Shown here: in pieces, positions 1-64,000 of the stretch
Layout of the letters: each line of letters starts with the position of its first letter
Position numbering within the stretch: the stretch's first letter is position 1
Sequence record: MK903282.1
DNA: 64,000 nucleotides
Origin: Escherichia phage Mansfield
Strand: one strand, 5' to 3'
Program-made: the position numbers and the translations under genes
Notes under the pieces: generated by a model
The model's database searches: none
Told to the model about the DNA's origin: nothing
Seen by the model: only the letters and a program-made list of their open reading frames with translations

Positions 1-70
1 ATTTTAAAATCATTTAAATTAATTTTTTTTCATATCCTCATACTTATACTAAACTTATATTTATACGTAC

Positions 71-132
71 TATCCGTAAGATATAAGTAAAAACAAAGAC
101 TTGCGGCAATACGGATGATACGTCATGATACG
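71..132. repeat. additional copies of the CGTATCATC iteron
   Basis: TATCCGTA at 71-78; inverted TACGGATGATACGTCATGATACG at 110-132. Confidence 0.6.
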
Positions 133-297
133 CTTCGACCAGCCAACAGCGGCTAAGTCATTGATTTGCATAACAAGCGGCGAAAGGGATGGATTTCTTT
201 TATACGTATCAAACAGTACACCACGCACCACGGTACGCTATTCATTCAGCACTATGATTTGTGTACGTTTACAGCCAATTTGAACATCAATCTGCAC

Positions 298-326
298 TTG
301 AATATAATGTTCATTCATTGTATAAT
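298..326 (+). promoter_or_regulatory. sigma70-like promoter TTGAAT-N17-TATAAT
   Basis: TTGAAT at 298-303, 17-nt spacer, TATAAT at 321-326; sits inside the long ORF 166..834, so the true start is downstream. Confidence 0.45.
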
Positions 327-360
327 TCACACTATTAATTTGCACTATGGGATTTGCACT

Positions 361-834
361 ATGAGTCAAGATTATGTAGCAATGCCTGAAGACTTTGAAG
401 ACCCGCGATTTGCAGAGCATAATCAGGCATTATTCGATGAGTTCATTGACCTTGTTATTCAGGGCCATGACATGCGCGCAGCTTTTGCACTAGTATTTGG
501 CATGGAGGTTGCGACCGATAACTACACTGGCCAGCGAATCCTCTGCACGCAACGCAATCCGTACTACAAGATGCGCTACAAAAAGCGTATGGAAGAGATG
601 CCATTGAAGGAATTGTGGAGCGTAAAGAGTTCCATCCACAATTTAGTGAAGCTTGTGCGTGATCCAGAAGTCGCGGCGTCAGCCAAGCTTAATGCCATTC
701 GTGAACTGAATATCATCTACGGCATCACGATGATTGATGAGAATGGCAATAGTAAAATGGGCCGTTCCATGGACGATTTCTACAAGGATTTTGGAGAGGC
801 AGCCAAAGAGGGTGAGCAATTCTCCCGCCACTAG
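361..834 (+). CDS. hypothetical early protein (157 aa)
   Basis: ORF 166..834 trimmed to ATG 361 because the predicted promoter lies inside the longer frame; ATG is embedded in 11-mer copy 2; no catalytic motif recognised. Confidence 0.5.
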   Translation: MSQDYVAMPEDFEDPRFAEHNQALFDEFIDLVIQGHDMRAAFALVFGMEVATDNYTGQRILCTQRNPYYKMRYKKRMEEMPLKELWSVKSSIHNLVKLVRDPEVAASAKLNAIRELNIIYGITMIDENGNSKMGRSMDDFYKDFGEAAKEGEQFSRH

Positions 835-853
835 CCAATTTGCACTATAAAAC

Positions 854-887
854 GGCCCTAGAACACATTTTCTCCACTTCTAGGGCC
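854..887 (+). other. stem-loop (8-bp perfect stem GGCCCTAG/CTAGGGCC, 18-nt loop)
   Basis: Inverted repeat immediately after the 361..834 stop and 11-mer copy 3; no U-tract, so not a canonical terminator. Confidence 0.35.
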
Positions 888-948
888 ATCGGTAATACGA
901 CGGGGAAGGTTACAACCGTAAACGCGTTAGAAGGTGTATTATTATAAG

Positions 949-1212
949 TCATCTTTTAGTCACTTTACGTAACAATTTACGACCTTCCGCCGTCCAGTCG
1001 AACGACTCCACCAGCAGATTTGCACTATAACCTAAGACGATGCGCCCTTTCTCGTTATCGACCCGCCAACAAGTCTCGAATAGCATTCGATTTGCACTGT
1101 TAACTATCGCCGCAACGCGCGCTGGGTAAGCGCAATTTGCACTATGGTCGTAAAGGGATAAGGTGCGACCACTTCCGATGGATAACGTAGCGATGAGAAT
1201 AAGCGTATTCAT
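949..1212 (-). CDS. hypothetical protein (87 aa), doubtful
   Basis: ORF with GGTGG 3 nt upstream; carries three antisense 11-mer copies; CpG-rich. Confidence 0.3.
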   Translation of the reverse strand: MNTLILIATLSIGSGRTLSLYDHSANCAYPARVAAIVNSANRMLFETCWRVDNEKGRIVLGYSANLLVESFDWTAEGRKLLRKVTKR

Positions 1213-1263
1213 AAGCCACCAATTTGCACTATGAAAAGCGACCCCCGAAGGGCCGCCATTCGA

Positions 1264-1890
1264 TTAGATAATCTGGAATGTGTAGGACTTGTTGCCGAAC
1301 TCGAAGTTCAAGCGCCCAGCTTCCTTAAGCTTCATACGGAAGCGAATGTGCTTGCTATCCGGTAATCCCAGCGCGGCGAACGCTACGCGGACCGATTTAA
1401 ACTCGCCTACACCTTCGACCATAACGCCGTTACGGGTGAGACGCTTTTGCGCTACTTCCTTGTTATCCCAACTTTTTGCAATACCTTCGCTATTCGAACG
1501 GCGATGAGAAGGAGTTCCATTTTGCACTACGCAATTTGCACTATCGTTTAGGCCGCTTTTAACGAAGGCTTCATACTCTTCGTCGGTCATCGCGTCGAGT
1601 TCTTCCTGAGTCGGCTCGGCCTTTTTAACGACCGCACGCGCCTTATGCGTTTTTACATCGCTGGACACTTCCTCGCGCGACTTCGCGTCGGGAATGGGCG
1701 ATTCGTTGGACGGCGCATCGAGCGCGTTTAAGGACTCGATCAACGCGATTACGCGAGTCTCGGCGGTCCGGCGGTCCGCGAATTTCTTAATCGGCTTCGA
1801 ACCGGAATTTGCATTATAAAATGCAACGAGGTCGGCGGTCTTAGTTGCGATAACGTCGCCGCTAGTAGAGAAGCGATTTAAGCTAACCAT
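1264..1890 (-). CDS. hypothetical protein (208 aa)
   Basis: SD context TAGGAGTTTATT-ATG as in the paralog cassettes; no own promoter seen, likely co-transcribed with 1971..2255. Confidence 0.55.
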   Translation of the reverse strand: MVSLNRFSTSGDVIATKTADLVAFYNANSGSKPIKKFADRRTAETRVIALIESLNALDAPSNESPIPDAKSREEVSSDVKTHKARAVVKKAEPTQEELDAMTDEEYEAFVKSGLNDSANCVVQNGTPSHRRSNSEGIAKSWDNKEVAQKRLTRNGVMVEGVGEFKSVRVAFAALGLPDSKHIRFRMKLKEAGRLNFEFGNKSYTFQII

Positions 1891-1970
1891 AATAAACTCC
1901 TATTTGTTAGGGCGCTAGGCGCGAAAGAATTTTATTAAAGCGCCGCGCACGACGCTCTAAAAATCCTCTC

Positions 1971-2255
1971 TTACGCTTCGACGAGGGAGAAGGTCTCAAA
2001 TTCTTCTTCGCCCATAACGAGTAAAATATTACCGATTTCGACCGCTTCGAAGAAGTATCCGTTAACGTTTACTTCGAAGGCTTCGCGGTCCGATTCCGGT
2101 AACGCCGCGTAAAGTTTAAAAGCCTCGGCGACCGTTACCCCACCCGCTTCGATAGTTTGGTCTACGTTCGCGGCGTAGACTTCGGATAAATTTTGTTTTA
2201 CGCCGTAGTTCTCGACGATAGCGTTACGGATAGAAGAAACGTTAAGAATAGCCAT
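1971..2255 (-). CDS. acidic small protein, paralog family member (94 aa)
   Basis: TAGGAG SD 6 nt upstream; shares blocks (NVDxTIE, xNGyfyexxEIG) with 2889..3179; net charge about -13. Confidence 0.6.
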   Translation of the reverse strand: MAILNVSSIRNAIVENYGVKQNLSEVYAANVDQTIEAGGVTVAEAFKLYAALPESDREAFEVNVNGYFFEAVEIGNILLVMGEEEFETFSLVEA

Positions 2256-2323
2256 TTTAAACTCCTAGTTGGGAGAGGCGTTAACGACCTATTCGTTAAC
2301 TCATCCCGTCCCGATATGAGTAC

Positions 2324-2351
2324 ATTATAATATAGTGTAGAAAAAAGTAAA
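2324..2351 (-). promoter_or_regulatory. sigma70-like promoter (minus strand) TTTACT-N16-TATAAT
   Basis: Reverse complement of 2346-2351 is TTTACT and of 2324-2329 is TATAAT; downstream 5'UTR aligns with that of the 2889 cassette. Confidence 0.55.
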
Positions 2352-2395
2352 GCACTTTTTCGATAAAAATGCGATAAATTATTTTATCTTTTTTC

Positions 2396-2423
2396 TTTAC
2401 TTCTTCGTACACTCGCGTATACT
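2396..2423 (+). promoter_or_regulatory. sigma70-like promoter TTTACT-N16-TATACT
   Basis: Shares CTTTACTTCTTCGTACACT and TATATCGAGAGG blocks with the promoter at 2793. Confidence 0.55.
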
Positions 2424-2477
2424 TATTTATATCGAGAGGCGATGGGCCTCTTCTCTTCTACCATCGGGAGTTTTATT

Positions 2478-2780
2478 ATGGCTACTTTAATTTCTTCTAT
2501 CCTTACTTACGACGAAGACCGTTTAACCGTTCGCTCTCTTATCGCCGCCGTTAACGCGGAACTAGAATCTAGCGCCATTAAGGTCCGCGCCGTCGCCTTC
2601 ATCGGCCTTTCCTTCGACGATATTAAATACGCCGAACGTAGCGCCATCCGCTTCGCGAAGACCGACGACGAAGCCGTTACCCTTATCGAGACGGTTACGC
2701 CGCGCGGCGAAGCGTTAATTATCGTCGAGTATATCGACGTAGAAGGCGATAAGGCGTATAAATATTTTATCGCAAAATAA
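2478..2780 (+). CDS. acidic small protein, paralog family member (100 aa)
   Basis: ORF 2442..2780 trimmed to ATG 2478 (GGGAG SD 8 nt upstream); weaker similarity to the other two paralogs. Confidence 0.55.
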   Translation: MATLISSILTYDEDRLTVRSLIAAVNAELESSAIKVRAVAFIGLSFDDIKYAERSAIRFAKTDDEAVTLIETVTPRGEALIIVEYIDVEGDKAYKYFIAK

Positions 2781-2792
2781 CGAAAAAAGTGC

Positions 2793-2821
2793 TTTACTTC
2801 TTCGTACACTAAGACTATAAT
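2793..2821 (+). promoter_or_regulatory. sigma70-like promoter TTTACT-N17-TATAAT
   Basis: TTTACT 2793-2798, TATAAT 2816-2821; conserved 5'UTR then TAGGAG SD. Confidence 0.6.
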
Positions 2822-2888
2822 GTTTTATATCGAGAGGGGATGAGGTAGCGAATAGGTCGCTACCCTTCCGACTAACTAGGAGAATATT

Positions 2889-3179
2889 ATGATTACTTTA
2901 TCCGCTATCCGTTCCGCTCGCGTCGAAACTTCCGAAAACTCTAACGTATTTGGCGAAACGTTAGAGAGCGTTTATCTCTCTAACGTAGACGCGACTATCG
3001 AGTCTATTTATGAACCGATCAACTTCCTCGACCTTTACAAGTATCGCGACGAGGACGTAGTATCCTACCGCGTAACGATTAACGGCTTCGTCTATACGAT
3101 TACCGAAATCGGCGGCGAATATATCGCTGTACCGCAACTCGGCGGAGAGGTGACTTATTTTAAAATCGTCTCCTTATAA
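2889..3179 (+). CDS. acidic small protein, paralog family member (96 aa)
   Basis: TAGGAG SD; paralogous to 1971..2255; net acidic. Confidence 0.6.
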   Translation: MITLSAIRSARVETSENSNVFGETLESVYLSNVDATIESIYEPINFLDLYKYRDEDVVSYRVTINGFVYTITEIGGEYIAVPQLGGEVTYFKIVSL

Positions 3180-3199
3180 TACCCTTCCGTTACTAATAG

Positions 3200-3224
3200 G
3201 CCGCGCTTAGTCGCGGCTTTTCTT
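3200..3224 (+). terminator. rho-independent terminator
   Basis: GCCGCG / CGCGGC 6-bp stem, 6-nt loop, followed by TTTTCTT; 20 nt after the 2889..3179 stop. Confidence 0.6.
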
Positions 3225-3344
3225 CGTCCCTATCCCGATGCGCGTCCTACGCGAAAACTCCTTTATCCTTCCCTTCGTCGTCGCATAATCTTCTTCGAGA
3301 TGCGCCTTAGTTCGCATAAGAGGTATTACGTTAAATGGAGAACA

Positions 3345-3418
3345 TCGCGTAAGTCCTTGTTTTATATAGACACCTATATCGGACCGTTAGGGAGGGTCGC
3401 GTAAGTCGTTGTTTTATA
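3345..3418. repeat. 22-bp direct repeat x2 (TCGCGTAAGTC[C/G]TTGTTTTATA)
   Basis: Copies at 3345-3366 and 3397-3418, one mismatch, in non-coding DNA. Confidence 0.7.
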
Positions 3419-3543
3419 AAGGCGCAAAACTTTCCCTTCGTTCCGAACTAAAACGAGAAATATGCCGACCCTTCGACGAAAAATAGTACGCATGCGAAAT
3501 TACCGACATCTAGAATAATCCCCACCGATATTATCCTACACGC

Positions 3544-3597
3544 AATCATTAGCTTTCGAATCATTATGCTTCATATCATTATGCGTCGAATCATTCG
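3544..3597. repeat. four phased copies of ATCATT (period 14-16 nt)
   Basis: ATCATT at 3545, 3561, 3575, 3590, each flanked by similar G/AAATCATTATG context. Confidence 0.5.
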
Positions 3598-3695
3598 CTT
3601 TCAAATTGTAACGCTGGAAACTGTAACGGCGATTGATTATTGCGTTCGTGTGGTTTTTAGGGCATGGGTCTTTTGGTGCGTTTTGGTACTTGATG

Positions 3696-3808
3696 AAATT
3701 TGCAGTACACTAATCAAAATACGACACATTCGGTCCACTAACTTTTCAAAGAAAAAGTCCCAGACAGTACCGTACTATTTTGTGCCCACAGTAAATTTGC
3801 AGTACACT
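3696..3808. repeat. 16-bp direct repeat x2 (AAATTTGCAGTACACT)
   Basis: Copies at 3696-3711 and 3793-3808; shares the ATTTGCA core with the 11-mer array. Confidence 0.7.
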
Positions 3809-3842
3809 CCTGCGCGGCAGGCAAAATAAAGGGCCGCAGCAG

Positions 3843-3884
3843 CGACCCACGACCCACGACCCACGACCCACGACCCACGACCCA
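3843..3884. repeat. tandem heptamer (CGACCCA) x6
   Basis: Six perfect head-to-tail copies; followed by a 12-bp direct repeat CCCACTATTCAC at 3881 and 3909. Confidence 0.85.
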
Positions 3885-3913
3885 CTATTCACGGTTAAAG
3901 CACCATCCACCCA

Positions 3914-4309
3914 CTATTCACTCTTATGGGCATCACCAAAGCCATCCGCAATCTGGCTGATCAGCGATTCAATGGACACAGTTTTACCAATTGATCGAGC
4001 GGTAATAGCAAGCATATTATCAATCAAACCGCGATTGACTGCATATGTTTCAGGTTTTGATTCATCTCCAGGACAACCAAAAAGCTGGTCGCGCAAACTT
4101 TCGAGGGAACGCTCAATATTTTCCAGCTTCTCTTCTAAATCGGATTGGCGACGTAAAACCCATGTTAAGTCGCGGTTGCCGACTTCCAATCCATTATAAT
4201 CGCAAGATGGAACGTCAATTTTGATGCTGCCACCAAAGGCCATTCCGCTGCCTTTAGTATATGCGTGGTGAATAGAATCATTTTTATTTGACATATCATT
4301 ACCTTTCAT
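3914..4309 (-). CDS. hypothetical protein (131 aa)
   Basis: ORF; no motif recognised. Confidence 0.5.
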   Translation of the reverse strand: MKGNDMSNKNDSIHHAYTKGSGMAFGGSIKIDVPSCDYNGLEVGNRDLTWVLRRQSDLEEKLENIERSLESLRDQLFGCPGDESKPETYAVNRGLIDNMLAITARSIGKTVSIESLISQIADGFGDAHKSE

Positions 4310-4367
4310 GAGGGTGATTAACTTAAATTATAATAAAGCCGCATAGCGCGGCATTCAAATCGGTTTG

Positions 4368-4616
4368 TTAATTGTAACGATTGGATTCATCAATCGATAC
4401 CAACTGTGCTGGGTCGCCGGATACGGTCGAGCCAACGATACCCATCTGCTGAAAGAACTCTGAATAAACTTCCTTCCAGTATTTACGCGCTGCTTTCTGA
4501 GCCTGTCCTTTGCGCTTGAAGCTTTTACCTTGAAAGATGAAACGGTCGCTTGCCGCTCGATACTCCACCACACCTTCCAGCCATTGTAAGAATGCTACTG
4601 ATTCATTCTGATTCAT
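4368..4616 (-). CDS. hypothetical protein (82 aa)
   Basis: ORF; overlapping alternative frame 4355..4573 judged less likely. Confidence 0.4.
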   Translation of the reverse strand: MNQNESVAFLQWLEGVVEYRAASDRFIFQGKSFKRKGQAQKAARKYWKEVYSEFFQQMGIVGSTVSGDPAQLVSIDESNRYN

Positions 4617-4623
4617 GTTAACC

Positions 4624-5019
4624 TCAATATTTTAATAAGAAAGCACCCAACCAACTTTCCTCAATCTCGCGCCCAGTAGCCACACGGTCGGTCTTTGCCA
4701 TGGGTCTGGATTCGCCACATGGCAATCCGTCTTGTAGTTGTGTACTATTTCCAATTCTCACCATGACCTTTCCATCAGGGGCGATATAAGCGCGACAACC
4801 CATGATTTCGAGTCGTTGTAGACACTGGCGAATCGTTTTCAGCCTTTCACCGGACCGGATAGAGCGCGGTCGCGACCGCTGACCGTTCTTATTCACTGTA
4901 CGCTTAACGACAGGAATCTCATTGGTGCGTTGCGCTTTCGGTCGGTAGTAGGCTTCTTCTCCAGGAGTTGCGCCTGGCGTCAATTCGCGCTTGAGAGCCT
5001 TTTCAATATCGATGATCAT
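4624..5019 (-). CDS. hypothetical basic protein (131 aa)
   Basis: ORF; Arg/Lys-rich N-terminal half. Confidence 0.5.
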   Translation of the reverse strand: MIIDIEKALKRELTPGATPGEEAYYRPKAQRTNEIPVVKRTVNKNGQRSRPRSIRSGERLKTIRQCLQRLEIMGCRAYIAPDGKVMVRIGNSTQLQDGLPCGESRPMAKTDRVATGREIEESWLGAFLLKY

Positions 5020-5022
5020 GAT

Positions 5023-5121
5023 TTATGCCGCTGCAGCGTAAACAATTGCATAAGCAATTCCAAATAGCGCGGCGATGCATACCGTGCCCCAAAGTGCAAA
5101 GCGTCGTGACTCTTTATCCAT
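5023..5121 (-). CDS. small hydrophobic peptide (32 aa), tentative
   Basis: Not in the ORF track (<60 aa); ATG abuts the stop of 5122..5409 (TAAATG); translation MDKESRRFALWGTVCIAALFGIAYAIVYAAAA. Confidence 0.25.
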   Translation of the reverse strand: MDKESRRFALWGTVCIAALFGIAYAIVYAAAA

Positions 5122-5409
5122 TTATTTATCCCCAACGTCCATGAAATTAAACACTAATTTTGCCATGTCATCTTGTGAAACGACACTGTAGTGTTTAGGC
5201 AAATTGCTTTCTGACAATACCTTCTGGGCTTCTTCTGCCGTCTCAAACAAAGGAATGCACCAATTAACTGCGTCGCCAGAATCATTGCTATCAACTTGTT
5301 TCAAGAAAACCAAGCGGTTGTCTTCAGGATCAATTCCGCAAATCACGTATTTAGGCAATGCTTTTGCTTTTTGGGCCTTATCGATGTCTTCAAATTTCAT
5401 TTCATTCAC
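5122..5409 (-). CDS. hypothetical protein (95 aa)
   Basis: ORF. Confidence 0.5.
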   Translation of the reverse strand: MNEMKFEDIDKAQKAKALPKYVICGIDPEDNRLVFLKQVDSNDSGDAVNWCIPLFETAEEAQKVLSESNLPKHYSVVSQDDMAKLVFNFMDVGDK

Positions 5410-5483
5410 CTCACTTGTTAACGTATAATGAGTATAACTTAATAGAGCATAAAGTAAAGGCGCTTTTCAGCGCCTTGAGTGAA

Positions 5484-7775
5484 TTATTTTGCTGCCTTTA
5501 GCGCGGCTATCTCTGCCTTCAAATCTTCAATTTGCTTATTGAGATACTGCACACAACCCATCAAGTCCATGACGATTGGGTTGTTGTCCACTGAAGGTCG
5601 GTCGCGCGTCTTCTCGCCTATCTTATTGCCTTCCTCATCAAAAATATCCTCATAAGGCATTTCATGATGCTTGATGTATTGTGGTGCGATCACCTCCGCT
5701 TCTTCGGCAATAATCCCGAATCTTACGCGCTCTTGCTCGTCATCCTTGTAGACAAAGTTCACTAGACGCTGTGAATTGATTCTGTCCATCGCTTCCTTTG
5801 CATCTGCATCAACGATGTCCCTTTTATATTCAAGACCGGACGTGCCTTGAAGCGCGATTGTTCCAGATGTTGAAGTCGGGAAGTCGAGAGTGATTTCACC
5901 AGTACGGTTGCCATCCTTGCGACGGAAGAATAAACGATAGTAGCGCGTACCGTTGGTGCCCAGCGCGGCTTCAAAAAACATCATACCGCCTACAACCGTG
6001 TCAGGGACTGTTCCGCCGCCGATGTAGTTTGGCTTCATCGAAAGTTGCGGGTACTGCCCATCAATGATTGAAACGCTGCCAGCAAATACTGCGTTTCCTT
6101 TGGAAGTTATCATCCCAGGGGCAGTAAAATCACCTCTTTCGTTAAAGTCATATACCGCTGTCAATCCGCTTGTTCGGTTATACACGTTTAAACGTGCATA
6201 ATACGTCGCGCCAATCGCTGCGCGGATACGCCAACTCATTTGCGCTTCTTGAACGCCATTAACGTTGTAGCGTGAAATGATTTCGCCGCCGTCAGCAGTG
6301 GTGCCTGGGCCTGGCATAGCGGAGTCACCAGTGATCACACTCCAAGATGTATTCGCTGCAACAAACCCGCCAGATGCACGAATAACCCAGACGCCTACAA
6401 AGCAGTCAGGGCGCACCTTTGACGAGCGTCCGTAAGCGGCATTCGACCTGCTTGCGCTATAGTTGAATGTTCCGTATCTGGTTTCAGAAGAAGGCGTTGC
6501 AATATTTATTGCTTGGTTGTTTTGTGAAGAAAAAGAGAATGCACCATATCCATTGCCTGTTTGATATGTATACGCGGTGAAAGAGCCTGTTATGTCTGGG
6601 GCACCGTTTTCAAACACATCACCTGCAGCAGATGATATTCCGCCGTCACCACGTCCGAACAATTCCTTAATTGAACCCGTCTGCACGCCGTTAAAATCAG
6701 GTACGCGAAATGTCGTCGTACCGTTACCGGAAGAATAACGACCGCGTTTTTTCGAGTCTGCAAGCCAGTCAGCATCAGCAATAGGGGAAAGCATTTGTGC
6801 ATACGCCCAAAGCTCAGGCCAGTCTGCACGGTTAAGTAATTGACCGTCCGCTACGACCTCGTACGGTTGGATATATGCACGACTATTTCGTAAGTGGAAG
6901 TCCCCAACGCCATAGTTCATAACACCGTTCATGTTTGGCCCAACGGTGCCTGTATTTACTAAGTTTTCCACCCAACGCTTTGTCGCGGCATCATAATCGT
7001 TGACTGGGTCACCAGCAAGCGGCGTTGAACCTTGTGGGCGAATGTTTAACCATGCTTGAGCATTCTCTCCAGAGCCTGTGCCGCCCATGGAAGTCGGAAC
7101 AACGCTCTGATCGGCCACAGGTCCGAATCCGAATGCATCTTTCATCCCCTGAATTGTGGTTTGGCCTGTTCCACCGTTCGATATTGGGATGATGCTCTGC
7201 TCACTGTAGATTGCTTTCCAAGGACTCCAACCAACAACTGGGTCATGAACTCGAATAAATTGAGAACCATTATTGTTGTATATGGTGTATATTTGTACGC
7301 ATCCATCAGCGCCATTTGCATAATTCTGCTTAACTTCCAGAACACCAGCAATTTGGGCTGGATAGTTTAGAGCAGGTGATGCATTGCTTGATCTGTCTTG
7401 ATAATAATAACCAAACCAGGTGCCAGTCAGAGCATTGAGATTTATTCCAGATGGAATAGGCCCGAAATTTCTAACAGTATTGGTCAAAGATGCGGCAGTA
7501 GTACGAATTGAAAGTAAATCACCAGCCGCCCATGCACGTGCTGCCGTACCTTCTTGTGCACGTTGAACGGTCAGGACGTTTCCAACCACGGCTGTTACTG
7601 TGACGATTTCGAATTGGAGGCCTGTTGCAGCGTCGACGATTGTCGCCACTACACGCTCGTTTGCGCCCAAAGTCGGAAAACCCGACCCTGAGCGAATTGT
7701 TATTGTGGTGTCTGAAGTCGTCGTTGGTTGAGCCAGCGCGACCTCAAAGTTGTTTTTGAATATTAGCCTTGGCAT
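5484..7775 (-). CDS. tail fiber/tailspike with C-terminal intramolecular chaperone (peptidase S74-like) domain
   Basis: 763 aa, Gly/Ser/Thr/Asn-rich body; C-terminal ~110 aa (...SGLEYKRDIVD...RFGIIAEEAEVIAPQY...IEDLKAEIAALKAAK) matches the autoproteolytic chaperone domain of phage fibers. Confidence 0.75.
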   Translation of the reverse strand: MPRLIFKNNFEVALAQPTTTSDTTITIRSGSGFPTLGANERVVATIVDAATGLQFEIVTVTAVVGNVLTVQRAQEGTAARAWAAGDLLSIRTTAASLTNTVRNFGPIPSGINLNALTGTWFGYYYQDRSSNASPALNYPAQIAGVLEVKQNYANGADGCVQIYTIYNNNGSQFIRVHDPVVGWSPWKAIYSEQSIIPISNGGTGQTTIQGMKDAFGFGPVADQSVVPTSMGGTGSGENAQAWLNIRPQGSTPLAGDPVNDYDAATKRWVENLVNTGTVGPNMNGVMNYGVGDFHLRNSRAYIQPYEVVADGQLLNRADWPELWAYAQMLSPIADADWLADSKKRGRYSSGNGTTTFRVPDFNGVQTGSIKELFGRGDGGISSAAGDVFENGAPDITGSFTAYTYQTGNGYGAFSFSSQNNQAINIATPSSETRYGTFNYSASRSNAAYGRSSKVRPDCFVGVWVIRASGGFVAANTSWSVITGDSAMPGPGTTADGGEIISRYNVNGVQEAQMSWRIRAAIGATYYARLNVYNRTSGLTAVYDFNERGDFTAPGMITSKGNAVFAGSVSIIDGQYPQLSMKPNYIGGGTVPDTVVGGMMFFEAALGTNGTRYYRLFFRRKDGNRTGEITLDFPTSTSGTIALQGTSGLEYKRDIVDADAKEAMDRINSQRLVNFVYKDDEQERVRFGIIAEEAEVIAPQYIKHHEMPYEDIFDEEGNKIGEKTRDRPSVDNNPIVMDLMGCVQYLNKQIEDLKAEIAALKAAK

Positions 7776-7813
7776 TTTACGGTCCTCGTTTTGTCGACAA
7801 CCGTATTATAACC

Positions 7814-8155
7814 TTAATTTCTTTTGAGAGGAATATGACGGTTGCTGTCATTATTTGGTTTAATAATGAGCATAAAAACGATTAGAAAGATGATGGCTGA
7901 TATACTTAATTCAATCAGCGCGGCTTGAGATATGGATTGATCTTCATGATACTGCTTTTGCATTTCCGCTCTCTTTTGAGCGCAAACTTCAGGCGATATA
8001 TAATCTCCTTTTGAGTTGCCATAATAAATCTCGCCATTCTCAGAAATAAGCCTGCCGCAAATATCCGTATCGGCCTTTGCGCTTGACATCATAATAACGG
8101 TGCCGATGATAGCAGCAATTGTCCAAATTAGCAGTTGTGATAAAGTGTTGTTCAT
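7814..8155 (-). CDS. membrane protein (113 aa)
   Basis: N-terminal and C-terminal hydrophobic segments; AAGAGG SD. Confidence 0.5.
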   Translation of the reverse strand: MNNTLSQLLIWTIAAIIGTVIMMSSAKADTDICGRLISENGEIYYGNSKGDYISPEVCAQKRAEMQKQYHEDQSISQAALIELSISAIIFLIVFMLIIKPNNDSNRHIPLKRN

Positions 8156-8173
8156 AATAACCTCTTTAAATTA

Positions 8174-8194
8174 CCCTTCCCATGTCGGGAAGGG
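8174..8194. other. perfect 8-bp hairpin (CCCTTCCC / GGGAAGGG)
   Basis: Lies between minus-strand genes just upstream of the 7814..8155 SD; possible attenuator. Confidence 0.35.
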
Positions 8195-8352
8195 TGAATA
8201 TTATTTTACGCGAAAGAATAAGCGCGTGCCACACAGCGAGTCCCAACGGCCCTCACCATCCCATATCGACCCAACACCAGCGGTGATTGGGCCAGCAGAA
8301 TTGGCGGCATTGGCCCAGGCGAGTCGTTTCAGTTTCCAACTGCACCAACGAT

Positions 8353-8616
8353 TCACAGTTCACCTCCAGACTGCAAAACAAGTCCCGCATAGAGGATTGC
8401 TAGAGCTAAAGGCGCACCACTTCCAGCCTCTCTATTCTCTTTGATTTGAAGAGTATCCTTAAGAAATTGCAACTGAACGTTGAATTCATTTTCAATTCCA
8501 AGCACTACAGATAATTCTTTTACAGAATCTGCATATGCCTTGTCTAGAACTTCTTTTGGTAATGTTAAAGTCAATTCACTTGCCATTCTCTTTCCACTCC
8601 ACAAATGTGCTGCCAC
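8353..8616 (-). CDS. hypothetical protein (87 aa; start may be internal)
   Basis: ORF. Confidence 0.4.
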   Translation of the reverse strand: MAAHLWSGKRMASELTLTLPKEVLDKAYADSVKELSVVLGIENEFNVQLQFLKDTLQIKENREAGSGAPLALAILYAGLVLQSGGEL

Positions 8617-8797
8617 TTGTTTCTCTATTTAGCAGGTATCTGCCGCGCATTCCATGAAGGCTGAATTCAACCGTCGATGGATTAGATTTTGAAAGCCACA
8701 TGGCCTGACCGTCGAACGGTCCGCCAACGCATGTGTATTTAGCCTTTGGCTCACTCCTTTTGGGTCGCTTTGCCCGCTCTTTGATTGATAGTCTCAT
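8576..8797 (-). CDS. hypothetical protein (73 aa)
   Basis: ORF; basic N-terminus. Confidence 0.4.
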   Translation of the reverse strand: MRLSIKERAKRPKRSEPKAKYTCVGGPFDGQAMWLSKSNPSTVEFSLHGMRGRYLLNRETSGSTFVEWKENGK

Positions 8798-9012
8798 CAG
8801 TCTTCACCTTGAGATTCCAGACAAGTAAGAACAAGCCACGTCATCGGAAGAATCAAAACCAGAGAAATAAGGGACCAGATGGACCAGCACAAGATGACAG
8901 ACTTGAATGTGTGAACGTCGCCAAACACAGCAGTGAAACAAAATCCCATCACAAAAGCAAGCGTGGTGGAGTGGTTATCAATGGCTTTGATGGCGCGGTC
9001 GATGAGTTTCAT
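8797..9012 (-). CDS. small membrane protein (71 aa)
   Basis: Two predicted hydrophobic helices. Confidence 0.45.
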   Translation of the reverse strand: MKLIDRAIKAIDNHSTTLAFVMGFCFTAVFGDVHTFKSVILCWSIWSLISLVLILPMTWLVLTCLESQGED

Positions 9013-9101
9013 ATTACCTCCGGTTTTGAGTTAATATGATTATAACGCAGAGTTTCAGAAAGGCAAACTTTTTGTGAATTTATGCCGTCCATGGCAAATG
9101 A

Positions 9102-9332
9102 TTAGTGAGAAGACACGACTAATGTGCCGCTTCCTTTCGCGAAAATCTCAACACCTGGCGGGATTGTGACCGTGCCAACAACTGCGATGCCGATCAACTT
9201 GTCGTCTGCTTTTTCTTCGAAACAGATCTCTGCGGCACCGCCGCGAACTTGAATAAGTGCGCCTGATACGTTTTCAACAACAGAAAGAACGGAAGTGTAA
9301 GATGGAGTGAGTTGAATATTTACTAGGGCCAT
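9102..9332 (-). CDS. hypothetical protein (76 aa)
   Basis: ORF. Confidence 0.45.
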   Translation of the reverse strand: MALVNIQLTPSYTSVLSVVENVSGALIQVRGGAAEICFEEKADDKLIGIAVVGTVTIPPGVEIFAKGSGTLVVSSH

Positions 9333-9343
9333 GATTTACTCCT

Positions 9344-9373
9344 GATAAAAAAATGGCCAGAAAGAATCTGGCC
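9344..9373 (-). terminator. hairpin with A-run on plus strand (minus-strand terminator-like)
   Basis: GGCCAGA / TCTGGCC 7-bp stem preceded by AAAAAAA; oriented to stop leftward transcripts although no minus gene lies to its right. Confidence 0.3.
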
Positions 9374-9420
9374 GAAAAGATCACCCTTTATCCACTACTA
9401 AGCTGGAATCACAATTTTAC

Positions 9421-9450
9421 TTGATATAGCTGTCTCAAGCAAACTATAAT
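9421..9450 (+). promoter_or_regulatory. sigma70-like promoter TTGATA-N18-TATAAT
   Basis: -10 ends at 9450, so the ATG at 9451 cannot be the terminase start. Confidence 0.5.
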
Positions 9451-9483
9451 ATGAATAAAATATTAACACATAATTGGAAAGTC

Positions 9484-10911
9484 ATGTACCAGTTGAATCC
9501 TGCTTTAAGAGAAGTTTGGAAGACGAAAGCGCGATACAAAGTAATATACGGCGGTCGTGCATCTTCCAAATCGCATGATGCCGCTGGTTTTGCTATTTAT
9601 TTGGCGGCAAACTTTAAATTAAAATTCCTTTGCGTTCGACAATTCCAGAACAAGATTTCTGAATCAGTATATACGCTATTAAAAGATAAGATAGAGATTT
9701 CTGATTTTAAAGACGAGTTCAACTTATTAAAGAACTCTATTGAACACAAAAGAACAAAATCTGAATTCTTATTTTACGGTATCGCACGCAACGTTGACGA
9801 AATCAAATCAACAGAAGGCGTTGATGTTCTTTGGCTTGAAGAAGCGCATGCACTGACTGAAGAACAATGGGACATTATTGAGCCGACCATTCGTAAGGAA
9901 GGGTCAGAAATATGGATCATATTTAACCCTGATGAAGAGGCCGATTTCGTCTACCAGAACTTTGTCATGCGACCGCCGAAGAATGCCATCGTTAAGAAGA
10001 TCAACTGGCAAGACAACCCATTTTTGTCACAAACAATGCTGGATGTTATTGCTGGCATGTATGAGCGCGACCCGAAAAAGGCAGAACACGTTTATGGCGG
10101 AGTACCGAAGACAGGCGGCGACAAGTCGGTCATCAACCGTGCATTCGTCAAGGCCGCGCTAAACCTCCACAAACACCCTACGCTGGGATGGAGCTTGTCA
10201 GGGTCTAACCGTATAGGCTTTGACGTGGCGGACGACGGCGACGACTTAAACGCCACAGCATTTGTCACGGGCAACGTATTGCGCGGCATCAAGACATGGG
10301 AAGGTCTGGAAGATGAATTGCTTAAGTCCGCAAGCGGAGTTTGGAAAGACGCATTGACATTCGGCGCATCAATTACCTATGACGCAATCGGTGTTGGTGC
10401 ATTTGCTGGTTCAAAATTTGATGAGCTTAATGAGTATGCAATCCATGAAAATCCAACATTCCCAAGAATCGAATTTAATGCGTTCAACGCGCAAGGTGCT
10501 GTTGATGATCCTGATGATGTTTTCCTTGAGTTACCACACGTTGAAATACTCAATAAAGACCATTTCGCAAACATAAAAGCGCAAAAATGGACTGAGATTG
10601 CCGAACGATTCAGGAAGACATATGAATATGCGACAGGGCAAGCCGTATATCCGACCGATGAGTTGATTTCCATCGACACAGACGGCATTCCAGAACTTGG
10701 GATTCCTGCTTGGTCTGCGGAAGAGATTGAGACGTTTCTTTTTGAGATGTCAGCGCCGCGCAAAGATACGTCTGTACTTGGCAAGTTCAAAGTTGAATCG
10801 AAAAAAGATATGGCAAAGCGTGGAGTCAAATCGCCTAACAAAGCGGACGCCGCAATCATGGCATTGATGAAACCAATTGTTGCAGCATCCGGCTTCTTCT
10901 CTAACCTTTAA
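9484..10911 (+). CDS. terL: terminase large subunit
   Basis: N-terminal ATPase with Walker A-like GGRASSKS and Walker B-like VLWLEE; C-terminal nuclease-like half; start moved from 9451 to 9484. Confidence 0.9.
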   Translation: MYQLNPALREVWKTKARYKVIYGGRASSKSHDAAGFAIYLAANFKLKFLCVRQFQNKISESVYTLLKDKIEISDFKDEFNLLKNSIEHKRTKSEFLFYGIARNVDEIKSTEGVDVLWLEEAHALTEEQWDIIEPTIRKEGSEIWIIFNPDEEADFVYQNFVMRPPKNAIVKKINWQDNPFLSQTMLDVIAGMYERDPKKAEHVYGGVPKTGGDKSVINRAFVKAALNLHKHPTLGWSLSGSNRIGFDVADDGDDLNATAFVTGNVLRGIKTWEGLEDELLKSASGVWKDALTFGASITYDAIGVGAFAGSKFDELNEYAIHENPTFPRIEFNAFNAQGAVDDPDDVFLELPHVEILNKDHFANIKAQKWTEIAERFRKTYEYATGQAVYPTDELISIDTDGIPELGIPAWSAEEIETFLFEMSAPRKDTSVLGKFKVESKKDMAKRGVKSPNKADAAIMALMKPIVAASGFFSNL

Positions 10912-10914
10912 CAA

Positions 10915-11154
10915 CTAAAGCATTCCGTGCTGAAGGTCGAGTTTTCTTGCGGCAAATGACCTGGCACGGAATCGCTTACCCGCTCTTACTGCCTGTCGAA
11001 TTTTCTTTTGCAAACACTTACGGTCAAAATCGTTGCGGTCGACGGCTTCGAGTAAATCACGACGCAACGCACCCAGTGTCGACTTTTCGGAGACTTCAAC
11101 GCCCAGCGCGGCTGCAACGTCTTTCAAAACATCGAGTTCGGTTAAAGTTCTCAT
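10915..11154 (-). CDS. hypothetical protein (79 aa)
   Basis: ORF; N-terminal segment LKDVAAALGVEVSEK resembles a Rho-N/SAP-like helix pair. Confidence 0.45.
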   Translation of the reverse strand: MRTLTELDVLKDVAAALGVEVSEKSTLGALRRDLLEAVDRNDFDRKCLQKKIRQAVRAGKRFRARSFAARKLDLQHGML

Positions 11155-11567
11155 TTGATAATCCCCTTGATGTCTGATTCTGCCATAAAGATTGGAGTGC
11201 CGCCGCCAGGAACAATCGAGCGCGTTACTTTGTCAAAAATATCGTTCTCTTCAACTTGAATACGATAAAATTTATTTTTGGATGAAGATGGGCACAATCC
11301 CATAAATTTGCCGATGCCGCGAACGCATTCATCTTCAAAGTATACTGTTTCACCTTGAATGGATTCGATGTTGTCTACTGGATAGACCTTGCGACCCAAC
11401 AACCACTCATCTAAAGTCGCCTGCAAGACGTTTCGCGCATCTAAAATCCACGGGTCAATAGTAGCACCTTCGTATCGCGCAGCAGTAGCCTTTGCCAGTT
11501 CTTCATATTCGCATACGTTAACGACTTCGCCGTTGTGCAAGACGACAAATACAATTGTTGTGCTCAT
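11151..11567 (-). CDS. hypothetical protein (138 aa)
   Basis: ORF overlapping the previous stop by 4 nt (coupled). Confidence 0.5.
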   Translation of the reverse strand: MSTTIVFVVLHNGEVVNVCEYEELAKATAARYEGATIDPWILDARNVLQATLDEWLLGRKVYPVDNIESIQGETVYFEDECVRGIGKFMGLCPSSSKNKFYRIQVEENDIFDKVTRSIVPGGGTPIFMAESDIKGIIK

Positions 11568-11662
11568 TTCAATCTCCTTTCGTTTGGTTAACTAAAATAT
11601 AACTCAAAATGATACAAAAGCAAAATATTTTATGAACTATTTATGATCACCATACATATCAT

Positions 11663-11691
11663 TTGCTTACAAACACATGAATATTTATAAT
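11663..11691 (+). promoter_or_regulatory. sigma70-like promoter TTGCTT-N17-TATAAT
   Basis: Upstream of the portal start at 11730. Confidence 0.45.
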
Positions 11692-11729
11692 ATAGATTGA
11701 TTCCCTTTCACTGTCAGGTGGCGTTAACA

Positions 11730-14105
11730 ATGAAAATTCTTGGCATAAAACTCTGGGAGAAGACGCAACCAGAAGCCGAACCAGCGGAGATGCCGCCAGG
11801 CGACCCATTGGCACCGTTTGAACGCCTTGAAAGGCGCGGCAGCGGTCAACGCTGGGAAAAGACTGAAAGCAATCGACCGACCTTTAAAACGGTTGATGAC
11901 TTCCCTTTATATGAACCTGATATTAATGGCGACGGTGTTGCTATCATAAAAGGTCGTTCAGTCGATTCCGCAACAGTATCCAAAAAGGTTATGGATAATG
12001 CCTTGAAGAACATCAGTTCAGAAGGGCAGGTCAACCCATACACAGTCCCTATTCAACTTCAAAACTGGTATTTGTCACAGTCATTCATCGGCTATCAAGC
12101 TTGTGCCATCATCGCACAGCACTGGCTGGTGAACAAGGCGTGTTCCATGGTAGGCCGCGATGCGGTCCGTAAAGGCTGGGAAGTCAAATCCAGTTCTGAG
12201 TCAGAATTATCAGTGCAGGCCAGCGAACGCCTAAAGCAAATTGATAAAGAATTTAATATCAAAGAGCACTTAGTTGAAGCCGAACGATTCAAAAATATTT
12301 TTGGTATCCGCGTCATCATATTTGATGTGCGTAGTGATGACCCAGAATACTACAGCAAACCTTTTAACATTGATGGTGTGACAAAGGGGTCTTATAAGGG
12401 AATCATTCAGGTTGACCCTTATTGGATGATGCCATTTTTGACGTCTGAAAACACCGCCGACCCTGCATCACAGCACTTCTATGATCCAGAATACTGGGTG
12501 ATCAGTGGACAACGTTATCATCGAAGCCACCTGATCATTTTGCGCAACGATGAGCCAGCTGATATTCTCAAGCCGACTTATATTTACGGCGGCATTCCTT
12601 TGACTCAGCAGATTTATGAACGCATCTATGCCGCTGAGCGTACCGCTAACGAAGCGCCATTGCTGGCGATGTCCAAGCGTACAACCACGCTGCGGACCGA
12701 CGTTGACAAGGCGATTGCCAATGAGAGGTCTTTTGCTGAACGTCTGATGATGTGGATTAAGTACCGCGACAACTATGCAGTCAAAGTGCTTGGTCAAAAA
12801 GAAGAGATGGACCAGTTCGACATCAACTTGTCAGACTTCGATAGCATCATCATGAACCAGTACCAGCTGGTGGCTGCAATCGCAAAAGTTCCGTCAACCA
12901 AACTTCTTGGGACTTCGCCAAAAGGCTTTAACGCCACTGGTGAATTTGAGATGGTCAGCTATCACGAAGAGTTGGAAACTTGCCAGCAGCATGACCTGAC
13001 AAAAATTCTCGACCGCCATTACAAAATCCTTCTCAAATCAGAAGGGGTGGAAGTCGATGTTAAGGTCGCATGGGAACCAGTTGGCTCACTTACTGCTACT
13101 CAACTTGCAGAAATCAACGACAAGCGAGCTAACACTGGCAAAACTCTTATTGATGCTGGCGTCATTTCTCCTGATGAAGAGCGCGACCGCATCAAAGACG
13201 ACAAAAACAGCGGCTACAACCGTCTGCCGGAAGACGCAGCAGAAGAAACCCCAGGGATGTCTCCAGAGAATATGGCATTGCTTGGCAAGTCTGCTGGTGA
13301 AGTCCTGCAAGGCAAGGCCGATATTGAACAGGCGAAAGCTGATGTCGTTAAGATGGGCGGCCAGTTCTATAGCGAAACAGGTATTATGCCAGAAGGTGCC
13401 GCGCGTGGTGAGTTGGCGGAAAACCCTGACAAAGCGCCTGTCGAAATCAACATGGACGATACCGATGATGAATCAAGCCATCAGGTTGATGTCCTAACGC
13501 AGTTGAAAGAAGGTCTGGAGGGTATTGCTGATTATTACCTGAAAGAAGGTCAGGATGTGGATTTTGACCCTCAAAAAGATTCACGGTCGGTACAACCGTC
13601 TACCCTTCCAAGCGTCAAAGGTAATGTCGTTAACTTACGACACAACGTTGGAAAGATGGATGCAGCATCGTTACCTAAGATGAAGTTGCACGGGCTGATT
13701 CTTGGGATTGAGAATCCTCGCAACAGCATCCGTAGAGGGAACAGCCTTGACGGTGAATGGGCAGTCAAGATGCCGCATCACTACGGATTCATCAAGGGCA
13801 CTAAGGGCGCGGACGGCGATGAAGTCGACTGCTTTGTTGGTCCAAATATGAAGTCGCCGAAGGTCTTTATCGTTAACCAGAATGATAATTACTCTGGCGA
13901 GTTTGATGAACACAAGTGCATGCTTGGATTCGATTCAGCAGAAGAAGCGAAAGAAGCTTATCAAGCATCATTTGGTAACGGGTGGAACGGATTTGACTCA
14001 ATCCACGAATTGGATGTAAACTCGTTCAAGGAGTGGTTGAAGGGTGATTGCTCTCAAGCATACGGAGCACTCAATAATCCTACTAATTCACCGAAGCAAG
14101 GTTGA
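11730..14105 (+). CDS. portal protein with C-terminal pyrophosphatase-like extension
   Basis: Large protein directly after terminase with acidic C-terminal region; start trimmed to 11730 (GGTGG SD); C-terminal ~150 aa contain HYGFI...DGDEVDC (13779-13832). Confidence 0.7.
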   Translation: MKILGIKLWEKTQPEAEPAEMPPGDPLAPFERLERRGSGQRWEKTESNRPTFKTVDDFPLYEPDINGDGVAIIKGRSVDSATVSKKVMDNALKNISSEGQVNPYTVPIQLQNWYLSQSFIGYQACAIIAQHWLVNKACSMVGRDAVRKGWEVKSSSESELSVQASERLKQIDKEFNIKEHLVEAERFKNIFGIRVIIFDVRSDDPEYYSKPFNIDGVTKGSYKGIIQVDPYWMMPFLTSENTADPASQHFYDPEYWVISGQRYHRSHLIILRNDEPADILKPTYIYGGIPLTQQIYERIYAAERTANEAPLLAMSKRTTTLRTDVDKAIANERSFAERLMMWIKYRDNYAVKVLGQKEEMDQFDINLSDFDSIIMNQYQLVAAIAKVPSTKLLGTSPKGFNATGEFEMVSYHEELETCQQHDLTKILDRHYKILLKSEGVEVDVKVAWEPVGSLTATQLAEINDKRANTGKTLIDAGVISPDEERDRIKDDKNSGYNRLPEDAAEETPGMSPENMALLGKSAGEVLQGKADIEQAKADVVKMGGQFYSETGIMPEGAARGELAENPDKAPVEINMDDTDDESSHQVDVLTQLKEGLEGIADYYLKEGQDVDFDPQKDSRSVQPSTLPSVKGNVVNLRHNVGKMDAASLPKMKLHGLILGIENPRNSIRRGNSLDGEWAVKMPHHYGFIKGTKGADGDEVDCFVGPNMKSPKVFIVNQNDNYSGEFDEHKCMLGFDSAEEAKEAYQASFGNGWNGFDSIHELDVNSFKEWLKGDCSQAYGALNNPTNSPKQG

Positions 14106-14106
14106 T

Positions 14107-14958
14107 ATGGCTTTTAAAGCTTCGAAAAAACGTGAACGCCGCTCACCCGATAGAATCGGGCGCGGCAGTCCGATAATCCCGTCAAACGCTATTGCGATGG
14201 CCTACCGTCGTGAGATGAAAGGTCTTTGCTATGCGATGATTGATGACTATCAAGCAGGCATTTCAGAATGGCTTGATAAGAAGCAGGTGCAGAAGTTTTT
14301 TGCGCAAGACTCTGCTGATTCTACATTCCAGACTCTCATGAAACGGCTGCAGCTGAAATGGGCAAAGGCGTTTGCACGTGTTGGGTCGAAGATTGCCGCT
14401 GATTTTATCAAATCGGTCGAAAAGGGTGCCACTTCTGCTACATTCGCAAGCCTTAAGTCCGCAGGCATAGAAGCGCCAAAGGCCACATATAACAAATTCG
14501 TTGAGAACACTCTTAGAACAAGCGAGACGTTTAACACGACTCTAGTGACTAAGGTCGGCGAGGATATTCACAACAGAGTGTACGAAGCAGTCATGCTTTC
14601 GCTGACTTCGCCCGACCCAGCCCAGCAAGGAACGTCAGGCATTCAGGCGGCGTTGCGAAACGTAAAACACTTCTCTGCAAAGAGGGTCGACTTGATCGCT
14701 AAAGACCAGACAAGCAAATTGTATTGCGTTCTAAGCGATGAAAGGATGCGCCAGAATGGAGTCGAAGAATTTGAGTGGGCGCACTCAGGAGCAGGAAAGG
14801 AGCCGCGAATCTCTCATGAACACGTCGACGGAATGAGATTCAAACTTGACGACAAGCGACTATGGGAAGTTGACGGCGAATTGAAGTTCAAAAAGGGTGA
14901 CATCGGTCCTCCTGGATGGGCAATACACTGCAAGTGCAGAAAAATACCAATCATTTGA
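14107..14958 (+). CDS. putative head morphogenesis (minor head) protein
   Basis: Assigned by position immediately after portal; start trimmed to 14107; ends HCKCRKIPII. Confidence 0.45.
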   Translation: MAFKASKKRERRSPDRIGRGSPIIPSNAIAMAYRREMKGLCYAMIDDYQAGISEWLDKKQVQKFFAQDSADSTFQTLMKRLQLKWAKAFARVGSKIAADFIKSVEKGATSATFASLKSAGIEAPKATYNKFVENTLRTSETFNTTLVTKVGEDIHNRVYEAVMLSLTSPDPAQQGTSGIQAALRNVKHFSAKRVDLIAKDQTSKLYCVLSDERMRQNGVEEFEWAHSGAGKEPRISHEHVDGMRFKLDDKRLWEVDGELKFKKGDIGPPGWAIHCKCRKIPII

Positions 14959-14965
14959 GGTCATT

Positions 14966-15886
14966 ATGACGATACCAATCAGCACGTTTCCTCTATCTGG
15001 ACAAACGCCAGTATTGCCTGCTGTATATGCTAACGGTTTGGCGATTGTTTCAGATTTTACATCCGACAAAAACCTGATTGTTCCATTGAGTCCGCCATTG
15101 GCGTCTGGATACAATTCAGTTGGTCAATTCTTTATGATCGGTAATGACGGCGATTCTACCAGCAAGCCGAATCTGACACTTTCAGTTCCCAAAATGAACA
15201 TAACAGACGTGCAGACTGGTTTAACTGCGTCTACAATCACCATCGCTTTTGGCGAAGCAGTGATTATAGGCATGGAGTCTGGAGGGTCCAAGAATGCTGT
15301 CGCCGTTAAGGTAGTCAAATCCAGCGGCAATCAATACACGTTACCAGCGGCAACGGCTTCTGTTCTCGGCGGCGTCAAAATAGGAAGTGGCATAAGCGTT
15401 GCAGGTGACGGTACAATTAGCGTGACTCAATACTCGTTACCGATTGCATCAGCATCAACCTTAGGTGGCGTAAAGGTAGGCACGACATTATCAATTGATG
15501 GTTCTGGAGTTCTTAATATTCCGTCAAGCACTGTGCAAAACGCAAGCAATAGTGTAAGCAATCCTCCGACAACTCTGGTGAATCTGGCAACATTAAACCT
15601 GCCTGCAGGGAAATGGCTTGTGACGGCAAGTCAGTTGACTGTCGCGACAGCAGGAATTCAAGCGAATACCGGAATTACAGTCAAATTGTCAACGAGCAAT
15701 TCAGATATTACTGATGATGCATTTACGATGTCAGCTGGCATTCGGGCTGCAGGTCGTTTCGGCGGCAATATTCCAACAAAGATAATTACTCTTGCCGCGC
15801 CTGGCAATGTGTATCTAAACTATCAATGCACAGATGCGTTGACGTCTACCGTTTACGGACAGATCACCGCAATTAAGTTGAACTAA
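14966..15886 (+). CDS. structural protein with tandem GGVKxG beta-repeats
   Basis: Start trimmed to 14966 (GAGG SD); internal repeats ASVLGGVKIGSGISVAGDGTISV / ASTLGGVKVGTTLSIDGSGVLNI. Confidence 0.5.
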   Translation: MTIPISTFPLSGQTPVLPAVYANGLAIVSDFTSDKNLIVPLSPPLASGYNSVGQFFMIGNDGDSTSKPNLTLSVPKMNITDVQTGLTASTITIAFGEAVIIGMESGGSKNAVAVKVVKSSGNQYTLPAATASVLGGVKIGSGISVAGDGTISVTQYSLPIASASTLGGVKVGTTLSIDGSGVLNIPSSTVQNASNSVSNPPTTLVNLATLNLPAGKWLVTASQLTVATAGIQANTGITVKLSTSNSDITDDAFTMSAGIRAAGRFGGNIPTKIITLAAPGNVYLNYQCTDALTSTVYGQITAIKLN

Positions 15887-15896
15887 AGAGGAAGTT

Positions 15897-16034
15897 ATGC
15901 AAAAGATTATTCAGTCACGTTATGTTAAAGTGCGAAATATTAATTGCAACTCTCTGCTTTCTTGGAAATGGGCCGTTTACGATTCGATGCTGATTGGCGT
16001 TTTAGTTGCTGGAGTGCTTTTTAATATTCACTGA
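15897..16034 (+). CDS. small hydrophobic protein (45 aa), tentative
   Basis: Not in the ORF track; AGAGGAAG SD 4 nt upstream; predicted single TM helix. Confidence 0.3.
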   Translation: MQKIIQSRYVKVRNINCNSLLSWKWAVYDSMLIGVLVAGVLFNIH

Positions 16035-16077
16035 ATCGCCTGGCAATGGATTGCCGCAGGATTTTACGCGTATAATG

Positions 16078-16341
16078 ACGTATCATCCGTATCAAGTAAG
16101 TATTTGTTTTCAAAAGAATCTTACGTATGATACGGATGATACGCGTTGCCGCGATACTTTATAGGAATTCAAATAAATTAATTTAAAATTATATATCTAA
16201 TTTAATTTTATTTTTTTATAAACTCTTATATATGAAAAGTATCCGTATCATCCGTATCATCCGTAGCACACCAGTGATAGCGCGGCTTATACACCGATAC
16301 GGATAAAAATACGCCTCATTTTATCCGTATCATCCGTATCA
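16078..16341. repeat. iteron cluster (9-mer unit CGTATCATC) in AT-rich region
   Basis: Forward copies 16078-16094, 16241-16265 (three tandem units), 16322-16341; inverted copies 16128-16143 and 16295-16304; flanked by a >90% A+T tract at 16175-16240. Confidence 0.75.
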
Positions 16342-16398
16342 CACTAATTAAGGCGCGGCTATATCGGTTGTTATACATATTCAAACCATAATTATTGT

Positions 16399-16427
16399 TT
16401 GCCTAAGTTTTTTTCATTAGATATAAT
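16399..16427 (+). promoter_or_regulatory. sigma70-like promoter TTGCCT-N17-TATAAT
   Basis: Upstream of the scaffold/capsid genes. Confidence 0.4.
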
Positions 16428-16456
16428 ACACAATACTTATTTGAGGGTGGATGCGA

Positions 16457-17872
16457 ATGCAAACGGCACGCGAAATTGACAAAAATGGATTCTTGACGAT
16501 TGTGGGTTGTCCCATTTCGTCATTTGGCATTTTTGATTATTCTGCAGGTCAGGTTGGACTTGATGGTGATCCGAATCGCATCGTAAAAGTTTATCGCCCA
16601 GAGTCAGCGGTGAAAGACCCCGAAGCGATAGATTCATTCAAAAATATCCCTTTCATCGACAATCACGAAATGCTTTCTGGATTCGAAGGTGATGAGGATA
16701 ACACAGCACCCGAAGAGTATGGCGTTGATGGAGTTCTAACTGGCAATGTTTATTATGACAAGCCATGGATGCGCGGCGACCTTAAAGTGTTTAGCCGTCG
16801 TCTGAAGAAGGCCATCGACTCTGGAAAGGTTGACTTGTCTTTGGGCTATGACTGTGAATTCATCATACAGTCTGGAGAGTTTGACGGGCAGCCGTATGAA
16901 GTGGTGCAGACAACTCTTCGCGGCAACCACATTGCTCTCGTGGACGTTGGTCGAGTACCAGGTGCACGGGTGCTGGATGGTCGTTGCTTTGACCATCTTT
17001 GTTTGACGACTGTAACACCATCCAACGAGGATTTAGACATGCCAAAACCGTTAAAAGGTAAAGCGCGTGATAACGCTGTTGAACAGCTGAAATCACTGAT
17101 CCCTGCGCTCGAACAATTTCTGAATGAAGAGAGCACCGAAGCTGCTCATCAGGACGAAGTTGAAGTGAAAGCAGAAGAGAAGGATTCAACCGAAGAACGT
17201 GAAGAAGTGATGGTTGATCCAGAAGTCAAAGCAGAAGCTGAAGAGACTCCAGAAGGTGAAGAGAAGTTTGAAGTTGAAACTGAATCTCACGCTGGCGGCG
17301 AGCTTCCGCAACTGATCAGCCAAATCGAAGCACTTATTGCAAAACTGAAAGGTGGCGCGGTAGGTGATGAAGAAGAAGTTGAAGCCGAAGTCAAAGACGA
17401 AGAAGAAGTTGAAGTCAAGGCTGAAGATGTATCACCTTGCGACAAAGCTGAAGATGTGGTTAGCGGCCTGCAAAACAGCAACGTAAAGGGGGCTTCGGTC
17501 GAAAAAGATGACAAACCGACAAAAGCGGCGAAAGCGTCGCCAGGTCCAGCAAAAGGGGAACACTCAATGGCATCTGATTCAGCAGTTGCTGCTTTCTACG
17601 CTGATTCTGCTCGTAAGAATAGCCTCTACCAGCGCCTGTCTAAAGTTGTTGGTGCCTTTGATCATGCAACTATGGACTCCAAGTCCGTAGCGAAATATGG
17701 CGCTAAAAAGTTAGGCTTGAAGTGCGTTGATGGCGCTGAGTTTGACGTTGTGGATAACTATCTGCGCGGCGTTGAACACGGTCAAAAACAGCGTGTAGTC
17801 GCAAAACAAAAGGCCGCTGCGGATTCTGCAGCAACTGACGAAGCATTTGAAGCTTGGTTGAAAGGGGAATAA
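16457..17872 (+). CDS. putative scaffolding protein with acidic repeat region
   Basis: Start trimmed to 16457 (GAGGGTGG SD); conserved N-terminal block ...RGNHIALVDVGR...; central E/V/K-rich repeats (EEVEAEVKDEEEVEVKAED). Confidence 0.55.
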   Translation: MQTAREIDKNGFLTIVGCPISSFGIFDYSAGQVGLDGDPNRIVKVYRPESAVKDPEAIDSFKNIPFIDNHEMLSGFEGDEDNTAPEEYGVDGVLTGNVYYDKPWMRGDLKVFSRRLKKAIDSGKVDLSLGYDCEFIIQSGEFDGQPYEVVQTTLRGNHIALVDVGRVPGARVLDGRCFDHLCLTTVTPSNEDLDMPKPLKGKARDNAVEQLKSLIPALEQFLNEESTEAAHQDEVEVKAEEKDSTEEREEVMVDPEVKAEAEETPEGEEKFEVETESHAGGELPQLISQIEALIAKLKGGAVGDEEEVEAEVKDEEEVEVKAEDVSPCDKAEDVVSGLQNSNVKGASVEKDDKPTKAAKASPGPAKGEHSMASDSAVAAFYADSARKNSLYQRLSKVVGAFDHATMDSKSVAKYGAKKLGLKCVDGAEFDVVDNYLRGVEHGQKQRVVAKQKAAADSAATDEAFEAWLKGE

Positions 17873-17874
17873 AC

Positions 17875-18492
17875 ATGACTTTCCAAACTAGTGTAGGCCG
17901 TCAATATACAACTGGCTTTCCTGGCGACATCGTTCGCGACGGCCCACAGCGTGGGAAGCCAGGTCGAATCGTTAGCGCCAACGACGGTGCAAACGTAAAC
18001 GCCATCAGCCGTGTGTTCGGTTTTAAGGCTGACGTATCTTTAATGGGTACTGGCCAAACCAAAACTTTGGGCGCGCAGGACTTTGAAGTTGAGCTGGGCG
18101 GCACCAACTACTACGGCATCCTCGGTAATAGCAAGCGTTACGCGCTGTATGGCAACTCTACTGGTCCTTTGGGTGCCAGCATGGTTCTGCCTCAATATAG
18201 CGAAGGCGAGTTCTATGATATGTGCACGGGCCTCGTAGTTGAAGTATTCAACCCAAGCACCAGCCCGCAGACGCTGAACTACGGCGACCTGCTCGCTTAT
18301 GTACCTAAAGGCATTTCAAGCGTGAACAACCCGAACAACTTGCCTATTGGTGCAATTATCGCCTATACTGGCTCACTGCCAACTGGCATGGTTGCCATCC
18401 CAGGCGGTATTGTGATTGACCCGACTGCTATTGCCCTTTCCGGCCCAAGCGTCCAGTCTTCCACTTATACCATTGTACAATTGACTCGTTAA
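17875..18492 (+). CDS. putative head decoration/structural protein
   Basis: Between scaffold and capsid genes; start trimmed to 17875; Gly-rich. Confidence 0.4.
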   Translation: MTFQTSVGRQYTTGFPGDIVRDGPQRGKPGRIVSANDGANVNAISRVFGFKADVSLMGTGQTKTLGAQDFEVELGGTNYYGILGNSKRYALYGNSTGPLGASMVLPQYSEGEFYDMCTGLVVEVFNPSTSPQTLNYGDLLAYVPKGISSVNNPNNLPIGAIIAYTGSLPTGMVAIPGGIVIDPTAIALSGPSVQSSTYTIVQLTR

Positions 18493-18506
18493 TAGGCAGG
18501 TGAATA

Positions 18507-19646
18507 ATGACTCGCATTAGCCAAACACACTCTCGCCTCCCAGCGAGCAAGGTGCGCCCTTTTGATATGCAATCCGTGACCGACGCGGCTGTTTCCCAGC
18601 TTGCTCGTATCGGTATTGTGTTTGATTCCGCGATTGTGCGTGATCAGATTGAGCACTTAAACCGTGCAGGCGCTTTCCGCGTAGGTGACGCCGCGTTTAC
18701 CGCGCCGCAGACCACGCCATCAATCCCGACCCCGCTGCAGTTCCTGCAACAGTGGCTGCCTGGCTTCGTCAAAATCATGACCGCTGCCCGTAAAATTGAC
18801 GAGCTGGTTGGTATTGACACCGTTGGTCAGTGGGAAGATGCAGAAATCGTTCAGGGCATCGTTGAACCAGCTGGCACCGCAGTTGAATATGGTGATTTCA
18901 CTTCTATTCCTCTGGCAAGCTGGAACGTGAACTTTGAACGCCGTTCCATCGTTCGCGGTGAAATGGGCATGGCAGTCGGCATGCTGGAAGAAGGCCGCGC
19001 GTCTGCGATGCGTCTGAACTCCGCAGAGACCAAGCGCCAGCAGGCTGCTGTATCTCTGGAAATCATGCGTAACGCAATCGGCTTCTATGGTTGGTACAAC
19101 GGGAACAACCGCACGTTCGGCTTCCTGAATGATCCAAACCTGCCAGCGGCGATGACTTCAAACACCACTTCCGGCTGGGCTACTGCGACCTTCCAACAGG
19201 TGACTGCAGACATCCGTTTGATGGTTCGTCAAATTCGTGTAAACTCTCAGGATCAGATTGATCCAGAGAAGGTTGACATGACTCTGGCGTTGCCGACCAA
19301 CTCTATTGATTGGCTGTCAAACACCACAGACTTCGGTATTTCTGTACGTGACTGGATCACCCAGACTTATCCGAAGATGAAGATCAAATCTGCACCGGAA
19401 CTCAACGGCGCACTTGGCAGTGACCCGACTTTCCTGAACGTGGCATATCTGTACGCTGATCACATCGATTCCTCAATTGATGGATCAAGCGATGATGGTT
19501 CCGTATTCAGTCAGCTGGTCCAGACTAAGTTCATGACTCTGGGCGTTGAGAAACGTGCTAAGAGCTACGTTGAAGACTACGCAAACGCAACAGCAGGCGT
19601 TCTGCTCAAGCGTCCTTTCGCAGTCGTCCGTATGACTGGTATCTAA
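18507..19646 (+). CDS. putative major capsid protein
   Basis: 379 aa after scaffold and decoration-like genes; AGGTGA SD; followed by stem-loops. Confidence 0.55.
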
Positions 19647-19672
19647 TTGCTGTGATTACACAGTAAAACACA

Positions 19673-19703
19673 TGGGGCGTGGTCGAAAGGCTTCGCCCCA
19701 TAT
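19673..19703 (+). terminator. stem-loop after capsid gene, possible attenuator
   Basis: TGGGGCG...CGCCCCA stem 27 nt after the stop; weak U-tract. Confidence 0.3.
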
Positions 19704-19761
19704 CAATAGACCTCAAGGGCTGTAGGGGCTTATCTGAGGCTTATATAAATAGGACTACAAA

Positions 19762-20226
19762 ATGCCAAAATACATCGTTTCAACTATGTCTATGTCAGTC
19801 AACTACACTTTCTATACGGAAGTGAAAGAAAACCCGAACGCAAAAGCTGGTTCAGGCGCTCTTCCAAATATTCGAAAACAGATTCTGATCAAGGGCGGCG
19901 CTGGTCTTACTTCGGCAACTTCCGGCTTTGGTGAAATGGCAAAAGGCGCTGATGGTGCACCTTTGTGGACTCCTGAAGGAATCGTCACCGTTGTAAGCGA
20001 TGCTGATTTTGAACATCTAAAAGATCATCACGTATTCAAGCAACACCTTGAAAAAGGTCTGGTTAAAGTCGTAAATCACGACATCGTTGGCAATCACAAA
20101 GCTGTCGCTAAAGAAGTGCGCAGCATGTCAGATGACCCGTTCGCACCTATGACGCGTGAGACGGCTGACAAGCGCATCAAGGTTAAATTGAGCGGCGACC
20201 AAGAAGATGATTTGTTCCGCGTTTAA
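19762..20226 (+). CDS. hypothetical virion protein (154 aa)
   Basis: ORF in head module. Confidence 0.5.
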   Translation: MPKYIVSTMSMSVNYTFYTEVKENPNAKAGSGALPNIRKQILIKGGAGLTSATSGFGEMAKGADGAPLWTPEGIVTVVSDADFEHLKDHHVFKQHLEKGLVKVVNHDIVGNHKAVAKEVRSMSDDPFAPMTRETADKRIKVKLSGDQEDDLFRV

Positions 20227-20231
20227 ATAAG

Positions 20232-20696
20232 GTGAATGCCATGTCATTAGATTACGAAAAGTTCAGAATAAAATTTCCACAGTTTGCTGATCAGGTCAAA
20301 TTCCCTGACACAACGCTTCAAGTATTCTATGACATGGCATGTGAATTTATTGAATCACAAGACAGTCCTTGTCGTGTTTTAAATGGCAGTAAATTGGAGC
20401 TGGCATTGGAATATATGACGGCTCATCTTTTATGCATATCCGCAGACCAACAGGTGTCTGTGTCTTCTGGCGACGGAGTTGAACAAGGCGGCTTCGTGAC
20501 TGGTGCGACAATCGGTGACATCACCGTGAATAAGGTAGCGCCGCCTGCGAGTGATGGTTGGGAATACTGGCTTTCAAGCACTCCTTATGGTATGGCGCTT
20601 TGGGCGCTTCTGCAAGCACTGGCTGTCGGCGGCTTGTCGTTTGGCGGTCTTCCAGAGCGCGAAGGATTCCGTAAAATTGGTGGGGTATTCTGGTGA
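20232..20696 (+). CDS. putative head-tail connector protein
   Basis: Position and size; N-terminal YEKFRIKFPQFAD... Confidence 0.4.
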   Translation: MNAMSLDYEKFRIKFPQFADQVKFPDTTLQVFYDMACEFIESQDSPCRVLNGSKLELALEYMTAHLLCISADQQVSVSSGDGVEQGGFVTGATIGDITVNKVAPPASDGWEYWLSSTPYGMALWALLQALAVGGLSFGGLPEREGFRKIGGVFW

Positions 20697-21079
20697 GGAT
20701 TCCTGGCGTAAACTTATATCGAGTTGCGACAAAGGTCATCGGTCGCCAACCGATTCAATATTACATGTACAAGGGGCGTACTCTTGATAAGATGCGCAAC
20801 TATGTTACCACATATGAAGAACCAATCACCCTGCTTGCTTCGGTGCAGGCTGTACTTCGAAATCAATACGTTGAGCTTGGATTAGAGCTTCAAAAGAACT
20901 ATGTCAAAATTTGGGTAGACAAAGACATTGTTGACCTTGACCGTGACGCTTCCGGCGACTATTTTGTGTTTGGTGGGAAAACGTATAAAATGGAAGATGA
21001 AACGACATGGTTTGACCAAGATGGTTGGACGTCTTGCCTTGCCGTGGAAGTAAAACAAAGCTTTCCAGTGTCTACTTGA
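20693..21079 (+). CDS. putative head-tail joining protein (128 aa)
   Basis: Overlapping start/stop with neighbours. Confidence 0.4.
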   Translation: MRIPGVNLYRVATKVIGRQPIQYYMYKGRTLDKMRNYVTTYEEPITLLASVQAVLRNQYVELGLELQKNYVKIWVDKDIVDLDRDASGDYFVFGGKTYKMEDETTWFDQDGWTSCLAVEVKQSFPVST

Positions 21080-21080
21080 G

Positions 21081-21662
21081 GTGTATATGACAGATGTCGA
21101 CCTGATTGACATGCTGGCAACGCGAATTGAAGAAGGTCTGGCGGCGTATAGTCGTGCAGACCTTTCTGCTGTTCCGGTCCAGAAAAAGTATCAACCGACT
21201 CAACAGGGTATTCCGACTGGTGACCAAATTTGGTTTAACCTTTTATTCTCAGTTCCGTTTGGATGGTCAATGAGGAAAAGTGAATTTGTCAATGATGAGT
21301 CTCAATTTGTAAACGGAAAATTCAAAGATGTTGAAGATCAAATATACGCCACACGTTTTCAAATCAGCGGCTTATTTCCAGAAGTTCCTGGCAATCCAGA
21401 AAAGCCTACTGCTAATGACGTGTTGACTTATTTGGCAAGATTCATAACTCATAAAGCTAATCTGAGAGATTGGTTCAAAAAGCACCAAGCTTCAGTATAT
21501 CGAATCGACATGAATAATAATGAAAAGTTTTATGATGACATGTCTCAATTTGAATCATTCCCTTCTTTTGATTTAGTAATACTTCACAGAAACGCAATTT
21601 CAATTGATACTCCTGCAGTGGCAAGAGCTGTTAATAATGACTTGGGTGACGTTCCGGTGTGA
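21081..21662 (+). CDS. hypothetical structural protein (193 aa)
   Basis: ORF. Confidence 0.45.
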   Translation: MYMTDVDLIDMLATRIEEGLAAYSRADLSAVPVQKKYQPTQQGIPTGDQIWFNLLFSVPFGWSMRKSEFVNDESQFVNGKFKDVEDQIYATRFQISGLFPEVPGNPEKPTANDVLTYLARFITHKANLRDWFKKHQASVYRIDMNNNEKFYDDMSQFESFPSFDLVILHRNAISIDTPAVARAVNNDLGDVPV

Positions 21663-21663
21663 T

Positions 21664-22149
21664 ATGACAAAATCAAAAATGATAGAAAAACAGATAAAGG
21701 CGCTTCAATCGATGAAGGGTCTTACTGTCGAGGCAGGATGGTTTGATTCTACCAGATACCCTTCAGAAACTGGTGGAGAAGGAATGTTGGTGTCAGAAGT
21801 CGCGCGGCTTAATGAATTTGGTCACATAGCCGTTTTGAACTTTGGACAAGGGCCAGTCAGGGTAGAAGTTCCACCCAGACCATTCATGAGATATGCCTAT
21901 GAATTATTCGTTAGTGAGCGCAGTGAAATAGAGAATAAAATTGCTAAAAAAATTTTTTCCGGTAAAATAGACGCTAGACAGGCATTAGGTCAAATTGGGC
22001 TTGCGATGGAAGCAAAGATTGTCGAATCAATTAAAAACGGACCTTGGCAAAGAAACGCCAGATACACCGTGCGTGTGAAAGGATTCGACAAACCTTTAAT
22101 TCACAGCAGCCTTATGTGGCAATCTGTCAACAGCCAAGTCATTAAATAA
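21664..22149 (+). CDS. hypothetical structural protein (161 aa)
   Basis: ORF 21604..22149 trimmed to the ATG after the upstream stop. Confidence 0.4.
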   Translation: MTKSKMIEKQIKALQSMKGLTVEAGWFDSTRYPSETGGEGMLVSEVARLNEFGHIAVLNFGQGPVRVEVPPRPFMRYAYELFVSERSEIENKIAKKIFSGKIDARQALGQIGLAMEAKIVESIKNGPWQRNARYTVRVKGFDKPLIHSSLMWQSVNSQVIK

Positions 22150-22161
22150 GAGGACACCGAC

Positions 22162-23700
22162 GTGATCAGTCAATCTCGTTATATTAAAATTGTATCAGGG
22201 GTCGGAGCAGGCGCGGCTGTTGCAGTTCGCAAACTGTCGCTTCGCGTCATGACTTCTAATACAGTTCTGCCGCCAGGCATTGTAGCAGAATTTTCAACTG
22301 CTGATGCCGTTGGATCATATTTCGGTTTTTCTTCCGAAGAATACAAGCGCGCAGCACTGTATTTTGGATTCATTAGCAAGCAAATCAACTCGCCTGATTC
22401 AATCAGCTTCTCGCGTATTGTTTCAACTGCGATTCCAGCAATGGTAATCGGTGATACTGAGCCTAAAGTGCTTGCTACGTTTCAAGCATTCACTGGCGCT
22501 ATCTTAAGCATCACTTACGATGGCACAGACTACCTGACTGACGCAATTAACCTTTCAGCGGCGACAAGTCTGGCAAATGTTGCTGAACTTCTGGAAACGG
22601 CAATCAATACTAAATTCGCAGCAGAAGGTGGCACATCGGTGCCTGCACTTGCTGATGCAGAAGTGTATTGGAATGCTAACACTCAGCAGTTCACGCTGGA
22701 AGCAGCGCCGTCGACCGCTGGTGCAGGAAATCTGTCTATCAACGTCACAGGCCAACCGACCGACCCGTCTCAAGCATTGGGTTGGACCACCACTGGAACC
22801 GTAACTGTTGCAGGCCAGGGCGTTTCAAGTCCGGTAGAAGCAATCGCAGCATCTGTGGAAATCTCCAACAACTTTGGCTCATTCCTTTTTGCTGGGGCTG
22901 ACCGAACTCTGGAAGAAATTACCGCTGTGGCAGCGTGGACTCATTCGCAGAATAATATGTACATGTATTTATTCTCGACTTCGTTCGCCAATATCGGGTC
23001 ATACTACACCGCTCTGAAAGGGTACTCAGGTGTTGGCATGATGATTCGCGCAACTAACCTTGCCAACGATTACATCGACCAAGCGCCTGCTGAAATCCTC
23101 GCGGCAACAAACTATAATACTGTAAATGCAACTCAAAACTACATGTATTATCAGTTTGACACTCGCAACGTGACTGTTTCAACTGACTCTCGCGCAGATA
23201 CTGCTGATCAAAACCGTGCCAACTACATCGGCGCTACTCAGCAGGCCGGACAAACATTGGCGTTCTTCCAGCGCGGTGTATTGATGGGCGGGTCAACTGC
23301 AGCAGTCGATATGAACACTTATGCCAACGAGATGTGGCTCAAGTCCGCTATTACATCTCAGCTGTTCAGCATGTTCTTGAATCTGGGTCGCGTCCCTGCT
23401 AACGAAGAAGGGAAAGCAACTGTACAAGCCATGATTCAGGTTGCTGTGGATAACGCAAAAGTAAACGGCACCATCTCTGTTGGCAAGGCGCTGACTGAGA
23501 TTCAGAAACAATACATCACGCAAACTTCCGGTGACAACACTGCTTGGCGGCAGGTTGAAACTATCGGTTACTGGCTGACTGTAGATTTTGATACTGAAAC
23601 CACTTCCGATGGGCGCACCGAATACTATGCAACATACACGCTAATCTACTCTAAAGATGATGCTGTGCGTCGCGTTGAAGGTCGTGACGTTCTTATCTAA
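22162..23700 (+). CDS. putative tail sheath protein
   Basis: 512 aa immediately upstream of tube-like proteins and tape measure. Confidence 0.55.
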   Translation: MISQSRYIKIVSGVGAGAAVAVRKLSLRVMTSNTVLPPGIVAEFSTADAVGSYFGFSSEEYKRAALYFGFISKQINSPDSISFSRIVSTAIPAMVIGDTEPKVLATFQAFTGAILSITYDGTDYLTDAINLSAATSLANVAELLETAINTKFAAEGGTSVPALADAEVYWNANTQQFTLEAAPSTAGAGNLSINVTGQPTDPSQALGWTTTGTVTVAGQGVSSPVEAIAASVEISNNFGSFLFAGADRTLEEITAVAAWTHSQNNMYMYLFSTSFANIGSYYTALKGYSGVGMMIRATNLANDYIDQAPAEILAATNYNTVNATQNYMYYQFDTRNVTVSTDSRADTADQNRANYIGATQQAGQTLAFFQRGVLMGGSTAAVDMNTYANEMWLKSAITSQLFSMFLNLGRVPANEEGKATVQAMIQVAVDNAKVNGTISVGKALTEIQKQYITQTSGDNTAWRQVETIGYWLTVDFDTETTSDGRTEYYATYTLIYSKDDAVRRVEGRDVLI

Positions 23701-23747
23701 ATAATTGCCGCCGTAACTGGCGGCCATCTCTCTGAGAGGAATCTGTA

Positions 23748-24215
23748 ATGATTAACGTTTCCGGTTTTGGCGCTTCGATTCGTTTAGTGGCATCAAACAC
23801 TTTTCCAAATGGTGTAACTCTTTCTGATTTCGCAGATGATGCTGATCCGATTGACGCGCCTGATCTTCAAATCTCTGAAGCAGCAATGGGATTGAACGGT
23901 GACCTGGTAGTCTGGAACCGTGCCAACCCTCTTGAAGTAGGCGTCAACATCATCCCTACTTCTGAAAGCGATGTGAACTTAGATGTTCTGGCTGCGGCTA
24001 ACCGTGTAGGCAAGCGCAAGAACTCTGCGAAAGATGTGATCACCCTTATTCTGACCTATCCTTCTGGCATGGTCATCACATTGAACAAGGGCACTTTGAC
24101 GACTGGTTCAGTGATTCCTGGCATCCAGTCTCAGGGTCGTGTAAAAACACGTCAATATCGCTTTAAGTTTGAGAACGTAGTCAAAACTGGCGTGAGCAAC
24201 CAAGAGATTTTATAA
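23748..24215 (+). CDS. putative tail tube protein
   Basis: 155 aa after the sheath; paralogous to 25166..25663. Confidence 0.5.
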   Translation: MINVSGFGASIRLVASNTFPNGVTLSDFADDADPIDAPDLQISEAAMGLNGDLVVWNRANPLEVGVNIIPTSESDVNLDVLAAANRVGKRKNSAKDVITLILTYPSGMVITLNKGTLTTGSVIPGIQSQGRVKTRQYRFKFENVVKTGVSNQEIL

Positions 24216-24544
24216 TGTATCAAATACCACTTGACAGCGTACCTAACCAGAATATCAGCTTTAACGTTGACGGTGCTTATTGGCAGCTGCACATATTCGC
24301 CGCAATTGATCACATGTGCGCAGATGTTTACCGCAATGGCGAACTGTTGATTCAGGGGGTGCGTTGTTTTGGTGGTATACCAATGGTGCCTTATAAATAT
24401 CTCATGATTGGGTACGGCAACTTTATTTTTGACAGCGTACCCGATTATGAGAATTTTAACTCTGGCGGCTGTAATTTATATTACATGTCAGAATCTGAGT
24501 TGGCTGAATTCCAGAAGACTGCTGAAGCGGAGTTTGCAATTTGA
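24215..24544 (+). CDS. hypothetical tail protein (109 aa)
   Basis: ORF. Confidence 0.45.
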   Translation: MYQIPLDSVPNQNISFNVDGAYWQLHIFAAIDHMCADVYRNGELLIQGVRCFGGIPMVPYKYLMIGYGNFIFDSVPDYENFNSGGCNLYYMSESELAEFQKTAEAEFAI

Positions 24545-24897
24545 CGACTCTAACGATTGAAGTTGATGATAACAACGACCTGTTTCTGCCTGATGGAAGA
24601 AATTTGAATATTCTGTCAGGAGAGAAGGCTATGGTACAAGTCATCAAGGCGGCGCATCAAATGCGACTTGGTGAAGACTTGTACGATGTTGAAAACGGAG
24701 TCGATTATTTAGGAACTGTTTTCAAATCGCCCGTTGATGAAGACGGTGCGAGAAAGTCGATTGCAGATGCTATTCTGAAGAAAGCAGACGTTGCCGGAAT
24801 CGACTCATTGACTGTCACCATCCAAAACGGTATTCTTGGATTCACCGCTGAAGTGGTGACTATTTATGGCGAACGTATAAAGGTGAGTAATCAATAA
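24541..24897 (+). CDS. hypothetical tail protein (118 aa)
   Basis: ORF with TTG start, overlapping previous stop. Confidence 0.4.
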   Translation: MTTLTIEVDDNNDLFLPDGRNLNILSGEKAMVQVIKAAHQMRLGEDLYDVENGVDYLGTVFKSPVDEDGARKSIADAILKKADVAGIDSLTVTIQNGILGFTAEVVTIYGERIKVSNQ

Positions 24898-25163
24898 TGG
24901 CACAAGTAATTCATTTTGCTAATGGCGTCATGAAATTTGGCGAAAAATTTGAAGACGCATCGGAATTATTCAACAAGACTTCAAATCCTGTTGCGGAGAA
25001 GAAAGAACAGGTCGAAGAGAAGACATTAGAGTCGAAAGTTGATTTTGATTCAATGAGCGTCTCTGAATTGAAGGCTTATGCAAAGGAACATGAGATTGAC
25101 ATCAAAGGTCTTTCTTATAAGGATGAAATTATTGCGGCAGTTAAATCTGCATCTGCGGAGTAA
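24897..25163 (+). CDS. hypothetical protein (88 aa)
   Basis: ORF. Confidence 0.45.
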   Translation: MAQVIHFANGVMKFGEKFEDASELFNKTSNPVAEKKEQVEEKTLESKVDFDSMSVSELKAYAKEHEIDIKGLSYKDEIIAAVKSASAE

Positions 25164-25165
25164 AT

Positions 25166-25663
25166 ATGGTCAATATTAGTGGATTTGGCACAAGCATTAG
25201 AATTGTCGCTCTTCAATCTTTTCCTGTTGGGCTGAATATCAGTTCTTTGTCTGATGACCAGGATTCGCTAATTATTGAGGAAGTTGAATCAGTAGGCTAT
25301 CAACTTACTTATGACGGCGGCATTTGTATTTACGACAAGGCCGCCGTCGTTCGCGTATCCATTGCGGTGATCCCAAACACTGAAGACGACATAAACCTAA
25401 AGCTTTTGCTTTCCGCTCGTAAAGGCGGATTCAAGTGGCTTCCTATACAGGATGTCACGTCAATGCTTATTACATATCCTGATGGCGGCAGAGTGGCGTT
25501 TTCAAACGGAACCATCATCAGCGGTCCGCTTGGCGACTCCATTGAGCAATCCGGTCGTCGTAAGACAAACAGATACACATTCGTGTTTGCCAGCTACGGC
25601 GGCGCACAGAGCACATCGCAAATTGCAAAAGGCGTGGTGCAGAGCATATTGGGGTCAATTTAA
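25166..25663 (+). CDS. tail tube-like protein, paralog of 23748..24215
   Basis: Shared N-terminus M(I/V)N(V/I)SGFG(A/T)SIR(L/I)VA and colinear similarity. Confidence 0.5.
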   Translation: MVNISGFGTSIRIVALQSFPVGLNISSLSDDQDSLIIEEVESVGYQLTYDGGICIYDKAAVVRVSIAVIPNTEDDINLKLLLSARKGGFKWLPIQDVTSMLITYPDGGRVAFSNGTIISGPLGDSIEQSGRRKTNRYTFVFASYGGAQSTSQIAKGVVQSILGSI

Positions 25664-26196
25664 TGGCTATCGATTTATTGTCATATAGTCTTTCCAACAG
25701 AAGCTTCACAATAAGAAGCTTCAACCTTGGGGAAGTATCAACGCTTGGTTGGGCAATTGTTAACGTTAAAATAAGACTCCAAGCGAAGATATTCAAGAAC
25801 CAAAGGGAAGATGGAAGCTATATTGTCGATGGCAGAGTCAAAATGCCTAGAATATTGACTGTGACTGTAATAGCACAGACAAAAAGCGCATCCGACGCAA
25901 TCGCAAAGATGTTGCAGAACAGGTCCACGATATACACAATAAATTCTCGTGGGCTAATATTTGAACGTATGGTGCTGCAAAATAACAATTTCAGCCAAGA
26001 TGCTGACAATATAACTTCACAACCCATACAACTGGTATTCCACGAGATATTAACACAGCAGGATGTGTCTATTCAAACAGCGCAAGCAGCCGACTCTACT
26101 GTCATTGAGCGCGGCATCGCTTATATAAAAGAAACTACTGCCAGCGTCACTGGCGTTGCAACAAAGGTGATGAATGGCATCAAGGGGATGTTCTGA
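25663..26196 (+). CDS. hypothetical tail protein (177 aa)
   Basis: ORF. Confidence 0.45.
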   Translation: MAIDLLSYSLSNRSFTIRSFNLGEVSTLGWAIVNVKIRLQAKIFKNQREDGSYIVDGRVKMPRILTVTVIAQTKSASDAIAKMLQNRSTIYTINSRGLIFERMVLQNNNFSQDADNITSQPIQLVFHEILTQQDVSIQTAQAADSTVIERGIAYIKETTASVTGVATKVMNGIKGMF

Positions 26197-26756
26197 TGGA
26201 CTTTGTTTCGATTCTGCTTTCTGGTCAATCTCTGACCATAACGAATGAGTCGACAGGGCTTCCTGTCTGGACAAGGCTTTCTCCAGTGTCTGCAGAAATA
26301 ACATCACCAGCAGAAACTACTCAATTTCCACTTGCTGGAACGGCAATGCAGGTGGTGGAAGTATCAAGCACATCCTCAGTAAGCAATTTACAGGCGGCAA
26401 AAGTTATTATGCCAGCGCACATGGCGCTAAACGTAATTTGCAATGACCAATCGACTATTGAAAACATAATTAATGCATTCGAAAATGATGAATTTACATT
26501 TTCAATAACTTCTCGAAGCATAATTGCAAGCAAAATGTCGATGTCTGATGTTGAAATAACTCAGTCAGAAGAAAACCTGAATGGAGTATCAATTGTAATA
26601 ACATTTGAACAGACGTCATTTAGTATTCAAGGAAGCTTTGATCCTAAACAGTCCGCAGATGAATCGTCAAATGGCGTGGCTATTAAAGAGCCAGTCAGTT
26701 TGACTACAACTGTGAGTTCGTTATATAATAAAATAAAATCAACAGTAGGAATATAA
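26196..26756 (+). CDS. hypothetical tail protein (186 aa)
   Basis: ORF. Confidence 0.45.
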   Translation: MDFVSILLSGQSLTITNESTGLPVWTRLSPVSAEITSPAETTQFPLAGTAMQVVEVSSTSSVSNLQAAKVIMPAHMALNVICNDQSTIENIINAFENDEFTFSITSRSIIASKMSMSDVEITQSEENLNGVSIVITFEQTSFSIQGSFDPKQSADESSNGVAIKEPVSLTTTVSSLYNKIKSTVGI

Positions 26757-26757
26757 A

Positions 26758-27174
26758 ATGAAGATCACCAATAAACAAACTGGTCGTAAAGTAGAAATTA
26801 AAATCAGCAAAATGACTGCGATGGAAGGTTGGAACATACAACGCCGATTTATCGAATTTGCGATGTCAAAAGACCCTGCCTTTCGTTCAGAATACACAAT
26901 GGAAGTATTAAACTTTGCAAAGGTTGAACTTGATGTCGGGCAAGAAATTCCTCTGAGTACTGGCGCACTTATTGACAACCATCTTGGCGACTGGGAAAAC
27001 TTGAAATTGGTTTTCGAAGCAGTGTTGATGGAAAACGGAATCAACCCAGAGACTCACGCTGAACGTGAAGGATACTGGGAACAAGCTGGCGGCGAAATGG
27101 CTGCAGCGTTTATTGGCGAATCGATGCGATTAATCGCGCCATTCCTCAGCGGCGAGACTCCAAACAAGGGGTAA
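26758..27174 (+). CDS. putative tail assembly chaperone (138 aa)
   Basis: Position directly upstream of tape measure. Confidence 0.4.
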   Translation: MKITNKQTGRKVEIKISKMTAMEGWNIQRRFIEFAMSKDPAFRSEYTMEVLNFAKVELDVGQEIPLSTGALIDNHLGDWENLKLVFEAVLMENGINPETHAEREGYWEQAGGEMAAAFIGESMRLIAPFLSGETPNKG

Positions 27175-27177
27175 ACT

Positions 27178-29358
27178 GTGTCTGACTCATTAGAAAAATT
27201 TGTTCTTCAATATACGGTGGACTTGAAAGAGTCCATCAATCGTCTTGAGCAATTGCAAGATAAGGTTGATCAGACAAACAAAAAGGCAAAGGCTGCTGGT
27301 AAAGACTTCACCGGAGCATTCAAAGATGTGTTTGGTGAGCTGAAGCCTCTCACAGCTGAACTGGGGTCTATTGACGGAATCCTTGCGCGGCTTACTTATC
27401 GCTTTGCCGCGCTTGTGCCTGTTGTCGCAGGATTGGCCGTCGTCGTCAAATCCATTGTTGATGTTCGAAAAGAATATGAAGCGCAAAGGAAGCTGGGATT
27501 TGAAGCAGGTCTTTCACCAATTGGCGTGGAGCAGCTACAGCGACAATTGAATGAAAGTTCAGGTGGCATTCTTGGTGCGCAGGGGTCAAGGGATTTGATC
27601 AGCAAAGCTTCTAATCTCGCATTCAACGCATACACCAACCCAGATGTGATGAACAAGGACAACTTGTTACTGAACAAGATGGGCACTAGTCCTTTCAACA
27701 GTAACGGCGGCATCAAAGACACAAACCAGCTTCTTGATGAAATTGGCACAAAGCTGAGAAGTGTGAATGAGCAAACCGCTCGTGCTATTGGTGCTCTGGC
27801 AGGTTTTACCGCCGATGAAGTCCGTGCGCTTCGTGAGCGAAATCAATCAGTCAAAGAAAGTACCCGTATAAGCGACGAAGAAACCGCAAAGCTGCAAAGA
27901 CAGCAGGCCGCGCTTGAAACGATACGAAACAGCATGGGCCAAATTCAAGAAGACTGGCGACGCATTGAACTGGTAATCGGTGAGAACGTGATGCCTGCAT
28001 TCTCGACGCTTGTCAGCAAAACCGCCGATACAGTCGAAGGATTCCAGATGATGTTTCAAAGGATGTCTGATGGATGGTCCGAATTTGTCGACAATTTCAT
28101 TGCTGACTTGAAACACCCGTTTGATAAACAGGCGGCTGTTAACGAGCGTCACGAGCGTGCCGTTGATAGATGGATCACTCAGATGGCTGACGGCGATGTG
28201 AAACGCCAGAGGAATCAGGAGCAAAACGCGGCTGAACAACGTTCTGCGCAAGCACTTTTCACTCGCGACATCAACCTGTTTTCAAGCGCCGTATCAACCT
28301 TTGCTGGTGTCATTGATGAGCGACAAGCGTGGGCTGCATGGGCTGGTGAAATAGGACGAAGTGCAGGCCAATCCGCCATGCCTGGAACACCAGCACTAAG
28401 CACTGGTGCGACCGTAGGCAATAACTTGGGGTCAGGCAATCCGACTGCATATGACTCAATCTATGAGGAAGCCTCCAAACGTTATGGAATCCCTGTTGCG
28501 ATGATGAAGGCCGTCACAGAAGTCGAATCTGGATTCAACCCCAACGCCGTAAGCGGAGCAGGCGCGACCGGACTGATGCAAATAATGCCTTCCAACTTCA
28601 AGGGTCTTGGCATCACAGACGGCAACGACCCAAGACAAAACATTATGGGCGGCGCTCAACTTCTCAAGGAATATTTAACTGCTGCCAATGGCGATTGGAA
28701 TCTTGCTCTGACGATGTATCACGGCGGATACGACCGCAGCGGATGGGGTAAGAACACCCGTGCATATCCTGGCAAGGTCATGGCTGCTCTCGACCGACAG
28801 GCGAATGGAGAATACGCCACAGGAGCGCCGCAAGGTGCACCAGTGACTCCCGTCCTTAGCGGTAGCGGAGCAGAAGCGCCGAAAGGAAGCTATGCACCAG
28901 TACAAGGCCAATCCCGCCAAACGGTGCAATACAGACAGTTGCAAGAAGCCATCGCGGGATACTTAAACGTGCCAGTTGAGCAGTTGATGCAAGGGCAAGT
29001 TAACAAAGGTGATATTGACTTTGCTCAAACTTACCTTAAACTTGGAACGCAAAGGGATTATATTAAAAACATGCAGCTGGCTTCAACTCCAGGTGTAAGA
29101 CCGAACATTCAGGCTGAAGCGATGAAGAATGCTCGTCTTGCGGCATTCCAGCTTGAGGCATTCCAGAAATACGGCGGCGACCTTTCCGCGAATAGTCGAC
29201 CTGGTGGGCGTGATATCACTATGGGTCAGAAAAACGTTGTCATCAACGTCAACGGCGCTCAAGACCCACGCAGCACGGCATTCGAAACAAAACGAGTGCT
29301 TGAACAAGATGATATCAACGACATAAACAACCTTACTGCTACACCTTTGAAGTGGTGA
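27178..29358 (+). CDS. tape measure protein with lytic transglycosylase domain
   Basis: 726 aa, GTG start; helical N-terminal half; SLT-like segment ...VTEVESGFNPNAVSGAGATGLMQIMPSNF...GGAQLLKEYL. Confidence 0.75.
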   Translation: MSDSLEKFVLQYTVDLKESINRLEQLQDKVDQTNKKAKAAGKDFTGAFKDVFGELKPLTAELGSIDGILARLTYRFAALVPVVAGLAVVVKSIVDVRKEYEAQRKLGFEAGLSPIGVEQLQRQLNESSGGILGAQGSRDLISKASNLAFNAYTNPDVMNKDNLLLNKMGTSPFNSNGGIKDTNQLLDEIGTKLRSVNEQTARAIGALAGFTADEVRALRERNQSVKESTRISDEETAKLQRQQAALETIRNSMGQIQEDWRRIELVIGENVMPAFSTLVSKTADTVEGFQMMFQRMSDGWSEFVDNFIADLKHPFDKQAAVNERHERAVDRWITQMADGDVKRQRNQEQNAAEQRSAQALFTRDINLFSSAVSTFAGVIDERQAWAAWAGEIGRSAGQSAMPGTPALSTGATVGNNLGSGNPTAYDSIYEEASKRYGIPVAMMKAVTEVESGFNPNAVSGAGATGLMQIMPSNFKGLGITDGNDPRQNIMGGAQLLKEYLTAANGDWNLALTMYHGGYDRSGWGKNTRAYPGKVMAALDRQANGEYATGAPQGAPVTPVLSGSGAEAPKGSYAPVQGQSRQTVQYRQLQEAIAGYLNVPVEQLMQGQVNKGDIDFAQTYLKLGTQRDYIKNMQLASTPGVRPNIQAEAMKNARLAAFQLEAFQKYGGDLSANSRPGGRDITMGQKNVVINVNGAQDPRSTAFETKRVLEQDDINDINNLTATPLKW

Positions 29359-29362
29359 TAAT

Positions 29363-30235
29363 TTGAAAAAGAGAATCCTTAAAGTCACCTTATCTATGCC
29401 GGATGGCACAAGCCAAGTGCTTGATGAAGGATTGATGCTTAGATGCCGAATCAAAAAGGCAGCACTTTCCGTTCAGAATAAGGCCACGATTGAAGTTGCA
29501 GGATTGACAGGTTACTTGAGAGAGTACCTGCTTTCTAACTTCACGGCATTCAACAAACGTCTGCGCGACCAAGGCCAGCTGGCGGCGAACTACGTCAACG
29601 TGACTATTGAAGCTGGATACAGAGAGGGGAGCGTAATCAGCAGCAACTTGGTATACAAGGGGCAGGTGACGACGGTGGAGATAACAGCGCCGCCGCCGAA
29701 TATTGTCATCAGAATTACTTGCTACACTAACCAAATAAACAGAACGAAGTTCATCACTCAAGCTGCGCCATCCAACCCGACTTTCAAAGAGTTCGTGGAA
29801 TGGTCTGCAAAGCAAATGGACATCGATACTGTTATTTGTGATACGTCGATTAACAATCAGCGCCTTGTGAATCCAGGAAGAACGACATATGTTGCTGCTG
29901 CGCTGCTGCTTGAGATCCAGAACTATCAACGCAACTCCATCGCGGCATACATTGATGACGATACGTTAATTGTTAAGGATAAAGACAAAATTCTAAATCC
30001 AGACCAGATTACAATCATTGAGGAATTTGTCGGAATACCGATGTGGAACGAGTGGGGTGCAGACTTCACTTGTATGTATAACGCAGATTTGAAGCTTGCA
30101 CAAGGTGTTAAATTCAAATCAGTCTTAAACCCAAGCTTGAACGACACCACATTTGTCATCATGCAACTTGAATATGATTTAGCGAGTCGTGATGATATAT
30201 TTACGGTGACGGGCGGCGTTGCACCATCGGCATAA
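29363..30235 (+). CDS. putative baseplate/tail protein (290 aa)
   Basis: TTG start; position. Confidence 0.45.
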   Translation: MKKRILKVTLSMPDGTSQVLDEGLMLRCRIKKAALSVQNKATIEVAGLTGYLREYLLSNFTAFNKRLRDQGQLAANYVNVTIEAGYREGSVISSNLVYKGQVTTVEITAPPPNIVIRITCYTNQINRTKFITQAAPSNPTFKEFVEWSAKQMDIDTVICDTSINNQRLVNPGRTTYVAAALLLEIQNYQRNSIAAYIDDDTLIVKDKDKILNPDQITIIEEFVGIPMWNEWGADFTCMYNADLKLAQGVKFKSVLNPSLNDTTFVIMQLEYDLASRDDIFTVTGGVAPSA

Positions 30236-30237
30236 AT

Positions 30238-30759
30238 ATGAGAAAGAATAAAATAATCGACTTGTTTGGCGTAACTTATGAAATTCATCAATTCAGCGCA
30301 ATAGATGCATTTGAAATGGTTGATGACATAAGTATATTAACTCCACTTGAATTATTGAGTGAATGTTATGTAATCAAGTATGACGGGTCCAAAGTAAGGC
30401 TTAACTCTGAAAAAGTAATTAGTGAGGAAGTGAAAAGTATTCCTAATCACTTGCCGCCTAATCTCGTGTTGAAAGTATTGATGGAAGCCGTTAAAAAGCA
30501 CAACTTTGGATTCCTTAGCGATTGGAAAAGCACCAAAATTCCAAATAGATTCTTGGCTGATGCACCGACAGTAGAGCCTAATTATCTTGAGCCAATGGTT
30601 GCAAGCCTAATAAATAACGGCCTTGCATCTTTAAAGGAGTTGGAAGAATACTATTCACTGCGTGATGCATTCGCTATGTTTGATGGACTAATAGCAAAAT
30701 CACTTAATGAAGCATACTCAAACGAAGCTGCCATTAAAGAATCAAAGTCAAATCGCTAA
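30238..30759 (+). CDS. hypothetical baseplate protein (173 aa)
   Basis: ORF. Confidence 0.45.
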   Translation: MRKNKIIDLFGVTYEIHQFSAIDAFEMVDDISILTPLELLSECYVIKYDGSKVRLNSEKVISEEVKSIPNHLPPNLVLKVLMEAVKKHNFGFLSDWKSTKIPNRFLADAPTVEPNYLEPMVASLINNGLASLKELEEYYSLRDAFAMFDGLIAKSLNEAYSNEAAIKESKSNR

Positions 30760-30816
30760 AATATTGCTTATAGACTCCTTATAGATTATAATTTGTTGAT
30801 CAGATATAAGGAGTCT

Positions 30817-31545
30817 ATGATGGCAGAAAAGTTAACACAACTTACAAGCCCCAACCAAACTGACAAATCAAGTATGTTTGCCGCGCTGCAGGGAATGCTG
30901 GACCGTGGCAAGTATACCACTGACGGTATGATTCCTGCGCAAGTAATATCTTATGACCGCAAGAAAAATTTAGCAGTCATAAAACCTGTTATTCATTTCG
31001 TAAGTCTTGATGATAAGCCAGTGGAGCGTCAACCTTTGGTGTCAATTCCTGTATTGGCAATCGGCGGCGGCGGCTTCGTGATCAACTTTCCTTTGAAAGA
31101 AGGTGATTTGGGTTGGATATTCGCTGGCGACCGCGAGTTGTCGACATTCCTTGAAGAATTGAAGCCGACCGCGCCCACCAATGGCCGTGTAAAAACTTTC
31201 GCTGATGGACTGTTCATACCGGATGTATTCCGAAAATACACCATAAGCGGAGAGGATGCAGGGTCAATGGTAATCCAGTCCCTCAGTGGCGCTGTGAGAA
31301 TTGCACTAAGTGATGACTCAATAAACATTACTGCATCTGCTGGAGTAAACATCAAGACCCCGATAACCACTATCGATCAACAATTGATAGTGAATGGAAA
31401 GGCAACATTCAATGGCGGGATAGAAGGCAAAGAAGGAACGACGGCAACGCTTCCGACTGGCACAACGGTCGGCGGCATTGATGTATCCACTCACGGGCAT
31501 ATCGGCAACGGGCCTGGAAACAGAACTGGGAATATGATAGAATGA
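30817..31545 (+). CDS. putative baseplate component
   Basis: Start trimmed to 30817 (AAGGAG SD); Gly-rich C-terminus. Confidence 0.45.
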   Translation: MMAEKLTQLTSPNQTDKSSMFAALQGMLDRGKYTTDGMIPAQVISYDRKKNLAVIKPVIHFVSLDDKPVERQPLVSIPVLAIGGGGFVINFPLKEGDLGWIFAGDRELSTFLEELKPTAPTNGRVKTFADGLFIPDVFRKYTISGEDAGSMVIQSLSGAVRIALSDDSINITASAGVNIKTPITTIDQQLIVNGKATFNGGIEGKEGTTATLPTGTTVGGIDVSTHGHIGNGPGNRTGNMIE

Positions 31546-32813
31546 GTGCACAATATTCTTACATAGTAAGCACTGGTGTAATAACCATCGACACAGCCGA
31601 TTTACTGGCTGACGTTCAAAGTGAATGGATTGAGTCATTAGGGGTCGGGCTTGACGTTGATGCCTCGACACCGCAAGGCACGCTAATCGCAACAGAGACG
31701 TTGGCAAGAACTTCAGTGATGAAGAACAATGCCGAATTGGGAAGTCTCATCAACCCTAACTACTCATATGGAGTATACCTTGATGCAATCGCGGCGCTTC
31801 TTGGCATCGAGCGCACAAAGAATGTAAGCACAATGTTGAAAGGTGTGACTGCAGAGGGAACACCGCTGTTGGAAATTCCTGCTGGAAGTCTTCTCACTGA
31901 TTCAAATGGCACATACTGGTATGTGCTGGAAGACGTTCAAATCACTTCGACTGGCAAGACAAGCAACATGACTCTTGCGTCAAAAGAGTATGGCTCATTT
32001 ACTGTTGCGCCTGATGAAGAGTTTACAGTGGTGCAAGGTTATGACGTCATCGGATGGTCAAGAACTTATTCAACGTCTGCAACGACGACCGTTCCAGGAA
32101 CACAATACATGGGCGACGGAGCATTAAAGGCCGCTCGTGTTAAGCGTCTTTACCAGCAGGGCATCGCATCGCTTGGTGCCATCCGCGCTCGCGCCATGTC
32201 GGTCGACGGTGTAGAATCTGTGATGGTCGTGGAGAATGACACAGGAGTCCCTGGAACGGTGCGCGGCATTACGTTCTCAACGCCTAACGGTGTTTGGGTA
32301 TGCGCAAGCGGAACATTTGACAAGCAAGTGTTTGCGGAGACGATATTCAAGGCGAAGATGGGCGGTCAACCTTGGGACTTTGGTGCTACTAATCAAGGCA
32401 ATCCGGTAAACTCTCCTGATGGAATCGAAGTGGTTGATTCAGAATCACAGCTTTCTTATTTCGTCAAATTTAACACTGCAGTGATATATGATTTGTATGT
32501 TGATATAACCGTTTCAAGAGGGACGGCGACCGCTGATGCAGAGTCTATTATTGCCGCCGTACTGAATTACGGCAATGGCAATTTTAACGGTGAGCAGGGG
32601 TATACAGTAGGACAATCTCAATCTTCTTTTGAAATTGCTTCAGCAGTATCCTGCGAATATCCAGGACTTTATATCAAAGATTGCAAAATTGCAGCAGTCA
32701 AAAGCGGACAGGCAGCGCCAACTTATCCTTCCGATTATGGCAGCGAGTGGGTCGCAAATCCTTGGGATAAGGCCAATACTATGCGCGGCTTCATCAACGT
32801 TAAATTTGTGTGA
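31542..32813 (+). CDS. putative baseplate J-like protein
   Basis: 423 aa, position before fiber genes; overlapping start/stop. Confidence 0.45.
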   Translation: MSAQYSYIVSTGVITIDTADLLADVQSEWIESLGVGLDVDASTPQGTLIATETLARTSVMKNNAELGSLINPNYSYGVYLDAIAALLGIERTKNVSTMLKGVTAEGTPLLEIPAGSLLTDSNGTYWYVLEDVQITSTGKTSNMTLASKEYGSFTVAPDEEFTVVQGYDVIGWSRTYSTSATTTVPGTQYMGDGALKAARVKRLYQQGIASLGAIRARAMSVDGVESVMVVENDTGVPGTVRGITFSTPNGVWVCASGTFDKQVFAETIFKAKMGGQPWDFGATNQGNPVNSPDGIEVVDSESQLSYFVKFNTAVIYDLYVDITVSRGTATADAESIIAAVLNYGNGNFNGEQGYTVGQSQSSFEIASAVSCEYPGLYIKDCKIAAVKSGQAAPTYPSDYGSEWVANPWDKANTMRGFINVKFV

Positions 32814-32819
32814 GGAACT

Positions 32820-35558
32820 ATGCAAAAGTTTGACACAAACCTGTTGCAAAACCTTAAGTGGATGCAAAACAACGCGCCGAACATCACATCTTTGGTTCAA
32901 AAGAAAAGTGACTGGTATGAGCGATATCAAGATCAGTTTTGGATTGACTGGTACAAGAACATATTCAACATTGATACTTGTGATGCAATGGGCATTTATA
33001 TTTGGTGTGACATCCTATGCATACCAAGGGATTTTGTTGACTTAAGCAACTATGAGCACAACTGGGCGTTTGGACCCACACGCGACAACTTCGAAGGGCC
33101 GGACAACATCGGCGGCAACTTCTTTGGTGCTGGCGGAAAGGTTGTGAAAAACATTGAAGAAGCGCGAATCCTTCTTAAGCTTCGTTATTTGACGCTCACA
33201 AGCGATGGCCGCATAGAAAGCATCAACCGTATGCTTAAGTGGATTTTTAACCGTGGAGAAGCTTGGGATTATTCTTCATCGCGATACGCATACGTGACAG
33301 ACAATACTCAAGGCGCGGTGTCTTCTTCTGAATCAACAAACGGTTCATTCCTTCTGTACGACTGGCAGGGGTCAACTGAGATTCAGCACGATTATAAACA
33401 AGTTCTTTTGAGTCACGGCAACAACGCAGGACTGACCATAAGTGGGGTGGCAGGGACCGTTTCGCGAATGGCACACCCAGACTGGTATTCATGGGGCAAC
33501 GGGTCCGGCGCTGGTATTGTCGGCGGTGATACACGCCAATATGGCGGCCCTGACTATTACGGCCAACTGTGCGGTGATTACCCAGGGGAGGCCATCGAGA
33601 ACTTTGCCAACGCAGTACGGGTCATCAAAACGGCTTCCAGCGGTGAGCCTGTGTATTCGTTGGCCAATAATCCAAGCGCCCAATCTATTTCGCTTCCTTC
33701 TCAGGCTGGCGTCAACGTTTGCTATAGCTTCTACATAAAAGTGCTTTCTGAAAACGTGGCTTCTGTTTCCGTAACAGAGAACAGTGATGCATCGAGTAAT
33801 GGAAAGCTTTTCGACCCAGTGACTGGGCAATTCAACCTTGACCCTTCTTTGAGTTATTTTATCACAGGCAAGTTCGACGGTGTTAGAAGGGAATCAAGCC
33901 GTGGTGGCATCAAGGCCATCGGCGGCGATTGGTACAGAATCTGGATTGTAGAGCAAACTGCAAACGCTACAGCTGGAGTTAAAACAAGCTTTTCAATTGA
34001 GTTGAAAGCAACTGCCGCTGGATCAACACAAACTCGCGAATTGCCTGAAGGGTCTGATGCGCTTCTTTTTGGATACTCCATTTGTGTTTGCGACCCTGTT
34101 CAGAATCCTAATGGGCCTGAGCCTTATTTCTATGGGACTCAAAATCCTCCTGCGGATGGCACGGCAATCTTGTCCGTTACGGCAGGAACGCTCAACAACA
34201 TCTCTTGCGCAAACGGTCCGTTGACCACAAGAGATGGCGTGGTAGGTGAATCATTCATGCAGCCTGGTTCATCACTTGCATACTCTGGTTCAATCGGCGG
34301 CTATCCGTACCCAGGGAACGCCACCCTCATTGCAGAGACAGATGGAATCAGACGCTCATGGAACGTTAGCCGATTGGACGGAGTACCGCCGCCGCCGACC
34401 GCTGACTATTACATGGAATATGTCATCGGGCCTTATTTTGCCAACAACTTGTCTGATAACTTTAAGACGCTAGTTGGCGACAGGAATGAAGGATTCTTGC
34501 CAGCAAACGCTGGGATACGTTGGCAGCTTTACCAAGAAGTTGCAGACCTTTCAGATATTGACTTGACAGTGAGCGACATCACAGACACCCGAATCGGATT
34601 TGAAACGGAAGGTGTTGCATGGATTAACACTGACGGGATTATCAGAGTTGGCGGCATTAACGAGTGGCCGTTGAACAATTTTAACGGTGTCATAAGACAG
34701 CTTGAATCTTTGAAAGGTGTAAACCAAGTAATCGACGGCGCTCTTGTCAACGACTATTCAATCTCAAAAGCTTCAAGAGATGACTTTGGGCGTGAAATTC
34801 CACGTGCTGCAATCACTAACTACTGGCGATACACACAGCCGAATGATGGTACATCTTTTGGCAATATCGTCAAGGACGGAGCTAACACGGTCACGGCAAC
34901 GCCAATCAGCGGTGTTCCCAACCAGTTTCCATCATTCAAGCTTTCAGCTACAATAGGGACTGTGCCCGCATCCGGTTATGCACGCGCTGTACTTGCCACT
35001 AAATACACTGGCACCCTGACTGGGCCTTTGTCGTTTATCGCAATAGTTAAAAACAACACGGTAAACGGTCAAAAACTTTTTGTAACCGTACCGGATGGGA
35101 TGGGCGGCTATATCCCTAAATTCTACAACATAGGCGTAGGTGATTTGCAGCGTATCGAAATTGACCTTGCCGCTGAGATTGTTGCAGGAGCGACTTGGGA
35201 CGGTTCGACAGGTGGGATCAGTATTGGTTTGATATCAGGGAAAGACTTGCCGACCGAAGTTGGCACAACTCTTGAACTTGACATTTTAAGCTTGATGCTT
35301 GTGTCTGGTGATACGATGAATGCGCTTGCGATTTCAACAAGCGAAGATTTTGCAAAGAAAACTGCAACTTCTATATACATCAAAAACCCAGGGTCACTGG
35401 CGACTGGAGTTCAATTGATAGCTTCAAATGGGGATGTTGTAGCGACAGTAAACTTTCCAAGAAGTGCTGCTGGCGGTTATGTTTCAAGCATGAATATAAC
35501 TGACTTAACTGGTGATTGGGCATCGACCCTTTTATCAAAAATTAAATACATCGTGTAG
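32820..35558 (+). CDS. large tail fiber / baseplate wedge protein
   Basis: 912 aa, Gly/Ser/Thr/Asn-rich, after baseplate genes. Confidence 0.55.
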   Translation: MQKFDTNLLQNLKWMQNNAPNITSLVQKKSDWYERYQDQFWIDWYKNIFNIDTCDAMGIYIWCDILCIPRDFVDLSNYEHNWAFGPTRDNFEGPDNIGGNFFGAGGKVVKNIEEARILLKLRYLTLTSDGRIESINRMLKWIFNRGEAWDYSSSRYAYVTDNTQGAVSSSESTNGSFLLYDWQGSTEIQHDYKQVLLSHGNNAGLTISGVAGTVSRMAHPDWYSWGNGSGAGIVGGDTRQYGGPDYYGQLCGDYPGEAIENFANAVRVIKTASSGEPVYSLANNPSAQSISLPSQAGVNVCYSFYIKVLSENVASVSVTENSDASSNGKLFDPVTGQFNLDPSLSYFITGKFDGVRRESSRGGIKAIGGDWYRIWIVEQTANATAGVKTSFSIELKATAAGSTQTRELPEGSDALLFGYSICVCDPVQNPNGPEPYFYGTQNPPADGTAILSVTAGTLNNISCANGPLTTRDGVVGESFMQPGSSLAYSGSIGGYPYPGNATLIAETDGIRRSWNVSRLDGVPPPPTADYYMEYVIGPYFANNLSDNFKTLVGDRNEGFLPANAGIRWQLYQEVADLSDIDLTVSDITDTRIGFETEGVAWINTDGIIRVGGINEWPLNNFNGVIRQLESLKGVNQVIDGALVNDYSISKASRDDFGREIPRAAITNYWRYTQPNDGTSFGNIVKDGANTVTATPISGVPNQFPSFKLSATIGTVPASGYARAVLATKYTGTLTGPLSFIAIVKNNTVNGQKLFVTVPDGMGGYIPKFYNIGVGDLQRIEIDLAAEIVAGATWDGSTGGISIGLISGKDLPTEVGTTLELDILSLMLVSGDTMNALAISTSEDFAKKTATSIYIKNPGSLATGVQLIASNGDVVATVNFPRSAAGGYVSSMNITDLTGDWASTLLSKIKYIV

Positions 35559-35568
35559 AGGAACGGCA

Positions 35569-37356
35569 ATGCCAACACTTATTAACAGACCTTTCGCGCA
35601 AAGCGGTGATGTATCCGTGGTGCCGGATGCAAGCCCAAGCGGTTATGTGAACTTCCAGCGCGGCTACACACCTGACTATGCGCTTGCTCTGGAGGCTGGA
35701 AACGTCGCCGCGAAAGCTGTTGAGCGCGAATCGATGAACTGGTTGCTGAATTTGATTACAGACAACCTTATGTTTATTCAAGACCATGGCGCTCAACAAT
35801 ATTTCTCTTCTGACTTGAAGCCGGATGGATACCCGAAAAATGCCATTGTTGTCAGCAACTCTGGAACGCCTTCAGCGCCTGAGTGGCGCATCTTTCAAAG
35901 CGTGGTCGACGGCAACACAAGCGCCGTACCAGCTAACGGAGAAACGGAATCTTGGCAGGAATTAACACTGCCCAGCGAAGCGCGAAAATACATTCCGATG
36001 CCTGCTGGCGGCGATGCGCAAAACCCGTACTTTGTTCGCGGATTGATTTCAAGCTTTGTGGACTTCGATAATATCACGACTTCCACAACTATCGTCATTC
36101 AATCAGATGCAGTCGCCGCTCTTTGCTCTAACATCCCGAATGCGGTTGGCGCAACAAAGGTTGCAGGTCGACTGCAGGTCTGCGCTTGGCAGGTCGATGC
36201 GCAAACGTTTGCCTTGCAGCAATATACATCAATGAATGGCTATTTGTTTACTCGCTCTTACACTTCTGGTGCTTGGAGTGCTTGGATTCAAAACGCAACC
36301 ATTCAAGATGTGCAAATCGGAACGCCAAACCTTGCATCTGGTAAAGGCGCGCAAGATATAATCCTCACCGTTCCAGCAGGGTATTCATGGCCACCTTCTG
36401 CGGGTAGCCGTTTAACCATCGTCAATGATGTGACTACTACCGGACCTGTCACCGTGACCATTGGTGCGAACAAGGTTGCCGTTCTTGGATTCGACGGCGG
36501 CGAGTTACCAGCTGGCGCTATCGTAGGTTTGTTGCCATTCACCATCATTTATGACGGCACCGTGTGGCGTCTCCTTCAGGCGTTTGGCGCGGCGCAAATC
36601 GGCGTTGACGCTACTGAGCCGCAGCAGTTTGTGACCAAAAGACAGCTTGATGCGCTTGCTGAAAAGTTGATCACCATGGGTGATGTGTTCGAAGTCGGTG
36701 AGACTCGATTCCTGACAAACGGGACCAACCCAAACACCAAACTGGGTGCTTACGGTCAGGTATGGACACGACTGCCTGATAACATGGTGATTCGCACGTC
36801 CGGCACGGCACGGAACGGGCTTGCAACTGGCGGCGCGGACTCTGTCACCCTTACCGCCGCCATGCTTCCTCTCCACAATCACAGTGTGAACATTACCACA
36901 CGACAAAGTGGCCCATGGTCCAATACCACTGGAGACGCAGGCAATCACAATCACACAGGGGATACAAGCCAAAACGGTGCTCACGTGCACGGAATGGACA
37001 CTGCAGGCAACCACCACCATGACAGCAGCTGGGGTGAAGCGAATACACACGATGCGCGGTATGGTGTGTATGATAATACGCGCAACAACTTCGGAAGTCG
37101 CAAAGGCGGCGACTGGGATAACTACAAATACAACACTTCAACTAATGGCAACCACGTCCACAATATTCAATCTTCTGGGTCACACACCCATGGGTTGAAT
37201 ATAAATTACGCTGGCAATCACAGCCACAGTTATACCCTTCCCGCTCACACTCACGATGTGGTCGGTAACACTGGCAATGCAGGGCAGTCGGTGCCAACGG
37301 CTGTTGCGACTTTGCCGCGATACGTTGTTTTGAATGGCTGGTACAGAAGCGCATAA
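35569..37356 (+). CDS. tail fiber protein with C-terminal HxH repeats
   Basis: Start trimmed to 35569; C-terminal repeated GNHxH / HxHG motifs typical of fiber tip domains. Confidence 0.7.
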   Translation: MPTLINRPFAQSGDVSVVPDASPSGYVNFQRGYTPDYALALEAGNVAAKAVERESMNWLLNLITDNLMFIQDHGAQQYFSSDLKPDGYPKNAIVVSNSGTPSAPEWRIFQSVVDGNTSAVPANGETESWQELTLPSEARKYIPMPAGGDAQNPYFVRGLISSFVDFDNITTSTTIVIQSDAVAALCSNIPNAVGATKVAGRLQVCAWQVDAQTFALQQYTSMNGYLFTRSYTSGAWSAWIQNATIQDVQIGTPNLASGKGAQDIILTVPAGYSWPPSAGSRLTIVNDVTTTGPVTVTIGANKVAVLGFDGGELPAGAIVGLLPFTIIYDGTVWRLLQAFGAAQIGVDATEPQQFVTKRQLDALAEKLITMGDVFEVGETRFLTNGTNPNTKLGAYGQVWTRLPDNMVIRTSGTARNGLATGGADSVTLTAAMLPLHNHSVNITTRQSGPWSNTTGDAGNHNHTGDTSQNGAHVHGMDTAGNHHHDSSWGEANTHDARYGVYDNTRNNFGSRKGGDWDNYKYNTSTNGNHVHNIQSSGSHTHGLNINYAGNHSHSYTLPAHTHDVVGNTGNAGQSVPTAVATLPRYVVLNGWYRSA

Positions 37357-37364
37357 GGTGATTT

Positions 37365-38009
37365 ATGATTAACGCAAACGTAATATCTAAAGGGACCGGA
37401 TGCAGCATGGATGTTGCAGAGAAATGGGTGGACCCTTTCAAGCAGGCTTGTGAGCACTACGGAATCAAAAGCAAGAGTGCCATCGCGGCATTCCTTGCAA
37501 ACGTAGGAGTAGAAACGGGCAGCTTGAAGACCTTTGTGGAAAATCTCAACTACTCTGCACAGGGTCTTGCCAATACATGGCCTAGTCGTTACAGCGTCAA
37601 CGGTCGTGCTGGAAGCGCCCCGAACTCATTGGCCCTGTCGATTGCCCGTAAACCTGTGGAAATCGCCAATAATACATATGCAAACCGCATGGGAAACGGT
37701 TCGGTAGCGTCTGGTGACGGTTGGAAGTACCGTGGCCGTGGTGCCATTCAGTTGACTGGCAAAGCAAACTATGCGGAATATACGCGTCAATCAGGCTATG
37801 ATGCATTGAATAACCCCGACATTTTGACTGAGCCGAAATACATCGCTGACAGCGCGGCATGGTTCTTCAAGAATAGTGGTTGTATTCCTCTTGCTGACGC
37901 AGGTAATTTTGATTCAACCGTTAAGCGGATTAACGGGGCCGCGCCGAACGCAGCAAACCACGGTGAGTTGCGAAGAAAGCGTTACAAGGATGCATTAGCA
38001 GTTATGTAA
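37365..38009 (+). CDS. endolysin (GH19 chitinase-like lysozyme)
   Basis: Motifs AAFLANVGVETGSL, NLNYS, YRGRGAIQLTGKANY. Confidence 0.8.
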   Translation: MINANVISKGTGCSMDVAEKWVDPFKQACEHYGIKSKSAIAAFLANVGVETGSLKTFVENLNYSAQGLANTWPSRYSVNGRAGSAPNSLALSIARKPVEIANNTYANRMGNGSVASGDGWKYRGRGAIQLTGKANYAEYTRQSGYDALNNPDILTEPKYIADSAAWFFKNSGCIPLADAGNFDSTVKRINGAAPNAANHGELRRKRYKDALAVM

Positions 38010-38014
38010 GAAAA

Positions 38015-38040
38015 AGGCCCATATGGGCCTTTGTTTATTT
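38015..38040. terminator. bidirectional rho-independent terminator
   Basis: Perfect palindrome AGGCCCATATGGGCCT flanked by A-run upstream and TTGTTTATTTT downstream, between convergent genes. Confidence 0.65.
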
Positions 38041-38247
38041 TACGGCTTCAACTTGGACGGGCGGAGCGGAACTTGTATCAATGTCTGGCAAGTCGAAGTA
38101 ATACCCCGCCATACCAATCACACCTACAATCGCGGCCCGTGCCACCTTGTTGCTAATTGACTCCCCAATAAGCTTTACCAACAGGGATAAGATTTGAGAC
38201 GTCAAAGCCTTTTTCAGCCTTTTGTTTTCTTCCAAATCTTTCTGCAT
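38035..38247 (-). CDS. small membrane protein (70 aa), possible holin
   Basis: ORF 38035..38265 trimmed to ATG at 38247 (GGTGG SD); one hydrophobic helix; convergent with endolysin. Confidence 0.35.
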   Translation of the reverse strand: MQKDLEENKRLKKALTSQILSLLVKLIGESISNKVARAAIVGVIGMAGYYFDLPDIDTSSAPPVQVEAVK

Positions 38248-38261
38248 AACTACCACCCATG

Positions 38262-38804
38262 TCAACGCACTTCCTGTGTCTTAACATTACCTGAAGCATC
38301 TCTCAAGGGCAGTGGATAGTAGGCCATTTGGTAGTCTGATACGCCTTCAATGTGATAAAACACGATTACGTCTTTGCTGTTGATGAGCATGTTAACGACA
38401 TCTGATTTATCTTCTGGAGTGAGTATTAGTGCGCCGCCTGTCCTGCTGTCTACTGCAACAGGGTATGTCTTGTCGACAAGGCCGCTGTCCAATGTATTAT
38501 ACCTGACAACGATTTCAGGGGCATCAACTTTTGCCATTGACATTCCGAACACAAACGACACGACCTGCCGACCGCGATCATTCATTACGCACATCTTTTC
38601 TTTGTCAAATCTTTCTTTTATTACGTCGTATTTATTCCAGCAGAACTCAAAGGATTGACCATTGTTGAAATATCTTGTAAGAACTTTTGCACTTCCATTT
38701 GGCGGCGTAAACATATTTTCAGCCGCTGCAGCCTTGGTGAAGAATATAACTGTCAGCATAGCCATGATGATGATCAAAACAATCTTTAATTTGTTCGCTT
38801 TCAT
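38262..38804 (-). CDS. secreted/periplasmic protein (180 aa)
   Basis: Signal peptide MKANKLKIVLIIIMAMLTVIFFTKAAAA-E; AGGTGA SD. Confidence 0.5.
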   Translation of the reverse strand: MKANKLKIVLIIIMAMLTVIFFTKAAAAENMFTPPNGSAKVLTRYFNNGQSFEFCWNKYDVIKERFDKEKMCVMNDRGRQVVSFVFGMSMAKVDAPEIVVRYNTLDSGLVDKTYPVAVDSRTGGALILTPEDKSDVVNMLINSKDVIVFYHIEGVSDYQMAYYPLPLRDASGNVKTQEVR

Positions 38805-38871
38805 TATAATTCACCTTTTGATTATGAATATTAATAGTATAGGCTTAAGGTTTTGAAAGTAAATACGCCGA

Positions 38872-38906
38872 AAGTAAATAAAAGAAAAGCCGGAAATTTC
38901 CGGCTT
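38872..38906 (-). terminator. rho-independent terminator (minus strand)
   Basis: Perfect palindrome AAGCCGGAAATTTCCGGCTT followed on the minus strand by a T-rich tract; downstream of ligase. Confidence 0.6.
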
Positions 38907-38979
38907 TATGTATACACTGCATATTAAATTCTATAAAACGGCGCGATAGATTATACGCAACAATTATTTATCCAGTGTG

Positions 38980-39957
38980 TTAAAAATACTCCATATCGGT
39001 AATATCACGGAAGCACTTATACAAGGCAGAGCGCGGCACGTCAACGATGCCAAAGTTAAAGAATTTATATGTCAGATACTTGTTGCGATAATTCTCGCGA
39101 TTCTCCCAAAGCATTTTTCTCTCTGCCATAGGCATTGAACCAGCGGAGACGCGGAAAGGAATCATTTCCCCTTTCTCATCAACATATTTTGGATTGACAA
39201 CTACGAATGAGCCAAGGTATCCTTTTGCGACTAAGCCTTCAGCCTCTTTTGAACGCTTAGTGCGACCCAACTCATCAATGAATGCTTCGTTGTTGTTCTC
39301 CATCATCTCAACGAAGTCTATGATCAGTCCTTCTTCATCGGTCCACGGCTTATCCTTCCACACATCACGTGACTTTGGCGTCGCGCGGCCATGCTTGTAT
39401 TTGCCCGTCCAAGACTTGCCATACAAGCCTTCATAGCCAAGCTGGTCTGCTTCGATTTGCATTGCCGCGTACTGTTCCATATTTTCGATGTTTCGATATT
39501 CGAGAGCGCGAAGGAATGGGCGTCGACCATGGTTGATGAGGTGCTGATTGACTTCAGCAACTCTAGCGCGATAGTTTGCATAACGTTTTTCAAAAGGCAA
39601 ATCAGGGTCGCTGAAGTCATCAAACACCCACCATGTAAAGTTAGTGATTGCATCAGTGTTCATACATGCAGTATAGGCCTGTTGCATGACGTTCTTGTCG
39701 TTCGGATTGCCGTCAATTAGCTCTCCATCAAGTCCGTGAATCAATTCACCCAAGAACAGGAACTCTTTTTTGATTTGAATGTTGCGCAGCGCCATGCCGG
39801 AAGTGCCCATTGGCAAGTTGTCATACGCCATCGCGCGTATGCCATCGACCTTGAAGGATAATCCGCAAGGCAGCGGCACATCTTCACCGCGCTCGATAAT
39901 TTGCTTACGCTGGCAACCTTTCATTGGTTTTAATGCTTTGATTTCCCCTGCCATCAC
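38980..39957 (-). CDS. ATP-dependent DNA ligase
   Basis: Motif I KVDGIR with adenylation-domain-like context; 325 aa. Confidence 0.8.
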   Translation of the reverse strand: MMAGEIKALKPMKGCQRKQIIERGEDVPLPCGLSFKVDGIRAMAYDNLPMGTSGMALRNIQIKKEFLFLGELIHGLDGELIDGNPNDKNVMQQAYTACMNTDAITNFTWWVFDDFSDPDLPFEKRYANYRARVAEVNQHLINHGRRPFLRALEYRNIENMEQYAAMQIEADQLGYEGLYGKSWTGKYKHGRATPKSRDVWKDKPWTDEEGLIIDFVEMMENNNEAFIDELGRTKRSKEAEGLVAKGYLGSFVVVNPKYVDEKGEMIPFRVSAGSMPMAERKMLWENRENYRNKYLTYKFFNFGIVDVPRSALYKCFRDITDMEYF

Positions 39958-40547
39958 TCGCGACCCTCATTCATTACTTGTTCCATTGCGTAGGCATAAG
40001 CCTGATCAGTCGATTTGATAAAAGTTCCGTTATACATCACGCCTTTACGGTCCTTGATGTCTTCATAGGCGGCTTGAGCGCAATCAGACAGTCGAAGTCC
40101 ATAATCATGCGCTACGCCGGAAAGATAATCGACTGCGGCCATGATGGTGACATCAATATCCATACTCTGATTTTTAGCAATGGCGTCACCAAGCCGTCCG
40201 AGAGTCTTTGCTAAGCGAAGGATAAACGAGTGAGGGTGGGCACCTTTGTCAGCGCAACCGCCGCCGTTGACATCTTCGATTTTTGCACCATTTTGCGCAG
40301 CAAGAATAGTTAACACAACAAGGCAATCGCCGATGTCATCCTTGATTGCGGCTTGTAAATCACAGATGGCCTGCTCTGTATATCCGATTTCAGGGTCAAA
40401 GAACACAAGGTCATGGAGTTGATCAACGTGGTCGGTCAACTCCCCAAACTCGCTAATAAGCTTCGGGTATTGGTCTTTAAGACCGCAACCTTTGATGATG
40501 TTACGGTCAGAAGCCCACTGGCGAATGTTTGCATAAATCTGGTTCAT
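39954..40547 (-). CDS. mazG: MazG-like nucleotide pyrophosphohydrolase
   Basis: All-alpha NTP-PPase pattern (KLISEFGELTDHV...). Confidence 0.6.
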   Translation of the reverse strand: MNQIYANIRQWASDRNIIKGCGLKDQYPKLISEFGELTDHVDQLHDLVFFDPEIGYTEQAICDLQAAIKDDIGDCLVVLTILAAQNGAKIEDVNGGGCADKGAHPHSFILRLAKTLGRLGDAIAKNQSMDIDVTIMAAVDYLSGVAHDYGLRLSDCAQAAYEDIKDRKGVMYNGTFIKSTDQAYAYAMEQVMNEGRE

Positions 40548-41062
40548 TTATTTTCCTTTGATGCGTTGAATTGATCGATTTTAATTTTAGCCTGATTATA
40601 AGTATCAATCAAGCTATTAACCTTCTCTTTTAATCTGTTTGTTTCTGCGGCGAACTGAACAAGAAATCGGACATCCTCTTCTGATAGTCCACAGTTTCCT
40701 TCTGGGATAGAGAGGCGTCCAGTGGTCGCAGAGTCGGGCACACTCCTGAGTAATTCACGGGAGCAGCTGAGTTGCTCGCGCAACTTGATATTCCCAGACT
40801 TGTAACGAGCAATAGTGTCATCAGCAACCAGTTGCGCTTCCTGGCGACCCTTCTCATATGCCGATGCCGATTCAACCTGTAAAGATGCAATTTGCTCTTC
40901 GAGTGCATTTATCTTGTCCTTACGCTCATTAAGCGATGTCAGATATTGATTATCCTTGGCCAGTGATGCGTTGGTTTGCTGAAGGTCTTCAACGTATGAT
41001 CCAGCGGCGAACGCGCCAACAAGGGCCAGAATCTTCAGAAGCGGTACAATTCTTTCTATCAT
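40544..41062 (-). CDS. Rz: i-spanin (Rz-like)
   Basis: N-terminal TM helix, coiled-coil body, contains embedded lipoprotein ORF. Confidence 0.6.
   Translation of the reverse strand: MIERIVPLLKILALVGAFAAGSYVEDLQQTNASLAKDNQYLTSLNERKDKINALEEQIASLQVESASAYEKGRQEAQLVADDTIARYKSGNIKLREQLSCSRELLRSVPDSATTGRLSIPEGNCGLSEEDVRFLVQFAAETNRLKEKVNSLIDTYNQAKIKIDQFNASKENK
40630..40821 (-). CDS. Rz1: o-spanin (Rz1-like), embedded in Rz in a different frame
   Basis: ORF 40630..40908 trimmed to internal Met; lipobox LGISSC then Pro-rich mature peptide. Confidence 0.5.
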   Translation of the reverse strand: MTLLLVTSLGISSCASNSAAPVNYSGVCPTLRPLDASLSQKETVDYQKRMSDFLFSSPQKQTD

Positions 41063-41067
41063 GATGC

Positions 41068-41102
41068 ACCAGATAAATAAAAGGCCGCCAATCGGCAGCC
41101 TT
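41068..41102 (-). terminator. rho-independent terminator (minus strand)
   Basis: AAGGCTGCC / GGCGGCCTT stem with one mismatch, followed on minus strand by TTTATTTAT. Confidence 0.5.
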
Positions 41103-41119
41103 GTTGATTTGATTGTCGA

Positions 41120-41980
41120 TTAAAACTCTTCTGCGTCGGTCGGAGTTTCGTTGACAGGACCAGCAGCACCGCTTGCTTCTTCCTGCTTGCTGCGATCAAT
41201 GTTAACGTTGCCGCCAACTACGTCGTTGTGGAATGCTTTGGCGACTTCATACAGACCTTTGTCCTGCACCAGACCTTCCAGCTCAAACTTCAGGACGGAC
41301 CAGGTGTTGCCGTCTTTGGACTGAGACGCAGTACCCATGCGAACGATGTTCATAAAGGTCGGCGGAGTTTTCAGACCCTGCGGAGTCTGAACTTTCTTCT
41401 GTTGCAGCGCGGTCATCAGCATGCGAGACGGCTTGATCATGGAAGAAGTCAAAGACAGCATTGCACTACCAAATTCACCAGTTTCTTCGTTCAACAGAAT
41501 CACGAAGTGGTTGCGTGTATCAGCGTAGTAAGGTGATTTCTTCTCGTGCACTTTGCCGTTTTCATCCGGCACAAACACCTTACCGTTGATCTCAACAGCG
41601 CGGCCTGTCGCGACTTCTGCATCAACGTGCTCTTTGGTGAATTCACCTTTAAAGCCTTTATCGTCGGACTCGCGACCGCCCCAAAGGATGAAGGTGCGTT
41701 TGAATGCGCAAGGGATGATCTGCACGCCTTTCTTGCCGTCATACAACTCACCAGTAACGGTGTTGTACAGCATACCAGCTTTTGCGCCAGGCACGTGTTT
41801 TGGATCATCTTCGTCGACCATCGGAGACATCTTTTGCAGTACGACGATAAAAGGAATGGCATAAGCGTCGGCATCGGCACCTTCAAAACCAGCGCCAAAA
41901 TCGGTCATATCGACAAAATCAGCCATAGCGGACATCTGGGTGTTTTTCACTGCAACTTCGGTAGTTTCTTTCTTAGACAT
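41120..41980 (-). CDS. putative ssDNA-binding protein with acidic C-terminal tail
   Basis: C-terminus ...ETPTDAEEF (acidic, terminal Phe); position in replication module; fold not verified. Confidence 0.4.
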   Translation of the reverse strand: MSKKETTEVAVKNTQMSAMADFVDMTDFGAGFEGADADAYAIPFIVVLQKMSPMVDEDDPKHVPGAKAGMLYNTVTGELYDGKKGVQIIPCAFKRTFILWGGRESDDKGFKGEFTKEHVDAEVATGRAVEINGKVFVPDENGKVHEKKSPYYADTRNHFVILLNEETGEFGSAMLSLTSSMIKPSRMLMTALQQKKVQTPQGLKTPPTFMNIVRMGTASQSKDGNTWSVLKFELEGLVQDKGLYEVAKAFHNDVVGGNVNIDRSKQEEASGAAGPVNETPTDAEEF

Positions 41981-42039
41981 TTGATGTTTTCCTATAGTAT
42001 CAAGTTTCGTGGCAACCTGATTTCAAGATAAAGGTTAAA

Positions 42040-42597
42040 TTACTTTTTGCTTTTAGGCAAGGTTATTTTAGCTTCTTTATACTCAAAGACGCTAATATCT
42101 TCACTGACTGGATTACCCGCTTCCAGCTGTTCTTTTACGAATGACTTCAGTGTAGCAGAATGAACGCCTTGTTTCAATGTGGCTTCAACACCGTCTTCAC
42201 GCAGTGCGGCAACAATCTCTTGCGCTTGTTCGATTTCTTCGCGACCGAACTCAGCCGTGACGCTGGACTTGATCAAGCCGCCGTAACCGTTGTTGACAAG
42301 CCAATCGAATACCTTCAATTCATTTTCTTTCTTAATTGAAGCATTAACTTTTGACTCGACCTTGATCTTGGTCTTGTCTTCAAGCTTGATTTCGGACACG
42401 CCAAGCTCATCCATAACGCCAGGAAGCAGAACAGTTTTGATTTCACTGATGCGCTGCTTTTGCATATCAGCTTCATCTTCAAGCTCTGTCAAAGCTTCTT
42501 GGCGTTCTGCCAATTCCGATACTAAGCGCGCAAGGCGCTCTTGGATGCTCTCAGGAGCGACCTGCGGCAAATCATCTTCCCAATTAATATTGCTCAT
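42040..42597 (-). CDS. hypothetical coiled-coil protein (185 aa)
   Basis: N-terminal coiled coil then beta-rich region; function not assigned. Confidence 0.5.
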   Translation of the reverse strand: MSNINWEDDLPQVAPESIQERLARLVSELAERQEALTELEDEADMQKQRISEIKTVLLPGVMDELGVSEIKLEDKTKIKVESKVNASIKKENELKVFDWLVNNGYGGLIKSSVTAEFGREEIEQAQEIVAALREDGVEATLKQGVHSATLKSFVKEQLEAGNPVSEDISVFEYKEAKITLPKSKK

Positions 42598-42857
42598 ATT
42601 TTACCTTCTTGCATTAGCCCTTCAACACGGGTCATTTGATAACGTTCAGGTTTCCAAGCCGCCAAAGCCTTCTCAGCGCCTTTTAAAGTTTTATATGCCT
42701 TGATGCCAGGCATAATGACGGTATTCACCCCAGCACCGTTGCCATAATCAAACTCTTTTACAACGCGGAACATGCCGTCAATTTCTTTGACCAAAAGACG
42801 TTTGAACGCGATTGCGCCAGTAGATTCATTTTTGTAACGTTCAAGGATGCGTACCAT
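42594..42857 (-). CDS. hypothetical protein (87 aa)
   Basis: ORF overlapping neighbour by 4 nt. Confidence 0.45.
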   Translation of the reverse strand: MVRILERYKNESTGAIAFKRLLVKEIDGMFRVVKEFDYGNGAGVNTVIMPGIKAYKTLKGAEKALAAWKPERYQMTRVEGLMQEGKI

Positions 42858-42931
42858 TTTGTATTCCTCTATTTCGTTTCGATGAAGTAATTATGACTCA
42901 TCTTCCGTGACAAGTCAAATTATTTTTGATA

Positions 42932-44455
42932 TTAATTCATCTTTTTGCCGTCGAGGATGTGATCAGCAAGCATAGACTTCATACTTAGTGAACGCTGAAT
43001 TTCTTCGTCGATGGTATCAACACCAATAAAATCAACATACAACACGCTTGATTTTGTACCGATGCGGTGATTTCGGTCTTCGGATTGCTTGCGCAACTCG
43101 TTGTCGTAGTTGCAAGAATAATAAATTGCCAAATCGGCGGCGGTAAGCGTGATGCCGATGCCTGCCGCTGCAGCGTGGCAAACCAAGACTTGCGTTCCAC
43201 CGTTCTCGACTGTGTTTTTCTGGAAGTCATCAATCAAGAACTCGCGTTGCTCTTTTGACGTTTCACCGTTGTATACACCAGTGACCACACCTTCGGACTC
43301 AAGCCAATCCTTAATCTGGTTCATCTCTTCCTTAAAGATGGCCCAAACAATGAATTTACGTTCTGGGTCGTCTTCCAACACCCCTTCCACATAATCCTTA
43401 AAGGCCGTGAATCGTGGGTTGTCTTCCATGTAGACCATCTCATCATACACCTTAACAAAGCCGGATGTCACCTGCTTCATCTTAGTGCGCGACGCGATCA
43501 TCTCAAACTTGACGTTTTCTTCTTCGCCCTTGTATTCCATCAAATAGTTGTACTCATTCTTGAGTTCATCGTAAACATCGCGTTGTTTAGGCGAAAGCTC
43601 AAAGTCGATAAACTTGTACACCTTCTCTGGAAGGTCCGGCAAGTATTCCGCTTTTGTCGCACGAAAATAGTGCGGTTCCATCAGCCGGATAAGCTTGTCA
43701 AGGTTTTTGTACATCGGTCGGCCAAACTGGTCTTTGCGCGGCACTTGCGGAATCCCATGGCCATTGCCGCCGATTTTCTTGAGGATGGCTTGCATCTCTG
43801 GGTCGTGCGCTTCAAGTAGCACAGTGAATTCAGAGTTGAATGCACGGAATGATTTGGTGCCGAGCAATCCTGCTTCAAGAAAGTGATATTGCATGTAAAT
43901 ATCCGCAGGCGAGCGCGGCAACGGCGTGCCAGAAAGGATTCGACGGGCCTTTGCCAGCCGTCCCAATTCCACAACCTTGATGGAGCGTTTGGCTGTGTTA
44001 TTCTTGATGCGCGTTGATTCGTCGATAATCATCAGGCAGCGGTATTTCTTCAAGACCGACTCAATGTGTTGATAACCGACTGGTGTGTTGACGGTATCAA
44101 TGTTGAATGAGAAAATGCGTGCAGGCACTTCACCTTCAGGGTAGTGATCAGCAAACATCTTCTCCCAAAGCGCCTTGCCCTTTTTAGTCTTCATCTTGTC
44201 ATTGCCGCGCCAGTAGTGCCCAATCCATTTGATGGAAAGGTGTTCTGGTGCTTCACGACGAATCCAGTTTGAGTGGACACCGTTTGGAGCGATGACGACC
44301 ATGGCATCGAACGCGCCAGCGGCGAAGTGCTTTTCAAACTCTGCCAAAGCGGTCCAGGTTTTGCCAAGACCCTGTTCCATGAAATAGGCAAAGTATTTTC
44401 TGCGGCCTGCTTTATCAAGCGCCAGAAGCTGGTGGCGCATCCCTTGTGTTTTCAT
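42932..44455 (-). CDS. SNF2-family helicase/ATPase
   Basis: Walker A GLGKT, DExx box IIDEST, SNF2 C-terminal helicase block. Confidence 0.85.
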   Translation of the reverse strand: MKTQGMRHQLLALDKAGRRKYFAYFMEQGLGKTWTALAEFEKHFAAGAFDAMVVIAPNGVHSNWIRREAPEHLSIKWIGHYWRGNDKMKTKKGKALWEKMFADHYPEGEVPARIFSFNIDTVNTPVGYQHIESVLKKYRCLMIIDESTRIKNNTAKRSIKVVELGRLAKARRILSGTPLPRSPADIYMQYHFLEAGLLGTKSFRAFNSEFTVLLEAHDPEMQAILKKIGGNGHGIPQVPRKDQFGRPMYKNLDKLIRLMEPHYFRATKAEYLPDLPEKVYKFIDFELSPKQRDVYDELKNEYNYLMEYKGEEENVKFEMIASRTKMKQVTSGFVKVYDEMVYMEDNPRFTAFKDYVEGVLEDDPERKFIVWAIFKEEMNQIKDWLESEGVVTGVYNGETSKEQREFLIDDFQKNTVENGGTQVLVCHAAAAGIGITLTAADLAIYYSCNYDNELRKQSEDRNHRIGTKSSVLYVDFIGVDTIDEEIQRSLSMKSMLADHILDGKKMN

Positions 44456-44874
44456 GACAATTCCTCTAAATACTTGATGATGTGATGAATAGTTCCCTTC
44501 ACGATTATCTCACGTTGAACGTCTGCAATATTATAACGCTTTAATTCAATCGAAGGGTGGACTAAATAAAACATCTTCTCAGAATCGACTTTAAGCAAAA
44601 CAAATGATGGGTATTTCCAATCATTCCACGAAGAAAGAAAGCTGCACTGACCTTTCTCAAATGCATTTCTGAAAGGTGCAGTGGTGGCCCTTGCAGGCCA
44701 CGATTCAAAGAACTTCATTTCAAGCCAAAAGCCGCGCCCTTTCCGGTTGGTGCCGATTACATCCGGCACGCCATCACCAGTCATCGATTCGATTCGTTGA
44801 AGCTTCAATATTGATTCTGAATGCTTCTTCAAAGGTACGAATATGTATTTCTGTTCACGGTTATTTGTTGCCAT
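44452..44874 (-). CDS. VRR-NUC-like (PD-(D/E)xK) nuclease
   Basis: Start trimmed to 44874 (AGGTG SD); motif GVPDVIG ... FWLEMK; adjacent to SNF2 helicase. Confidence 0.55.
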   Translation of the reverse strand: MATNNREQKYIFVPLKKHSESILKLQRIESMTGDGVPDVIGTNRKGRGFWLEMKFFESWPARATTAPFRNAFEKGQCSFLSSWNDWKYPSFVLLKVDSEKMFYLVHPSIELKRYNIADVQREIIVKGTIHHIIKYLEELS

Positions 44875-47758
44875 CTGGATACACCTGTTTGATAACGTCG
44901 ACGATGAACATATCAATGCCTTCAAGCTTGCGCCCTTTCATCAGGAAGAATGCACCGTTCCCAACGTTCTCTGCAATGTATTTCCCGTACTTCTGGAACT
45001 TCTCTGGGCGAATCCTGAAACGCATTGGCGAATCGGTCGAATCGTCTTTGCACATAAGGTCAATGAACTGAGTTTCAAGCTTGTTTCCATACTGGTCAAA
45101 CTCTGCGTAGCGGCCATCGGACTGAAGACCTTTTTTAAGCTTGCCGTGCTTTGTATAAATGCCGCGCTCAAGACGTTTACGTATGCGTGTCGCTTCGTTC
45201 TCGTCAGCCAGCACTTTCTTGGTCAACTTGCCGATTACTATTGCACGCTCGTCATCGCCGACTTCCTTCATCTGGCGTATTGAAGCACCGGAAGTAACGC
45301 CAATCAGATAGGGGTCATTATACGCCCAGCCGAACTTTGTGTGCATTTCTGTAAGGTCGCCGTATTTGACTTCAGCATTGGCCAATGCGTCCTTTTGTTT
45401 TTGCGTTAAGGTTCCGGCTTCACGTGCTTCGATGTACTTCATCGCCTTCACCATTCCGTACCCTTTAGCGTTCATGATTCCGCCGATTAGCTTTCCGTTA
45501 GCGATGGTCCAGTTCATTGAAGAGTGGTCAGGGTCGATTGGCACATAATCCACGCCTTCCTTTGCAAGTTCACGTAATATCGCAATCGTCTGGTCTTCGT
45601 CCTTGGCAGCGCGTAAGCAAGCAGCGGCAAATTCCAACGGGTAGTGTCGTTTAAGCCACAAGGTCCAGTAGGTCACGACCGCGTATGATACGGAGTGTGA
45701 CTTGTTAAAGCCCCATGACCCGAACGTCGCCATCGCCTGCCAAAGCTTTCTTGCATCCGCTTCCGGTACGCCGTTATTTATTGCGCCTGCAACGAAGTCT
45801 TCGCCAAGCTTGTTAAAGTATTCCTCACCCTTACGACCTGACATCGCCTTACGCACAGCTGACGTTTTCGCCCAGTCGAATGAACCAATCTCTTTAACCA
45901 CGGCCATGATTTGCTCTTGGTAAAGAAACACGCCGTAAGTCTCTTTTAAGTATGGCTCAAGCTGCGGCACATCATACTCAATCGGCGCACGCCCTGCCGC
46001 GCGTTCGATGTATTTCTGGGCCATACCGGATGACAACGGGCCAGGTCGGCCAAGTGCTGTCAGGTTATCGATTTTGTTAAAGTTATCAACGTGCACAAAG
46101 TTGGTTACTGAGCGTACAGCATCGCCTTCAAACTGAAATATGCCTGACATCTTGTTTTCGTTAAGGATGTCAAGGACGCTTTGATCATTGAGCTTGATTC
46201 CGTACAGCGTTTCAGCATCTATCACGCCAGTATCAGAAATGATGCCGAGGGTGCGAAGGCCCAACGCATCAAGCTTCAAAAGGTTAAGATATTCGCTGTC
46301 AGGCTTATCAATTTGTGCAATCCCTTCCGCCGTTACCGTACAGTAATCAGAGATTGGGTCGTTACACACAATGATTCCTGCTGCGTGAACGCCAGTGTGG
46401 GAAGGGTGAATCTCAAGGTCACCCATGCATCGCGCGGCATCAGGATATTTAGCCACAAACTCTTGGCCCGTGGTCGTTGTTGCAAAGGTATCCTCCAGGC
46501 CGTGACCATAACGGGCGTCACCGGATGAGTATTCAAGCAATGCGTTTTTAATGTTGGCCGTTTCGTGATAGCCAATGTTAAACTTCTTACCAACCTGAGC
46601 CATTACTGAGTTGGCCTTAAGCGTGTTGATGTTGCCAAGCTTTGCAACGTTCATTTCGCCGTATTTTTCTTTAAGGTAATCAAACACCATATAGCGTTTG
46701 GTATCCTCAAAGTCAATATCAATATCAGGAAGGTCGGCGCGGCTTACGTCGATGAATCGGGCAAAAAGCAGCTTATACGGGATTGGATCAACTTCCGTGA
46801 TGCCGAGGCAATAACAAACCAATGAACCAGCCGATGAGCCGCGAGCGGGTCCAACGAGCATTTTTGTTTTTGCGAATCGTACAAGGTCCGCTACCACCAG
46901 AAAGTATGAGTCAAAATCTTTCAGCTGAATCTGGTGAATCTCTTCGTTGAATCGGTCCTCATATTCCTGAGTCCATTCTTTGATGTGACCTGCCTTAAGT
47001 CGGTACTCCATCCCCTCACGAGCAAGCTTTACCATGTCACCAGCAAGGTGGATAATCGGTGCCTTGCGCAGCTTCAGGTCAAGCCCCACAATTCCGTTTG
47101 CGATGTCAACTGCATTGGCCGTTGCTTGATTCAGCTCATCTTCTGTCAGGATTCCTTTAAGCTGTTTGCGCAAGTCTTCCGCGTCAACGATGCAGTGCGG
47201 CTTGACCGTGTCGCGAACTTCCCAAGCATAAGCAAAGTCAACGTGCTCAGGTGAAGGCATGTGGTTGTATCCGGTTAAAACCAGCGGCCTTCCGTTGCTG
47301 CGGTGAGCCAATGCCTGGCGCTTAGCCAAAAGGAACGATGATGGGTTGACGTCTATATAATCGTAGTCCTCTGGTCGCAGCAACTCCACGGCACCGCCAC
47401 AGAATTTAACGACGCCATCCAACGCCCCGAACTCTGCACGGGTCAGTCCGCCGCGCTGTGTTGCAAGTGTCGTAGCGTTGTAAAAGGATTTCAGGTCAAG
47501 CGCCAATATCCAAGCCTTCGGTTTGAATCCCTTTTTCGGGTCCGCATCAGGGTCGATGATTGGAATCTCCATGCCGAACATAGGCTTGATATCATTCTTC
47601 TGACATTCCTTTTCCCAGCGAACGTGACCCCATGTATTGTTATCAACTAATGCCGCGACTTCGCAGCCCAACTCTTTGAGCCGTGCTATAATTTCAGGAT
47701 GCCGTCCATATACTTCTTTGAACGTGTAACCGCTGCGAACTCTCAATTGTGGAAACAT
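44861..47758 (-). CDS. dnaE: DNA polymerase III alpha subunit-like replicase
   Basis: PHP-like N-terminus; signature GPARGSSAGSLVCYCLGITEVDP; 965 aa. Confidence 0.9.
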   Translation of the reverse strand: MFPQLRVRSGYTFKEVYGRHPEIIARLKELGCEVAALVDNNTWGHVRWEKECQKNDIKPMFGMEIPIIDPDADPKKGFKPKAWILALDLKSFYNATTLATQRGGLTRAEFGALDGVVKFCGGAVELLRPEDYDYIDVNPSSFLLAKRQALAHRSNGRPLVLTGYNHMPSPEHVDFAYAWEVRDTVKPHCIVDAEDLRKQLKGILTEDELNQATANAVDIANGIVGLDLKLRKAPIIHLAGDMVKLAREGMEYRLKAGHIKEWTQEYEDRFNEEIHQIQLKDFDSYFLVVADLVRFAKTKMLVGPARGSSAGSLVCYCLGITEVDPIPYKLLFARFIDVSRADLPDIDIDFEDTKRYMVFDYLKEKYGEMNVAKLGNINTLKANSVMAQVGKKFNIGYHETANIKNALLEYSSGDARYGHGLEDTFATTTTGQEFVAKYPDAARCMGDLEIHPSHTGVHAAGIIVCNDPISDYCTVTAEGIAQIDKPDSEYLNLLKLDALGLRTLGIISDTGVIDAETLYGIKLNDQSVLDILNENKMSGIFQFEGDAVRSVTNFVHVDNFNKIDNLTALGRPGPLSSGMAQKYIERAAGRAPIEYDVPQLEPYLKETYGVFLYQEQIMAVVKEIGSFDWAKTSAVRKAMSGRKGEEYFNKLGEDFVAGAINNGVPEADARKLWQAMATFGSWGFNKSHSVSYAVVTYWTLWLKRHYPLEFAAACLRAAKDEDQTIAILRELAKEGVDYVPIDPDHSSMNWTIANGKLIGGIMNAKGYGMVKAMKYIEAREAGTLTQKQKDALANAEVKYGDLTEMHTKFGWAYNDPYLIGVTSGASIRQMKEVGDDERAIVIGKLTKKVLADENEATRIRKRLERGIYTKHGKLKKGLQSDGRYAEFDQYGNKLETQFIDLMCKDDSTDSPMRFRIRPEKFQKYGKYIAENVGNGAFFLMKGRKLEGIDMFIVDVIKQVYPDGNK

Positions 47759-48300
47759 TATTTACTCCAGATGTCATATACGCCAATTTGTTGGCAGACT
47801 TTGTGCAGTAATATTACGTCGTCTAATGCACGGTGTTTCTGTTCATATTTTCCGAAATATAATTCATACAACTCTTGAAGCTTAACTCTTCGGCCAAAAA
47901 TAGGCAAGGTTTGCTCGACTGTACAAATGTTTATTTCTGGAAAATTAACATCACCAAGTGTAAGACCTTCGCGCTGTAATGCATAGTCAAGAATGTTTTT
48001 ATCAAACGCATGGTTGTGCGCGATAGTTGCATCCGTCTTCTTGAATATTTCTTTTAGCTGCGGAACGAAATGAATAAATGGTGGATTGCACTCAAGGTCT
48101 TCGTTGGTTAATCCGGTAATCTTCGTGATGATTTCTTCAATCACAATTTCAGGATTAATTATGAACTCGAAGGTTTCAAGAATCTCTTTGCCATCCGTCA
48201 ACAGGCCTGCAAATTCAATAGGGCGCGGCTGCATTCCAAGCGGTGCTTTCGGGTGCACGGTTAATCCGGTTGTTTCGAAGTCATAAGGGAGAAATAACAC
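47758..48300 (-). CDS. dnaQ: DnaQ-like 3'-5' exonuclease
   Basis: Exo motifs DFETTG, HNHAFD, HRALDDV; start overlaps polymerase stop. Confidence 0.85.
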   Translation of the reverse strand: MLFLPYDFETTGLTVHPKAPLGMQPRPIEFAGLLTDGKEILETFEFIINPEIVIEEIITKITGLTNEDLECNPPFIHFVPQLKEIFKKTDATIAHNHAFDKNILDYALQREGLTLGDVNFPEINICTVEQTLPIFGRRVKLQELYELYFGKYEQKHRALDDVILLHKVCQQIGVYDIWSK

Positions 48301-48354
48301 ATTGGCCTCCTACAAAAAGGCCGCCCATTAGGACGGCCACAGATTCAAGATTCG

Positions 48355-48906
48355 TTATGCAGTGTACGGAGTACCGTCTTGATTCAACCGCACGATGAAC
48401 TTAAGGTCGACACCAATGATTTCACGAGTATCAAAGATCACATAGTTGTAACGACGCTGACCAGCAATATTTGGGTTGGTGTGAGAGTCAGTTACGACTT
48501 CCTGCGCAACCTGAATGCCTTCTTCTTTAAAGAACTTACGCCATTCAGCAAGTTCAGCGGCAGTCACATGCATACCAAGATGGCTGACCTGATTATCGTG
48601 CGCATCAAGCATGTCGATGTTTTCGTTGATCCAGTTGCAACCCATTGTGTAGTCAAGGATTTCAAGCTCAAGAGGCTTACCAGCGCCGCCATCGGTGCCG
48701 TTGCCAGCCTGATAGTTGAATCGCAAGTCAGCTTCGTTGGTGCAATCGTCGCGACGACCTTTAAATTCGTCATTTTCAAATACGCGACCAGTAGCAACAA
48801 CATGATCATGGAACCATTCTGTCAGGCCGATTTTAGCCAGAAAATCCTGTGCACGCTTAGCATCTGGAATTGACAGGGCGATTTGTTCAATTTTAAAGTG
48901 TGGCAT
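48355..48906 (-). CDS. hypothetical protein, possibly VOC/glyoxalase-like
   Basis: 183 aa; assignment by eye only. Confidence 0.4.
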   Translation of the reverse strand: MPHFKIEQIALSIPDAKRAQDFLAKIGLTEWFHDHVVATGRVFENDEFKGRRDDCTNEADLRFNYQAGNGTDGGAGKPLELEILDYTMGCNWINENIDMLDAHDNQVSHLGMHVTAAELAEWRKFFKEEGIQVAQEVVTDSHTNPNIAGQRRYNYVIFDTREIIGVDLKFIVRLNQDGTPYTA

Positions 48907-48926
48907 TTTGTTTCCTTAATTAAATA

Positions 48927-49142
48927 TTATTGATTAATTACTGTGTTGTCTTCGTCCTGTTGCTTTTCAGGAGCGGGTGTGACAATTTCAAATTTAGGTT
49001 TGGGTAATTCACCTTTAGCGCCTGGGACTTCAACGACAATCTTTTTGTCAGACTCAACAGGATTTGGAACTTCAAATTTGGTTGTGTATCCTAATACAAC
49101 AAGAAGCACTAAACCGATTACCGCTACCCAGGCTTTGTTCAT
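48927..49142 (-). CDS. small secreted or membrane-anchored protein (71 aa)
   Basis: N-terminal hydrophobic segment MNKAWVAVIGLVLLVVLGY. Confidence 0.4.
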   Translation of the reverse strand: MNKAWVAVIGLVLLVVLGYTTKFEVPNPVESDKKIVVEVPGAKGELPKPKFEIVTPAPEKQQDEDNTVINQ

Positions 49143-49145
49143 GAT

Positions 49146-49829
49146 TTATTTCCCAAATGGAATATCAGTACCAGACATAAAGCGCCATGCGCCCGTAATT
49201 AAGATATGGCGAATGAAGTCAGCAATTACTTGCGGCTCAGTCTCCAATCCATTCATCAACGCCTTTTTCTGGTATTCAGCAGCATACTCAGGAGTCCAGC
49301 CGCGAGTCGCACAAACAGCATCTTCAATCTGTTTAGACATGCCAGTGCCGCGCAACTTGTTAGGACTAATAGAGAATACCGTAATCCCGTATTTAGGCGT
49401 AAGTTCGTGGGCCATCTGCTTACTGATCATAAGTGCAGCGGCCTTGGAAGCATTATAACACAAGCTGGACGTCATAGGAATATGCGCAGCGTTGGAAACG
49501 ATATTGATCACAAAACCTTTGTTGTCGATAAGACTTTTCAGTGCAGCCTGAGTCGTGTTAACGAAAGAGAAGGCGTTGGTATGCATAACGCGGTTAAATT
49601 CTTCGTAGTTGACATCTTCAAACCAGTTGTTGGAGTTGACGCCAGCACAGTTGATCAAGCCTTCCACGTCGTATTGAGAGAGAAGCTCTTTCATTTGTTT
49701 CGCGTTACGGATGTCATAACCGTTGTCCAAATCAATACCGACGACTTCATGACCGTAAGCACCAAGGGTGTCAAAAATTGATTTACCAAGACCGGAATTG
49801 CAGCCAGTTACAACAATTACTTTTTTCAT
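49146..49829 (-). CDS. short-chain dehydrogenase/reductase (SDR)
   Basis: Cofactor motif TGCNSGLG and catalytic YNASK. Confidence 0.8.
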   Translation of the reverse strand: MKKVIVVTGCNSGLGKSIFDTLGAYGHEVVGIDLDNGYDIRNAKQMKELLSQYDVEGLINCAGVNSNNWFEDVNYEEFNRVMHTNAFSFVNTTQAALKSLIDNKGFVINIVSNAAHIPMTSSLCYNASKAAALMISKQMAHELTPKYGITVFSISPNKLRGTGMSKQIEDAVCATRGWTPEYAAEYQKKALMNGLETEPQVIADFIRHILITGAWRFMSGTDIPFGK

Positions 49830-49895
49830 TTATTTATCCTTTTTTGGACTTCGTTTCGATGAGATAAATATAACTCATCGAAACGCACAAGTAAA

Positions 49896-50768
49896 CTATT
49901 TATTGAAATTAATATTATGGGTGTTGACGAGACGTTCACACATGGCGCTGTAAACACCATCATCGTGTATAGAGTCTTCGTGCTTCAGGCCGCTAATTGC
50001 GAAGCGTGTAAGCTTGACAATCTTAAGCTCGAAAAGGTGCCACATGTGATAGTCTTCCGGCGTTTTCAACGTCACGCCATTAGGGAAAAGTACCTGCATA
50101 ACCTGACCTACCATCACAGCGTTATCGCCATATACGGCGTTGCGTTCACGGAAAGTCGCGGCCATCGCATCAAGAATATCGGCGGCGGTTGCCGGAGATT
50201 GTTCAATTTCCACAGCCTTATTCTCTTCTTGCCCCGTTGCGCTTGGATCAATTGCTAATTGTTGCACCACTTCACCTGCCTTGCAAAGATTAAATGTAAA
50301 GGCGATTTTATTTTGTGCCATGGAATTATAATCCATAGCTTCCTTACGCATTGCCGCGAGAATGTCTTGTCTGTCATCAAATACGTTGATGATTCGATAA
50401 TCGCCATGCCGCAACACATACTGCAACCACTTTGATTTGATGGTCATTGACGGACGTTTGTCACCATCGTCTCTCATCTTGATGATAAATTCATCGAAAG
50501 GAAAAACATTGTCAAGACGTTCAAAGGTTGCTTGTCTGTATTTTTTTGGTCTTGCCGTCCAATATTCAACCGACTCACCGCGAAGAGTTGCAGACTCTAC
50601 TGATGATGCGATGTCAGGATAGAACTGATCATAACCAATGCCGCTGTGATAATCATCATAGTCTGACAACGGGCCTGCCACCTTGATGCGGTCTAAGCGC
50701 CAACGGTCATCAAACAGCGTTCCGTCAAGGTCGAATGCGTTTAAGATTTGGTGACTTTTAATGCTCAT
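49896..50768 (-). CDS. HAD-superfamily phosphatase fused to a C-terminal domain of unknown function
   Basis: Motif I FDLDGTL, later VFDDRQD; C-terminal ~140 aa unassigned. Confidence 0.6.
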   Translation of the reverse strand: MSIKSHQILNAFDLDGTLFDDRWRLDRIKVAGPLSDYDDYHSGIGYDQFYPDIASSVESATLRGESVEYWTARPKKYRQATFERLDNVFPFDEFIIKMRDDGDKRPSMTIKSKWLQYVLRHGDYRIINVFDDRQDILAAMRKEAMDYNSMAQNKIAFTFNLCKAGEVVQQLAIDPSATGQEENKAVEIEQSPATAADILDAMAATFRERNAVYGDNAVMVGQVMQVLFPNGVTLKTPEDYHMWHLFELKIVKLTRFAISGLKHEDSIHDDGVYSAMCERLVNTHNINFNK

Positions 50769-51568
50769 CCTTTTGACACTCCATCTTTAGCCACTGGATT
50801 GTTGGTGATTGGCATTGCATTCCAAAACTGGATGCGTAATTCTTCTTGCTGTGCAGTTGTATCCATCCAATCACGATACCAAGGGCAATGGGCTTTGCCA
50901 TGACGAGGAAACGCGCATTTACCCATACCGATGCATTGCGGCTGTAGTAAAGGATTAGCCCACGGGTGCACCTTGAGGACTTCCGCAACCATTGCGCGAA
51001 ATACTTCTTGATACTCGCCTTGTGTGCGCGTGCACAAGCGGTTTGACGCCATCTGCTGCAGCGTGCGCAAGTTGAACTTTGCCATGATATGCGTTTGCAT
51101 ATTAGAAGGCAAAACGGCACGTGCATCTTGAATCTCTGCGCCAGCCGCGCGAAGTTCTTGGTATAGGGCGTCAATGGTCGCCATTGCATCATCCCACTTC
51201 TCTGCCAGTGCAGCAGCCTTCTCGTCATGGCGAGTCCAGCCCTTTGGATCATCCTCTGGGTAAGTAAATTTGGCAGGACGAATCGCATCAAAAGCAGAAG
51301 ATTCCTGAGCGCGGCTTGTGCGTTCTTGATATGCGCCTGTGCGTGTGCGTACCATCTGATGAGTCATATTCTTTGATACATCAGTAATGTCAAAGATATA
51401 GTCCACAAAGTCAAAAGGTGACTTGATTGTATCAAGCATGTAGCGCCAGTGCTCTTGCTTCTCTGATTCCGTCATTTCAGAGACAGGCTTGCCAGTCATG
51501 CGCGTGTTCTTTGTTTCCAGCAAAAGGTCAAGTGCATCTTGGGTGTATCGAATTAATTCAACTTTCAT
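50765..51568 (-). CDS. thyX: flavin-dependent thymidylate synthase (ThyX)-like, altered signature
   Basis: ThyX-type blocks ...FDFVDYIFDITDVSKNMTHQMVRTR...ERTSR and RAVLPSNMQTHIMAKFNLRTLQQMASNR; canonical RHR reads RTR. Confidence 0.7.
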   Translation of the reverse strand: MKVELIRYTQDALDLLLETKNTRMTGKPVSEMTESEKQEHWRYMLDTIKSPFDFVDYIFDITDVSKNMTHQMVRTRTGAYQERTSRAQESSAFDAIRPAKFTYPEDDPKGWTRHDEKAAALAEKWDDAMATIDALYQELRAAGAEIQDARAVLPSNMQTHIMAKFNLRTLQQMASNRLCTRTQGEYQEVFRAMVAEVLKVHPWANPLLQPQCIGMGKCAFPRHGKAHCPWYRDWMDTTAQQEELRIQFWNAMPITNNPVAKDGVSKG

Positions 51569-51581
51569 TTTAATTATCCTA

Positions 51582-52028
51582 TTAACGGTAATTCACTAAT
51601 TGTTGATCACCAGAGAAGGTGCAATGATAAACGAATTGTGCGTTGTAAAGCAATTGAAAACTTTTCTTTGGTTCATTATTAGCACTCATCGATGTGAATA
51701 CTTCTGCACCGGAACGGTTTTCACCAATCAGATTGATAAAGCCGCCAGTTGAACGAGGTTGAACGAAAGTGAAACGTTGCATCCACGGAGTACGGTTGGC
51801 ACCTTTCCCTGTGAATCCCTGAATCTGAATATTCAGACCTTCTTGCTCGTTAACACCGATGTAAGTGGTAATCGTTGCACCAGTTGTCGCTGCGGTCTTA
51901 CCGTCCATCGCTTCACAATCGTAAACAGCGATTGAATCGGAAGTACGGACGGCAGCTTCAGTCGCTTCCATATACATGGTGCCGAGAATAGCAGTTGCGG
52001 CAAGCGCGATTCCAGTGATTCGTTTCAT
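51582..52028 (-). CDS. secreted protein of unknown function (148 aa)
   Basis: Signal peptide MKRITGIALAATAILGTMYMEATEA. Confidence 0.5.
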   Translation of the reverse strand: MKRITGIALAATAILGTMYMEATEAAVRTSDSIAVYDCEAMDGKTAATTGATITTYIGVNEQEGLNIQIQGFTGKGANRTPWMQRFTFVQPRSTGGFINLIGENRSGAEVFTSMSANNEPKKSFQLLYNAQFVYHCTFSGDQQLVNYR

Positions 52029-52093
52029 TTTCGTTTCCTCTATGAGTTCTGCTTCAATGATTAAAGTATACGCCCATTGAAGCAGAAAGCAAA

Positions 52094-53089
52094 TTATTTA
52101 TTAGCAATATAAGCAAATTTTTGATAGTTATTTGCTTTGATGAGTTTTTCAACTTCAGCAAGGTCATGAGCGACGTCATCAAGCAAAATGTTGCGCCAGG
52201 TAGCAAATCGACCGACACTAAACACATTCAAATCCATAGTCAGCTGCAGGAGTAGGGCGTGTCGCAAGTCCTTCGGAATGTCGACAATCTTGCCATATTT
52301 CTGGTCGACCTTTTCAACTTCTTCAAGAGCAATGTCACTCCATGAGAGGCCAAAGGCTGTCAACACTTCGTCGACTTCTGCGCGCAACTTCATGTCACGG
52401 TAACGAGTGATGCCGCCAGCGGCTTCAACTGCAGCTGCACTTACGCTGACCAAAGGAATAGTTTCAATGATAAGCGTGTCACCAGTGATTGATGCGCGGT
52501 AAGTTCTGACGGAGTAGTCAGGGAAGTAAATCGTCTGATACAACTCGCACTTACGTTTAATCTTAAAGCGATAAACACGAATATTTGCCTTATCAAATGA
52601 GAAATCAAGCTTTTGATCAATCCCAGCCAGCTTCATCATGACTGGCAGCGGCGACGTGTTGATGATTGGCGTCTCGCTATAGCCGCAAAGAGTATCAACC
52701 GGAGTATTAAAGAATATGCGGTCACCCAGTTTGTCGACAAGCTGATCATAAAAGTCATCAGGTGCAATATAACGCGTTGCAGTTTTAAGCTTCATAATTG
52801 AACGGCTGCCAAACTGATTGGTGACCTTCATGGAATACATATTGGCAAGGTTGATTGGGCAATGGTCGTGGTAGTAGTTGCCGCGAAAATACACAGCCTT
52901 GTCAACTGTCACGGCCTTGAAAGGGATTCCGGTAATACGGCTTACTTCTTCGCCGCGAAAGCGTAGAAGCGCCTTGTGCTGTTGCGCTCGTTCCCCTGCT
53001 TCGTACACAATAGAGTTCGGGAAGTGACACGCTGTGATAAGTCCTGCCAGTCCGCCGCCGATAATCATTACAGGTTGTTTCATGTTCAT
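52094..53089 (-). CDS. FAD/NAD(P)-binding Rossmann-fold protein
   Basis: N-terminal VMIIGGGLAGL dinucleotide-binding motif; C-terminal GRFATW resembles amine-oxidase/UGM-type flavoenzymes. Confidence 0.6.
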   Translation of the reverse strand: MNMKQPVMIIGGGLAGLITACHFPNSIVYEAGERAQQHKALLRFRGEEVSRITGIPFKAVTVDKAVYFRGNYYHDHCPINLANMYSMKVTNQFGSRSIMKLKTATRYIAPDDFYDQLVDKLGDRIFFNTPVDTLCGYSETPIINTSPLPVMMKLAGIDQKLDFSFDKANIRVYRFKIKRKCELYQTIYFPDYSVRTYRASITGDTLIIETIPLVSVSAAAVEAAGGITRYRDMKLRAEVDEVLTAFGLSWSDIALEEVEKVDQKYGKIVDIPKDLRHALLLQLTMDLNVFSVGRFATWRNILLDDVAHDLAEVEKLIKANNYQKFAYIANK

Positions 53090-53167
53090 TTGTCCTTTGT
53101 GGGTGATATGAGAAGTATAATAGCTAAATTATTTTACAGCAACAAGTCATTTTATTTAGTACAGATG

Positions 53168-53195
53168 AAAAAAAGACCCACAACAAGTGTGGGTC
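53168..53195 (-). terminator. rho-independent terminator (minus strand)
   Basis: GACCCACA / TGTGGGTC 8-bp stem, 5-nt loop, followed on the minus strand by T7. Confidence 0.7.
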
Positions 53196-53222
53196 AATTA
53201 CCGCTGCATAACCGTCCTAAGG

Positions 53223-54068
53223 TTATTCCGCTTGATCACCGTCTTCGGCATCTTCGTTGGATTCAACATCGACAAACTCGATGTGACCCATCTCTTCCAG
53301 CTTGCTCAGGTAGGAGCGAACTGAAGCGCCAAACAGTTGATCTTTAACTTTTTCGCCCAGCTCATCGATAGACTGTGCCACGCCAACTTCGCCTTCTTTG
53401 ATCGCCGCCAGAACGCGTCCACGGGTGGAATGCTCTTGCGGCTGACTCAGGCCATTGCCAGTGTAGATGAAGTGAGTAGCTTTTGCACGACGCTGACCAT
53501 TGGCCTTTTTGGCAGCCTTACGTTCTGCGATGGCTTTGCGACGTTCTTCAGCTTCTTGCTTACGCTGTTCTTTCTGCTGTTCTGCAGCTTCTTTCGCCGC
53601 AATCTTAGCAGCTTCACGCTCTGCCTTGCGTTTCGCTTTGGCTTCTTCTTTGGCCTTCTCTTTTTCGGCCTTCGCTGCAGCACGGGCTTGATCACGCTCT
53701 GCTTTCTTAGCAGCAGCTTGTTCAGCTTTCAGGCGCTTGGCTTCTTCTTTAGCCTTTGCCTTTTCGATTTCTTTCGCTGCTTTAGCGGCTTCACGCTCTG
53801 CTTTCTTAGCAGCAGCCTTTTCTGCACGCTCTTTGGCCTTCTTGGCTGCTTCTTCAGCACGCTTCTGAGCCTTCTCATCAGCAGCCTGCTTGCGTTTCAG
53901 GGCAGCTTCTTCACGCTTGGCTTGTTTTTCCTGCTCACGCTTCTGGCGTTTTTCTTCGGCTTCTTTCTTTTTAGCCAGACGTTTTTCTTCAGCCACGCGA
54001 CGACGTTCTGCTGCAGCTGCTTGTTTTTCTTCTTTAGATAATACTTTGATTGCTTCGGCCATGTTCAC
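53223..54068 (-). CDS. Lys/Ala/Glu-rich low-complexity protein with globular acidic C-terminus
   Basis: About 200 aa of KAE-type charged helix repeats then ~80 aa non-repetitive acidic tail; the antisense ORF 53337..54041 is a composition artefact. Confidence 0.6.
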   Translation of the reverse strand: MNMAEAIKVLSKEEKQAAAAERRRVAEEKRLAKKKEAEEKRQKREQEKQAKREEAALKRKQAADEKAQKRAEEAAKKAKERAEKAAAKKAEREAAKAAKEIEKAKAKEEAKRLKAEQAAAKKAERDQARAAAKAEKEKAKEEAKAKRKAEREAAKIAAKEAAEQQKEQRKQEAEERRKAIAERKAAKKANGQRRAKATHFIYTGNGLSQPQEHSTRGRVLAAIKEGEVGVAQSIDELGEKVKDQLFGASVRSYLSKLEEMGHIEFVDVESNEDAEDGDQAE

Positions 54069-54221
54069 AGTCCTTAAATAAATTAGTTTATTTTATATTC
54101 CCCGTTTGGGATAACTTAATTATGCCTTCAGTCGCCGCCAGTAGCAACTAAAAACTCTGGCGGCAATGCCACTTTAATTAAACTGATTTTCAGTTTTATT
54201 TTTCGTAAATTTACGTCAACA

Positions 54222-55406
54222 TTAACGCGCTTTCAAATCACGGTACACGGTCAGATTCTTTTTAGCGCGGGTAATAGCGGTGTACATCATCTTTGCATAC
54301 GGAACGCCGCGCAGGATTTCTTCCAACACGCACACATTGTCCCACTCGCTGCCTTGCGATTTGTGCACCGTTATGACATAGCCATAGTCCATGCCTCCAA
54401 CGGCTCGTTGGGCCTCTTTGCGCACTTCCTGATCAGTAGAGAAGGAAAGAGGATTTATCTTCACCTTTATATCTTTGCCATCGGTAAGCGAGCGCAAGTT
54501 GACATACATGATTTCATTAGACTCGTCTTCATCCCTTTCAAAGTCCGGCACTGGCTCATAACTAATAACAATCCCTTGCTCGCCATTACAGAATCCTGGA
54601 CCGTGTTGGTTGAATGTGCAAATAACTTTCTCTCCGATTCCTGGCATCGGCGTTATACGTCCGCTCACTTGCCGCAATAATGAATTCCATTTATCTTTGG
54701 TGCTATTATATGAGCAAATAATTTGATCATCTTCGCCCATGAATTTCTTCAACGCAGTAACGCGCGGCGATTCAGCCAACACCTTGACATCATCGTATTC
54801 GCGCGGAGGAAGTCGGTTGCCCTGTCGCACGAAGAAGGAAGCGCGGATGATGTTGGACTCTTTCCCTTGCCGCATGATTTCGGTTAACAGTACGTCAACG
54901 GCATCTTCAGTAAAGTAGGCGGCGGCTTTTACCGGAGGGACTTGTCCAATGTCGCCTAATGCCAGAACAGGGATGCGGTGATCAAGAAGGCGCTCTGTGT
55001 CCCACTCGCCAACCATTGAAGCTTCATCAAGGACGACAAGATGCGGCCTTTCATCAAGCGTTGACTTCCTTGCAAAGATTGGTTCATTGTCATCGTTAAC
55101 GCCGCGCACGTTATAGATGAACTGGTGAAGGGTCTTAGCGCCACGACACCCTTTCTGCTTCAATCGGCTGGCGGCCTTTCCGGTCGGCGCAATATAAATG
55201 GCACCGTACTCACCGACACAACGGCGCACAATCTCACGCGCAATAGAGGTTTTACCTGTTCCTGCATAGCCAGCGATGAAAAACACGCGCTTCGTTGTTT
55301 TGCCGTCCTGCAATCGCTTGTACCATGCAACGGCCTTTTCGATGGCGTCAATCTGTTGCGCGTTAAACTGAATCACTGGCTCATCATTAAATTCTGGAAT
55401 GTTCAT
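54222..55406 (-). CDS. dda: SF1B helicase (Dda/RecD-like)
   Basis: Walker A GYAGTGKT, Walker B VVLDEASMV, C-terminal VITVHKSQGSEWD. Confidence 0.85.
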   Translation of the reverse strand: MNIPEFNDEPVIQFNAQQIDAIEKAVAWYKRLQDGKTTKRVFFIAGYAGTGKTSIAREIVRRCVGEYGAIYIAPTGKAASRLKQKGCRGAKTLHQFIYNVRGVNDDNEPIFARKSTLDERPHLVVLDEASMVGEWDTERLLDHRIPVLALGDIGQVPPVKAAAYFTEDAVDVLLTEIMRQGKESNIIRASFFVRQGNRLPPREYDDVKVLAESPRVTALKKFMGEDDQIICSYNSTKDKWNSLLRQVSGRITPMPGIGEKVICTFNQHGPGFCNGEQGIVISYEPVPDFERDEDESNEIMYVNLRSLTDGKDIKVKINPLSFSTDQEVRKEAQRAVGGMDYGYVITVHKSQGSEWDNVCVLEEILRGVPYAKMMYTAITRAKKNLTVYRDLKAR

Positions 55407-55732
55407 TATAACTCCACTACGCTTTCAAGGTCCAGATATACTGGAATAAAATGGCAATCTTCTTTTCGTTCAAACATCTCACCGTCAACATGACTGAAGA
55501 AAACAGTTGTGTTTGGTATCTTCCACCCTTGCTCGCCGCGCACTAGGTATGCCATGGATTCAACAGGGATGTAAAGCGATACCGGATTTGCGGCAAAGAT
55601 GAATTTGATTCTGTCTGGTTGACCAAGGAATCGCATAATTGTAAGACTTGAATTCAGTCTTGTATTAAGGAAGGACTCAACGATGCCGACGTGTGTTGCA
55701 CGTTCGCGTTGCTTCGTATCTTTTTCGTTCAT
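55406..55732 (-). CDS. hypothetical protein (108 aa)
   Basis: First gene of the minus-strand operon. Confidence 0.45.
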   Translation of the reverse strand: MNEKDTKQRERATHVGIVESFLNTRLNSSLTIMRFLGQPDRIKFIFAANPVSLYIPVESMAYLVRGEQGWKIPNTTVFFSHVDGEMFERKEDCHFIPVYLDLESVVEL

Positions 55733-55835
55733 TTCAGGCGACCTTTGTTAGTGCGGAAATATTTTCTGATAGTATAATTGCAGATATAGTATAAAGCAAA
55801 GTAAATCGAAATTGTGAACTAAATGGTAAATATTG

Positions 55836-55863
55836 TTGACTTTGTATCACTCAATATTATACT
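55836..55863 (+). promoter_or_regulatory. sigma70-like promoter TTGACT-N16-TATACT
   Basis: In the divergent intergenic region; a mirrored TTGCTT/TATACT pair is readable on the minus strand at about 55770-55800. Confidence 0.5.
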
Positions 55864-55892
55864 GCAGGTATTGATCACCGAAGGAAAGAAAG

Positions 55893-56975
55893 ATGGCTAG
55901 TTTAAGAGAAGAAGCAAAAATAATCGAAGAGTTTTTGACAGAACTCCAAAGAGGCATTCCAGAAGATGAACGCGTCATGACCGTGTTTGCGCCTGAAGCA
56001 ACGGTGCAGACCGACGAGCGCGGCAAAAAGATTAACAGCAGCTTCTGGCCTAAGCCTTGGAAGCTTGGCAAGCCGCTGATGCAACATCAGAACGGTTACG
56101 CCTGCATAAGTTCAATGCGTAAGTCTCCCAACCCAAAGACAGGCGAGATGCGATACTGGCGCACGGAATCGGCTTTCGGTCATGGCATGGCGATGATGGT
56201 CGACGACATCGGTCACGGTAAAGGGTCCAAAGGCGATTTAGATTTAGAGTTCTTTTTCGAGAGTCTGAAGCCAACCGTCATTGTTGAGACTTCACCGAAC
56301 AACCACCAGCTGTGGTATTTCTTTAAAGACCCGATTGACCATCTTATCCAGTTCAAAGCATTCCTTGGGTCTTTCGTAAACATGGTACTCAAGAAGGGCG
56401 GCGACAACACGATTAAAGACGTGACGCGCGTGGGCCGTGTTCCTGGTTGCATCAACAACAAGCGTGTGACTCACGACGGCCCTTACAAATATGTCGATGA
56501 GAACGGCGACCCGTTCCGCTGCCGACTTGTCCATGCAGACTATTCTTTGCGATACACAATCGAAGAGATTTGCCAAGCCTTCGGTTTCCACGTCGTTATG
56601 CCGCAAAAGCGTGAAATTCAAATCGACGTTGACGAATACAAATATGATGCTGTTTGGTATAAAATAGCCCAGCAAATCCTTGCTCGCAATAAGATGGGTG
56701 AAGGGTCCGATGGCGATGTTGTTGAAAACATGTCAGGTAAATGCCGCATCATCTGCCCTTGGGGTGAAGAGCACACCAACGGCGACCCATATGGCGCTTA
56801 CTTTCGCGGCCCAATCCCTGGCGCTGAACATGAATTCGTTTTCGGTTGCGCTCACGACTGTCACCGGAAAGGTGAAGGTAAGAAAGGCTGGACAGCTTTT
56901 GTTGAAGCAGTAGTCATGCCTTATATTGAGAATCAACTTGATATGATAAATCGTCGCGCAGGTGGCATAAAATAG
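55893..56975 (+). CDS. primase-polymerase (AEP/prim-pol-like) with C-terminal zinc ribbon
   Basis: AEP-like motifs MVDDIG, SPNNHQLWYF, RVPGCINNK; Cys/His cluster CPWGEEH...CAHDCH. Confidence 0.6.
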   Translation: MASLREEAKIIEEFLTELQRGIPEDERVMTVFAPEATVQTDERGKKINSSFWPKPWKLGKPLMQHQNGYACISSMRKSPNPKTGEMRYWRTESAFGHGMAMMVDDIGHGKGSKGDLDLEFFFESLKPTVIVETSPNNHQLWYFFKDPIDHLIQFKAFLGSFVNMVLKKGGDNTIKDVTRVGRVPGCINNKRVTHDGPYKYVDENGDPFRCRLVHADYSLRYTIEEICQAFGFHVVMPQKREIQIDVDEYKYDAVWYKIAQQILARNKMGEGSDGDVVENMSGKCRIICPWGEEHTNGDPYGAYFRGPIPGAEHEFVFGCAHDCHRKGEGKKGWTAFVEAVVMPYIENQLDMINRRAGGIK

Positions 56976-57033
56976 TTTGCTTTTATTTTTCTAGCAACTA
57001 TAATCATTTTATGAACTGAAGCAGAGGTGATTT

Positions 57034-57180
57034 ATGAAAAGCGAAGAATTGAATATCGAGCTTGAAGGTCTGTTAAAGTCGTTAGAACCTAAGCCCGTAG
57101 AGCTTCCCACCCTTGAAGGTGTCATGGCTCACCACCAATCGGCTGCGGCCAAACACTACTATGAATTTATTAAGGAATAA
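57034..57180 (+). CDS. small protein (48 aa), tentative
   Basis: Not in the ORF track; AGAGGTGA SD 3 nt upstream. Confidence 0.35.
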   Translation: MKSEELNIELEGLLKSLEPKPVELPTLEGVMAHHQSAAAKHYYEFIKE

Positions 57181-57182
57181 AA

Positions 57183-57473
57183 ATGAACGAACCAAAAATG
57201 ATGACTCCTGAAGAAGCACAAAAACTTCGCGTGGAAAACGAGCTGAAGCTTGTAAATGAAATTCTTCCTCTGTTTAAAGGCTATGCGGTTGAAGAAGTCG
57301 TTGGCGCAATCCTTAATGTGTCGACTCACGTGGCGATGAATCTGAATGCAGAGCGTTTCAATACTTTGCTGACGATCAACAACTTTACTGTCAGTGCAAC
57401 ATTTACAGTTGAGCCAGTAAATTTTGAAGAAGCTGCAGCCGCAATTCAACAACAGCGAGATCAAGAGGTGTAG
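57183..57473 (+). CDS. hypothetical protein (96 aa)
   Basis: AAGGA SD. Confidence 0.45.
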   Translation: MNEPKMMTPEEAQKLRVENELKLVNEILPLFKGYAVEEVVGAILNVSTHVAMNLNAERFNTLLTINNFTVSATFTVEPVNFEEAAAAIQQQRDQEV

Positions 57474-57474
57474 C

Positions 57475-57738
57475 ATGGGCGCTTTCCGCAACGAGTTCAT
57501 TTGGAACGTCACAAGCAGTCTTTCGACTTGTCCTAACTGTGCGAGCGATGTGATCAAGGTGCGGCAGCATCGCAACGCAGAGGAAGGTGCCTGGGAGGAC
57601 GGCGACCTTGTAGAGTGCCAGTGCTGCTCTCACGAAGGCGTGGTGGAGCTTTACGCAGGAGAAGGTTGTCCACCAGCAGAACGTTCAGCACGCGTTGAAT
57701 GGGATGCGACAGACTCCATCGGTGATCCTCAACAGTAA
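57475..57738 (+). CDS. zinc-ribbon protein (87 aa)
   Basis: ORF 57424..57738 trimmed to ATG 57475 (AGAGGTG SD); CPNC...CQCC. Confidence 0.45.
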   Translation: MGAFRNEFIWNVTSSLSTCPNCASDVIKVRQHRNAEEGAWEDGDLVECQCCSHEGVVELYAGEGCPPAERSARVEWDATDSIGDPQQ

Positions 57739-57756
57739 ATTTAGGTATAGATACAT

Positions 57757-57861
57757 ATGAAAGCCGTAAAGAAATACACATTAATCATTTCCCTTGTTAT
57801 CATCCTGGGGCTATTATATGTATTGGATATGGCATATTATTTGGCAGGGGTGAGTAAATGA
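57757..57861 (+). CDS. small membrane peptide (34 aa), tentative
   Basis: Not in the ORF track; stop overlaps next start (ATGA); single hydrophobic helix. Confidence 0.3.
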   Translation: MKAVKKYTLIISLVIILGLLYVLDMAYYLAGVSK

Positions 57862-58148
57862 ATATTGTAATTCTTTATGGTGAGAATATCAGCGATGACG
57901 ACATCGAAGTTGCCGTTGATGTTTACGGTATCGATGAGGTGAAACGTGTTGAAGAAATTAATGGCTCAAATCTTAATGAGATTGCCAAAGAAGCTGGTTG
58001 CCCTTCGGAAGAGATTCTGGTGGTTACTAACGATGACCTGTCTTCTATGGATTGTTTGCGCCGCATCTTCACCGATTGCCAATACCTTCATTCTGTTCAG
58101 TCAGTAAACAAATTGAGAAAGGCATACGCTGACCAATTTCCTTGCTGA
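57858..58148 (+). CDS. hypothetical acidic protein (96 aa)
   Basis: ORF. Confidence 0.45.
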   Translation: MNIVILYGENISDDDIEVAVDVYGIDEVKRVEEINGSNLNEIAKEAGCPSEEILVVTNDDLSSMDCLRRIFTDCQYLHSVQSVNKLRKAYADQFPC

Positions 58149-58200
58149 TAGTTCACCAGTTATATTGCTTTAAACTGAGTTTTACTATATTAATATACAA

Positions 58201-58224
58201 CGCCAGATTTCTGGCGTTTATTTA
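58201..58224 (+). terminator. rho-independent terminator
   Basis: CGCCAG / CTGGCG stem, 4-nt loop, then TTTATTTA. Confidence 0.6.
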
Positions 58225-58284
58225 CCGCACCCTGAAAGGATATATCCATGCAACAATATAACAAAGCCGTATCAGGAGGATTAA

Positions 58285-59955
58285 ATGTCAATTGAACATG
58301 ACAATCTTCCAGAGGATACAGGTGATGAATTTGGTGCAATCTTTGACGAAATTCAAGACGCTGGTGTTTCAGAAGAAATGCAAGCGGCAGAGCAGCAAGG
58401 CACCAGAGCTAAAATCAGCCTACAGCACAAGGCTGTTGAGAAAGATGCAGAGCGCATGGAATGCTACGGTGAAGAAGACTTGGTTGAAAGGGCACGTTTG
58501 CTCGCCTCACTTCAGGTAATCAAGTTCCCTCACTACAAACCGACGAAAGATGATTTTGTTCTTCAGGCGGACCGGACGAGTGACATGAACCGTTATGCGG
58601 TTTTCGACGCGTTGTTTGATAAGGGAAGTGGCGTTGTTCCATTCCCTCACAAAGATACTTTTCGTGGACGCTTAGTCGACCATCGCGGCGAAACTTTCAC
58701 CGACCGGACGTTGGAAGTTACAGAGATAGTTGCCGCTGTCGATGCAGCAGGACTGTCCAACCCAAACTCACGTCAGGTCGCTCAATCCTATAAGGAATGG
58801 GCCATGCGTTATCAGCGCGACGACCTGATGGACTTCTTCTACAAGAAGCTGCCTGAATGGGACGGTACTGCGCGCATTGAGAAATACCTTATCGAGCTAT
58901 TCCGACCGTTCGATACAGAGTTAAACCGACAAATCGGTGTGTATTTTTGGCTATCGCTCTATAACCGCCTGACCAACCCTGGCTGTCAAGCGCCAATCTC
59001 CATCGCGCTCATCGGCGGCCAGAACGCAGGGAAGAGTTATTTTAGCAAGCTGCTTTGCGAAGCTATTATGAACGACCGCCACGCAACACCGATTCCGTTG
59101 AACTTGGCCGCGCAGAACTTCAACCCGTTCTTGCGAGCTATTACGGGTCGCTCAATTATCGCGAACGTTGGCGAGATGACAGGCTTTAAAAAGGCTGACA
59201 TCGAAAACATGAAAGCATTCCTGACTAAGACGGAAGATGACCTGGACTTCAAATTTGAGGACACGCAGGTTAAACCACGCCAGTGGATTGCTATCATGGA
59301 CGGCAACGAATACGCAGGCATGCAGCGTGACGACACGGGCAACCGTCGTGTATACCCTATATTTGTTGGCCAACTCGCTGACAAGGACGGGCAACCGAAC
59401 TGGTCTAAAGACTTCCAAGCTGACCTTTCCACTTTGAAAGAAGACGTTTGGCAGCTGATGGCTGAGTGCGCTGCTTGGATGGAGAAGCACGGCGAAGCAG
59501 GTTACAATGCCTTTGTTGGTGAAACGTCTCGCATGCTTACTGAGTTCAGTAAGAACGAAATGGAACGCGCTCGCGGCGTTATCCGTGATGAGATGGTCGA
59601 CAACGACCTTGTTGAAGTCGTCATCACCGCGCCTTATGACCGACATCACAGCGGACGCTGGCACATCACCAGTGGTGCAATCGCTATGGGATTCAGAGCT
59701 AAGTGCGGCAAGTCGCCTTTCTCACGTACCCTTGCGCCGCACATGTCGAAGCTTGGATTTGAGCCTGCGACCTATCGCAACCAGCGCGGTTACTTTACGC
59801 CGCTGATTAAGAATGAAGCAGGGGAATACATTTCTGACCTGATGACTATTTTGGCGTATCTTATCCGCGACGAATCTGACCCTGAAGATATTGAATTCTT
59901 GAAGAAGGTTATTGAGCGCAAACGTTCTTTAGGAAGAGATAAGGATGAATTCTGA
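58285..59955 (+). CDS. SF3-type replicative helicase (primase C-terminal/VirE-like)
   Basis: Walker A LIGGQNAGKS; size and arrangement typical of phage primase-helicase C-terminal half; AGGAGG SD. Confidence 0.65.
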   Translation: MSIEHDNLPEDTGDEFGAIFDEIQDAGVSEEMQAAEQQGTRAKISLQHKAVEKDAERMECYGEEDLVERARLLASLQVIKFPHYKPTKDDFVLQADRTSDMNRYAVFDALFDKGSGVVPFPHKDTFRGRLVDHRGETFTDRTLEVTEIVAAVDAAGLSNPNSRQVAQSYKEWAMRYQRDDLMDFFYKKLPEWDGTARIEKYLIELFRPFDTELNRQIGVYFWLSLYNRLTNPGCQAPISIALIGGQNAGKSYFSKLLCEAIMNDRHATPIPLNLAAQNFNPFLRAITGRSIIANVGEMTGFKKADIENMKAFLTKTEDDLDFKFEDTQVKPRQWIAIMDGNEYAGMQRDDTGNRRVYPIFVGQLADKDGQPNWSKDFQADLSTLKEDVWQLMAECAAWMEKHGEAGYNAFVGETSRMLTEFSKNEMERARGVIRDEMVDNDLVEVVITAPYDRHHSGRWHITSGAIAMGFRAKCGKSPFSRTLAPHMSKLGFEPATYRNQRGYFTPLIKNEAGEYISDLMTILAYLIRDESDPEDIEFLKKVIERKRSLGRDKDEF

Positions 59956-60602
59956 TGAATAAAGCAATCAACATCGCTAAATTCTTTCAACATCTCGGTG
60001 AACTGAACAAAGAGAGTGACGTTCACGGAGAAGAAATGAACCGGATGATTTCAACCGTGTTGCGTGGTTTTGGTTACGATAAAGACTCCATCACCTGTAA
60101 ACGCACGAAGCTTGTCGATGAGACATACCTTTACTACGTTGAATTGCGCGTAGGGAAAGATTTGATGATCATCGACCCTAAATTGGAAGGGGCGCACTGT
60201 TTTGGCGCTCACCCTCGTGCAAGTGAATTCAAGGGGCGCGGTCGTAACCGACTCCAGAAGCTTGATGATGCAGGCGACTTGAACATCTCGATGTTCCTCA
60301 AAGAGTTCCTTGCTTTGCCGAAGGTTGCGTCTTCAACGGGTCGTGATGACCTTTGCAAGATTGGATTCAGAACTAAAGATTTGCGCAATGCGCTACGCAA
60401 GAAGGGATTTGTGCCTTCTTATGATAACGTCGCCGCGCTGATGGCTTCCATGGAGGAAGCTGAAGCAATGGACAAGGTGCGCGGCTATTTCCTGAATACA
60501 GGCTGCACAATGTATGAGTGGCACACCAAAGGATTGACGGTCGCCGACTTCATCTATTCATTAGAGCAGAAGTATGTACGCAATATGCAGGCCACAGGAT
60601 AA
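59955..60602 (+). CDS. hypothetical protein (215 aa)
   Basis: ORF, start overlaps helicase stop. Confidence 0.5.
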   Translation: MNKAINIAKFFQHLGELNKESDVHGEEMNRMISTVLRGFGYDKDSITCKRTKLVDETYLYYVELRVGKDLMIIDPKLEGAHCFGAHPRASEFKGRGRNRLQKLDDAGDLNISMFLKEFLALPKVASSTGRDDLCKIGFRTKDLRNALRKKGFVPSYDNVAALMASMEEAEAMDKVRGYFLNTGCTMYEWHTKGLTVADFIYSLEQKYVRNMQATG

Positions 60603-60641
60603 TTATCATCAAAATATTTGCTTTTCTGAAGAGGTGATATT

Positions 60642-60866
60642 ATGATTAATTTAGACAGGATTGAGTTAGCACTTAGTACCTTAATCAAATATTACCAGTT
60701 TGCTTTTAAGGCCAGTTTGTTCGGCTTGTTCAATCCTCATCAAGCAGCAAAGGCGCGAAGCAATGCAAACCGCCTGCGTTGTACTGGTATAGTCATCCAC
60801 GACCGGATATTGACAGAGGGTAGATCCAGCCATGAATACACAAGGGAGAATAACAAATCAGCGTAG
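60642..60866 (+). CDS. hypothetical protein (74 aa)
   Basis: ORF. Confidence 0.4.
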   Translation: MINLDRIELALSTLIKYYQFAFKASLFGLFNPHQAAKARSNANRLRCTGIVIHDRILTEGRSSHEYTRENNKSA

Positions 60867-61041
60867 GGCTTTACAAGTCCTCGTCCACTACCTGACACGC
60901 CTTTATCCAACGGCGCACGAGCAGAATCCATCAACGGGTCACCTGTTTAAGCGCCGTAACCTTTCGTTGAAAACATTCGCTTTAATCCAATACGACCGCT
61001 ACCTGGACGGGCGCTACAGCGGCCCGAAGGACTCACTATGA
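60832..61041 (+). CDS. hypothetical protein (69 aa)
   Basis: ORF. Confidence 0.35.
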   Translation: MNTQGRITNQRRALQVLVHYLTRLYPTAHEQNPSTGHLFKRRNLSLKTFALIQYDRYLDGRYSGPKDSL

Positions 61042-61316
61042 TTACTACATACAAAATATTCTTTGTCAAGTGCACATCATCGATTGATGACCAGTTTACT
61101 GCTGGAAAGAATTATCCCGTGATTTCTGAGTCAAAACTAGATATAATCTTGAATGATCATGAAATCTATGAGCCAATGCCAGCGACTGCGTTTGATGTTA
61201 TCGGTCACGTTCGGATTAAGACGAATGTTGAAACGATGCATGACCCGTTGTTCAAGAAGCAAATTAAGAATGCCATGCAAGACTTTTGCGCGGCAATGTT
61301 TAAATACTATAAGTGA
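61038..61316 (+). CDS. hypothetical protein (92 aa)
   Basis: ORF. Confidence 0.45.
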   Translation: MITTYKIFFVKCTSSIDDQFTAGKNYPVISESKLDIILNDHEIYEPMPATAFDVIGHVRIKTNVETMHDPLFKKQIKNAMQDFCAAMFKYYK

Positions 61317-61323
61317 GTTGAAG

Positions 61324-61545
61324 ATGAGCAAGAAAACTCTTAAGGCTGGCGACCGTATCCGTTGGGTGTCAGGACAGAATATGCGCGCAGGCACCATCCT
61401 TGAGTTGGATGAATACCTTACCGATTCGCGCGGTCGCAATCATTACCGCGTTCGAATCGATACGGTAAAAGAAGATGACAAGTCACTGGTTGGTGAAGTG
61501 GTCATCGTTACTCCACGTCAAATTAAGGCGGCTTGTGAAGCGTGA
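61324..61545 (+). CDS. hypothetical protein (73 aa)
   Basis: ORF 61153..61545 trimmed to the first ATG after the upstream stop. Confidence 0.4.
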   Translation: MSKKTLKAGDRIRWVSGQNMRAGTILELDEYLTDSRGRNHYRVRIDTVKEDDKSLVGEVVIVTPRQIKAACEA

Positions 61546-61699
61546 ATAAATTTCAATTTAGCGATAATAAAATCAGTAAGGCAGATGCAATCAAGCAGCT
61601 TCGCCGCGTACTTGAAGCCAGCGGCCATACGAAAGAGCGTTCACGCGTCCTAGCCAAAGAACATTATAAACGTTTTGTGTCACAAATCAGAGGTTAATT

Positions 61700-62194
61700 A
61701 TGATCATCCATCGCCCTTTAATGTTAAAGAAAGAAGAGTGTGAAGAAATCTTACACGCATTGAGACGTGCAGAAGCAGATGTTAACCTTCGTGTAAGGGT
61801 AAGAGACTTCATCATGAAGGAGTTTGAAAGTGATGATGTTGACTATGCCATTGATGAATTGCTGAAGCGCAACGTCAAGGGTGCAACAATACCTATTTAC
61901 CATCAATCTCGTTGCGTACAAGTTCCTATCAAGACTTATGTTGATAAAAAGCCGCGCCTTAAGCCTGTTCCGGCTGATAAAATAGAAGTCGGTGATGTTA
62001 TCGTCTGCGTCTATTACGGCAGTCAGATTTTCAATGCTGTTGTAGTAAGACGATACAGCATAAACGGATGCCAATACATGGAAGTGACAAACGCAAAGAA
62101 AGAACCTGGCAGCTTGAACGTGGCTTATGCATTAAGGGAATTCAGCAGCCCTTCTTGCACTCTTTATAAGGTACTCGACCATGGCTCATGTTAA
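61700..62194 (+). CDS. hypothetical protein (164 aa)
   Basis: AGAGG SD. Confidence 0.5.
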   Translation: MIIHRPLMLKKEECEEILHALRRAEADVNLRVRVRDFIMKEFESDDVDYAIDELLKRNVKGATIPIYHQSRCVQVPIKTYVDKKPRLKPVPADKIEVGDVIVCVYYGSQIFNAVVVRRYSINGCQYMEVTNAKKEPGSLNVAYALREFSSPSCTLYKVLDHGSC

Positions 62195-62528
62195 AGACGA
62201 AGTGTTGTTTGGCGCAGAGATTAAGAAGCGTGTCAGAGAAATGGCAGGAGAAGAAAGAATGAAACCGCTGCGAAAAGGCTTTGATCACATCAATGGCGTA
62301 TCCGGCACGAAGGAGATGGGCGTGTTGGTAAAAGACATTCGCGTTGGCGATGTCATGGTCATCGACCGACAAGCGCGAGTCGTTATCCAGGTGCAACCGA
62401 ACGATGATGAAGGATGTGTCCTATTGAAGCTGAAGAAACTTTCATCCAGCCCAGCAAAGGCCGTCATCAAGAAGGTATGGCCCGAAGGATTACGCAAACT
62501 CATCCGTAGACCCGTGGAGAATTTGTAA
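62181..62528 (+). CDS. hypothetical protein (115 aa)
   Basis: ORF. Confidence 0.45.
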   Translation: MAHVKDEVLFGAEIKKRVREMAGEERMKPLRKGFDHINGVSGTKEMGVLVKDIRVGDVMVIDRQARVVIQVQPNDDEGCVLLKLKKLSSSPAKAVIKKVWPEGLRKLIRRPVENL

Positions 62529-62764
62529 TGGAAGATTATATCAACGCTATGTATATGGCATTCTATGTCGTGCAACTTCCGAATGGCGCGGTATTCTATG
62601 GCGAGTATACCTTTGACGTTCAATATGACGTTTCAGAGCGTACAGTGTTAACAAGGGAGTTGATTGCGGACCTTAAGGACGACATCAAACGCGTCGCGCG
62701 ACAGCAGTTCAATTTGGATGACACAGTCATCGTTCGAATTACCGGAATAACAGAGGTGCAGTAA
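62528..62764 (+). CDS. hypothetical protein (78 aa)
   Basis: ORF, coupled to neighbours. Confidence 0.45.
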   Translation: MEDYINAMYMAFYVVQLPNGAVFYGEYTFDVQYDVSERTVLTRELIADLKDDIKRVARQQFNLDDTVIVRITGITEVQ

Positions 62765-63093
62765 TGACCCGTGATCAGATACTCGCCGCGCATGAGCGTG
62801 AGAAGGTTAAAGAGATTTGTAAAAGGCACAGATCATTTGCCGATTCTTACGCCTTCTTAAAGTCCTGTATCAAGCAAAATGCAAGGATGGACAATACTGT
62901 ATTGACATTCAACCTTTTGTCTAACGGAGCAAAGCTTGATGCAATATGCGGCTGCAGAATTGCCAGCATGACGTTTGAGCGATGTGCTCACAAAGACTCT
63001 TTCTTCTATCAATTCTCCCACCGGACGGGTGATACAAAGATAACAAGGACAAGGCACGAGATAGAGATTGACTTACTCCACTATGTAAAATGA
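62764..63093 (+). CDS. hypothetical protein (109 aa)
   Basis: ORF. Confidence 0.45.
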   Translation: MTRDQILAAHEREKVKEICKRHRSFADSYAFLKSCIKQNARMDNTVLTFNLLSNGAKLDAICGCRIASMTFERCAHKDSFFYQFSHRTGDTKITRTRHEIEIDLLHYVK

Positions 63094-63178
63094 ATATCAA
63101 AAAGGTGAGCTAAATGCTTGCCTTTTATTTTATCAATACTTATACTCTTTTCATCAAGACTAACAAGCGAGGTGAATT

Positions 63179-63496
63179 ATGATTTACTTAGGCATTGACC
63201 AGGAACAAGACGAGCGGTTAGGAAGCGTGTTAAACGTAGACTTAAACACAGCTGTACACATCAGGCCTTGGCCAGAGGCGCATCCCGACGTAGTTGTACC
63301 CGTTGCGCCTTGGACGCGTTACGTTGCCATTGACAATGATGGCCTTGTCCATTGCTACTCAGAAAAGCCGACATACTTCGAAAAGTATCACCAATGGCTT
63401 ATGACTGGTTGGGCAAAGGTGCGATGCTGCGGCGAAGTCGGTCTGGAAGGCTGGAGCTTCGAGGCTAGTGAATCGTGTGTCGAGGTGCAATTATGA
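63179..63496 (+). CDS. hypothetical protein (105 aa)
   Basis: GAGGTGA SD. Confidence 0.45.
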   Translation: MIYLGIDQEQDERLGSVLNVDLNTAVHIRPWPEAHPDVVVPVAPWTRYVAIDNDGLVHCYSEKPTYFEKYHQWLMTGWAKVRCCGEVGLEGWSFEASESCVEVQL

Positions 63497-63711
63497 ATGC
63501 CACGCTGGGTAAGCTGTCTTTCAACAAGCGCAATGAGCTGCGCATGGTGTCTCGTTTTCAGTTTTTATTGAATGCTATGTCAAGCGTTGCCATAACAATG
63601 CTTCGCGCTGATTGCCCTGCTGAAAAGCGTGAGACTTTATTCAAACGTCACCAACAATTAAGAAATGCTGCTTATAAACTGCAGCAATATGCTATGGAGT
63701 ATGCAAAATGA
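63475..63711 (+). CDS. hypothetical protein (78 aa)
   Basis: ORF. Confidence 0.4.
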   Translation: MCRGAIMNATLGKLSFNKRNELRMVSRFQFLLNAMSSVAITMLRADCPAEKRETLFKRHQQLRNAAYKLQQYAMEYAK

Positions 63712-64000
63712 GAATGAAACGTTGTCCTTATTGCCACGATGTGATGCATCTTCCACACGAAGATTTTGTGCAGCACATGACTAATTGTGATAAGAATCCT
63801 AAGAGCGAAAGCCAGCTTGAAGAAAGGATGTTTCTGGTGTCATTCAAGTATTCAGCTTATGACGTGCAACTGGCTTATGGCGCGAGCGGCGCACCAAGTG
63901 CTATCAACTGCCCAACAACATTGAGAAGTGACATCGACTCGATGCAGCTTGCGGCTTGGATTAACGTTAAGGAAGGCATCACGCCGCACTTTATCGCGCG
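63708..64000 (+). CDS. zinc-finger protein, 3'-truncated by window end
   Basis: Begins MRMKRCPYCHDVMH...; runs off the window. Confidence 0.4.
   Translation, partial: MRMKRCPYCHDVMHLPHEDFVQHMTNCDKNPKSESQLEERMFLVSFKYSAYDVQLAYGASGAPSAINCPTTLRSDIDSMQLAAWINVKEGITPHFIA

What the first reader, a model, noticed from the sequence alone, without database searches (positions are those of the whole stretch)
3226..3913. About 700 bp of non-coding, repeat-dense DNA after the island
Between the terminator at 3200-3224 and the next minus-strand gene there is no convincing ORF (3566..3829 has poor composition) but several independent repeat families: a 22-bp direct repeat x2 (3345, 3397), four phased ATCATT copies (3544-3597), a 16-bp direct repeat x2 (3696, 3793), six perfect tandem CGACCCA heptamers (3843-3884) and a 12-bp direct repeat (3881, 3909). 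Such stacking suggests an origin of replication, a packaging/terminus region or a structured non-coding RNA locus.
Basis: seen in the sequence. Interest (0 to 1): 0.6.

Follow-up and report, generated by a model that had tools for sequence, protein, structure and literature searches.

The report
Repeat-rich spacer at phage terminal-repeat boundary
This 690-bp gene-free, repeat-rich stretch is the conserved spacer that contains the inner edge of the phage's 3.7-kb terminal repeat, i.e. the sequence at which the right end of the packaged chromosome is made; the boundary was already published, so the finding is real but largely ordinary.

Summary
All five repeat families are at the stated coordinates, and the stretch is the second most repeat-dense in the window. 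The window is E. coli myophage Mansfield (genus Wifcevirus): both published genome-closing primers match it exactly. That paper reports a 3,673-bp direct terminal repeat (DTR) from PhageTerm. Three relatives deposited with both repeat copies end their DTR at the homologous base, window 3673|3674, inside the finding.

The region is a non-coding spacer between two convergent terminators. Its ORF is broken in most relatives. It has no Rfam match and no excess folding. Its diversity is 0.04, against 0.12-0.21 at flanking third codon positions, so it is under selection. The GT-rich block around the DTR end is among the best-conserved parts.

The elements differ in standing:
- The CGACCCA x6 array is private to this phage (1-2 copies in 23 relatives), which points to slippage next to a terminator stem.
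- The 15-bp array varies in copy number.
- The 16-bp repeats share a core with an oriented motif, ATTTGCASTA, found almost only in the DTR.

Best reading: a cis-acting terminus-generation region, closest in architecture to T5 "Repeat Region 3". The roles of the individual repeats are inferred, not shown. Interest is low to moderate.

The parts
1..3673 (.). Direct terminal repeat (DTR), one copy. The window starts at the physical left end of the genome.
   Evidence: Window base 1 equals the DTR start of WFH, WFC, SP13 and Ro157lw. The Mansfield paper reports a genome opened at the boundary of a 3,673-bp DTR predicted by PhageTerm. Both Mansfield closing primers match the window exactly.
3198..3224 (+). 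Intrinsic terminator ending the + strand gene 2889..3179.
   Evidence: Annotated as a terminator in WFH and WFC.
3345..3421 (+). Two copies of a 25-nt direct repeat (3345-3369 and 3397-3421), 52 bp apart start to start.
   Evidence: Present in all 19 aligned relatives with few substitutions. Pairwise diversity is 0.027.
3544..3648 (+). 15-bp-period array of about 7 units: AATCATT-type x4, AAyTGTAAC x2 and one degenerate unit.
   Evidence: the register was read. Bas100 lacks exactly 45 bp, which is 3 units. The start of the array is the least conserved part of the spacer.
3631..3695 (.). GT-rich, nearly invariant block that contains the DTR right end. The cut position is between 3673 and 3674: ...GGGCATGGGTCTTT | TGGTGCG...
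   Evidence: 61 of 65 columns are invariant in 20 sequences, with diversity 0.016-0.026. GC skew is +0.415 at 3600-3699.
3696..3808 (+). Two exact 16-mers AAATTTGCAGTACACT (3696-3711 and 3793-3808), 23 and 120 bp outside the DTR. Their core ATTTGCAGTA belongs to the oriented ATTTGCASTA family.
   Evidence: Conserved with 1-2 substitutions in relatives.
3831..3855 (-). Intrinsic terminator of the minus-strand gene 3914..4309 (GGGTCGC-TGCT-GCGGCCC followed by a T-run).
   Evidence: centroid hairpin. Annotated in WFH and WFC.
3843..3884 (.). CGACCCA x6 tandem array. It is a strain-private expansion of a unit that forms the 5' arm of the minus-strand terminator stem.
   Evidence: There is 1 copy in 20 relatives and 2 copies in SP13, F13 and Bas99. 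The published Sanger closing amplicon 3722-4118 spans it.
3880..3921 (+). 13-nt repeat ACCCACTATTCAC x2. The second copy overlaps the stop codon of gene 3914..4309.
   Evidence: family D2. The first copy reads CCCACGATTCAC in all 19 aligned relatives.
338..1816 (+). Eleven + strand copies of ATTTGCAcTAtg-type motifs inside the DTR. They lie outside the finding but share the core of its 16-bp repeats.
   Evidence: The ATTTGCA sites lie at near-identical positions in four relatives.

Best explanation
The stretch is the non-coding spacer at the inner (right-hand) boundary of the 3,673-bp direct terminal repeat of a Wifcevirus myophage (phage Mansfield). Two convergent transcription units end in it, at terminators 3198-3224 (+) and 3855..3831 (-), so it needs neither promoters nor genes.

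Its conserved core, especially the GT-rich block 3631-3695, carries the sequence at which the right end of the virion chromosome is generated from replicated DNA, after base 3673.

Inferred mechanism: during packaging, the terminase (large subunit 9451..10911) recognises this block. Recognition probably uses flanking repeated elements as protein-binding sites: the 15-bp array and 25-nt repeats on the DTR side, and the two ATTTGCAGTACACT 16-mers on the unique side. The terminase cuts or nicks at 3673|3674. The repeat is then duplicated so that every virion carries it at both ends, as in other fixed-end DTR phages (T7, T5).

The CGACCCA x6 array is not part of this machinery. It is a recent replication-slippage expansion in the 3' untranslated tail of the neighbouring gene, next to its terminator hairpin.

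Shown: the position of the end, the absence of coding, and purifying selection. Inferred: which repeats bind what, and the cutting and duplication chemistry.
For: **Identity and boundary**
- The published Mansfield closing primers match the window at 3722-3741 and 4098-4118.
- The paper states a 3,673-bp DTR from PhageTerm, with the genome opened at its boundary.
- WFH, SP13 and Ro157lw, deposited with both DTR copies (0 mismatches between copies), end their DTRs at the base homologous to window 3673. Ro157lw's ends come from an independent PhageTerm run.

**Non-coding**
- The ORF is broken in relatives. It has no PHROG hit. Most annotators leave the gap empty.

**Selection**
- Diversity is 0.043 over 3226-3842 and 0.029 over 3600-3830. 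Flanking third codon positions show 0.12-0.21.
- The block holding the cut site has 61 of 65 invariant columns.

**Convergent terminators:**

**Heptamer array private to this phage:**

**Architectural precedent:** T5 Repeat Region 3 is untranslated and repeat-dense. It lies mostly in the terminal repeat but overruns 270 bp into unique DNA, and is better conserved than nearby ORFs.
Against: - No experiment or read data were available here. The boundary rests on published PhageTerm calls and deposited records.
- WFC's deposited DTR ends 81 bp further, at window 3754|3755.
- No terminase small subunit or any DNA-binding protein has been linked to any of the repeats.
- The left and right DTR boundaries share no clear motif; shared 9-mers are at chance level.
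- The 15-bp array is the least conserved part and tolerates loss of 3 units.
- The mechanism that generates long DTRs is unknown in general (statement quoted).
Confidence: 0.6

Rival explanations
1. The region is an origin of replication. The 25-nt repeats and the 15-bp array act as iterons for a phage initiator next to mildly AT-rich DNA. The DTR boundary is there only by coincidence.
For: There are direct repeats with a 52-bp spacing, about 5 helical turns. A 7-unit array is present. GC is 38-41% at 3450-3750 against about 46% overall. The region is gene-free and conserved.
Against: There is no DnaA box within 1-4400. No strongly AT-rich unwinding element was seen. The site is far from the replication gene block at 38-55 kb. 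No cumulative GC-skew turning point was seen here at 2-kb resolution. The best-conserved parts are the 3402-3461 window and the DTR-end block, whereas the start of the 15-bp array is the least conserved part. An origin inside a terminal repeat would be duplicated.
Confidence: 0.12
2. The region belongs to a DTR-wide directional DNA signal. The ATTTGCASTA family has 13 same-strand copies from 338 to 3795, and the last two are the finding's 16-mers. The family would mark site-specific single-strand nicks (as in T5, phiKMV-like phages and tf), or binding sites that control stepwise entry of the first-injected DNA (like the T5 injection stop signal). The spacer would then be the end of that system rather than a terminase site.
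For: All 9 exact copies, and 13 of 17 copies with at most 1 mismatch, are on the + strand within 338-3795. They occur regardless of gene strand, including antisense inside two genes, with no longer peptide repeat. The ATTTGCA sites lie at near-identical positions in four relatives. Strand-specific short motifs are the signature of localized nicks in tf, T5 and phiKMV-like phages. The T5 iss lies in the untranslated inner end of its terminal repeat.
Against: No nick or injection data exist for any Wifcevirus. The 16-mers differ from the main family at position 8 and after position 10. The paired DnaA boxes that define the T5 iss region are absent. There is a motif-free gap from 1816 to 3697.
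Confidence: 0.12
3. The region is a neutral leftover spacer. Decayed duplications and slippage products accumulated between two convergent terminators and have no function of their own.
For: The heptamer array is a private expansion. The 15-bp array changes copy number, with Bas100 at -45 bp. The 13-nt repeat looks like an old local duplication (family D2).
Against: Diversity is 3- to 5-fold lower than at flanking third codon positions and is similar to second codon positions. The region is kept in all 28 Wifcevirus records. The DTR end maps into one of its most conserved blocks.
Confidence: 0.08
4. The region encodes one or more structured small RNAs.
For: It is a conserved non-coding stretch between terminators.
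Against: No Rfam family has E below 0.28, and all hits are far under their gathering scores. No segment folds better than shuffled controls. No promoter-like site points into the region on the + strand, and only two weak 9/12 matches lie on the - strand. There is too little variation to test covariation.
Confidence: 0.04

Closest known systems
Bacteriophage T5 'Repeat Region 3' (injection-stop-signal region) at the inner end of the long terminal repeat
   Same: Both are untranslated, repeat-dense stretches that lie mostly inside a long DTR and overrun into unique DNA: 270 bp in T5, 240 bp here. Both hold several independent direct-repeat families, including a multi-copy short tandem array. Both are better conserved than neighbouring ORFs.
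   Different: There is no sequence similarity; the region has no DNA homologue outside the genus. The paired DnaA boxes characteristic of T5 are absent. No large inverted-repeat partner lies elsewhere in the DTR. The region is 0.69 kb in a 3.7-kb DTR of a myovirus, against 1.2 kb in a 10-kb DTR of a siphovirus. Two-step injection is not known for Wifcevirus.
T7/T3 concatemer-junction signals (terminal repeat flanked by arrays of short repeats; pac/cleavage sites)
   Same: Both have fixed, non-permuted ends with a DTR, and short repeat arrays next to the repeat boundary. Site-specific cutting plus duplication of the repeat is the accepted general model. This comparison rests on my own knowledge (Dunn & Studier 1983; Fujisawa & Morita 1997) and was not checked here.
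   Different: The DTR is 3.7 kb against 160-230 bp. The terminase is a Terminase_3 family enzyme. The T7 requirements (promoter or origin, hairpin) were not found here, and there is no significant hairpin.
Lambda cosB-type terminase small-subunit binding sites (16-bp R elements plus an IHF site beside the cut site)
   Same: Short (16-bp) direct repeats sit on one side of a fixed cut site, within about 120 bp.
   Different: There are only two copies. There is no IHF consensus in the region. The ends are a long DTR, not cohesive ends. No small subunit has been identified.
Published genome description of phage Mansfield and relatives (Wifcevirus, 3.5-3.9 kb DTR)
   Same: It is the same phage and the same boundary: 3,673 bp. 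Ro157lw has 3,533 bp from PhageTerm. WFC and WFH have about 3.7 kb.
   Different: The papers read here do not describe the spacer, its repeat families, its conservation or the oriented DTR motif.

Membership tests
Boundary region of a fixed-end long direct terminal repeat (T5/T7-style DTR genome) | The same sequence is present at both ends of the virion DNA. | tested here: met
   Relatives deposited as full-length virion genomes carry two 100%-identical copies (WFH 3701, SP13 3899, Ro157lw 3533, WFC 3784 bp). For this phage the claim is published. The second copy lies beyond the 64-kb window, so it was not seen directly.
Boundary region of a fixed-end long direct terminal repeat (T5/T7-style DTR genome) | The repeat boundary falls inside the feature. 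| tested here: met
   The boundary is at 3673|3674 in three relatives and in the published DTR length. WFC's is at 3754|3755, which is also inside the finding.
Boundary region of a fixed-end long direct terminal repeat (T5/T7-style DTR genome) | Ends are unique (not permuted), shown by read-start peaks or restriction mapping. | not testable with these tools
   This rests only on PhageTerm statements in the literature.
T5 Repeat Region 3 / injection stop signal | An untranslated, repeat-dense region at the inner end of the terminal repeat that overruns into unique DNA and is more conserved than nearby ORFs. | tested here: met
   compared with the description.
T5 Repeat Region 3 / injection stop signal | Paired DnaA boxes (TTWTNCACA and near variants). 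| tested here: not met
   There are no exact boxes in 1-4400, and none with at most 1 mismatch inside 3226-3913.
T5 Repeat Region 3 / injection stop signal | A large inverted-repeat partner elsewhere in the terminal repeat (IRC/IRD type). | tested here: not met
   No inverted repeat of at least 14 nt links 3226-3913 to the rest of 1-4400.
T5 Repeat Region 3 / injection stop signal | Two-step DNA transfer that pauses at the site. | not testable with these tools
   This needs infection experiments.
Iteron-type replication origin | At least 3 phased iterons, an AT-rich unwinding element, and host or phage initiator boxes. | tested here: inconclusive
   Repeats are present, but there is no DnaA box. 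The AT enrichment is only mild. No initiator is known.
Structured non-coding RNA (any Rfam family) | A covariance-model match at or near the gathering score, or folding energy beyond shuffles. | tested here: not met
   The best Rfam hit is E 0.28 at 19.5 bits against a gathering score of 111. Folding z-scores run from -0.41 to +1.29.
Protein-coding gene (ORF 3566..3829) | The reading frame is kept in relatives and there is family membership. | tested here: not met
   There is an in-frame stop in 14 of 19 relatives, the frame is disrupted in SP13, and the start is deleted in Bas100. There is no PHROG hit.
Slippage microsatellite (heptamer array) | Perfect tandem units with copy-number differences among close relatives and no conserved copy number. 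| tested here: met
   There are 6 perfect copies here, 1 copy in 20 relatives and 2 copies in 3 relatives.
Lambda-type cosB | Multiple small-subunit binding repeats plus an IHF site beside the cut. | tested here: not met
   Only two 16-mers are present, and there is no WATCAANNNNTTR site in the region.

The most novel reading that the evidence does not exclude
The finding's two 16-mers are the outermost members of an oriented motif family, ATTTGCASTA. The family has 13 same-strand copies, and all of them lie in the terminal repeat or within 120 bp of its inner edge. Some sit antisense inside genes. The family could mark a directional DNA-level process specific to the first-entering or terminally duplicated DNA. 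Candidates are site-specific single-strand nicks, or a T5-like staged genome entry whose stop or boundary signal is this spacer. This would be in a myovirus genus reported to complete infection in 3-5 minutes.
Probability: 0.12. Interest if true: 0.65.

Novelty: new member of a known kind. Interest (0 to 1): 0.3.

Why it matters
How long direct terminal repeats are cut and duplicated is still unknown for any phage (noted). Wifcevirus is a small genus (28 records matched here) that can be rebuilt from synthetic DNA. An in vitro assembly system exists for vB_Eco4M-7 (abstract listed).

Its Pseudomonas relatives, the Pbunavirus phages, are estimated to have circularly permuted, terminally redundant genomes. 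The 690-bp spacer, which has no DNA match outside the genus, is therefore a compact candidate for the cis-signals that accompany a switch to fixed ends.

For genome engineering and phage therapy, knowing that 3631-3695 and its flanks are constrained tells designers what not to touch. The six-heptamer array can be ignored, or used as a strain marker.

Tried and rejected
1. **Structured RNA.** The Rfam scan at permissive E-values gave only three sub-threshold hits on the + strand terminator. Folding of seven sub-segments was no better than shuffles. Rejected.
2. **Coding.** ORF 3566..3829 and the small minus-strand ORFs were rejected because of frame breaks in relatives and the 7-bp copy-number change.
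3. **DnaA boxes and IHF sites.** Looked for as in the T5 iss and lambda cosB. None in the region.
4. **More distant homologues.** Sensitive blastn found only the 28 Wifcevirus records. IMG/VR gave 4 loci and the metagenome scan gave 4 loci, all close relatives. Deep comparative analysis was therefore not possible.
5. **A shared cut-site motif at the two DTR boundaries.** Shared 9-10-mers were at chance level. The only recurring one, TGGGTCGTG (inverted copies outside the left boundary in WFC and SP13), is absent in WFH.
6. **Sigma-70 promoters inside the spacer.** There are none on the + strand and only weak 9/12 matches on the - strand. The ATTTGCAcTAt motif does not fit a -35/-10 layout relative to the predicted promoters.
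7. **GC-skew or composition switch as an origin signal.** Nothing specific was seen at 2-kb resolution.
8. **The heptamer array as an assembly artefact.** Unlikely, because the published Sanger closing amplicon spans it.

Full report
**What the window is**

The window matches 28 Wifcevirus phage records at 86-96% identity. These include E. coli and Shigella myophages WFH, WFC, ECML-117, FEC19 and Ro157lw. No record is identical.

Both genome-closing PCR primers published for E. coli myophage Mansfield match the window exactly, at 3722-3741 (+) and 4098-4118 (-). The forward primer includes a CATTCGG variant that none of the 19 aligned relatives has. The window is therefore Mansfield (MK903282) or a near-identical isolate.

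[quoted passage not shown] The window's first bases equal the DTR start of the relatives.

**Checking the observation**

- A 25-nt direct repeat at 3345 and 3397, 92% identical, with 0.01 chance matches expected.
- ATCATT at 3545, 3560, 3575 and 3590 in a 15-bp period. In register the array continues as AAyTGTAAC units to about 3648.
- An exact 16-mer at 3696 and 3793.
- Six perfect CGACCCA units at 3843-3884.
- A 12/13-nt repeat at 3880-3892 and 3909-3921.

The 688-bp stretch has 171 positions in repeated 10-mers, against a window-wide mean of 17.9. It sits in the top 1%, behind only a coding tandem repeat at 53.6 kb.

It lies between a + strand terminator (3198-3219) and a - strand terminator (3855..3831) that end two convergent genes. 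Both terminators are annotated in WFH and WFC.

**Non-coding status**

ORF 3566..3829 has an in-frame TAG in 14 of 19 relatives. It is disrupted in SP13 and has lost its start in Bas100. It has no PHROG match.

The small minus-strand ORFs run through the heptamer array, whose copy number differs by non-multiples of three. Most annotators leave the gap empty.

There is no Rfam match better than E 0.28. None of seven sub-segments folds better than its shuffles.

**The key fact: the DTR boundary is inside the finding**

In WFH, SP13 and Ro157lw the two deposited DTR copies are identical. They end at ...GGGCATGGGTCTTT | TGGTGCG, the base homologous to window 3673|3674. This is exactly the 3,673 bp published for Mansfield. 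Ro157lw's ends come from an independent PhageTerm analysis.

WFC's record ends 81 bp further, at window 3754|3755. That may be imprecise mapping or a real variant.

So 448 bp of the finding lie inside the DTR and 240 bp lie outside it.

**Conservation**

A 20-sequence alignment gives these mean pairwise diversities:

| Region | Diversity |
|---|---|
| Non-coding 3226-3842 | 0.043 |
| 3600-3830 | 0.029 |
| Third codon positions, five flanking genes | 0.12-0.21 |
| Second codon positions, same genes | 0.03-0.09 |

The GT-rich block 3631-3695 that holds the DTR end has 61 of 65 invariant columns. This rules out a neutral spacer.

The region has no DNA homologue outside the genus. IMG/VR and metagenome scans added only close relatives.

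**The elements are not equal**
- **Heptamer array.** It is private to this phage. Twenty relatives have one CGACCCA and three have two. The unit is the 5' arm of the minus-strand terminator stem. This fits slippage in a 3' untranslated tail. The published Sanger amplicon spans it, so it is probably not an assembly artefact.
- **15-bp array.** It is the least conserved part, and Bas100 lacks exactly three units. The third ATCATT is ATTATT in nearly all relatives.
- **25-nt repeats and 16-mers.** Both are retained in all aligned relatives with few substitutions.
- **13-nt repeat.** The second copy overlaps the stop codon, and the first copy is imperfect in all 19 aligned relatives.

**An unexpected link**

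The 16-mers' core, ATTTGCAGTA, belongs to a family, ATTTGCASTA. It has nine exact copies, all on the + strand, at 338-1534 and at 3698 and 3795.

With at most one mismatch, 13 + strand copies lie within 338-3795. Only 2 (+) and 2 (-) lie in the other 60 kb.

Copies lie before, after, between and antisense within genes. There is no extended peptide repeat. The ATTTGCA sites lie at near-identical positions in four relatives. Some copies extend to a 23-nt consensus.

The motif does not fit a sigma-70 promoter layout. Same-strand short motifs are the hallmark of localized nicks in tf, T5 and phiKMV-like phages, but nothing is known for Wifcevirus.

**Mechanism**

Shown:
- The right genome end maps to 3673.
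- The region is non-coding.
- It is under purifying selection, and the block containing the end is one of its strongest points.

Inferred:
- The terminase (large subunit 9451..10911, Terminase_3 family) recognises the conserved block and flanking repeats in replicated DNA and cuts at 3673|3674.
- The repeat is then duplicated, as generally assumed for fixed-end DTR phages. The mechanism for long DTRs is unknown.

Searches for a motif shared by the two DTR boundaries, for DnaA boxes and for IHF sites were all negative.

**Comparison with known systems**

The closest architectural analogue is T5 Repeat Region 3. It is an untranslated 1.2-kb, repeat-dense region, mostly in the LTR, that overruns 270 bp into unique DNA and is better conserved than nearby ORFs. 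Membership fails on two points: there are no paired DnaA boxes and no inverted-repeat partner.

The T7 concatemer-junction repeat arrays and lambda cosB are looser analogues. Both comparisons rest on my own knowledge.

The Pseudomonas relatives (Pbunavirus) are estimated to have circularly permuted, terminally redundant genomes. Fixed ends, and this spacer, are therefore features of the genus.

**Verdict**

The 'packaging/terminus region' reading is right, but the boundary itself was already published for this phage. The ncRNA reading is unsupported, and the origin reading is untested and unfavoured.

What is new is descriptive:
- The spacer is strongly constrained.
- Its flashiest repeat is a private microsatellite.
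- Its 16-mers tie into an oriented motif family found almost only in the DTR.

Interest is 0.3. Novelty is 'new member of a known kind'.

Noticed in passing
window 338-1816 (+ strand), plus 3698 and 3795: Oriented motif ATTTGCASTA (longer form CCACyAGCnrATTTGCACTATAA). There are 9 exact and 13 near-exact copies, all on the + strand, confined to the terminal repeat and its inner flank. Some lie antisense inside genes 949..1212 and 1264..1890. The ATTTGCA sites lie at near-identical positions in four relatives. Function is unknown; nick sites, a protein-binding array or an entry signal are candidates.
   Followed up: partly
window 108-125 and 16122-16341; L002, L004, L006 and L008, about 45-65 bp (also about -112 in L006 and L008) outside the DTR left end: The 9-mer GATACGGAT / ATCCGTATC recurs. 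It is tandem at 16.1-16.3 kb in the window (TRF rows), present near the window start, and present just outside the left DTR boundary in relatives. It may be a regulator-binding site.
   Followed up: no
window 1008-1015 (-), 12866 (+), 44428 (+), 56303 (-), 57670 (-): There are five Chi sites (GCTGGTGG) against 1.19 expected; 2 of 100 shuffles reach 5. The one in the DTR is fused to an ATTTGCACTA copy. By my reading, it is oriented to be active for RecBCD entering from the left genome end.
   Followed up: partly
window 2395-2444 and 2792-2842: A promoter-plus-leader module is duplicated: CTTTACTTCTTCGTACACT...TATAaT...TTTATATCGAGAGGnGATG. It sits in front of the two + strand DTR genes 2442..2780 and 2889..3179. 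A divergent TTTACT-16-TATAAT promoter at 2351..2324 faces the minus-strand genes.
   Followed up: no
between window 3163 and 3164 (insertion in relatives): SP13, F13, Ro157lw, ECML-117, FEC19 and Eco4M-7 carry an extra 210-bp ORF here, just upstream of the + strand terminator. Some records annotate it as a 'transcriptional regulator'. Mansfield and 13 other relatives lack it, which explains the different DTR lengths (3533-3899 bp).
   Followed up: partly
L003/L004 (WFC), homologous to window 3754|3755: WFC's deposited DTR ends 81 bp further right than in WFH, SP13, Ro157lw and Mansfield, between the two 16-mers. This is either imprecise end mapping or a real alternative cut site.
   Followed up: no
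L020 (Bas100), homologous to window 3544-3588: A clean 45-bp deletion equals three units of the 15-bp array. The phage is viable, so copy number in this array is not critical.
   Followed up: yes
L002, L004, L006 and L008, from about 230 to 500 bp upstream of the DTR left end: The left DTR boundary also sits in a roughly 650-bp gene-free stretch. It has a GT-rich tract outside the repeat and is much less conserved between WFH and the others than the right-boundary spacer. It lies beyond the 64-kb window.
   Followed up: partly
window 53638-53816: A 99-bp tandem repeat (1.8 copies, 79% match) lies inside a minus-strand ORF (53223..54068). It is the only place in the window more repeat-dense than the finding.
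   Followed up: no

What the first reader, a model, noticed from the sequence alone, without database searches (positions are those of the whole stretch)
9344..9373. Terminator-like hairpin oriented against an empty strand
A 7-bp stem preceded on the plus strand by an A7 run would function as a terminator only for leftward transcription, yet the DNA to its right encodes the plus-strand terminase. It may stop antisense read-through, act as a 5' structure, or mark an insertion boundary of the minus-strand gene block 3914-9332.
Basis: seen in the sequence. Interest (0 to 1): 0.2.

Follow-up and report, generated by a model that had tools for sequence, protein, structure and literature searches.

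The report
Leader terminator beside the terminase promoter
The hairpin is a real, conserved, ordinary transcription terminator for leftward transcription in an E. coli Wifcevirus phage; it most likely sits just downstream of a leftward promoter that overlaps the terminase promoter, so it limits how much transcription enters the leftward gene block.

Summary
GGCCAGA-AAGAA-TCTGGCC (9355-9373) follows A7 plus T (9347-9354). On the minus strand this reads as a 7-bp hairpin (-13.6 kcal/mol) followed by AUUUUUUUAU, a textbook intrinsic terminator, and it is far beyond chance. The window is a Wifcevirus close to ECML-117. The GenBank records of phages WFH and WFC already annotate this hairpin as a putative terminator.

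The stem is invariant in 15 relatives while the loop varies. Kylevirus phages have a hairpin with a different stem sequence plus U7 at the same position.

The strand to the right is not truly empty. A leftward sigma70-like promoter (9442..9414) is interleaved with the terL promoter. Its -35 TTG and -10 TAnnnT are invariant at 17-bp spacing in four diverged lineages. A leftward two-gene operon (10915-11567) also runs into terL with no terminator of its own.

The hairpin lies 4 nt upstream of the ribosome-binding site of a real 76-aa gene (9102-9332), which has no promoter of its own.

My best reading is a promoter-proximal leader terminator. Most transcripts would end as an RNA of about 60 nt, and read-through would feed the 76-aa gene. 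The same hairpin would also stop any antisense transcription crossing terL. All transcription steps are inferred, not measured. The element is ordinary and of low interest.

The parts
9355..9373 (-). Terminator hairpin: 7-bp stem GGCCAGA/UCUGGCC with 5-nt loop UUCUU (read on the minus strand)
   Evidence: -13.6 kcal/mol, z -4.5. The stem is invariant in 15 Wifcevirus relatives while the loop has 5 variants. It is annotated as 'terminator' in the WFH and WFC GenBank records.
9347..9354 (-). A plus U7 tract of the terminator (minus strand AUUUUUUU)
   Evidence: 'CCATTTTTTT' is invariant across Wifcevirus, Kyle, PA1 and L026.
9374..9407 (-). Predicted 5' leader, about 34 nt, between the inferred leftward transcription start (about 9407) and the hairpin. 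It has no leader peptide with an SD and no alternative antiterminator fold
   Evidence: Inferred from the promoter geometry. Fold. No complementarity of 11 nt or more elsewhere in the window.
9414..9442 (-). Candidate leftward sigma70-type promoter P(left): -35 TTGCTT (9442..9437), 17-bp spacer, -10 TAAAAT (9419..9414)
   Evidence: TTG and T-A-n-n-n-T are invariant at 17-bp spacing in four diverged lineages, while the spacer and the middle of the -10 vary. It falls below the scan threshold in the window (3 of 6 in the -35) but is reported by the scan in Kyle at the identical geometry.
9421..9450 (+). terL promoter TTGATA-18-TATAAT (11 of 12), interleaved with P(left) on the opposite strand
   Evidence: The same site is found in Kyle, PA1 and L026.
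9102..9332 (-). 76-aa gene directly behind the terminator (RBS AGGAG at 9343..9339, 4 nt after the U-tract). It has no promoter of its own
   Evidence: Purifying selection: 29 synonymous against 6 non-synonymous codon changes compared with Eco4M-7, mostly at third positions. Close homologues in other Wifcevirus genomes.
9083..9346 (-). 264-bp presence/absence cassette (RBS, 76-aa gene and 20 nt). Present in the window, ECML-117, TH35, TH32 and Eco4M-7. Absent in WFH, WFC, FEC19, ECO71P1, Ro157lw, SP13 and L005
   Evidence: GC 47.3% against 46.1% for the window, and no boundary repeats.
9039..9066 (-). Next leftward promoter P2, TTGCCT-16-TATAAT (10 of 12), driving the 71-aa gene 8797..9012 and onwards. 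In cassette-less relatives it lies about 28 nt after the terminator's T-tract
9484..10911 (+). Terminase large subunit gene. The likely true start is ATG 9484 with RBS GGAAAG, because the ATG at 9451 abuts the -10 hexamer
10915..11567 (-). Leftward two-gene operon (138 aa and 79 aa), convergent with terL with a 3-nt gap and no intrinsic terminator. It is a possible source of antisense transcripts that would reach the hairpin
   Evidence: promoter-like sites at 11636..11609 and 11717..11689.

Best explanation
The element is a genuine Rho-independent terminator acting on leftward (minus-strand) transcription. It sits in the 5' leader of the leftward gene block. A leftward sigma70-type promoter (9442..9414) occupies the same 30 bp as the terL promoter on the opposite strand. 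It should start transcription near 9407 and meet the hairpin about 35 nt later. Most transcripts would therefore end in the U-tract (9353-9347) as an RNA of about 60 nt. Only the fraction that reads through reaches the 76-aa gene, whose RBS begins 4 nt after the U-tract and which has no promoter of its own. The rest of the block is driven by its own promoter, P2 (9066..9039). Because all leftward transcription must pass this point, the same hairpin would also stop any antisense transcripts crossing terL from the 10915-11567 operon. What is shown: the hairpin plus U7, its conservation, its position relative to real genes, and the conserved promoter-like hexamers. What is inferred: that the promoter fires, where transcription starts, how efficient termination is, and whether read-through is constitutive or factor-regulated.
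For: 1. The terminator anatomy is canonical and far beyond chance.
2. Within Wifcevirus the 14 stem positions never vary, while the loop has five variants, including a length change and a full flip. A rough estimate of 0 of about 7 variable sites falling in the stem gives p about 0.014.
3. Kylevirus phages (Kyle, PA1) and contig L026, whose intergenic DNA is barely alignable to the window, carry a hairpin with a different stem (GGUGGACAG...CUGCUCCACC, -13.9 to -16.5 kcal/mol) plus the same AUUUUUUU at the same place. There it lies 3-4 nt before the RBS of their first leftward gene, a 301-aa ORF conserved between Kyle and PA1.
4. Upstream of the hairpin, the leftward -35 TTG and -10 T-A-n-n-n-T are invariant at 17-bp spacing in all four lineages (TTGCTT/TAAAAT, TTGATT/TAAAAT, TTGATT/TAATAT, TTGATA/TATCCT), while the spacer and the middle of the -10 vary. 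The conserved CAA on the plus strand has no role in the terL promoter.
5. The 76-aa gene is under purifying selection, so it must be transcribed, yet there is no room for a promoter between the U-tract and its RBS.
6. Elsewhere in the same block, terminators are placed before promoters (5476..5457 with 5458..5431; 4352..4338 with 4358..4330). A promoter placed before a terminator is therefore a distinct arrangement.
7. Premature terminators in 5'UTRs that give abundant short RNAs plus a read-through mRNA have been mapped experimentally in many virulent phages (PMC10914365).
Against: There are no transcript data for any Wifcevirus or Kylevirus, and the published annotations rest on prediction tools only. 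In the window P(left) matches only 3 of 6 in the -35 hexamer and fell below the scan threshold. The four lineages are related, so conservation of the hexamers is suggestive but not proof. The leader has no alternative antiterminator structure, no leader peptide and no Rfam match, so any regulation would need an unidentified protein factor. In relatives that lack the cassette, P(left) plus the terminator encloses no gene at all, which a simple 'leader of a gene' reading does not explain. Terminator efficiency cannot be computed reliably here.
Confidence: 0.55

Rival explanations
1. The hairpin is purely an insulator. It has no nearby promoter, and its job is to end antisense read-through that starts at the leftward 138-aa/79-aa operon (11567 to 10915) and crosses the whole terL gene. 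That keeps such transcription from entering the leftward block, which includes a tail-fibre gene.
For: That operon is convergent with terL with only a 3-nt gap and no canonical terminator. The only candidate on the minus strand before the hairpin is a poor one at 10889..10846 with tail CGCTTTGTT. Lineages that do have a hairpin terminator at the 3' end of terL (MyoSmar, PCSE1, Pbunavirus E215 and relatives, L035) lack a canonical terminator upstream of terL. The two lineages without a junction terminator (Wifcevirus, Kylevirus) have the upstream one. In cassette-less relatives the hairpin is followed by promoter P2, the same terminator-then-promoter arrangement seen elsewhere in the block.
Against: It does not explain the conserved leftward -35/-10 hexamers upstream of the hairpin. 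It also does not explain why real genes (the 76-aa gene, the Kyle/PA1 301-aa gene) sit directly behind the terminator without a promoter. A 1.5-kb untranslated antisense RNA would normally be ended by Rho in E. coli long before 9373; this is established knowledge of Rho suppression of antisense transcription and was not tested here. The lineage correlation rests on about one evolutionary event, and E215 may have both kinds of terminator.
Confidence: 0.25
2. The palindrome is mainly a DNA site for a dimeric regulator (an operator) that controls the divergent promoters, and its resemblance to a terminator is secondary.
For: It is a perfect 7-bp inverted repeat with conserved arms and a variable centre, which also fits a protein site. 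A recent preprint reports that terminator palindromes can double as transcription-factor sites (bioRxiv 10.64898/2026.08.19.745784).
Against: The palindrome is unique in the window; the other 3 matches at 3 mismatches are within the chance range. The Kylevirus counterpart has a different sequence and a bulged, asymmetric stem, which an RNA hairpin tolerates better than a dimer site. The invariant U7 tract is unexplained by a DNA-binding role. The centre lies about 93 bp upstream of the predicted terL start.
Confidence: 0.05
3. The hairpin is a 5'-terminal stabilising stem of the leftward mRNA. Transcription would start just upstream of the hairpin, so it would protect the message and not terminate it.
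For: The hairpin lies 4 nt before the RBS of the first leftward gene in two genera.
Against: The only promoter-like hexamers that would place a start at about 9376-9380 are poor: TTGTGA-16-GATAAA, which lacks the critical -7 T (read directly). A stabiliser would not need an invariant U7 tract.
Confidence: 0.05
4. The hairpin is a functionless scar or recombination boundary left by insertion of foreign DNA.
For: The right-hand edge of the 264-bp presence/absence cassette coincides exactly with the end of the T-tract. The WFH loop (TTATT) is the reverse complement of the ECO71P1 loop (AATAA), which indicates DNA-level rearrangement at the palindrome.
Against: The hairpin is present and invariant whether or not the cassette is there. 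The cassette has normal GC content, no boundary repeats, and no promoter or terminator of its own. Its protein has a probable Kylevirus counterpart in the same syntenic position (hhalign probability 73%, E 3e-5), which favours ancestral presence followed by loss. A structurally equivalent terminator exists in Kylevirus.
Confidence: 0.04

Closest known systems
Canonical Rho-independent (intrinsic) terminators of E. coli and its phages; the orthologous hairpin is annotated as 'terminator' in GenBank MK373776 (WFH) and MK373777 (WFC)
   Same: A GC-rich 7-8 bp stem, a short loop, and an immediately following U7 tract. It is unidirectional. The orthologous site in relatives is already annotated as a putative terminator, with a note of -14.10 in WFC.
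   Different: It does not follow the 3' end of any gene. It lies at the head of a gene block, in a divergent promoter region.
Promoter-proximal terminators of phage late operons: lambda PR'-tR' (194-nt 6S RNA, read through after Q antitermination). This comparison rests on established knowledge.
   Same: A sigma70 promoter fires into an intrinsic terminator a short distance downstream. Genes behind it, including virion genes, need read-through. A short terminated RNA is the default product.
   Different: No Q-like factor, Q-binding element or pause signal has been identified here. The leader is much shorter (about 60 nt). Most of the downstream block has its own sigma70-like promoter, P2, so at most one small gene depends on read-through in this window.
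5'UTR premature-termination sites giving short RNAs in virulent Pseudomonas phages (ONT-cappable-seq; Putzeys et al. 2024, PMC10914365)
   Same: A terminator lies immediately downstream of a promoter and upstream of the first gene. It predicts two transcript forms: a short RNA under 250 nt and a read-through mRNA. The sequence is conserved within the genus.
   Different: Those sites were mapped experimentally; this one is only predicted. At about 60 nt the RNA would fall below the roughly 80-nt detection limit stated for that method.
Promoter-coupled terminators (Fletcher et al., bioRxiv 10.64898/2026.08.19.745784)
   Same: Close physical coupling of a terminator and a promoter for neighbouring same-strand units. 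In cassette-less relatives the terminator's T-rich tail lies just upstream of promoter P2.
   Different: The defining geometry is a -10 hexamer right after the T-tract, with the transcription start about 10 bp from the termination site. That is absent here: an RBS follows the T-tract in the window, and the P2 -35 hexamer is about 28 nt away in WFH. The order here is promoter then terminator, not terminator then promoter.

Membership tests
Rho-independent (intrinsic) terminator | Stable GC-rich stem-loop (about 5-14 bp, loop 3-8 nt) | tested here: met
   7-bp stem with 5 GC pairs and a 5-nt loop; -13.6 kcal/mol, z -4.5.
Rho-independent (intrinsic) terminator | U-rich tract immediately 3' of the stem on the transcribed strand | tested here: met
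   AUUUUUUUAU on the minus strand; GAAAAGAU on the plus strand, so it is unidirectional.
Rho-independent (intrinsic) terminator | Structure conserved in relatives independently of sequence | tested here: met
   The stem is invariant and the loop variable in 15 Wifcevirus sequences. Kylevirus has a different stem with the same U7 at the same position. A position-by-position covariation test was not informative because the two stems could not be aligned in register.
Rho-independent (intrinsic) terminator | Transcription arrives on that strand, and RNA 3' ends map to the U-tract | not testable with these tools
   Only predicted sources are available: P(left) at 9442..9414 and the 10915-11567 operon. 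No RNA data were found in the literature.
5' leader (promoter-proximal) terminator / attenuator | Same-strand promoter within about 250 nt upstream, with no gene in between | tested here: inconclusive
   Conserved TTG-17 bp-TAnnnT in four lineages, with a predicted start about 34 nt before the hairpin. The match in the window is weak (8 of 12) and promoter activity was not measured.
5' leader (promoter-proximal) terminator / attenuator | The terminator precedes the RBS of a real gene that lacks its own promoter | tested here: met
   RBS AGGAG lies 4 nt after the U-tract, and the 76-aa ORF is under purifying selection. The layout is the same in Kyle, PA1 and L026.
5' leader (promoter-proximal) terminator / attenuator | A switch that modulates termination (alternative RNA fold, leader peptide, riboswitch or antiterminator protein) | tested here: not met
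   The hairpin dominates the ensemble (0.89). No competing fold is apparent in the 101-nt context, there is no SD-preceded leader ORF and no Rfam family. A protein antiterminator cannot be tested here. The element therefore works like a leader terminator, but regulated attenuation is not shown.
Promoter-coupled terminator (Fletcher et al. preprint) | A -10 hexamer directly after the T-tract, with the transcription start within about 35 bp (mode 10 bp) of the termination site | tested here: not met
   In the window the T-tract is followed by AUCAGGAG (the RBS). In WFH the next -35 hexamer is about 28 nt downstream, so the start would be about 65 nt away.
Bidirectional terminator | U-tract after the hairpin on both strands | tested here: not met
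   The plus-strand tail is GAAAAGAUCA, and only the minus strand is reported.
Moron or inserted-cassette boundary | A cassette with its own promoter and terminator, atypical composition, or flanking repeats | tested here: not met
   The cassette 9083-9346 has no promoter and only a weak 4-bp hairpin after its stop codon. Its GC is 47.3% against 46.1% for the window. There are no boundary repeats beyond 5 nt.

The most novel reading that the evidence does not exclude
P(left) plus the hairpin form a dedicated 'empty' transcription unit whose product or activity matters in its own right. In the many Wifceviruses that lack the 76-aa gene, the unit encloses no gene yet is kept intact. It could make a small regulatory RNA of about 60 nt. 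Alternatively, because P(left) occupies the same 30 bp as the near-consensus terL promoter on the opposite strand, it could act as a competing promoter that doses or times terminase expression. In that case the terminator would be there to release RNA polymerase quickly.
Probability: 0.12. Interest if true: 0.5.

Novelty: new member of a known kind. Interest (0 to 1): 0.2.

Why it matters
The significance is mostly housekeeping. The analysis explains an apparently misplaced terminator and shows that the 'empty strand' has plausible transcription sources. It gives a testable map of transcription units around the terminase gene of Wifcevirus and Kylevirus phages, several of which are candidate biocontrol or therapy phages against E. 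coli O157. If the promoter-then-terminator unit is confirmed, it adds an enterobacterial example to the growing list of phage 5'UTR premature terminators. It would also offer a compact natural part, consisting of overlapping divergent promoters plus a leader terminator. The analysis also flags several probable start-codon and gene mis-annotations in public records.

Tried and rejected
- **Rfam.** A search of 8900-9700 on both strands at E up to 1 found no family.
- **Covariation test.** RNAalifold on Wifcevirus plus Kylevirus hairpins failed because MAFFT could not put the two stems in structural register, so the pair counts are meaningless.
- **More lineages.** A pattern spanning the interleaved promoter core was scanned in viral and metagenome contigs.
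- **Repeated operator.** No other copy of the palindrome exists in the window.
- **Trans-acting antisense RNA.** There is no complementarity of 11 nt or more between the predicted leader RNA and any other place in the window. Host targets were not tested.
- **Function of the 76-aa protein.** There were no PHROG or Pfam hits, and only close homologues in the 5.8-billion-protein search.
- **Gene on the 'empty' strand inside terL.** The 160-aa antisense ORF (10377..10859) is broken in Kyle and PA1 and changes non-conservatively within Wifcevirus, so I rejected it as an artefact.
- **Promoter-coupled terminator, bidirectional terminator and moron boundary.** The defining features were not met (see the membership tests).
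- **Packaging or genome-end signal.** WFC and WFH have terminal repeats of about 3.7 kb at the record ends, roughly 5.6 kb from the hairpin (PMC6563267), so I did not pursue this.
- **Supplementary tables for phage 14-1.** The transcription start and termination tables of Putzeys et al. are not held in the library.

Full report
**What is there.** On the plus strand, A7 (9347-9353) and T (9354) precede GGCCAGA (9355-9361), AAGAA (9362-9366) and TCTGGCC (9367-9373). On the minus strand this reads GGCCAGA-UUCUU-UCUGGCC followed by AUUUUUUUAU. The consensus scan reports it as terminator-like on the minus strand only, and the plus-strand tail GAAAAGAU is not U-rich. The 41-nt minus-strand RNA folds at -13.6 kcal/mol (z = -4.5; none of 200 shuffles folds as well), and the hairpin makes up 89% of the ensemble. 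Under strict criteria the 64-kb window holds 2 such sites against 0.025 expected. The other is an ordinary inter-gene terminator at 53195..53175.

**Genome context.** The window is a Wifcevirus, 96.8% identical to Escherichia phage ECML-117 over 8000-12000. To the left lies a leftward gene block that starts with a 76-aa ORF (9102..9332) and contains a 763-aa tail-fibre gene. To the right lies plus-strand terL. The GenBank records of WFH and WFC already annotate the orthologous hairpin as a minus-strand 'terminator'. Those annotations come from the ARNold prediction tool (PMC6563267). The Eco4M-7 paper also used prediction tools only. I found no transcript mapping for this genus.

**Conservation.** In 15 Wifcevirus sequences the 14 stem positions never change. 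The loop is AAGAA, AATAA, AAAAA, AAAAAA or TTATT, the A-run is 7 or 8, and the base after the stem varies. A rough estimate that none of about 7 variable sites would fall in the stem gives p about 0.014.

More telling are the Kylevirus phages Kyle and PA1 and the metagenomic contig L026 (terL 75-78% identical). Their intergenic DNA is barely alignable to the window, yet they carry a hairpin with a different stem (GGUGGACAG...CUGCUCCACC, -13.9 to -16.5 kcal/mol) followed by the same AUUUUUUU at the same position. In those phages it lies 3-4 nt before the RBS and ATG of the first leftward gene. That gene is a 301-aa ORF conserved between Kyle and PA1. A formal covariation count was not possible because the two stems could not be aligned in register. 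The palindrome is unique in the window and matches no Rfam family.

**The strand to the right is not empty.** Two possible sources of leftward transcription exist.

(a) A four-lineage alignment of the terL-proximal intergenic region shows a leftward -35 TTG and a -10 T-A-n-n-n-T. Both are invariant at 17-bp spacing:
- window: TTGCTT/TAAAAT (9442..9414)
- Kyle: TTGATT/TAAAAT
- PA1: TTGATT/TAATAT
- L026: TTGATA/TATCCT

The spacer and the middle of the -10 are free to vary. In Kyle the scan reports this site independently, at exactly the same offset from the terL promoter. This P(left) is interleaved with the near-consensus terL promoter TTGATA-18-TATAAT (9421-9450, 11 of 12). The two promoters share the same 30 bp on opposite strands. 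The predicted leftward start is near 9407, about 34 nt before the hairpin.

(b) The 138-aa and 79-aa genes (11567 to 10915) are leftward, have promoter-like sites upstream, and are convergent with terL with a 3-nt gap. Between them and the hairpin the minus strand has only one poor candidate terminator, at 10889..10846.

**What lies behind the hairpin.** The RBS AGGAG (9343..9339) begins 4 nt after the U-tract, so there is no room for a promoter. The 76-aa ORF is a real gene. Compared with Eco4M-7 it has 29 synonymous and 6 non-synonymous codon differences, mostly at third positions. It must therefore be transcribed through the terminator.

This gene lies on a 264-bp presence/absence cassette (9083-9346). 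The cassette is present in the window, ECML-117, TH35, TH32 and Eco4M-7. It is absent in WFH, WFC, FEC19, ECO71P1, Ro157lw, SP13 and L005. Where it is absent, the T-tract is followed about 28 nt later by promoter P2 (TTGCCT-16-TATAAT, window 9066..9039) and then the 71-aa gene.

The cassette has normal GC content and no flanking repeats. Its protein has a probable Kylevirus counterpart, gp19: hhalign probability 73%, E 3e-5, with a shared C-terminal A-K/R-G-S-G-T-L motif. In Kyle that gene lies between the leader terminator and a second terminator/TTGCCT-promoter pair. The simplest history is a series of gene losses between the leader terminator and P2: two genes in Kylevirus, one in this window, and none in WFH-type phages. 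It is not an insertion.

**Mechanism.** I conclude with high confidence (about 0.85-0.9) that this is a functional intrinsic terminator for leftward transcription. The more specific reading I favour (0.55) is a promoter-proximal leader terminator. P(left) fires into it, most transcripts end as an RNA of about 60 nt, and read-through supplies the 76-aa gene. The rest of the block has its own promoters and terminator-then-promoter pairs (5476..5457 with 5458..5431; 4352..4338 with 4358..4330; block-end terminator 3855..3831).

This promoter-then-terminator layout is the same as lambda PR'-tR' (established knowledge). It also matches the many 5'UTR premature terminators mapped in virulent Pseudomonas phages, which give an abundant short RNA plus a read-through mRNA (PMC10914365).

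I found no switch. There is no competing fold, no SD-preceded leader peptide and no riboswitch match. Read-through is therefore either constitutive leakage or depends on an unidentified protein.

**Main rival (0.25).** The hairpin may be purely an insulator against antisense read-through from the 10915-11567 operon. One observation supports this. Relatives with a hairpin terminator at the 3' end of terL (MyoSmar, PCSE1, Pbunavirus, L035) lack a canonical terminator upstream of terL, whereas Wifcevirus and Kylevirus have the reverse arrangement. However, that pattern amounts to about one evolutionary event, and E215 may have both. This rival also does not explain the conserved P(left) hexamers or the promoter-less genes behind the hairpin. 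A 1.5-kb untranslated antisense RNA would normally be ended by Rho in E. coli (established knowledge, not tested here). The two roles are not exclusive, because any leftward polymerase must pass this site.

**Other readings.** An operator palindrome, a 5' stabilising stem and a functionless recombination scar each fail on the invariant U7, on the different and bulged Kylevirus stem, or on the hairpin's invariance with and without the cassette. The geometry of promoter-coupled terminators (bioRxiv 10.64898/2026.08.19.745784) is not met.

**Verdict.** The element is an ordinary terminator, already annotated as a prediction in two relatives, placed in a less common but known position as a promoter-proximal leader. 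It is a new member of a known kind and of low interest (0.2).

The most novel reading not excluded (about 0.12) concerns relatives in which P(left) plus the terminator enclose no gene yet are retained. There the unit might be kept for a small RNA of about 60 nt, or as a competitor of the fully overlapping terL promoter. The predicted RNA has no complementarity of 11 nt or more elsewhere in the window.

Noticed in passing
window 8171-8197 (minus strand 8197..8171): A second hairpin directly in front of a gene. On the minus strand ACCCUUCCC-GACAU-GGGAAGGGU is followed by AAUUUAAAGAGG (the RBS) and the ATG of the 113-aa membrane protein at 8155. The scan reported it as a plus-strand terminator inside the leftward block. 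It could be a weak terminator or an mRNA-stability element between the 51-aa ORF and the 113-aa gene.
   Followed up: partly
window 9083-9346; L001 6075-6095: The 76-aa gene is a 264-bp presence/absence cassette among Wifceviruses. Together with Kylevirus it suggests stepwise gene loss (two, one, then no genes) between the leader terminator and promoter P2.
   Followed up: yes
hairpin loop, window 9362-9366; L001 6103-6107; L009: The WFH loop (TTATT) is the exact reverse complement of the loop in ECO71P1, Ro157lw and L005 (AATAA), with identical stems. This indicates a DNA-level flip of the loop at the palindrome.
   Followed up: no
window 9451 vs 9484: The terL start is annotated at the upstream ATG (1461-nt CDS) in ECML-117, Eco4M-7 and Ro157lw. 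That ATG abuts the -10 hexamer of the predicted promoter. ATG 9484 with RBS GGAAAG (1428-nt CDS, as in WFH, WFC and FEC19) is more likely.
   Followed up: partly
L016 (Pantoea phage Kyle) 1435-2434: KYLE_21 is probably annotated too short. A 301-aa ORF starting at the ATG right after the hairpin, U7 and RBS is conserved with PA1. The plus-strand KYLE_22 (2210-2434) overlaps that extension and is probably spurious.
   Followed up: partly
window 10911-10915; 10846-10889: terL and the 79-aa gene are convergent with a 3-nt gap and no canonical terminator. The only candidate is a long imperfect hairpin inside the terL coding end (10889..10846, tail CGCTTTGTT). Relatives such as MyoSmar, PCSE1 and Pbunavirus have a clear hairpin terminator at this junction.
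   Followed up: partly
window 10377-10859 (minus): A 160-aa ATG ORF lies antisense inside terL. It is open in all Wifceviruses but broken in Kyle and PA1, and its changes are non-conservative, so it is judged a frame artefact.
   Followed up: yes
window 9066, 16399, 18340, 51112; L016 1127; L018 about 2395: TTGCCT recurs as the -35 hexamer of promoter-like sites in this phage and in Kyle and MyoSmar, which suggests a lineage-typical promoter flavour.
   Followed up: no
window 5457-5476 / 5431-5458 and 4338-4352 / 4330-4358 (minus): Terminator-then-promoter pairs whose T-rich tails overlap the next -35 hexamer subdivide the leftward block. These pairs, unlike the finding itself, resemble the promoter-coupled terminators of the Fletcher et al. 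preprint.
   Followed up: no
L012/L013/L010, equivalent of window 9429-9440: In WFC, FEC19 and Eco4M-7 the spacer shared by the two interleaved promoters contains a perfect 12-bp palindrome, GCTTGTACAAGC. The window has GCTGTCTCAAGC there. It could be a regulator site and is unexplained.
   Followed up: no

What the first reader, a model, noticed from the sequence alone, without database searches (positions are those of the whole stretch)
13600..14105. Portal protein carries a C-terminal extension matching inorganic pyrophosphatase motifs
The last ~150 residues of the portal ORF contain HYGFIKGT followed by DGDEVDC (13779-13832). As far as I recall, this fits the family I inorganic pyrophosphatase signature D-[SGDN]-D-[PE]-[LIVMF]-D-[LIVMGAC] and the preceding conserved NYG(F/Y)I block, and a later DSAEEAK segment is reminiscent of the downstream metal/phosphate-binding region. 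A pyrophosphatase-like domain fused to a portal is not something I know to be described. It could be an enzymatically active domain, a degenerate metal-binding module, or a chance match.
Basis: partly seen in the sequence, partly recalled or inferred. Interest (0 to 1): 0.65.

Follow-up and report, generated by a model that had tools for sequence, protein, structure and literature searches.

The report
Portal protein with known pyrophosphatase-like tail
The phage portal protein really does end in a pyrophosphatase-like domain, but this fusion and its domain family (Pfam InPase) were already described in 2017, and what the domain does has never been tested in the laboratory.

Summary

The window is a Wifcevirus (E. 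coli myophage). Its portal is a full-length orthologue (53% identity) of Burkholderia phage BcepF1.124, the protein Iyer et al. 2017 cited as a portal-InPase fusion. It is also an orthologue (52%) of the Pbunavirus E217/Pa193 portal gp19, whose C-terminal 237 residues are invisible by cryo-EM.

The domain keeps E20, K29 (as Arg), Y55, D65, D67, D70, D102 and K104 of E. coli PPase. No conserved counterparts of E31, R43, Y51, D97 or K142 were found. It falls below the classic PPase Pfam threshold. It is under strong purifying selection (dN/dS 0.02) and is as conserved across five genera as the portal core. The 108-residue acidic linker is not conserved.

The most likely reading is a Mg-dependent phosphoanhydride hydrolase held inside the head in 12 copies. 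Its substrate and site of action are unknown. The finding is already known, so interest is low.

The parts
11697..14105 (+). Portal gene: an 802-codon ORF from TTG 11697. The probable real start is ATG 11730 (791 aa). The stop TGA is at 14103-14105.
   Evidence: ORF list. The start annotated in Wifcevirus records corresponds to window 11730. PHROG 4660 matches the full length. It is 52-53% identical end to end to Pbunavirus F8 gp17 and BcepF1.124.
12093..13133 (+). Portal core (residues 133-479), Pfam PF06381 Phage_portal_3.
   Evidence: E 4.5e-88. dN/dS is 0.007 among 8 Wifceviruses. Identity across four other genera is 63-65%.
13134..13349 (+). Crown and C-terminal helical barrel region (about residues 480-551). 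By homology it projects into the capsid interior.
   Evidence: It aligns with E217/Pa193 gp19 up to residue 528, the last residue modelled by cryo-EM. There are no non-synonymous differences among 8 Wifceviruses.
13350..13673 (+). Acidic, poorly conserved linker (about residues 552-659). Its distal part holds a semi-conserved helix, VLTQLKEGLEGIADYY.
   Evidence: Residues 542-659 have net charge -13 and 61% A/G/P/S/E/D/K/Q. Residues 542-659 are 19-25% identical across genera, with indels. The equivalent region has no cryo-EM density in Pa193 or E217.
13674..14042 (+). InPase domain (residues 660-782), Pfam PF18823, with a trimmed family I pyrophosphatase fold.
13707..13733 (+). Motif 1, IENPRNSIR (residues 671-679). 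E672 aligns with E20 and R679 with K29 of E. coli PPase.
   Evidence: E672 is 98% and R679 99% conserved over 181 InPase domains.
13779..13832 (+). Y696 = Y55, D706 = D65, D708 = D67, D711 = D70.
   Evidence: Conservation is Y696 100%, D706 98%, D708 83% (plus 13% E) and D711 100%.
13902..13916 (+). Motif 3, FDEHK (residues 736-740). D737 aligns with D102 and K740 with K104. E738 is an extra invariant acidic residue.
   Evidence: D737 and E738 are 100% and K740 99% conserved.
13959..13961 (+). Y755, a conserved Tyr near the end of the first C-terminal helix and a tentative counterpart of Y141. The next residue (Q756, mostly Leu in the family) is not a counterpart of K142.
   Evidence: Y755 is 95% Tyr in the family. 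The helix-strand-helix order comes from the AF2 model. The mapping is inferred from the order of secondary-structure elements and is not confidently aligned.
14107..14958 (+). Context: the MuF-like head morphogenesis gene immediately downstream, probably translationally coupled (TGAtATG).
   Evidence: Pfam PF04233 E 6.3e-7. The same gene order is found in F8, BcepF1, Spe5P4 and XcP1.
16451..17872 (+). Context: the head maturation protease/scaffold-like gene (DUF2213), the only candidate for releasing the domain by cleavage.
   Evidence: Pfam PF09979 E 4.4e-35. It is annotated 'head maturation protease' in relatives.

Best explanation
Shown: the portal protein of this Wifcevirus has a conserved three-part C-terminal extension. 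After the portal core and the inward-facing crown/barrel comes an acidic, fast-evolving flexible linker of ~108 residues. It ends in a 123-residue domain of the InPase family (PF18823), a trimmed version of the family I inorganic pyrophosphatase fold.

Shown: the domain retains the carboxylates that in E. coli PPase bind the catalytic metals and activate the water nucleophile (D65, D67, D70, D102, plus E20). It also retains the residues that, as I recall, hold the electrophilic phosphate (K29 as Arg, Y55, K104).

Inferred: because a portal's C-terminus points into the head, twelve copies sit inside the capsid lumen, too mobile to be seen by symmetrised cryo-EM.

Inferred (about 0.65): the domain is an active Mg2+-dependent phosphoanhydride hydrolase. 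No conserved counterparts of the leaving-group-side residues (R43, K142, also E31, Y51, D97) were found, so the substrate may be PPi or a nucleotide-like pyrophosphate rather than strictly PPi.

Speculative (about 0.3): it acts at the start of infection, as proposed for InPase domains of packaged polyvalent proteins. For a portal fusion this requires proteolytic release in the linker. A tethered chain of ~150 residues (at most ~540 Å) cannot span the tail, which is ~1300 Å in Pa193 and ~1500 Å for the E217 tail apparatus.
For: Domain identity:
- Pfam InPase scores 157 bits, E 2.5e-46.
- The AF2 model has mean pLDDT 84, with the core above 90.
- hhalign of 181 InPase domains against 81 PPases gives 93.4% probability, E 2.5e-7.

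Catalytic core kept:
- E672, R679, Y696, D706, D708, D711, D737, E738 and K740 are 83-100% conserved over 181 domains, and all are present here.
- They align with E20, K29, Y55, D65, D67, D70, D102 and K104.

Selection:
- dN/dS is 0.023 at pS 0.24 among 8 Wifceviruses.
- Identity across Pbunavirus, Bcepfunavirus, Myosmarvirus and Carpasinavirus is 54-63%, against 63-65% for the portal core and 19-25% for the linker.

Location:
- E217 and Pa193 gp19 (52% identical) were modelled only to residue 528, with a barrel projecting into the head and no density for 529-765.

Context of the family:
- There are 12,246 cluster representatives. The best-scoring ones are mostly polyvalent proteins of 1000-6650 aa.
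- The domain occurs in 470 phage records.
- Other carriers include a head-module protein beside the portal gene in a Nodularia phage and a polyvalent protein (annotated CDS ~3,026 aa, cut at 2,256 aa in the fetched locus) in a Vibrio phage.
- Iyer et al. 2017 proposed packaging and injection.
Against: - No biochemical data exist for any InPase domain. Literature searches for 'InPase' and 'PF18823' found only the 2017 definition and one incidental mention.
- The domain fails the classic PPase Pfam threshold: 18.3-20.6 bits against 23.5.
- By alignment, G681 sits at E31, R43 and Y51 fall in gaps, and the D97 position is not conserved in the family. The K142 position is not conserved either, under a tentative mapping from secondary-structure order. 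Loss of R43 or K142 is known to cripple E. coli PPase (my recollection of the mutagenesis literature).
- I could not inspect model coordinates, so spatial substitutes (for example the conserved K778 or Q728) are untested.
- Nothing shows that the linker is cleaved. The E217 and Pa193 papers report no cleavage site and do not mention the domain. A portal normally stays with the emptied capsid.
Confidence: 0.6

Rival explanations
1. The domain is a non-catalytic module that stays tethered inside the head. In this reading the conserved acidic cluster binds Mg2+ and phosphate groups. That could mean the packaged DNA backbone or end, or it could act as a counter-ion or sensor element together with the barrel. 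It would serve packaging, genome retention or ejection priming rather than turning over a substrate.
For: The domain is covalently part of a protein that normally remains in the emptied capsid. The E217 barrel folds only when DNA is present, so the C-terminal region is in intimate contact with DNA. No conserved counterparts of several PPase substrate-binding residues (E31, R43, Y51, D97, K142) were found. No cleavage has been reported.
Against: The residues that are invariant are exactly the metal and nucleophile set of an enzyme. The same domain sits in thousands of polyvalent proteins, and in small stand-alone proteins, with no portal attached. That argues for an autonomous activity rather than a portal-specific structural role. 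A strongly acidic site is a poor DNA binder unless bridged by metal ions.
Confidence: 0.2
2. The domain is a straightforward inorganic pyrophosphatase (EC 3.6.1.1) like host Ppa, strictly specific for PPi. It would remove PPi to pull phage DNA or RNA synthesis forward.
For: It matches the PROSITE-type signature and the NYG[FY]I block. It has the PPase fold. Iyer et al. list PPi clearance as one of two possible roles.
Against: It scores below the PF00719 gathering threshold. About 40 residues of the classic fold are missing. No conserved counterparts of R43, K142, E31, Y51 and D97 were found. E. coli already has abundant Ppa (ppa is present in K-12). Twelve molecules per virion would add little bulk PPase activity (inference). 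Iyer et al. note genomic links of related InPases to NUDIX, GNAT and TmrB, which suggests nucleotide-like substrates.
Confidence: 0.2
3. The resemblance is a chance match or a decaying relic with no function.
For: Classic PPase sequences match only weakly over ~26-30 residues: phmmer E 0.2-1, PF00719 18-20 bits.
Against: The InPase profile gives E 2.5e-46. The pattern is expected 0.015 times per window by chance. dN/dS is 0.023. Identity is 54-63% across five genera while the adjacent linker has drifted to 19-25%. The model is a confident PPase-like fold.
Confidence: 0.01
4. The fusion is an assembly or annotation artefact, and the portal and the pyrophosphatase-like protein are really separate genes.
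For: None found. Many records do label the gene 'minor head protein' or 'hypothetical'.
Against: The same uninterrupted ORF is present in 28 Wifcevirus records. It is also present in Pbunavirus, Bcepfunavirus, Myosmarvirus and Carpasinavirus genomes. The deposited sequence of Pa193 gp19 (PDB 9b41, 765 aa) includes the domain.
Confidence: 0.01

Closest known systems
BcepF1.124 (YP_001039808.1) of Burkholderia phage BcepF1, the portal-InPase fusion cited by Iyer, Burroughs, Anand, de Souza & Aravind 2017 (J Bacteriol 199:e00245-17)
   Same: It is a full-length orthologue: 53% identity over about 800 residues, with the same order of portal core, crown, linker and InPase. A MuF-like gene lies downstream in both.
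   Different: BcepF1.124 has a ~60-residue extra C-terminal tail and a different linker sequence. Its host is Burkholderia, not E. coli.
Pbunavirus portal gp19 of phages E217 and Pa193 (PDB 9b41; F8 gp17)
   Same: It is 52% identical end to end, including the InPase domain at 57-59%. Wifcevirus is placed in Lindbergviridae. To my knowledge Pbunavirus belongs to the same family, but the Pbunavirus record fetched here lists no family.
   Different: The only experimental structures stop at residue 528. The C-terminal 237 residues gave no density and were not discussed as a pyrophosphatase-like domain.
Family I soluble inorganic pyrophosphatase (E. coli Ppa; Pfam PF00719; PROSITE PPASE signature)
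   Different: It is about 40 residues shorter and scores below the PF00719 threshold. No conserved equivalents of E31, R43, Y51, D97 or K142 were found. It has extra invariant residues E738, Q728 and W688. It is a domain of a virion protein rather than a free cytoplasmic oligomer. Its activity is untested.
InPase domains inside phage polyvalent proteins (for example Vibrio phage douglas 12A4 VPAG_00062) and stand-alone InPase proteins
   Same: They belong to the same Pfam family with the same invariant residues. They are also predicted to travel in the head.
   Different: The carrier is a giant multi-domain protein (median 1963 aa among the best-scoring representatives), not a portal. Those proteins can in principle be ejected whole or processed, whereas a portal stays in the capsid.
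Other effector domains fused to portal or MuF head proteins (PBECR RNase, 2H phosphoesterase; Iyer et al. 2017)
   Same: The architectural logic is the same: a head-incorporation module carrying a C-terminal enzymatic domain.
   Different: The catalytic domains and predicted targets differ. None of these portal fusions has been characterised experimentally, as far as the searched literature shows.

Membership tests
Pfam PF18823 InPase (polyvalent-protein-type pyrophosphatase-like domain) | Profile match above the curated gathering score | tested here: met
   157.3 bits, E 2.5e-46, against a cut-off of 26.8 bits. Residues 660-782 cover profile positions 12-135 of 135.
Pfam PF18823 InPase (polyvalent-protein-type pyrophosphatase-like domain) | Family I PPase (OB-type) catalytic fold | tested here: met
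Pfam PF18823 InPase (polyvalent-protein-type pyrophosphatase-like domain) | Conserved acidic residues that coordinate the metal ions (four, according to Iyer et al. 2017) | tested here: met
   D706, D708, D711 and D737 are present, as are E672 and E738. They are 83-100% conserved in 181 family members.
Pfam PF18823 InPase (polyvalent-protein-type pyrophosphatase-like domain) | Lacks the β-hairpin insert of classical PPases, giving a shorter domain | tested here: inconclusive
   The domain is ~125 aa against 175 aa. hhalign places deletions around R43-S46, Y51-P52 and after β5. The AF2 model still shows a hairpin at 678-691. Without coordinates I could not decide which hairpin Iyer et al. meant.
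Pfam PF18823 InPase (polyvalent-protein-type pyrophosphatase-like domain) | Occurs on virion-packaged carriers (portal, head proteins, polyvalent proteins) | tested here: met
   It is fused to PF06381 Phage_portal_3. It is an orthologue of BcepF1.124. Other carriers are shown.
Classical family I inorganic pyrophosphatase (PF00719, EC 3.6.1.1) | PROSITE-type signature D-[SGDN]-D-[PE]-[LIVMF]-D-[LIVMGAC] (pattern quoted from memory) | tested here: met
   DGDEVDC lies at 13812-13832 and is unique in the six-frame translation of the window.
Classical family I inorganic pyrophosphatase (PF00719, EC 3.6.1.1) | PF00719 profile match above the gathering score | tested here: not met
   18.3 bits for the whole protein and 20.6 bits for the domain alone, against a cut-off of 23.5. 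Only 26 residues are matched.
Classical family I inorganic pyrophosphatase (PF00719, EC 3.6.1.1) | Full set of about 14 active-site residues (E20, K29, E31, R43, Y51, Y55, D65, D67, D70, D97, D102, K104, Y141, K142; list from established E. coli PPase literature, recalled) | tested here: not met
   Eight are aligned and conserved: E20, K29 (as Arg), Y55, D65, D67, D70, D102 and K104. G681 sits at E31. R43 and Y51 fall in gaps. The D97 position is D730 here but is only 30% Asp in the family. Y141 is possibly Y755. The K142 position is Q here and Leu in most members.
Classical family I inorganic pyrophosphatase (PF00719, EC 3.6.1.1) | Mg2+-dependent hydrolysis of PPi | not testable with these tools
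   This needs an enzyme assay. No published assay of any InPase domain was found.
Phage portal protein (PF06381 Phage_portal_3; E217/Pa193 gp19 type) | Profile match, and orthology to a portal seen as a dodecamer at the unique vertex | tested here: met
   PF06381 E 4.5e-88. It is 52% identical to F8 gp17, which represents E217/Pa193 gp19. The PDB 9b41 chain is named 'gp19 Portal', and the structure is described.
Phage portal protein (PF06381 Phage_portal_3; E217/Pa193 gp19 type) | Position in a head-morphogenesis module next to the terminase, MuF, protease and capsid genes | tested here: met
   Terminase large subunit is at 9451-10911, MuF at 14107-14958, DUF2213 protease at 16451-17872 and a cement protein at 17854-18492.

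The most novel reading that the evidence does not exclude
The portal-borne InPase domain is an active enzyme that the head maturation protease cuts out of the linker. Twelve free copies would then leave with the DNA and hydrolyse a host nucleotide-derived pyrophosphate, such as an immune or alarmone signal, or PPi, in the first seconds of infection. It would be the first catalytic cargo shown to be carried by a portal protein, with a substrate specificity different from classical PPases.
Probability: 0.2. Interest if true: 0.6.

Novelty: already known. Interest (0 to 1): 0.22.

Why it matters
As a discovery it adds little. The domain family is in Pfam, the portal fusion was published in 2017, and this phage is 96-97% identical to sequenced Wifceviruses.

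There is residual value in three points.
1. GenBank and RefSeq records still call the gene 'minor head protein' or 'hypothetical'. Two recent cryo-EM atlases of orthologous portals did not mention that the invisible C-terminal third contains a pyrophosphatase-like domain.
2. No InPase domain has ever been assayed, although the family has more than 12,000 cluster representatives.
3. The residue map made here gives a concrete hypothesis for substrate testing. The metal and nucleophile site is kept, while no conserved counterparts of the leaving-group-side residues were found.

The geometry is also informative. A tethered chain is too short to reach through the tail, so the injection model for portal fusions depends on a cleavage event that can be tested.

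Tried and rejected
- phmmer of the domain against PDB sequences gave only marginal classic PPase hits (E 0.2-1). It is not decisive alone, so I moved to profiles and structure.
- hhalign of the 30-sequence alignment against the single E. coli Ppa sequence aligned only 29 columns at 86% probability. A 181 × 81 sequence profile-profile run then improved this to 117 columns at 93%. Its C-terminal third remains unreliable.
- The search for homologous proteins with E. coli Ppa returned only 82-99% identical proteins. The genome scan returned only γ/β-proteobacterial PPases of 66-95% identity. The PPase profile is therefore shallow (Neff 2.4).
- Model coordinates are not exposed to scripts. I could not superpose the model on PPase-PPi complexes, or check spatial substitutes for R43 and K142.
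- I looked for virion mass-spectrometry or cleavage data for the portal C-terminus in the E217 and Pa193 papers and supplements, and in PB1-like proteomics. None is available.
- I looked for any paper linking a portal protein and a pyrophosphatase experimentally. None was found. The jumbo-phage review has no relevant mention.
- I checked whether the best-scoring InPase representatives include portal fusions. None of the 149 does.
- I rejected a role in terminase chemistry, because packaging ATPases release ADP and Pi, not PPi (established knowledge).
- A tRNA scan of the window found nothing.
Full report
**What the window is.** The 2.4-kb region is 95-97% identical at the nucleotide level to the best-matching sequenced E. 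coli and Shigella myophages of the genus Wifcevirus (kaset, WFH, FEC19, ECML-117 and others). In total 28 records match over the full length, 20 at 95-99% and 8 at 90-95%. One record places the genus in Lindbergviridae. The ORF in question runs from 11697 to 14105 on the + strand, 802 codons from a TTG. All annotated relatives start it at the ATG that corresponds to window 11730, giving 791 aa. The gene lies in a normal head module:
- terminase large subunit at 9451-10911;
- the portal;
- a MuF-like head morphogenesis gene at 14107-14958;
- a head-fibre-like gene;
- a DUF2213 'head maturation protease' at 16451-17872;
- a cement protein.

**Check of the observation.** HYGFIKGT begins at 13779 and DGDEVDC ends at 13832, in frame. 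It is the only such match in the six-frame translation of the 64-kb window, and shuffled windows give 0.015 matches on average.

**What the C-terminal region is.** Pfam finds two domains in the protein. PF06381 Phage_portal_3 covers residues 133-479 (E 4.5e-88). PF18823 'InPase' covers residues 660-782 (157 bits, E 2.5e-46, cut-off 26.8).

**Is it already known?** Yes. Iyer et al. 2017 (PMC5512222) defined the InPase domain as a type I pyrophosphatase clade found in phage 'polyvalent proteins'. [quoted passage not shown]

I fetched BcepF1.124. It is 53% identical to the window protein over about 800 residues, with the same architecture. The Pbunavirus portal (F8 gp17, equivalent to E217/Pa193 gp19) is 52% identical end to end. 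The deposited sequence of PDB 9b41 matches the C-terminal domain at E 1.9e-50.

The two cryo-EM studies modelled the portal only to residue 528 of 765. Pa193 is modelled for residues 94-528, with 'no discernable density' for 529-765. E217 is modelled for residues 97-528. Neither study mentions a pyrophosphatase-like domain (the word 'pyrophosphatase' occurs in neither text). No solved structure of an InPase domain exists, and I found no assay.

**Distribution.**
- A tblastn search of the domain against 50,697 phage records finds it in 470 records.
- These are mainly Pseudomonas phage records (294; those listed are ~66-kb Pbunavirus-type genomes) and Wifcevirus (28).
- Others are BcepF1, Serratia Myosmarvirus, Xanthomonas Carpasinavirus, and Vibrio, Leptospira, Nodularia and other phages.
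- In the first five genera it is the C-terminus of the portal.
- In a Nodularia phage it sits in a 533-aa protein next to a Mu-type portal gene.
- In Vibrio phage douglas 12A4 it sits inside a polyvalent protein (annotated CDS ~3,026 aa, cut at 2,256 aa in the fetched locus) with an LPD39 domain.
- An exhaustive profile search of 1.84 billion cluster representatives finds 12,246 proteins with the domain.
- The 149 best-scoring have a median length of 1963 aa, 51 exceed 3000 aa, and none carries this portal core.
- Among those best-scoring representatives the portal fusion is absent, so it appears to be a minority architecture of a very large family.

**Is the active site intact?**
- I extracted 181 InPase domains and scored conservation at each position of the window protein.
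- Near-invariant polar residues are E672 (98%), R679 (99%), Y696 (100%), D706 (98%), D708 (83% D plus 13% E) and D711 (100%).
- Also near-invariant are Q728 (97%), D737 (100%), E738 (100%), K740 (99%) and Y755 (95%). The window protein has all of them.
- I aligned this profile against 81 γ/β-proteobacterial PPases obtained from E. coli K-12 ppa and a genome scan. The result is 93.4% probability, E 2.5e-7, over 117 columns. HMMER alignments to H. pylori and M. tuberculosis PPases agree.
- In E. coli mature numbering: E672 = E20, R679 = K29, Y696 = Y55, D706 = D65, D708 = D67, D711 = D70, D737 = D102 and K740 = K104.
- G681 stands at E31, and R43 and Y51 fall in deletions.
- The D97 position is D730 here but is Asp in only 30% of the family.
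- The C-terminal third is not confidently aligned. From the helix-strand-helix order in the model, Y755 plausibly corresponds to Y141, and the following residue (Q here, Leu in most members) is not a Lys142.
- From my recollection of the E. coli PPase literature, D65, D70 and D102 bind the two catalytic metals, and D67 activates the attacking water.
- On the same recollection, K29, Y55 and K104 hold the electrophilic phosphate, and R43, Y141 and K142 hold the leaving phosphate.
- On that reading, the chemistry-performing half of the site is preserved and no conserved counterparts of the leaving-group half were found.
- This fits Iyer et al.'s suggestion of a nucleotide-like substrate as well as their alternative of PPi.
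The downstream catalytic block is FDEHK (736-740).

**Is it under selection?**
- Among eight Wifcevirus portal genes, dN/dS is 0.007 for the portal core, 0.035 for the linker and 0.023 for the InPase domain. Synonymous divergence in the domain is 0.24.
- Across Pbunavirus, Bcepfunavirus, Myosmarvirus and Carpasinavirus the domain is 54-63% identical to the window protein.
- The portal core is 63-65% identical and the linker 19-25%.
- The linker region (residues 542-659 as computed) has net charge -13 and is rich in A, G, P, S, E, D, K and Q.
- The domain is clearly maintained, and the linker behaves as a spacer.

**How it most likely works.**
- Shown: the domain identity, the fold, the conserved catalytic core, purifying selection, and the conserved architecture of core, barrel, linker and domain.
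- Established knowledge plus the E217 structure: the portal's C-terminal barrel projects into the head. The twelve linker-domain units must therefore lie in the capsid lumen. Their absence from C12-averaged maps is what a flexible tether predicts.
- Inferred: the domain is an active metal-dependent phosphoanhydride hydrolase (I put this at about 0.65).
- Site of action: this is the weak point.
- The family's usual carriers are head-packaged proteins thought to be ejected, but a portal stays in the capsid.
- Even fully extended, ~150 residues (at most ~540 Å) cannot reach through the tail. The Pa193 tail is ~1300 Å and the E217 tail apparatus ~1500 Å.
- Delivery into the cell therefore requires cleavage in the linker, presumably by the DUF2213 head protease encoded 2.3 kb downstream. 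No data for or against cleavage were found.
- I give the cleavage-and-injection model about 0.3. A role while tethered in the head gets about 0.2-0.25, and the rest is unknown.
- A role in DNA packaging chemistry is unlikely, because terminases release ADP and Pi rather than PPi.

**Comparison and verdict.** The protein passes the membership tests for PF18823 InPase and for PF06381 portal. It fails two defining tests of classical family I pyrophosphatase: the profile threshold and the full active-site set. It should therefore be called pyrophosphatase-like (InPase family), not an inorganic pyrophosphatase.

The secondary motif assignment and the novelty claim are wrong. The finding is already known at the level of sequence analysis. 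What remains open is entirely experimental: activity, substrate, and whether the domain is released.

Noticed in passing
window 14043-14105 (last 20 codons of the portal gene) and 14044-14110: Among 8 Wifceviruses the last 20 codons of the portal gene show almost no synonymous variation: pS 0.018 against 0.17-0.24 in the neighbouring regions. This stretch overlaps an alternative GTG start (14044) of the downstream MuF ORF, which one record (RCIP0319) annotates. It also overlaps the ribosome-binding region of the annotated ATG at 14107 (TGAtATG). That suggests an overlapping coding or translational-coupling constraint.
   Followed up: partly
window 13134-13319 (residues 480-541, the crown/barrel bin used): The crown/barrel segment has no non-synonymous differences and unusually low synonymous divergence (pS 0.08) compared with the rest of the gene. 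This could reflect recent recombination or an extra constraint at the nucleotide level.
   Followed up: no
window 11697-11730: The mechanical ORF starts at TTG 11697, but every annotated relative starts at the ATG equivalent to 11730.
   Followed up: yes
window 10915-11567, minus strand: Two small leftward ORFs (79 and 138 aa) lie between the rightward terminase and portal genes and interrupt the head module. They are annotated as hypothetical in phage WFH. The 138-aa one has no Pfam match.
   Followed up: partly
window 16451-17872: The DUF2213 'head maturation protease' ORF (473 aa) has a long, extremely acidic Glu/Lys/Val-rich middle section after the DUF2213 domain (residues 7-174). It looks like a protease-scaffold fusion. 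Its Pa193 counterpart gp24 was seen as a helical remnant under the capsid vertices.
   Followed up: no
L094:2496-4094 (Nodularia phage vB_NspS-kac65v151): Here the InPase domain is carried by a 533-aa 'minor head protein' that also has an Hva1_TUDOR domain. It is encoded just after a Mu-type portal gene (PF06074). This shows that the domain has been attached to different head-module carriers.
   Followed up: partly
P0150, P0151 and other proteins: Several InPase-containing proteins have two tandem InPase domains. In P0150 they lie at 609-743 and 751-929, and P0151 (320 aa) consists of two copies.
   Followed up: no
window 1-64000: ARAGORN finds no tRNA or tmRNA genes in the window.
   Followed up: yes
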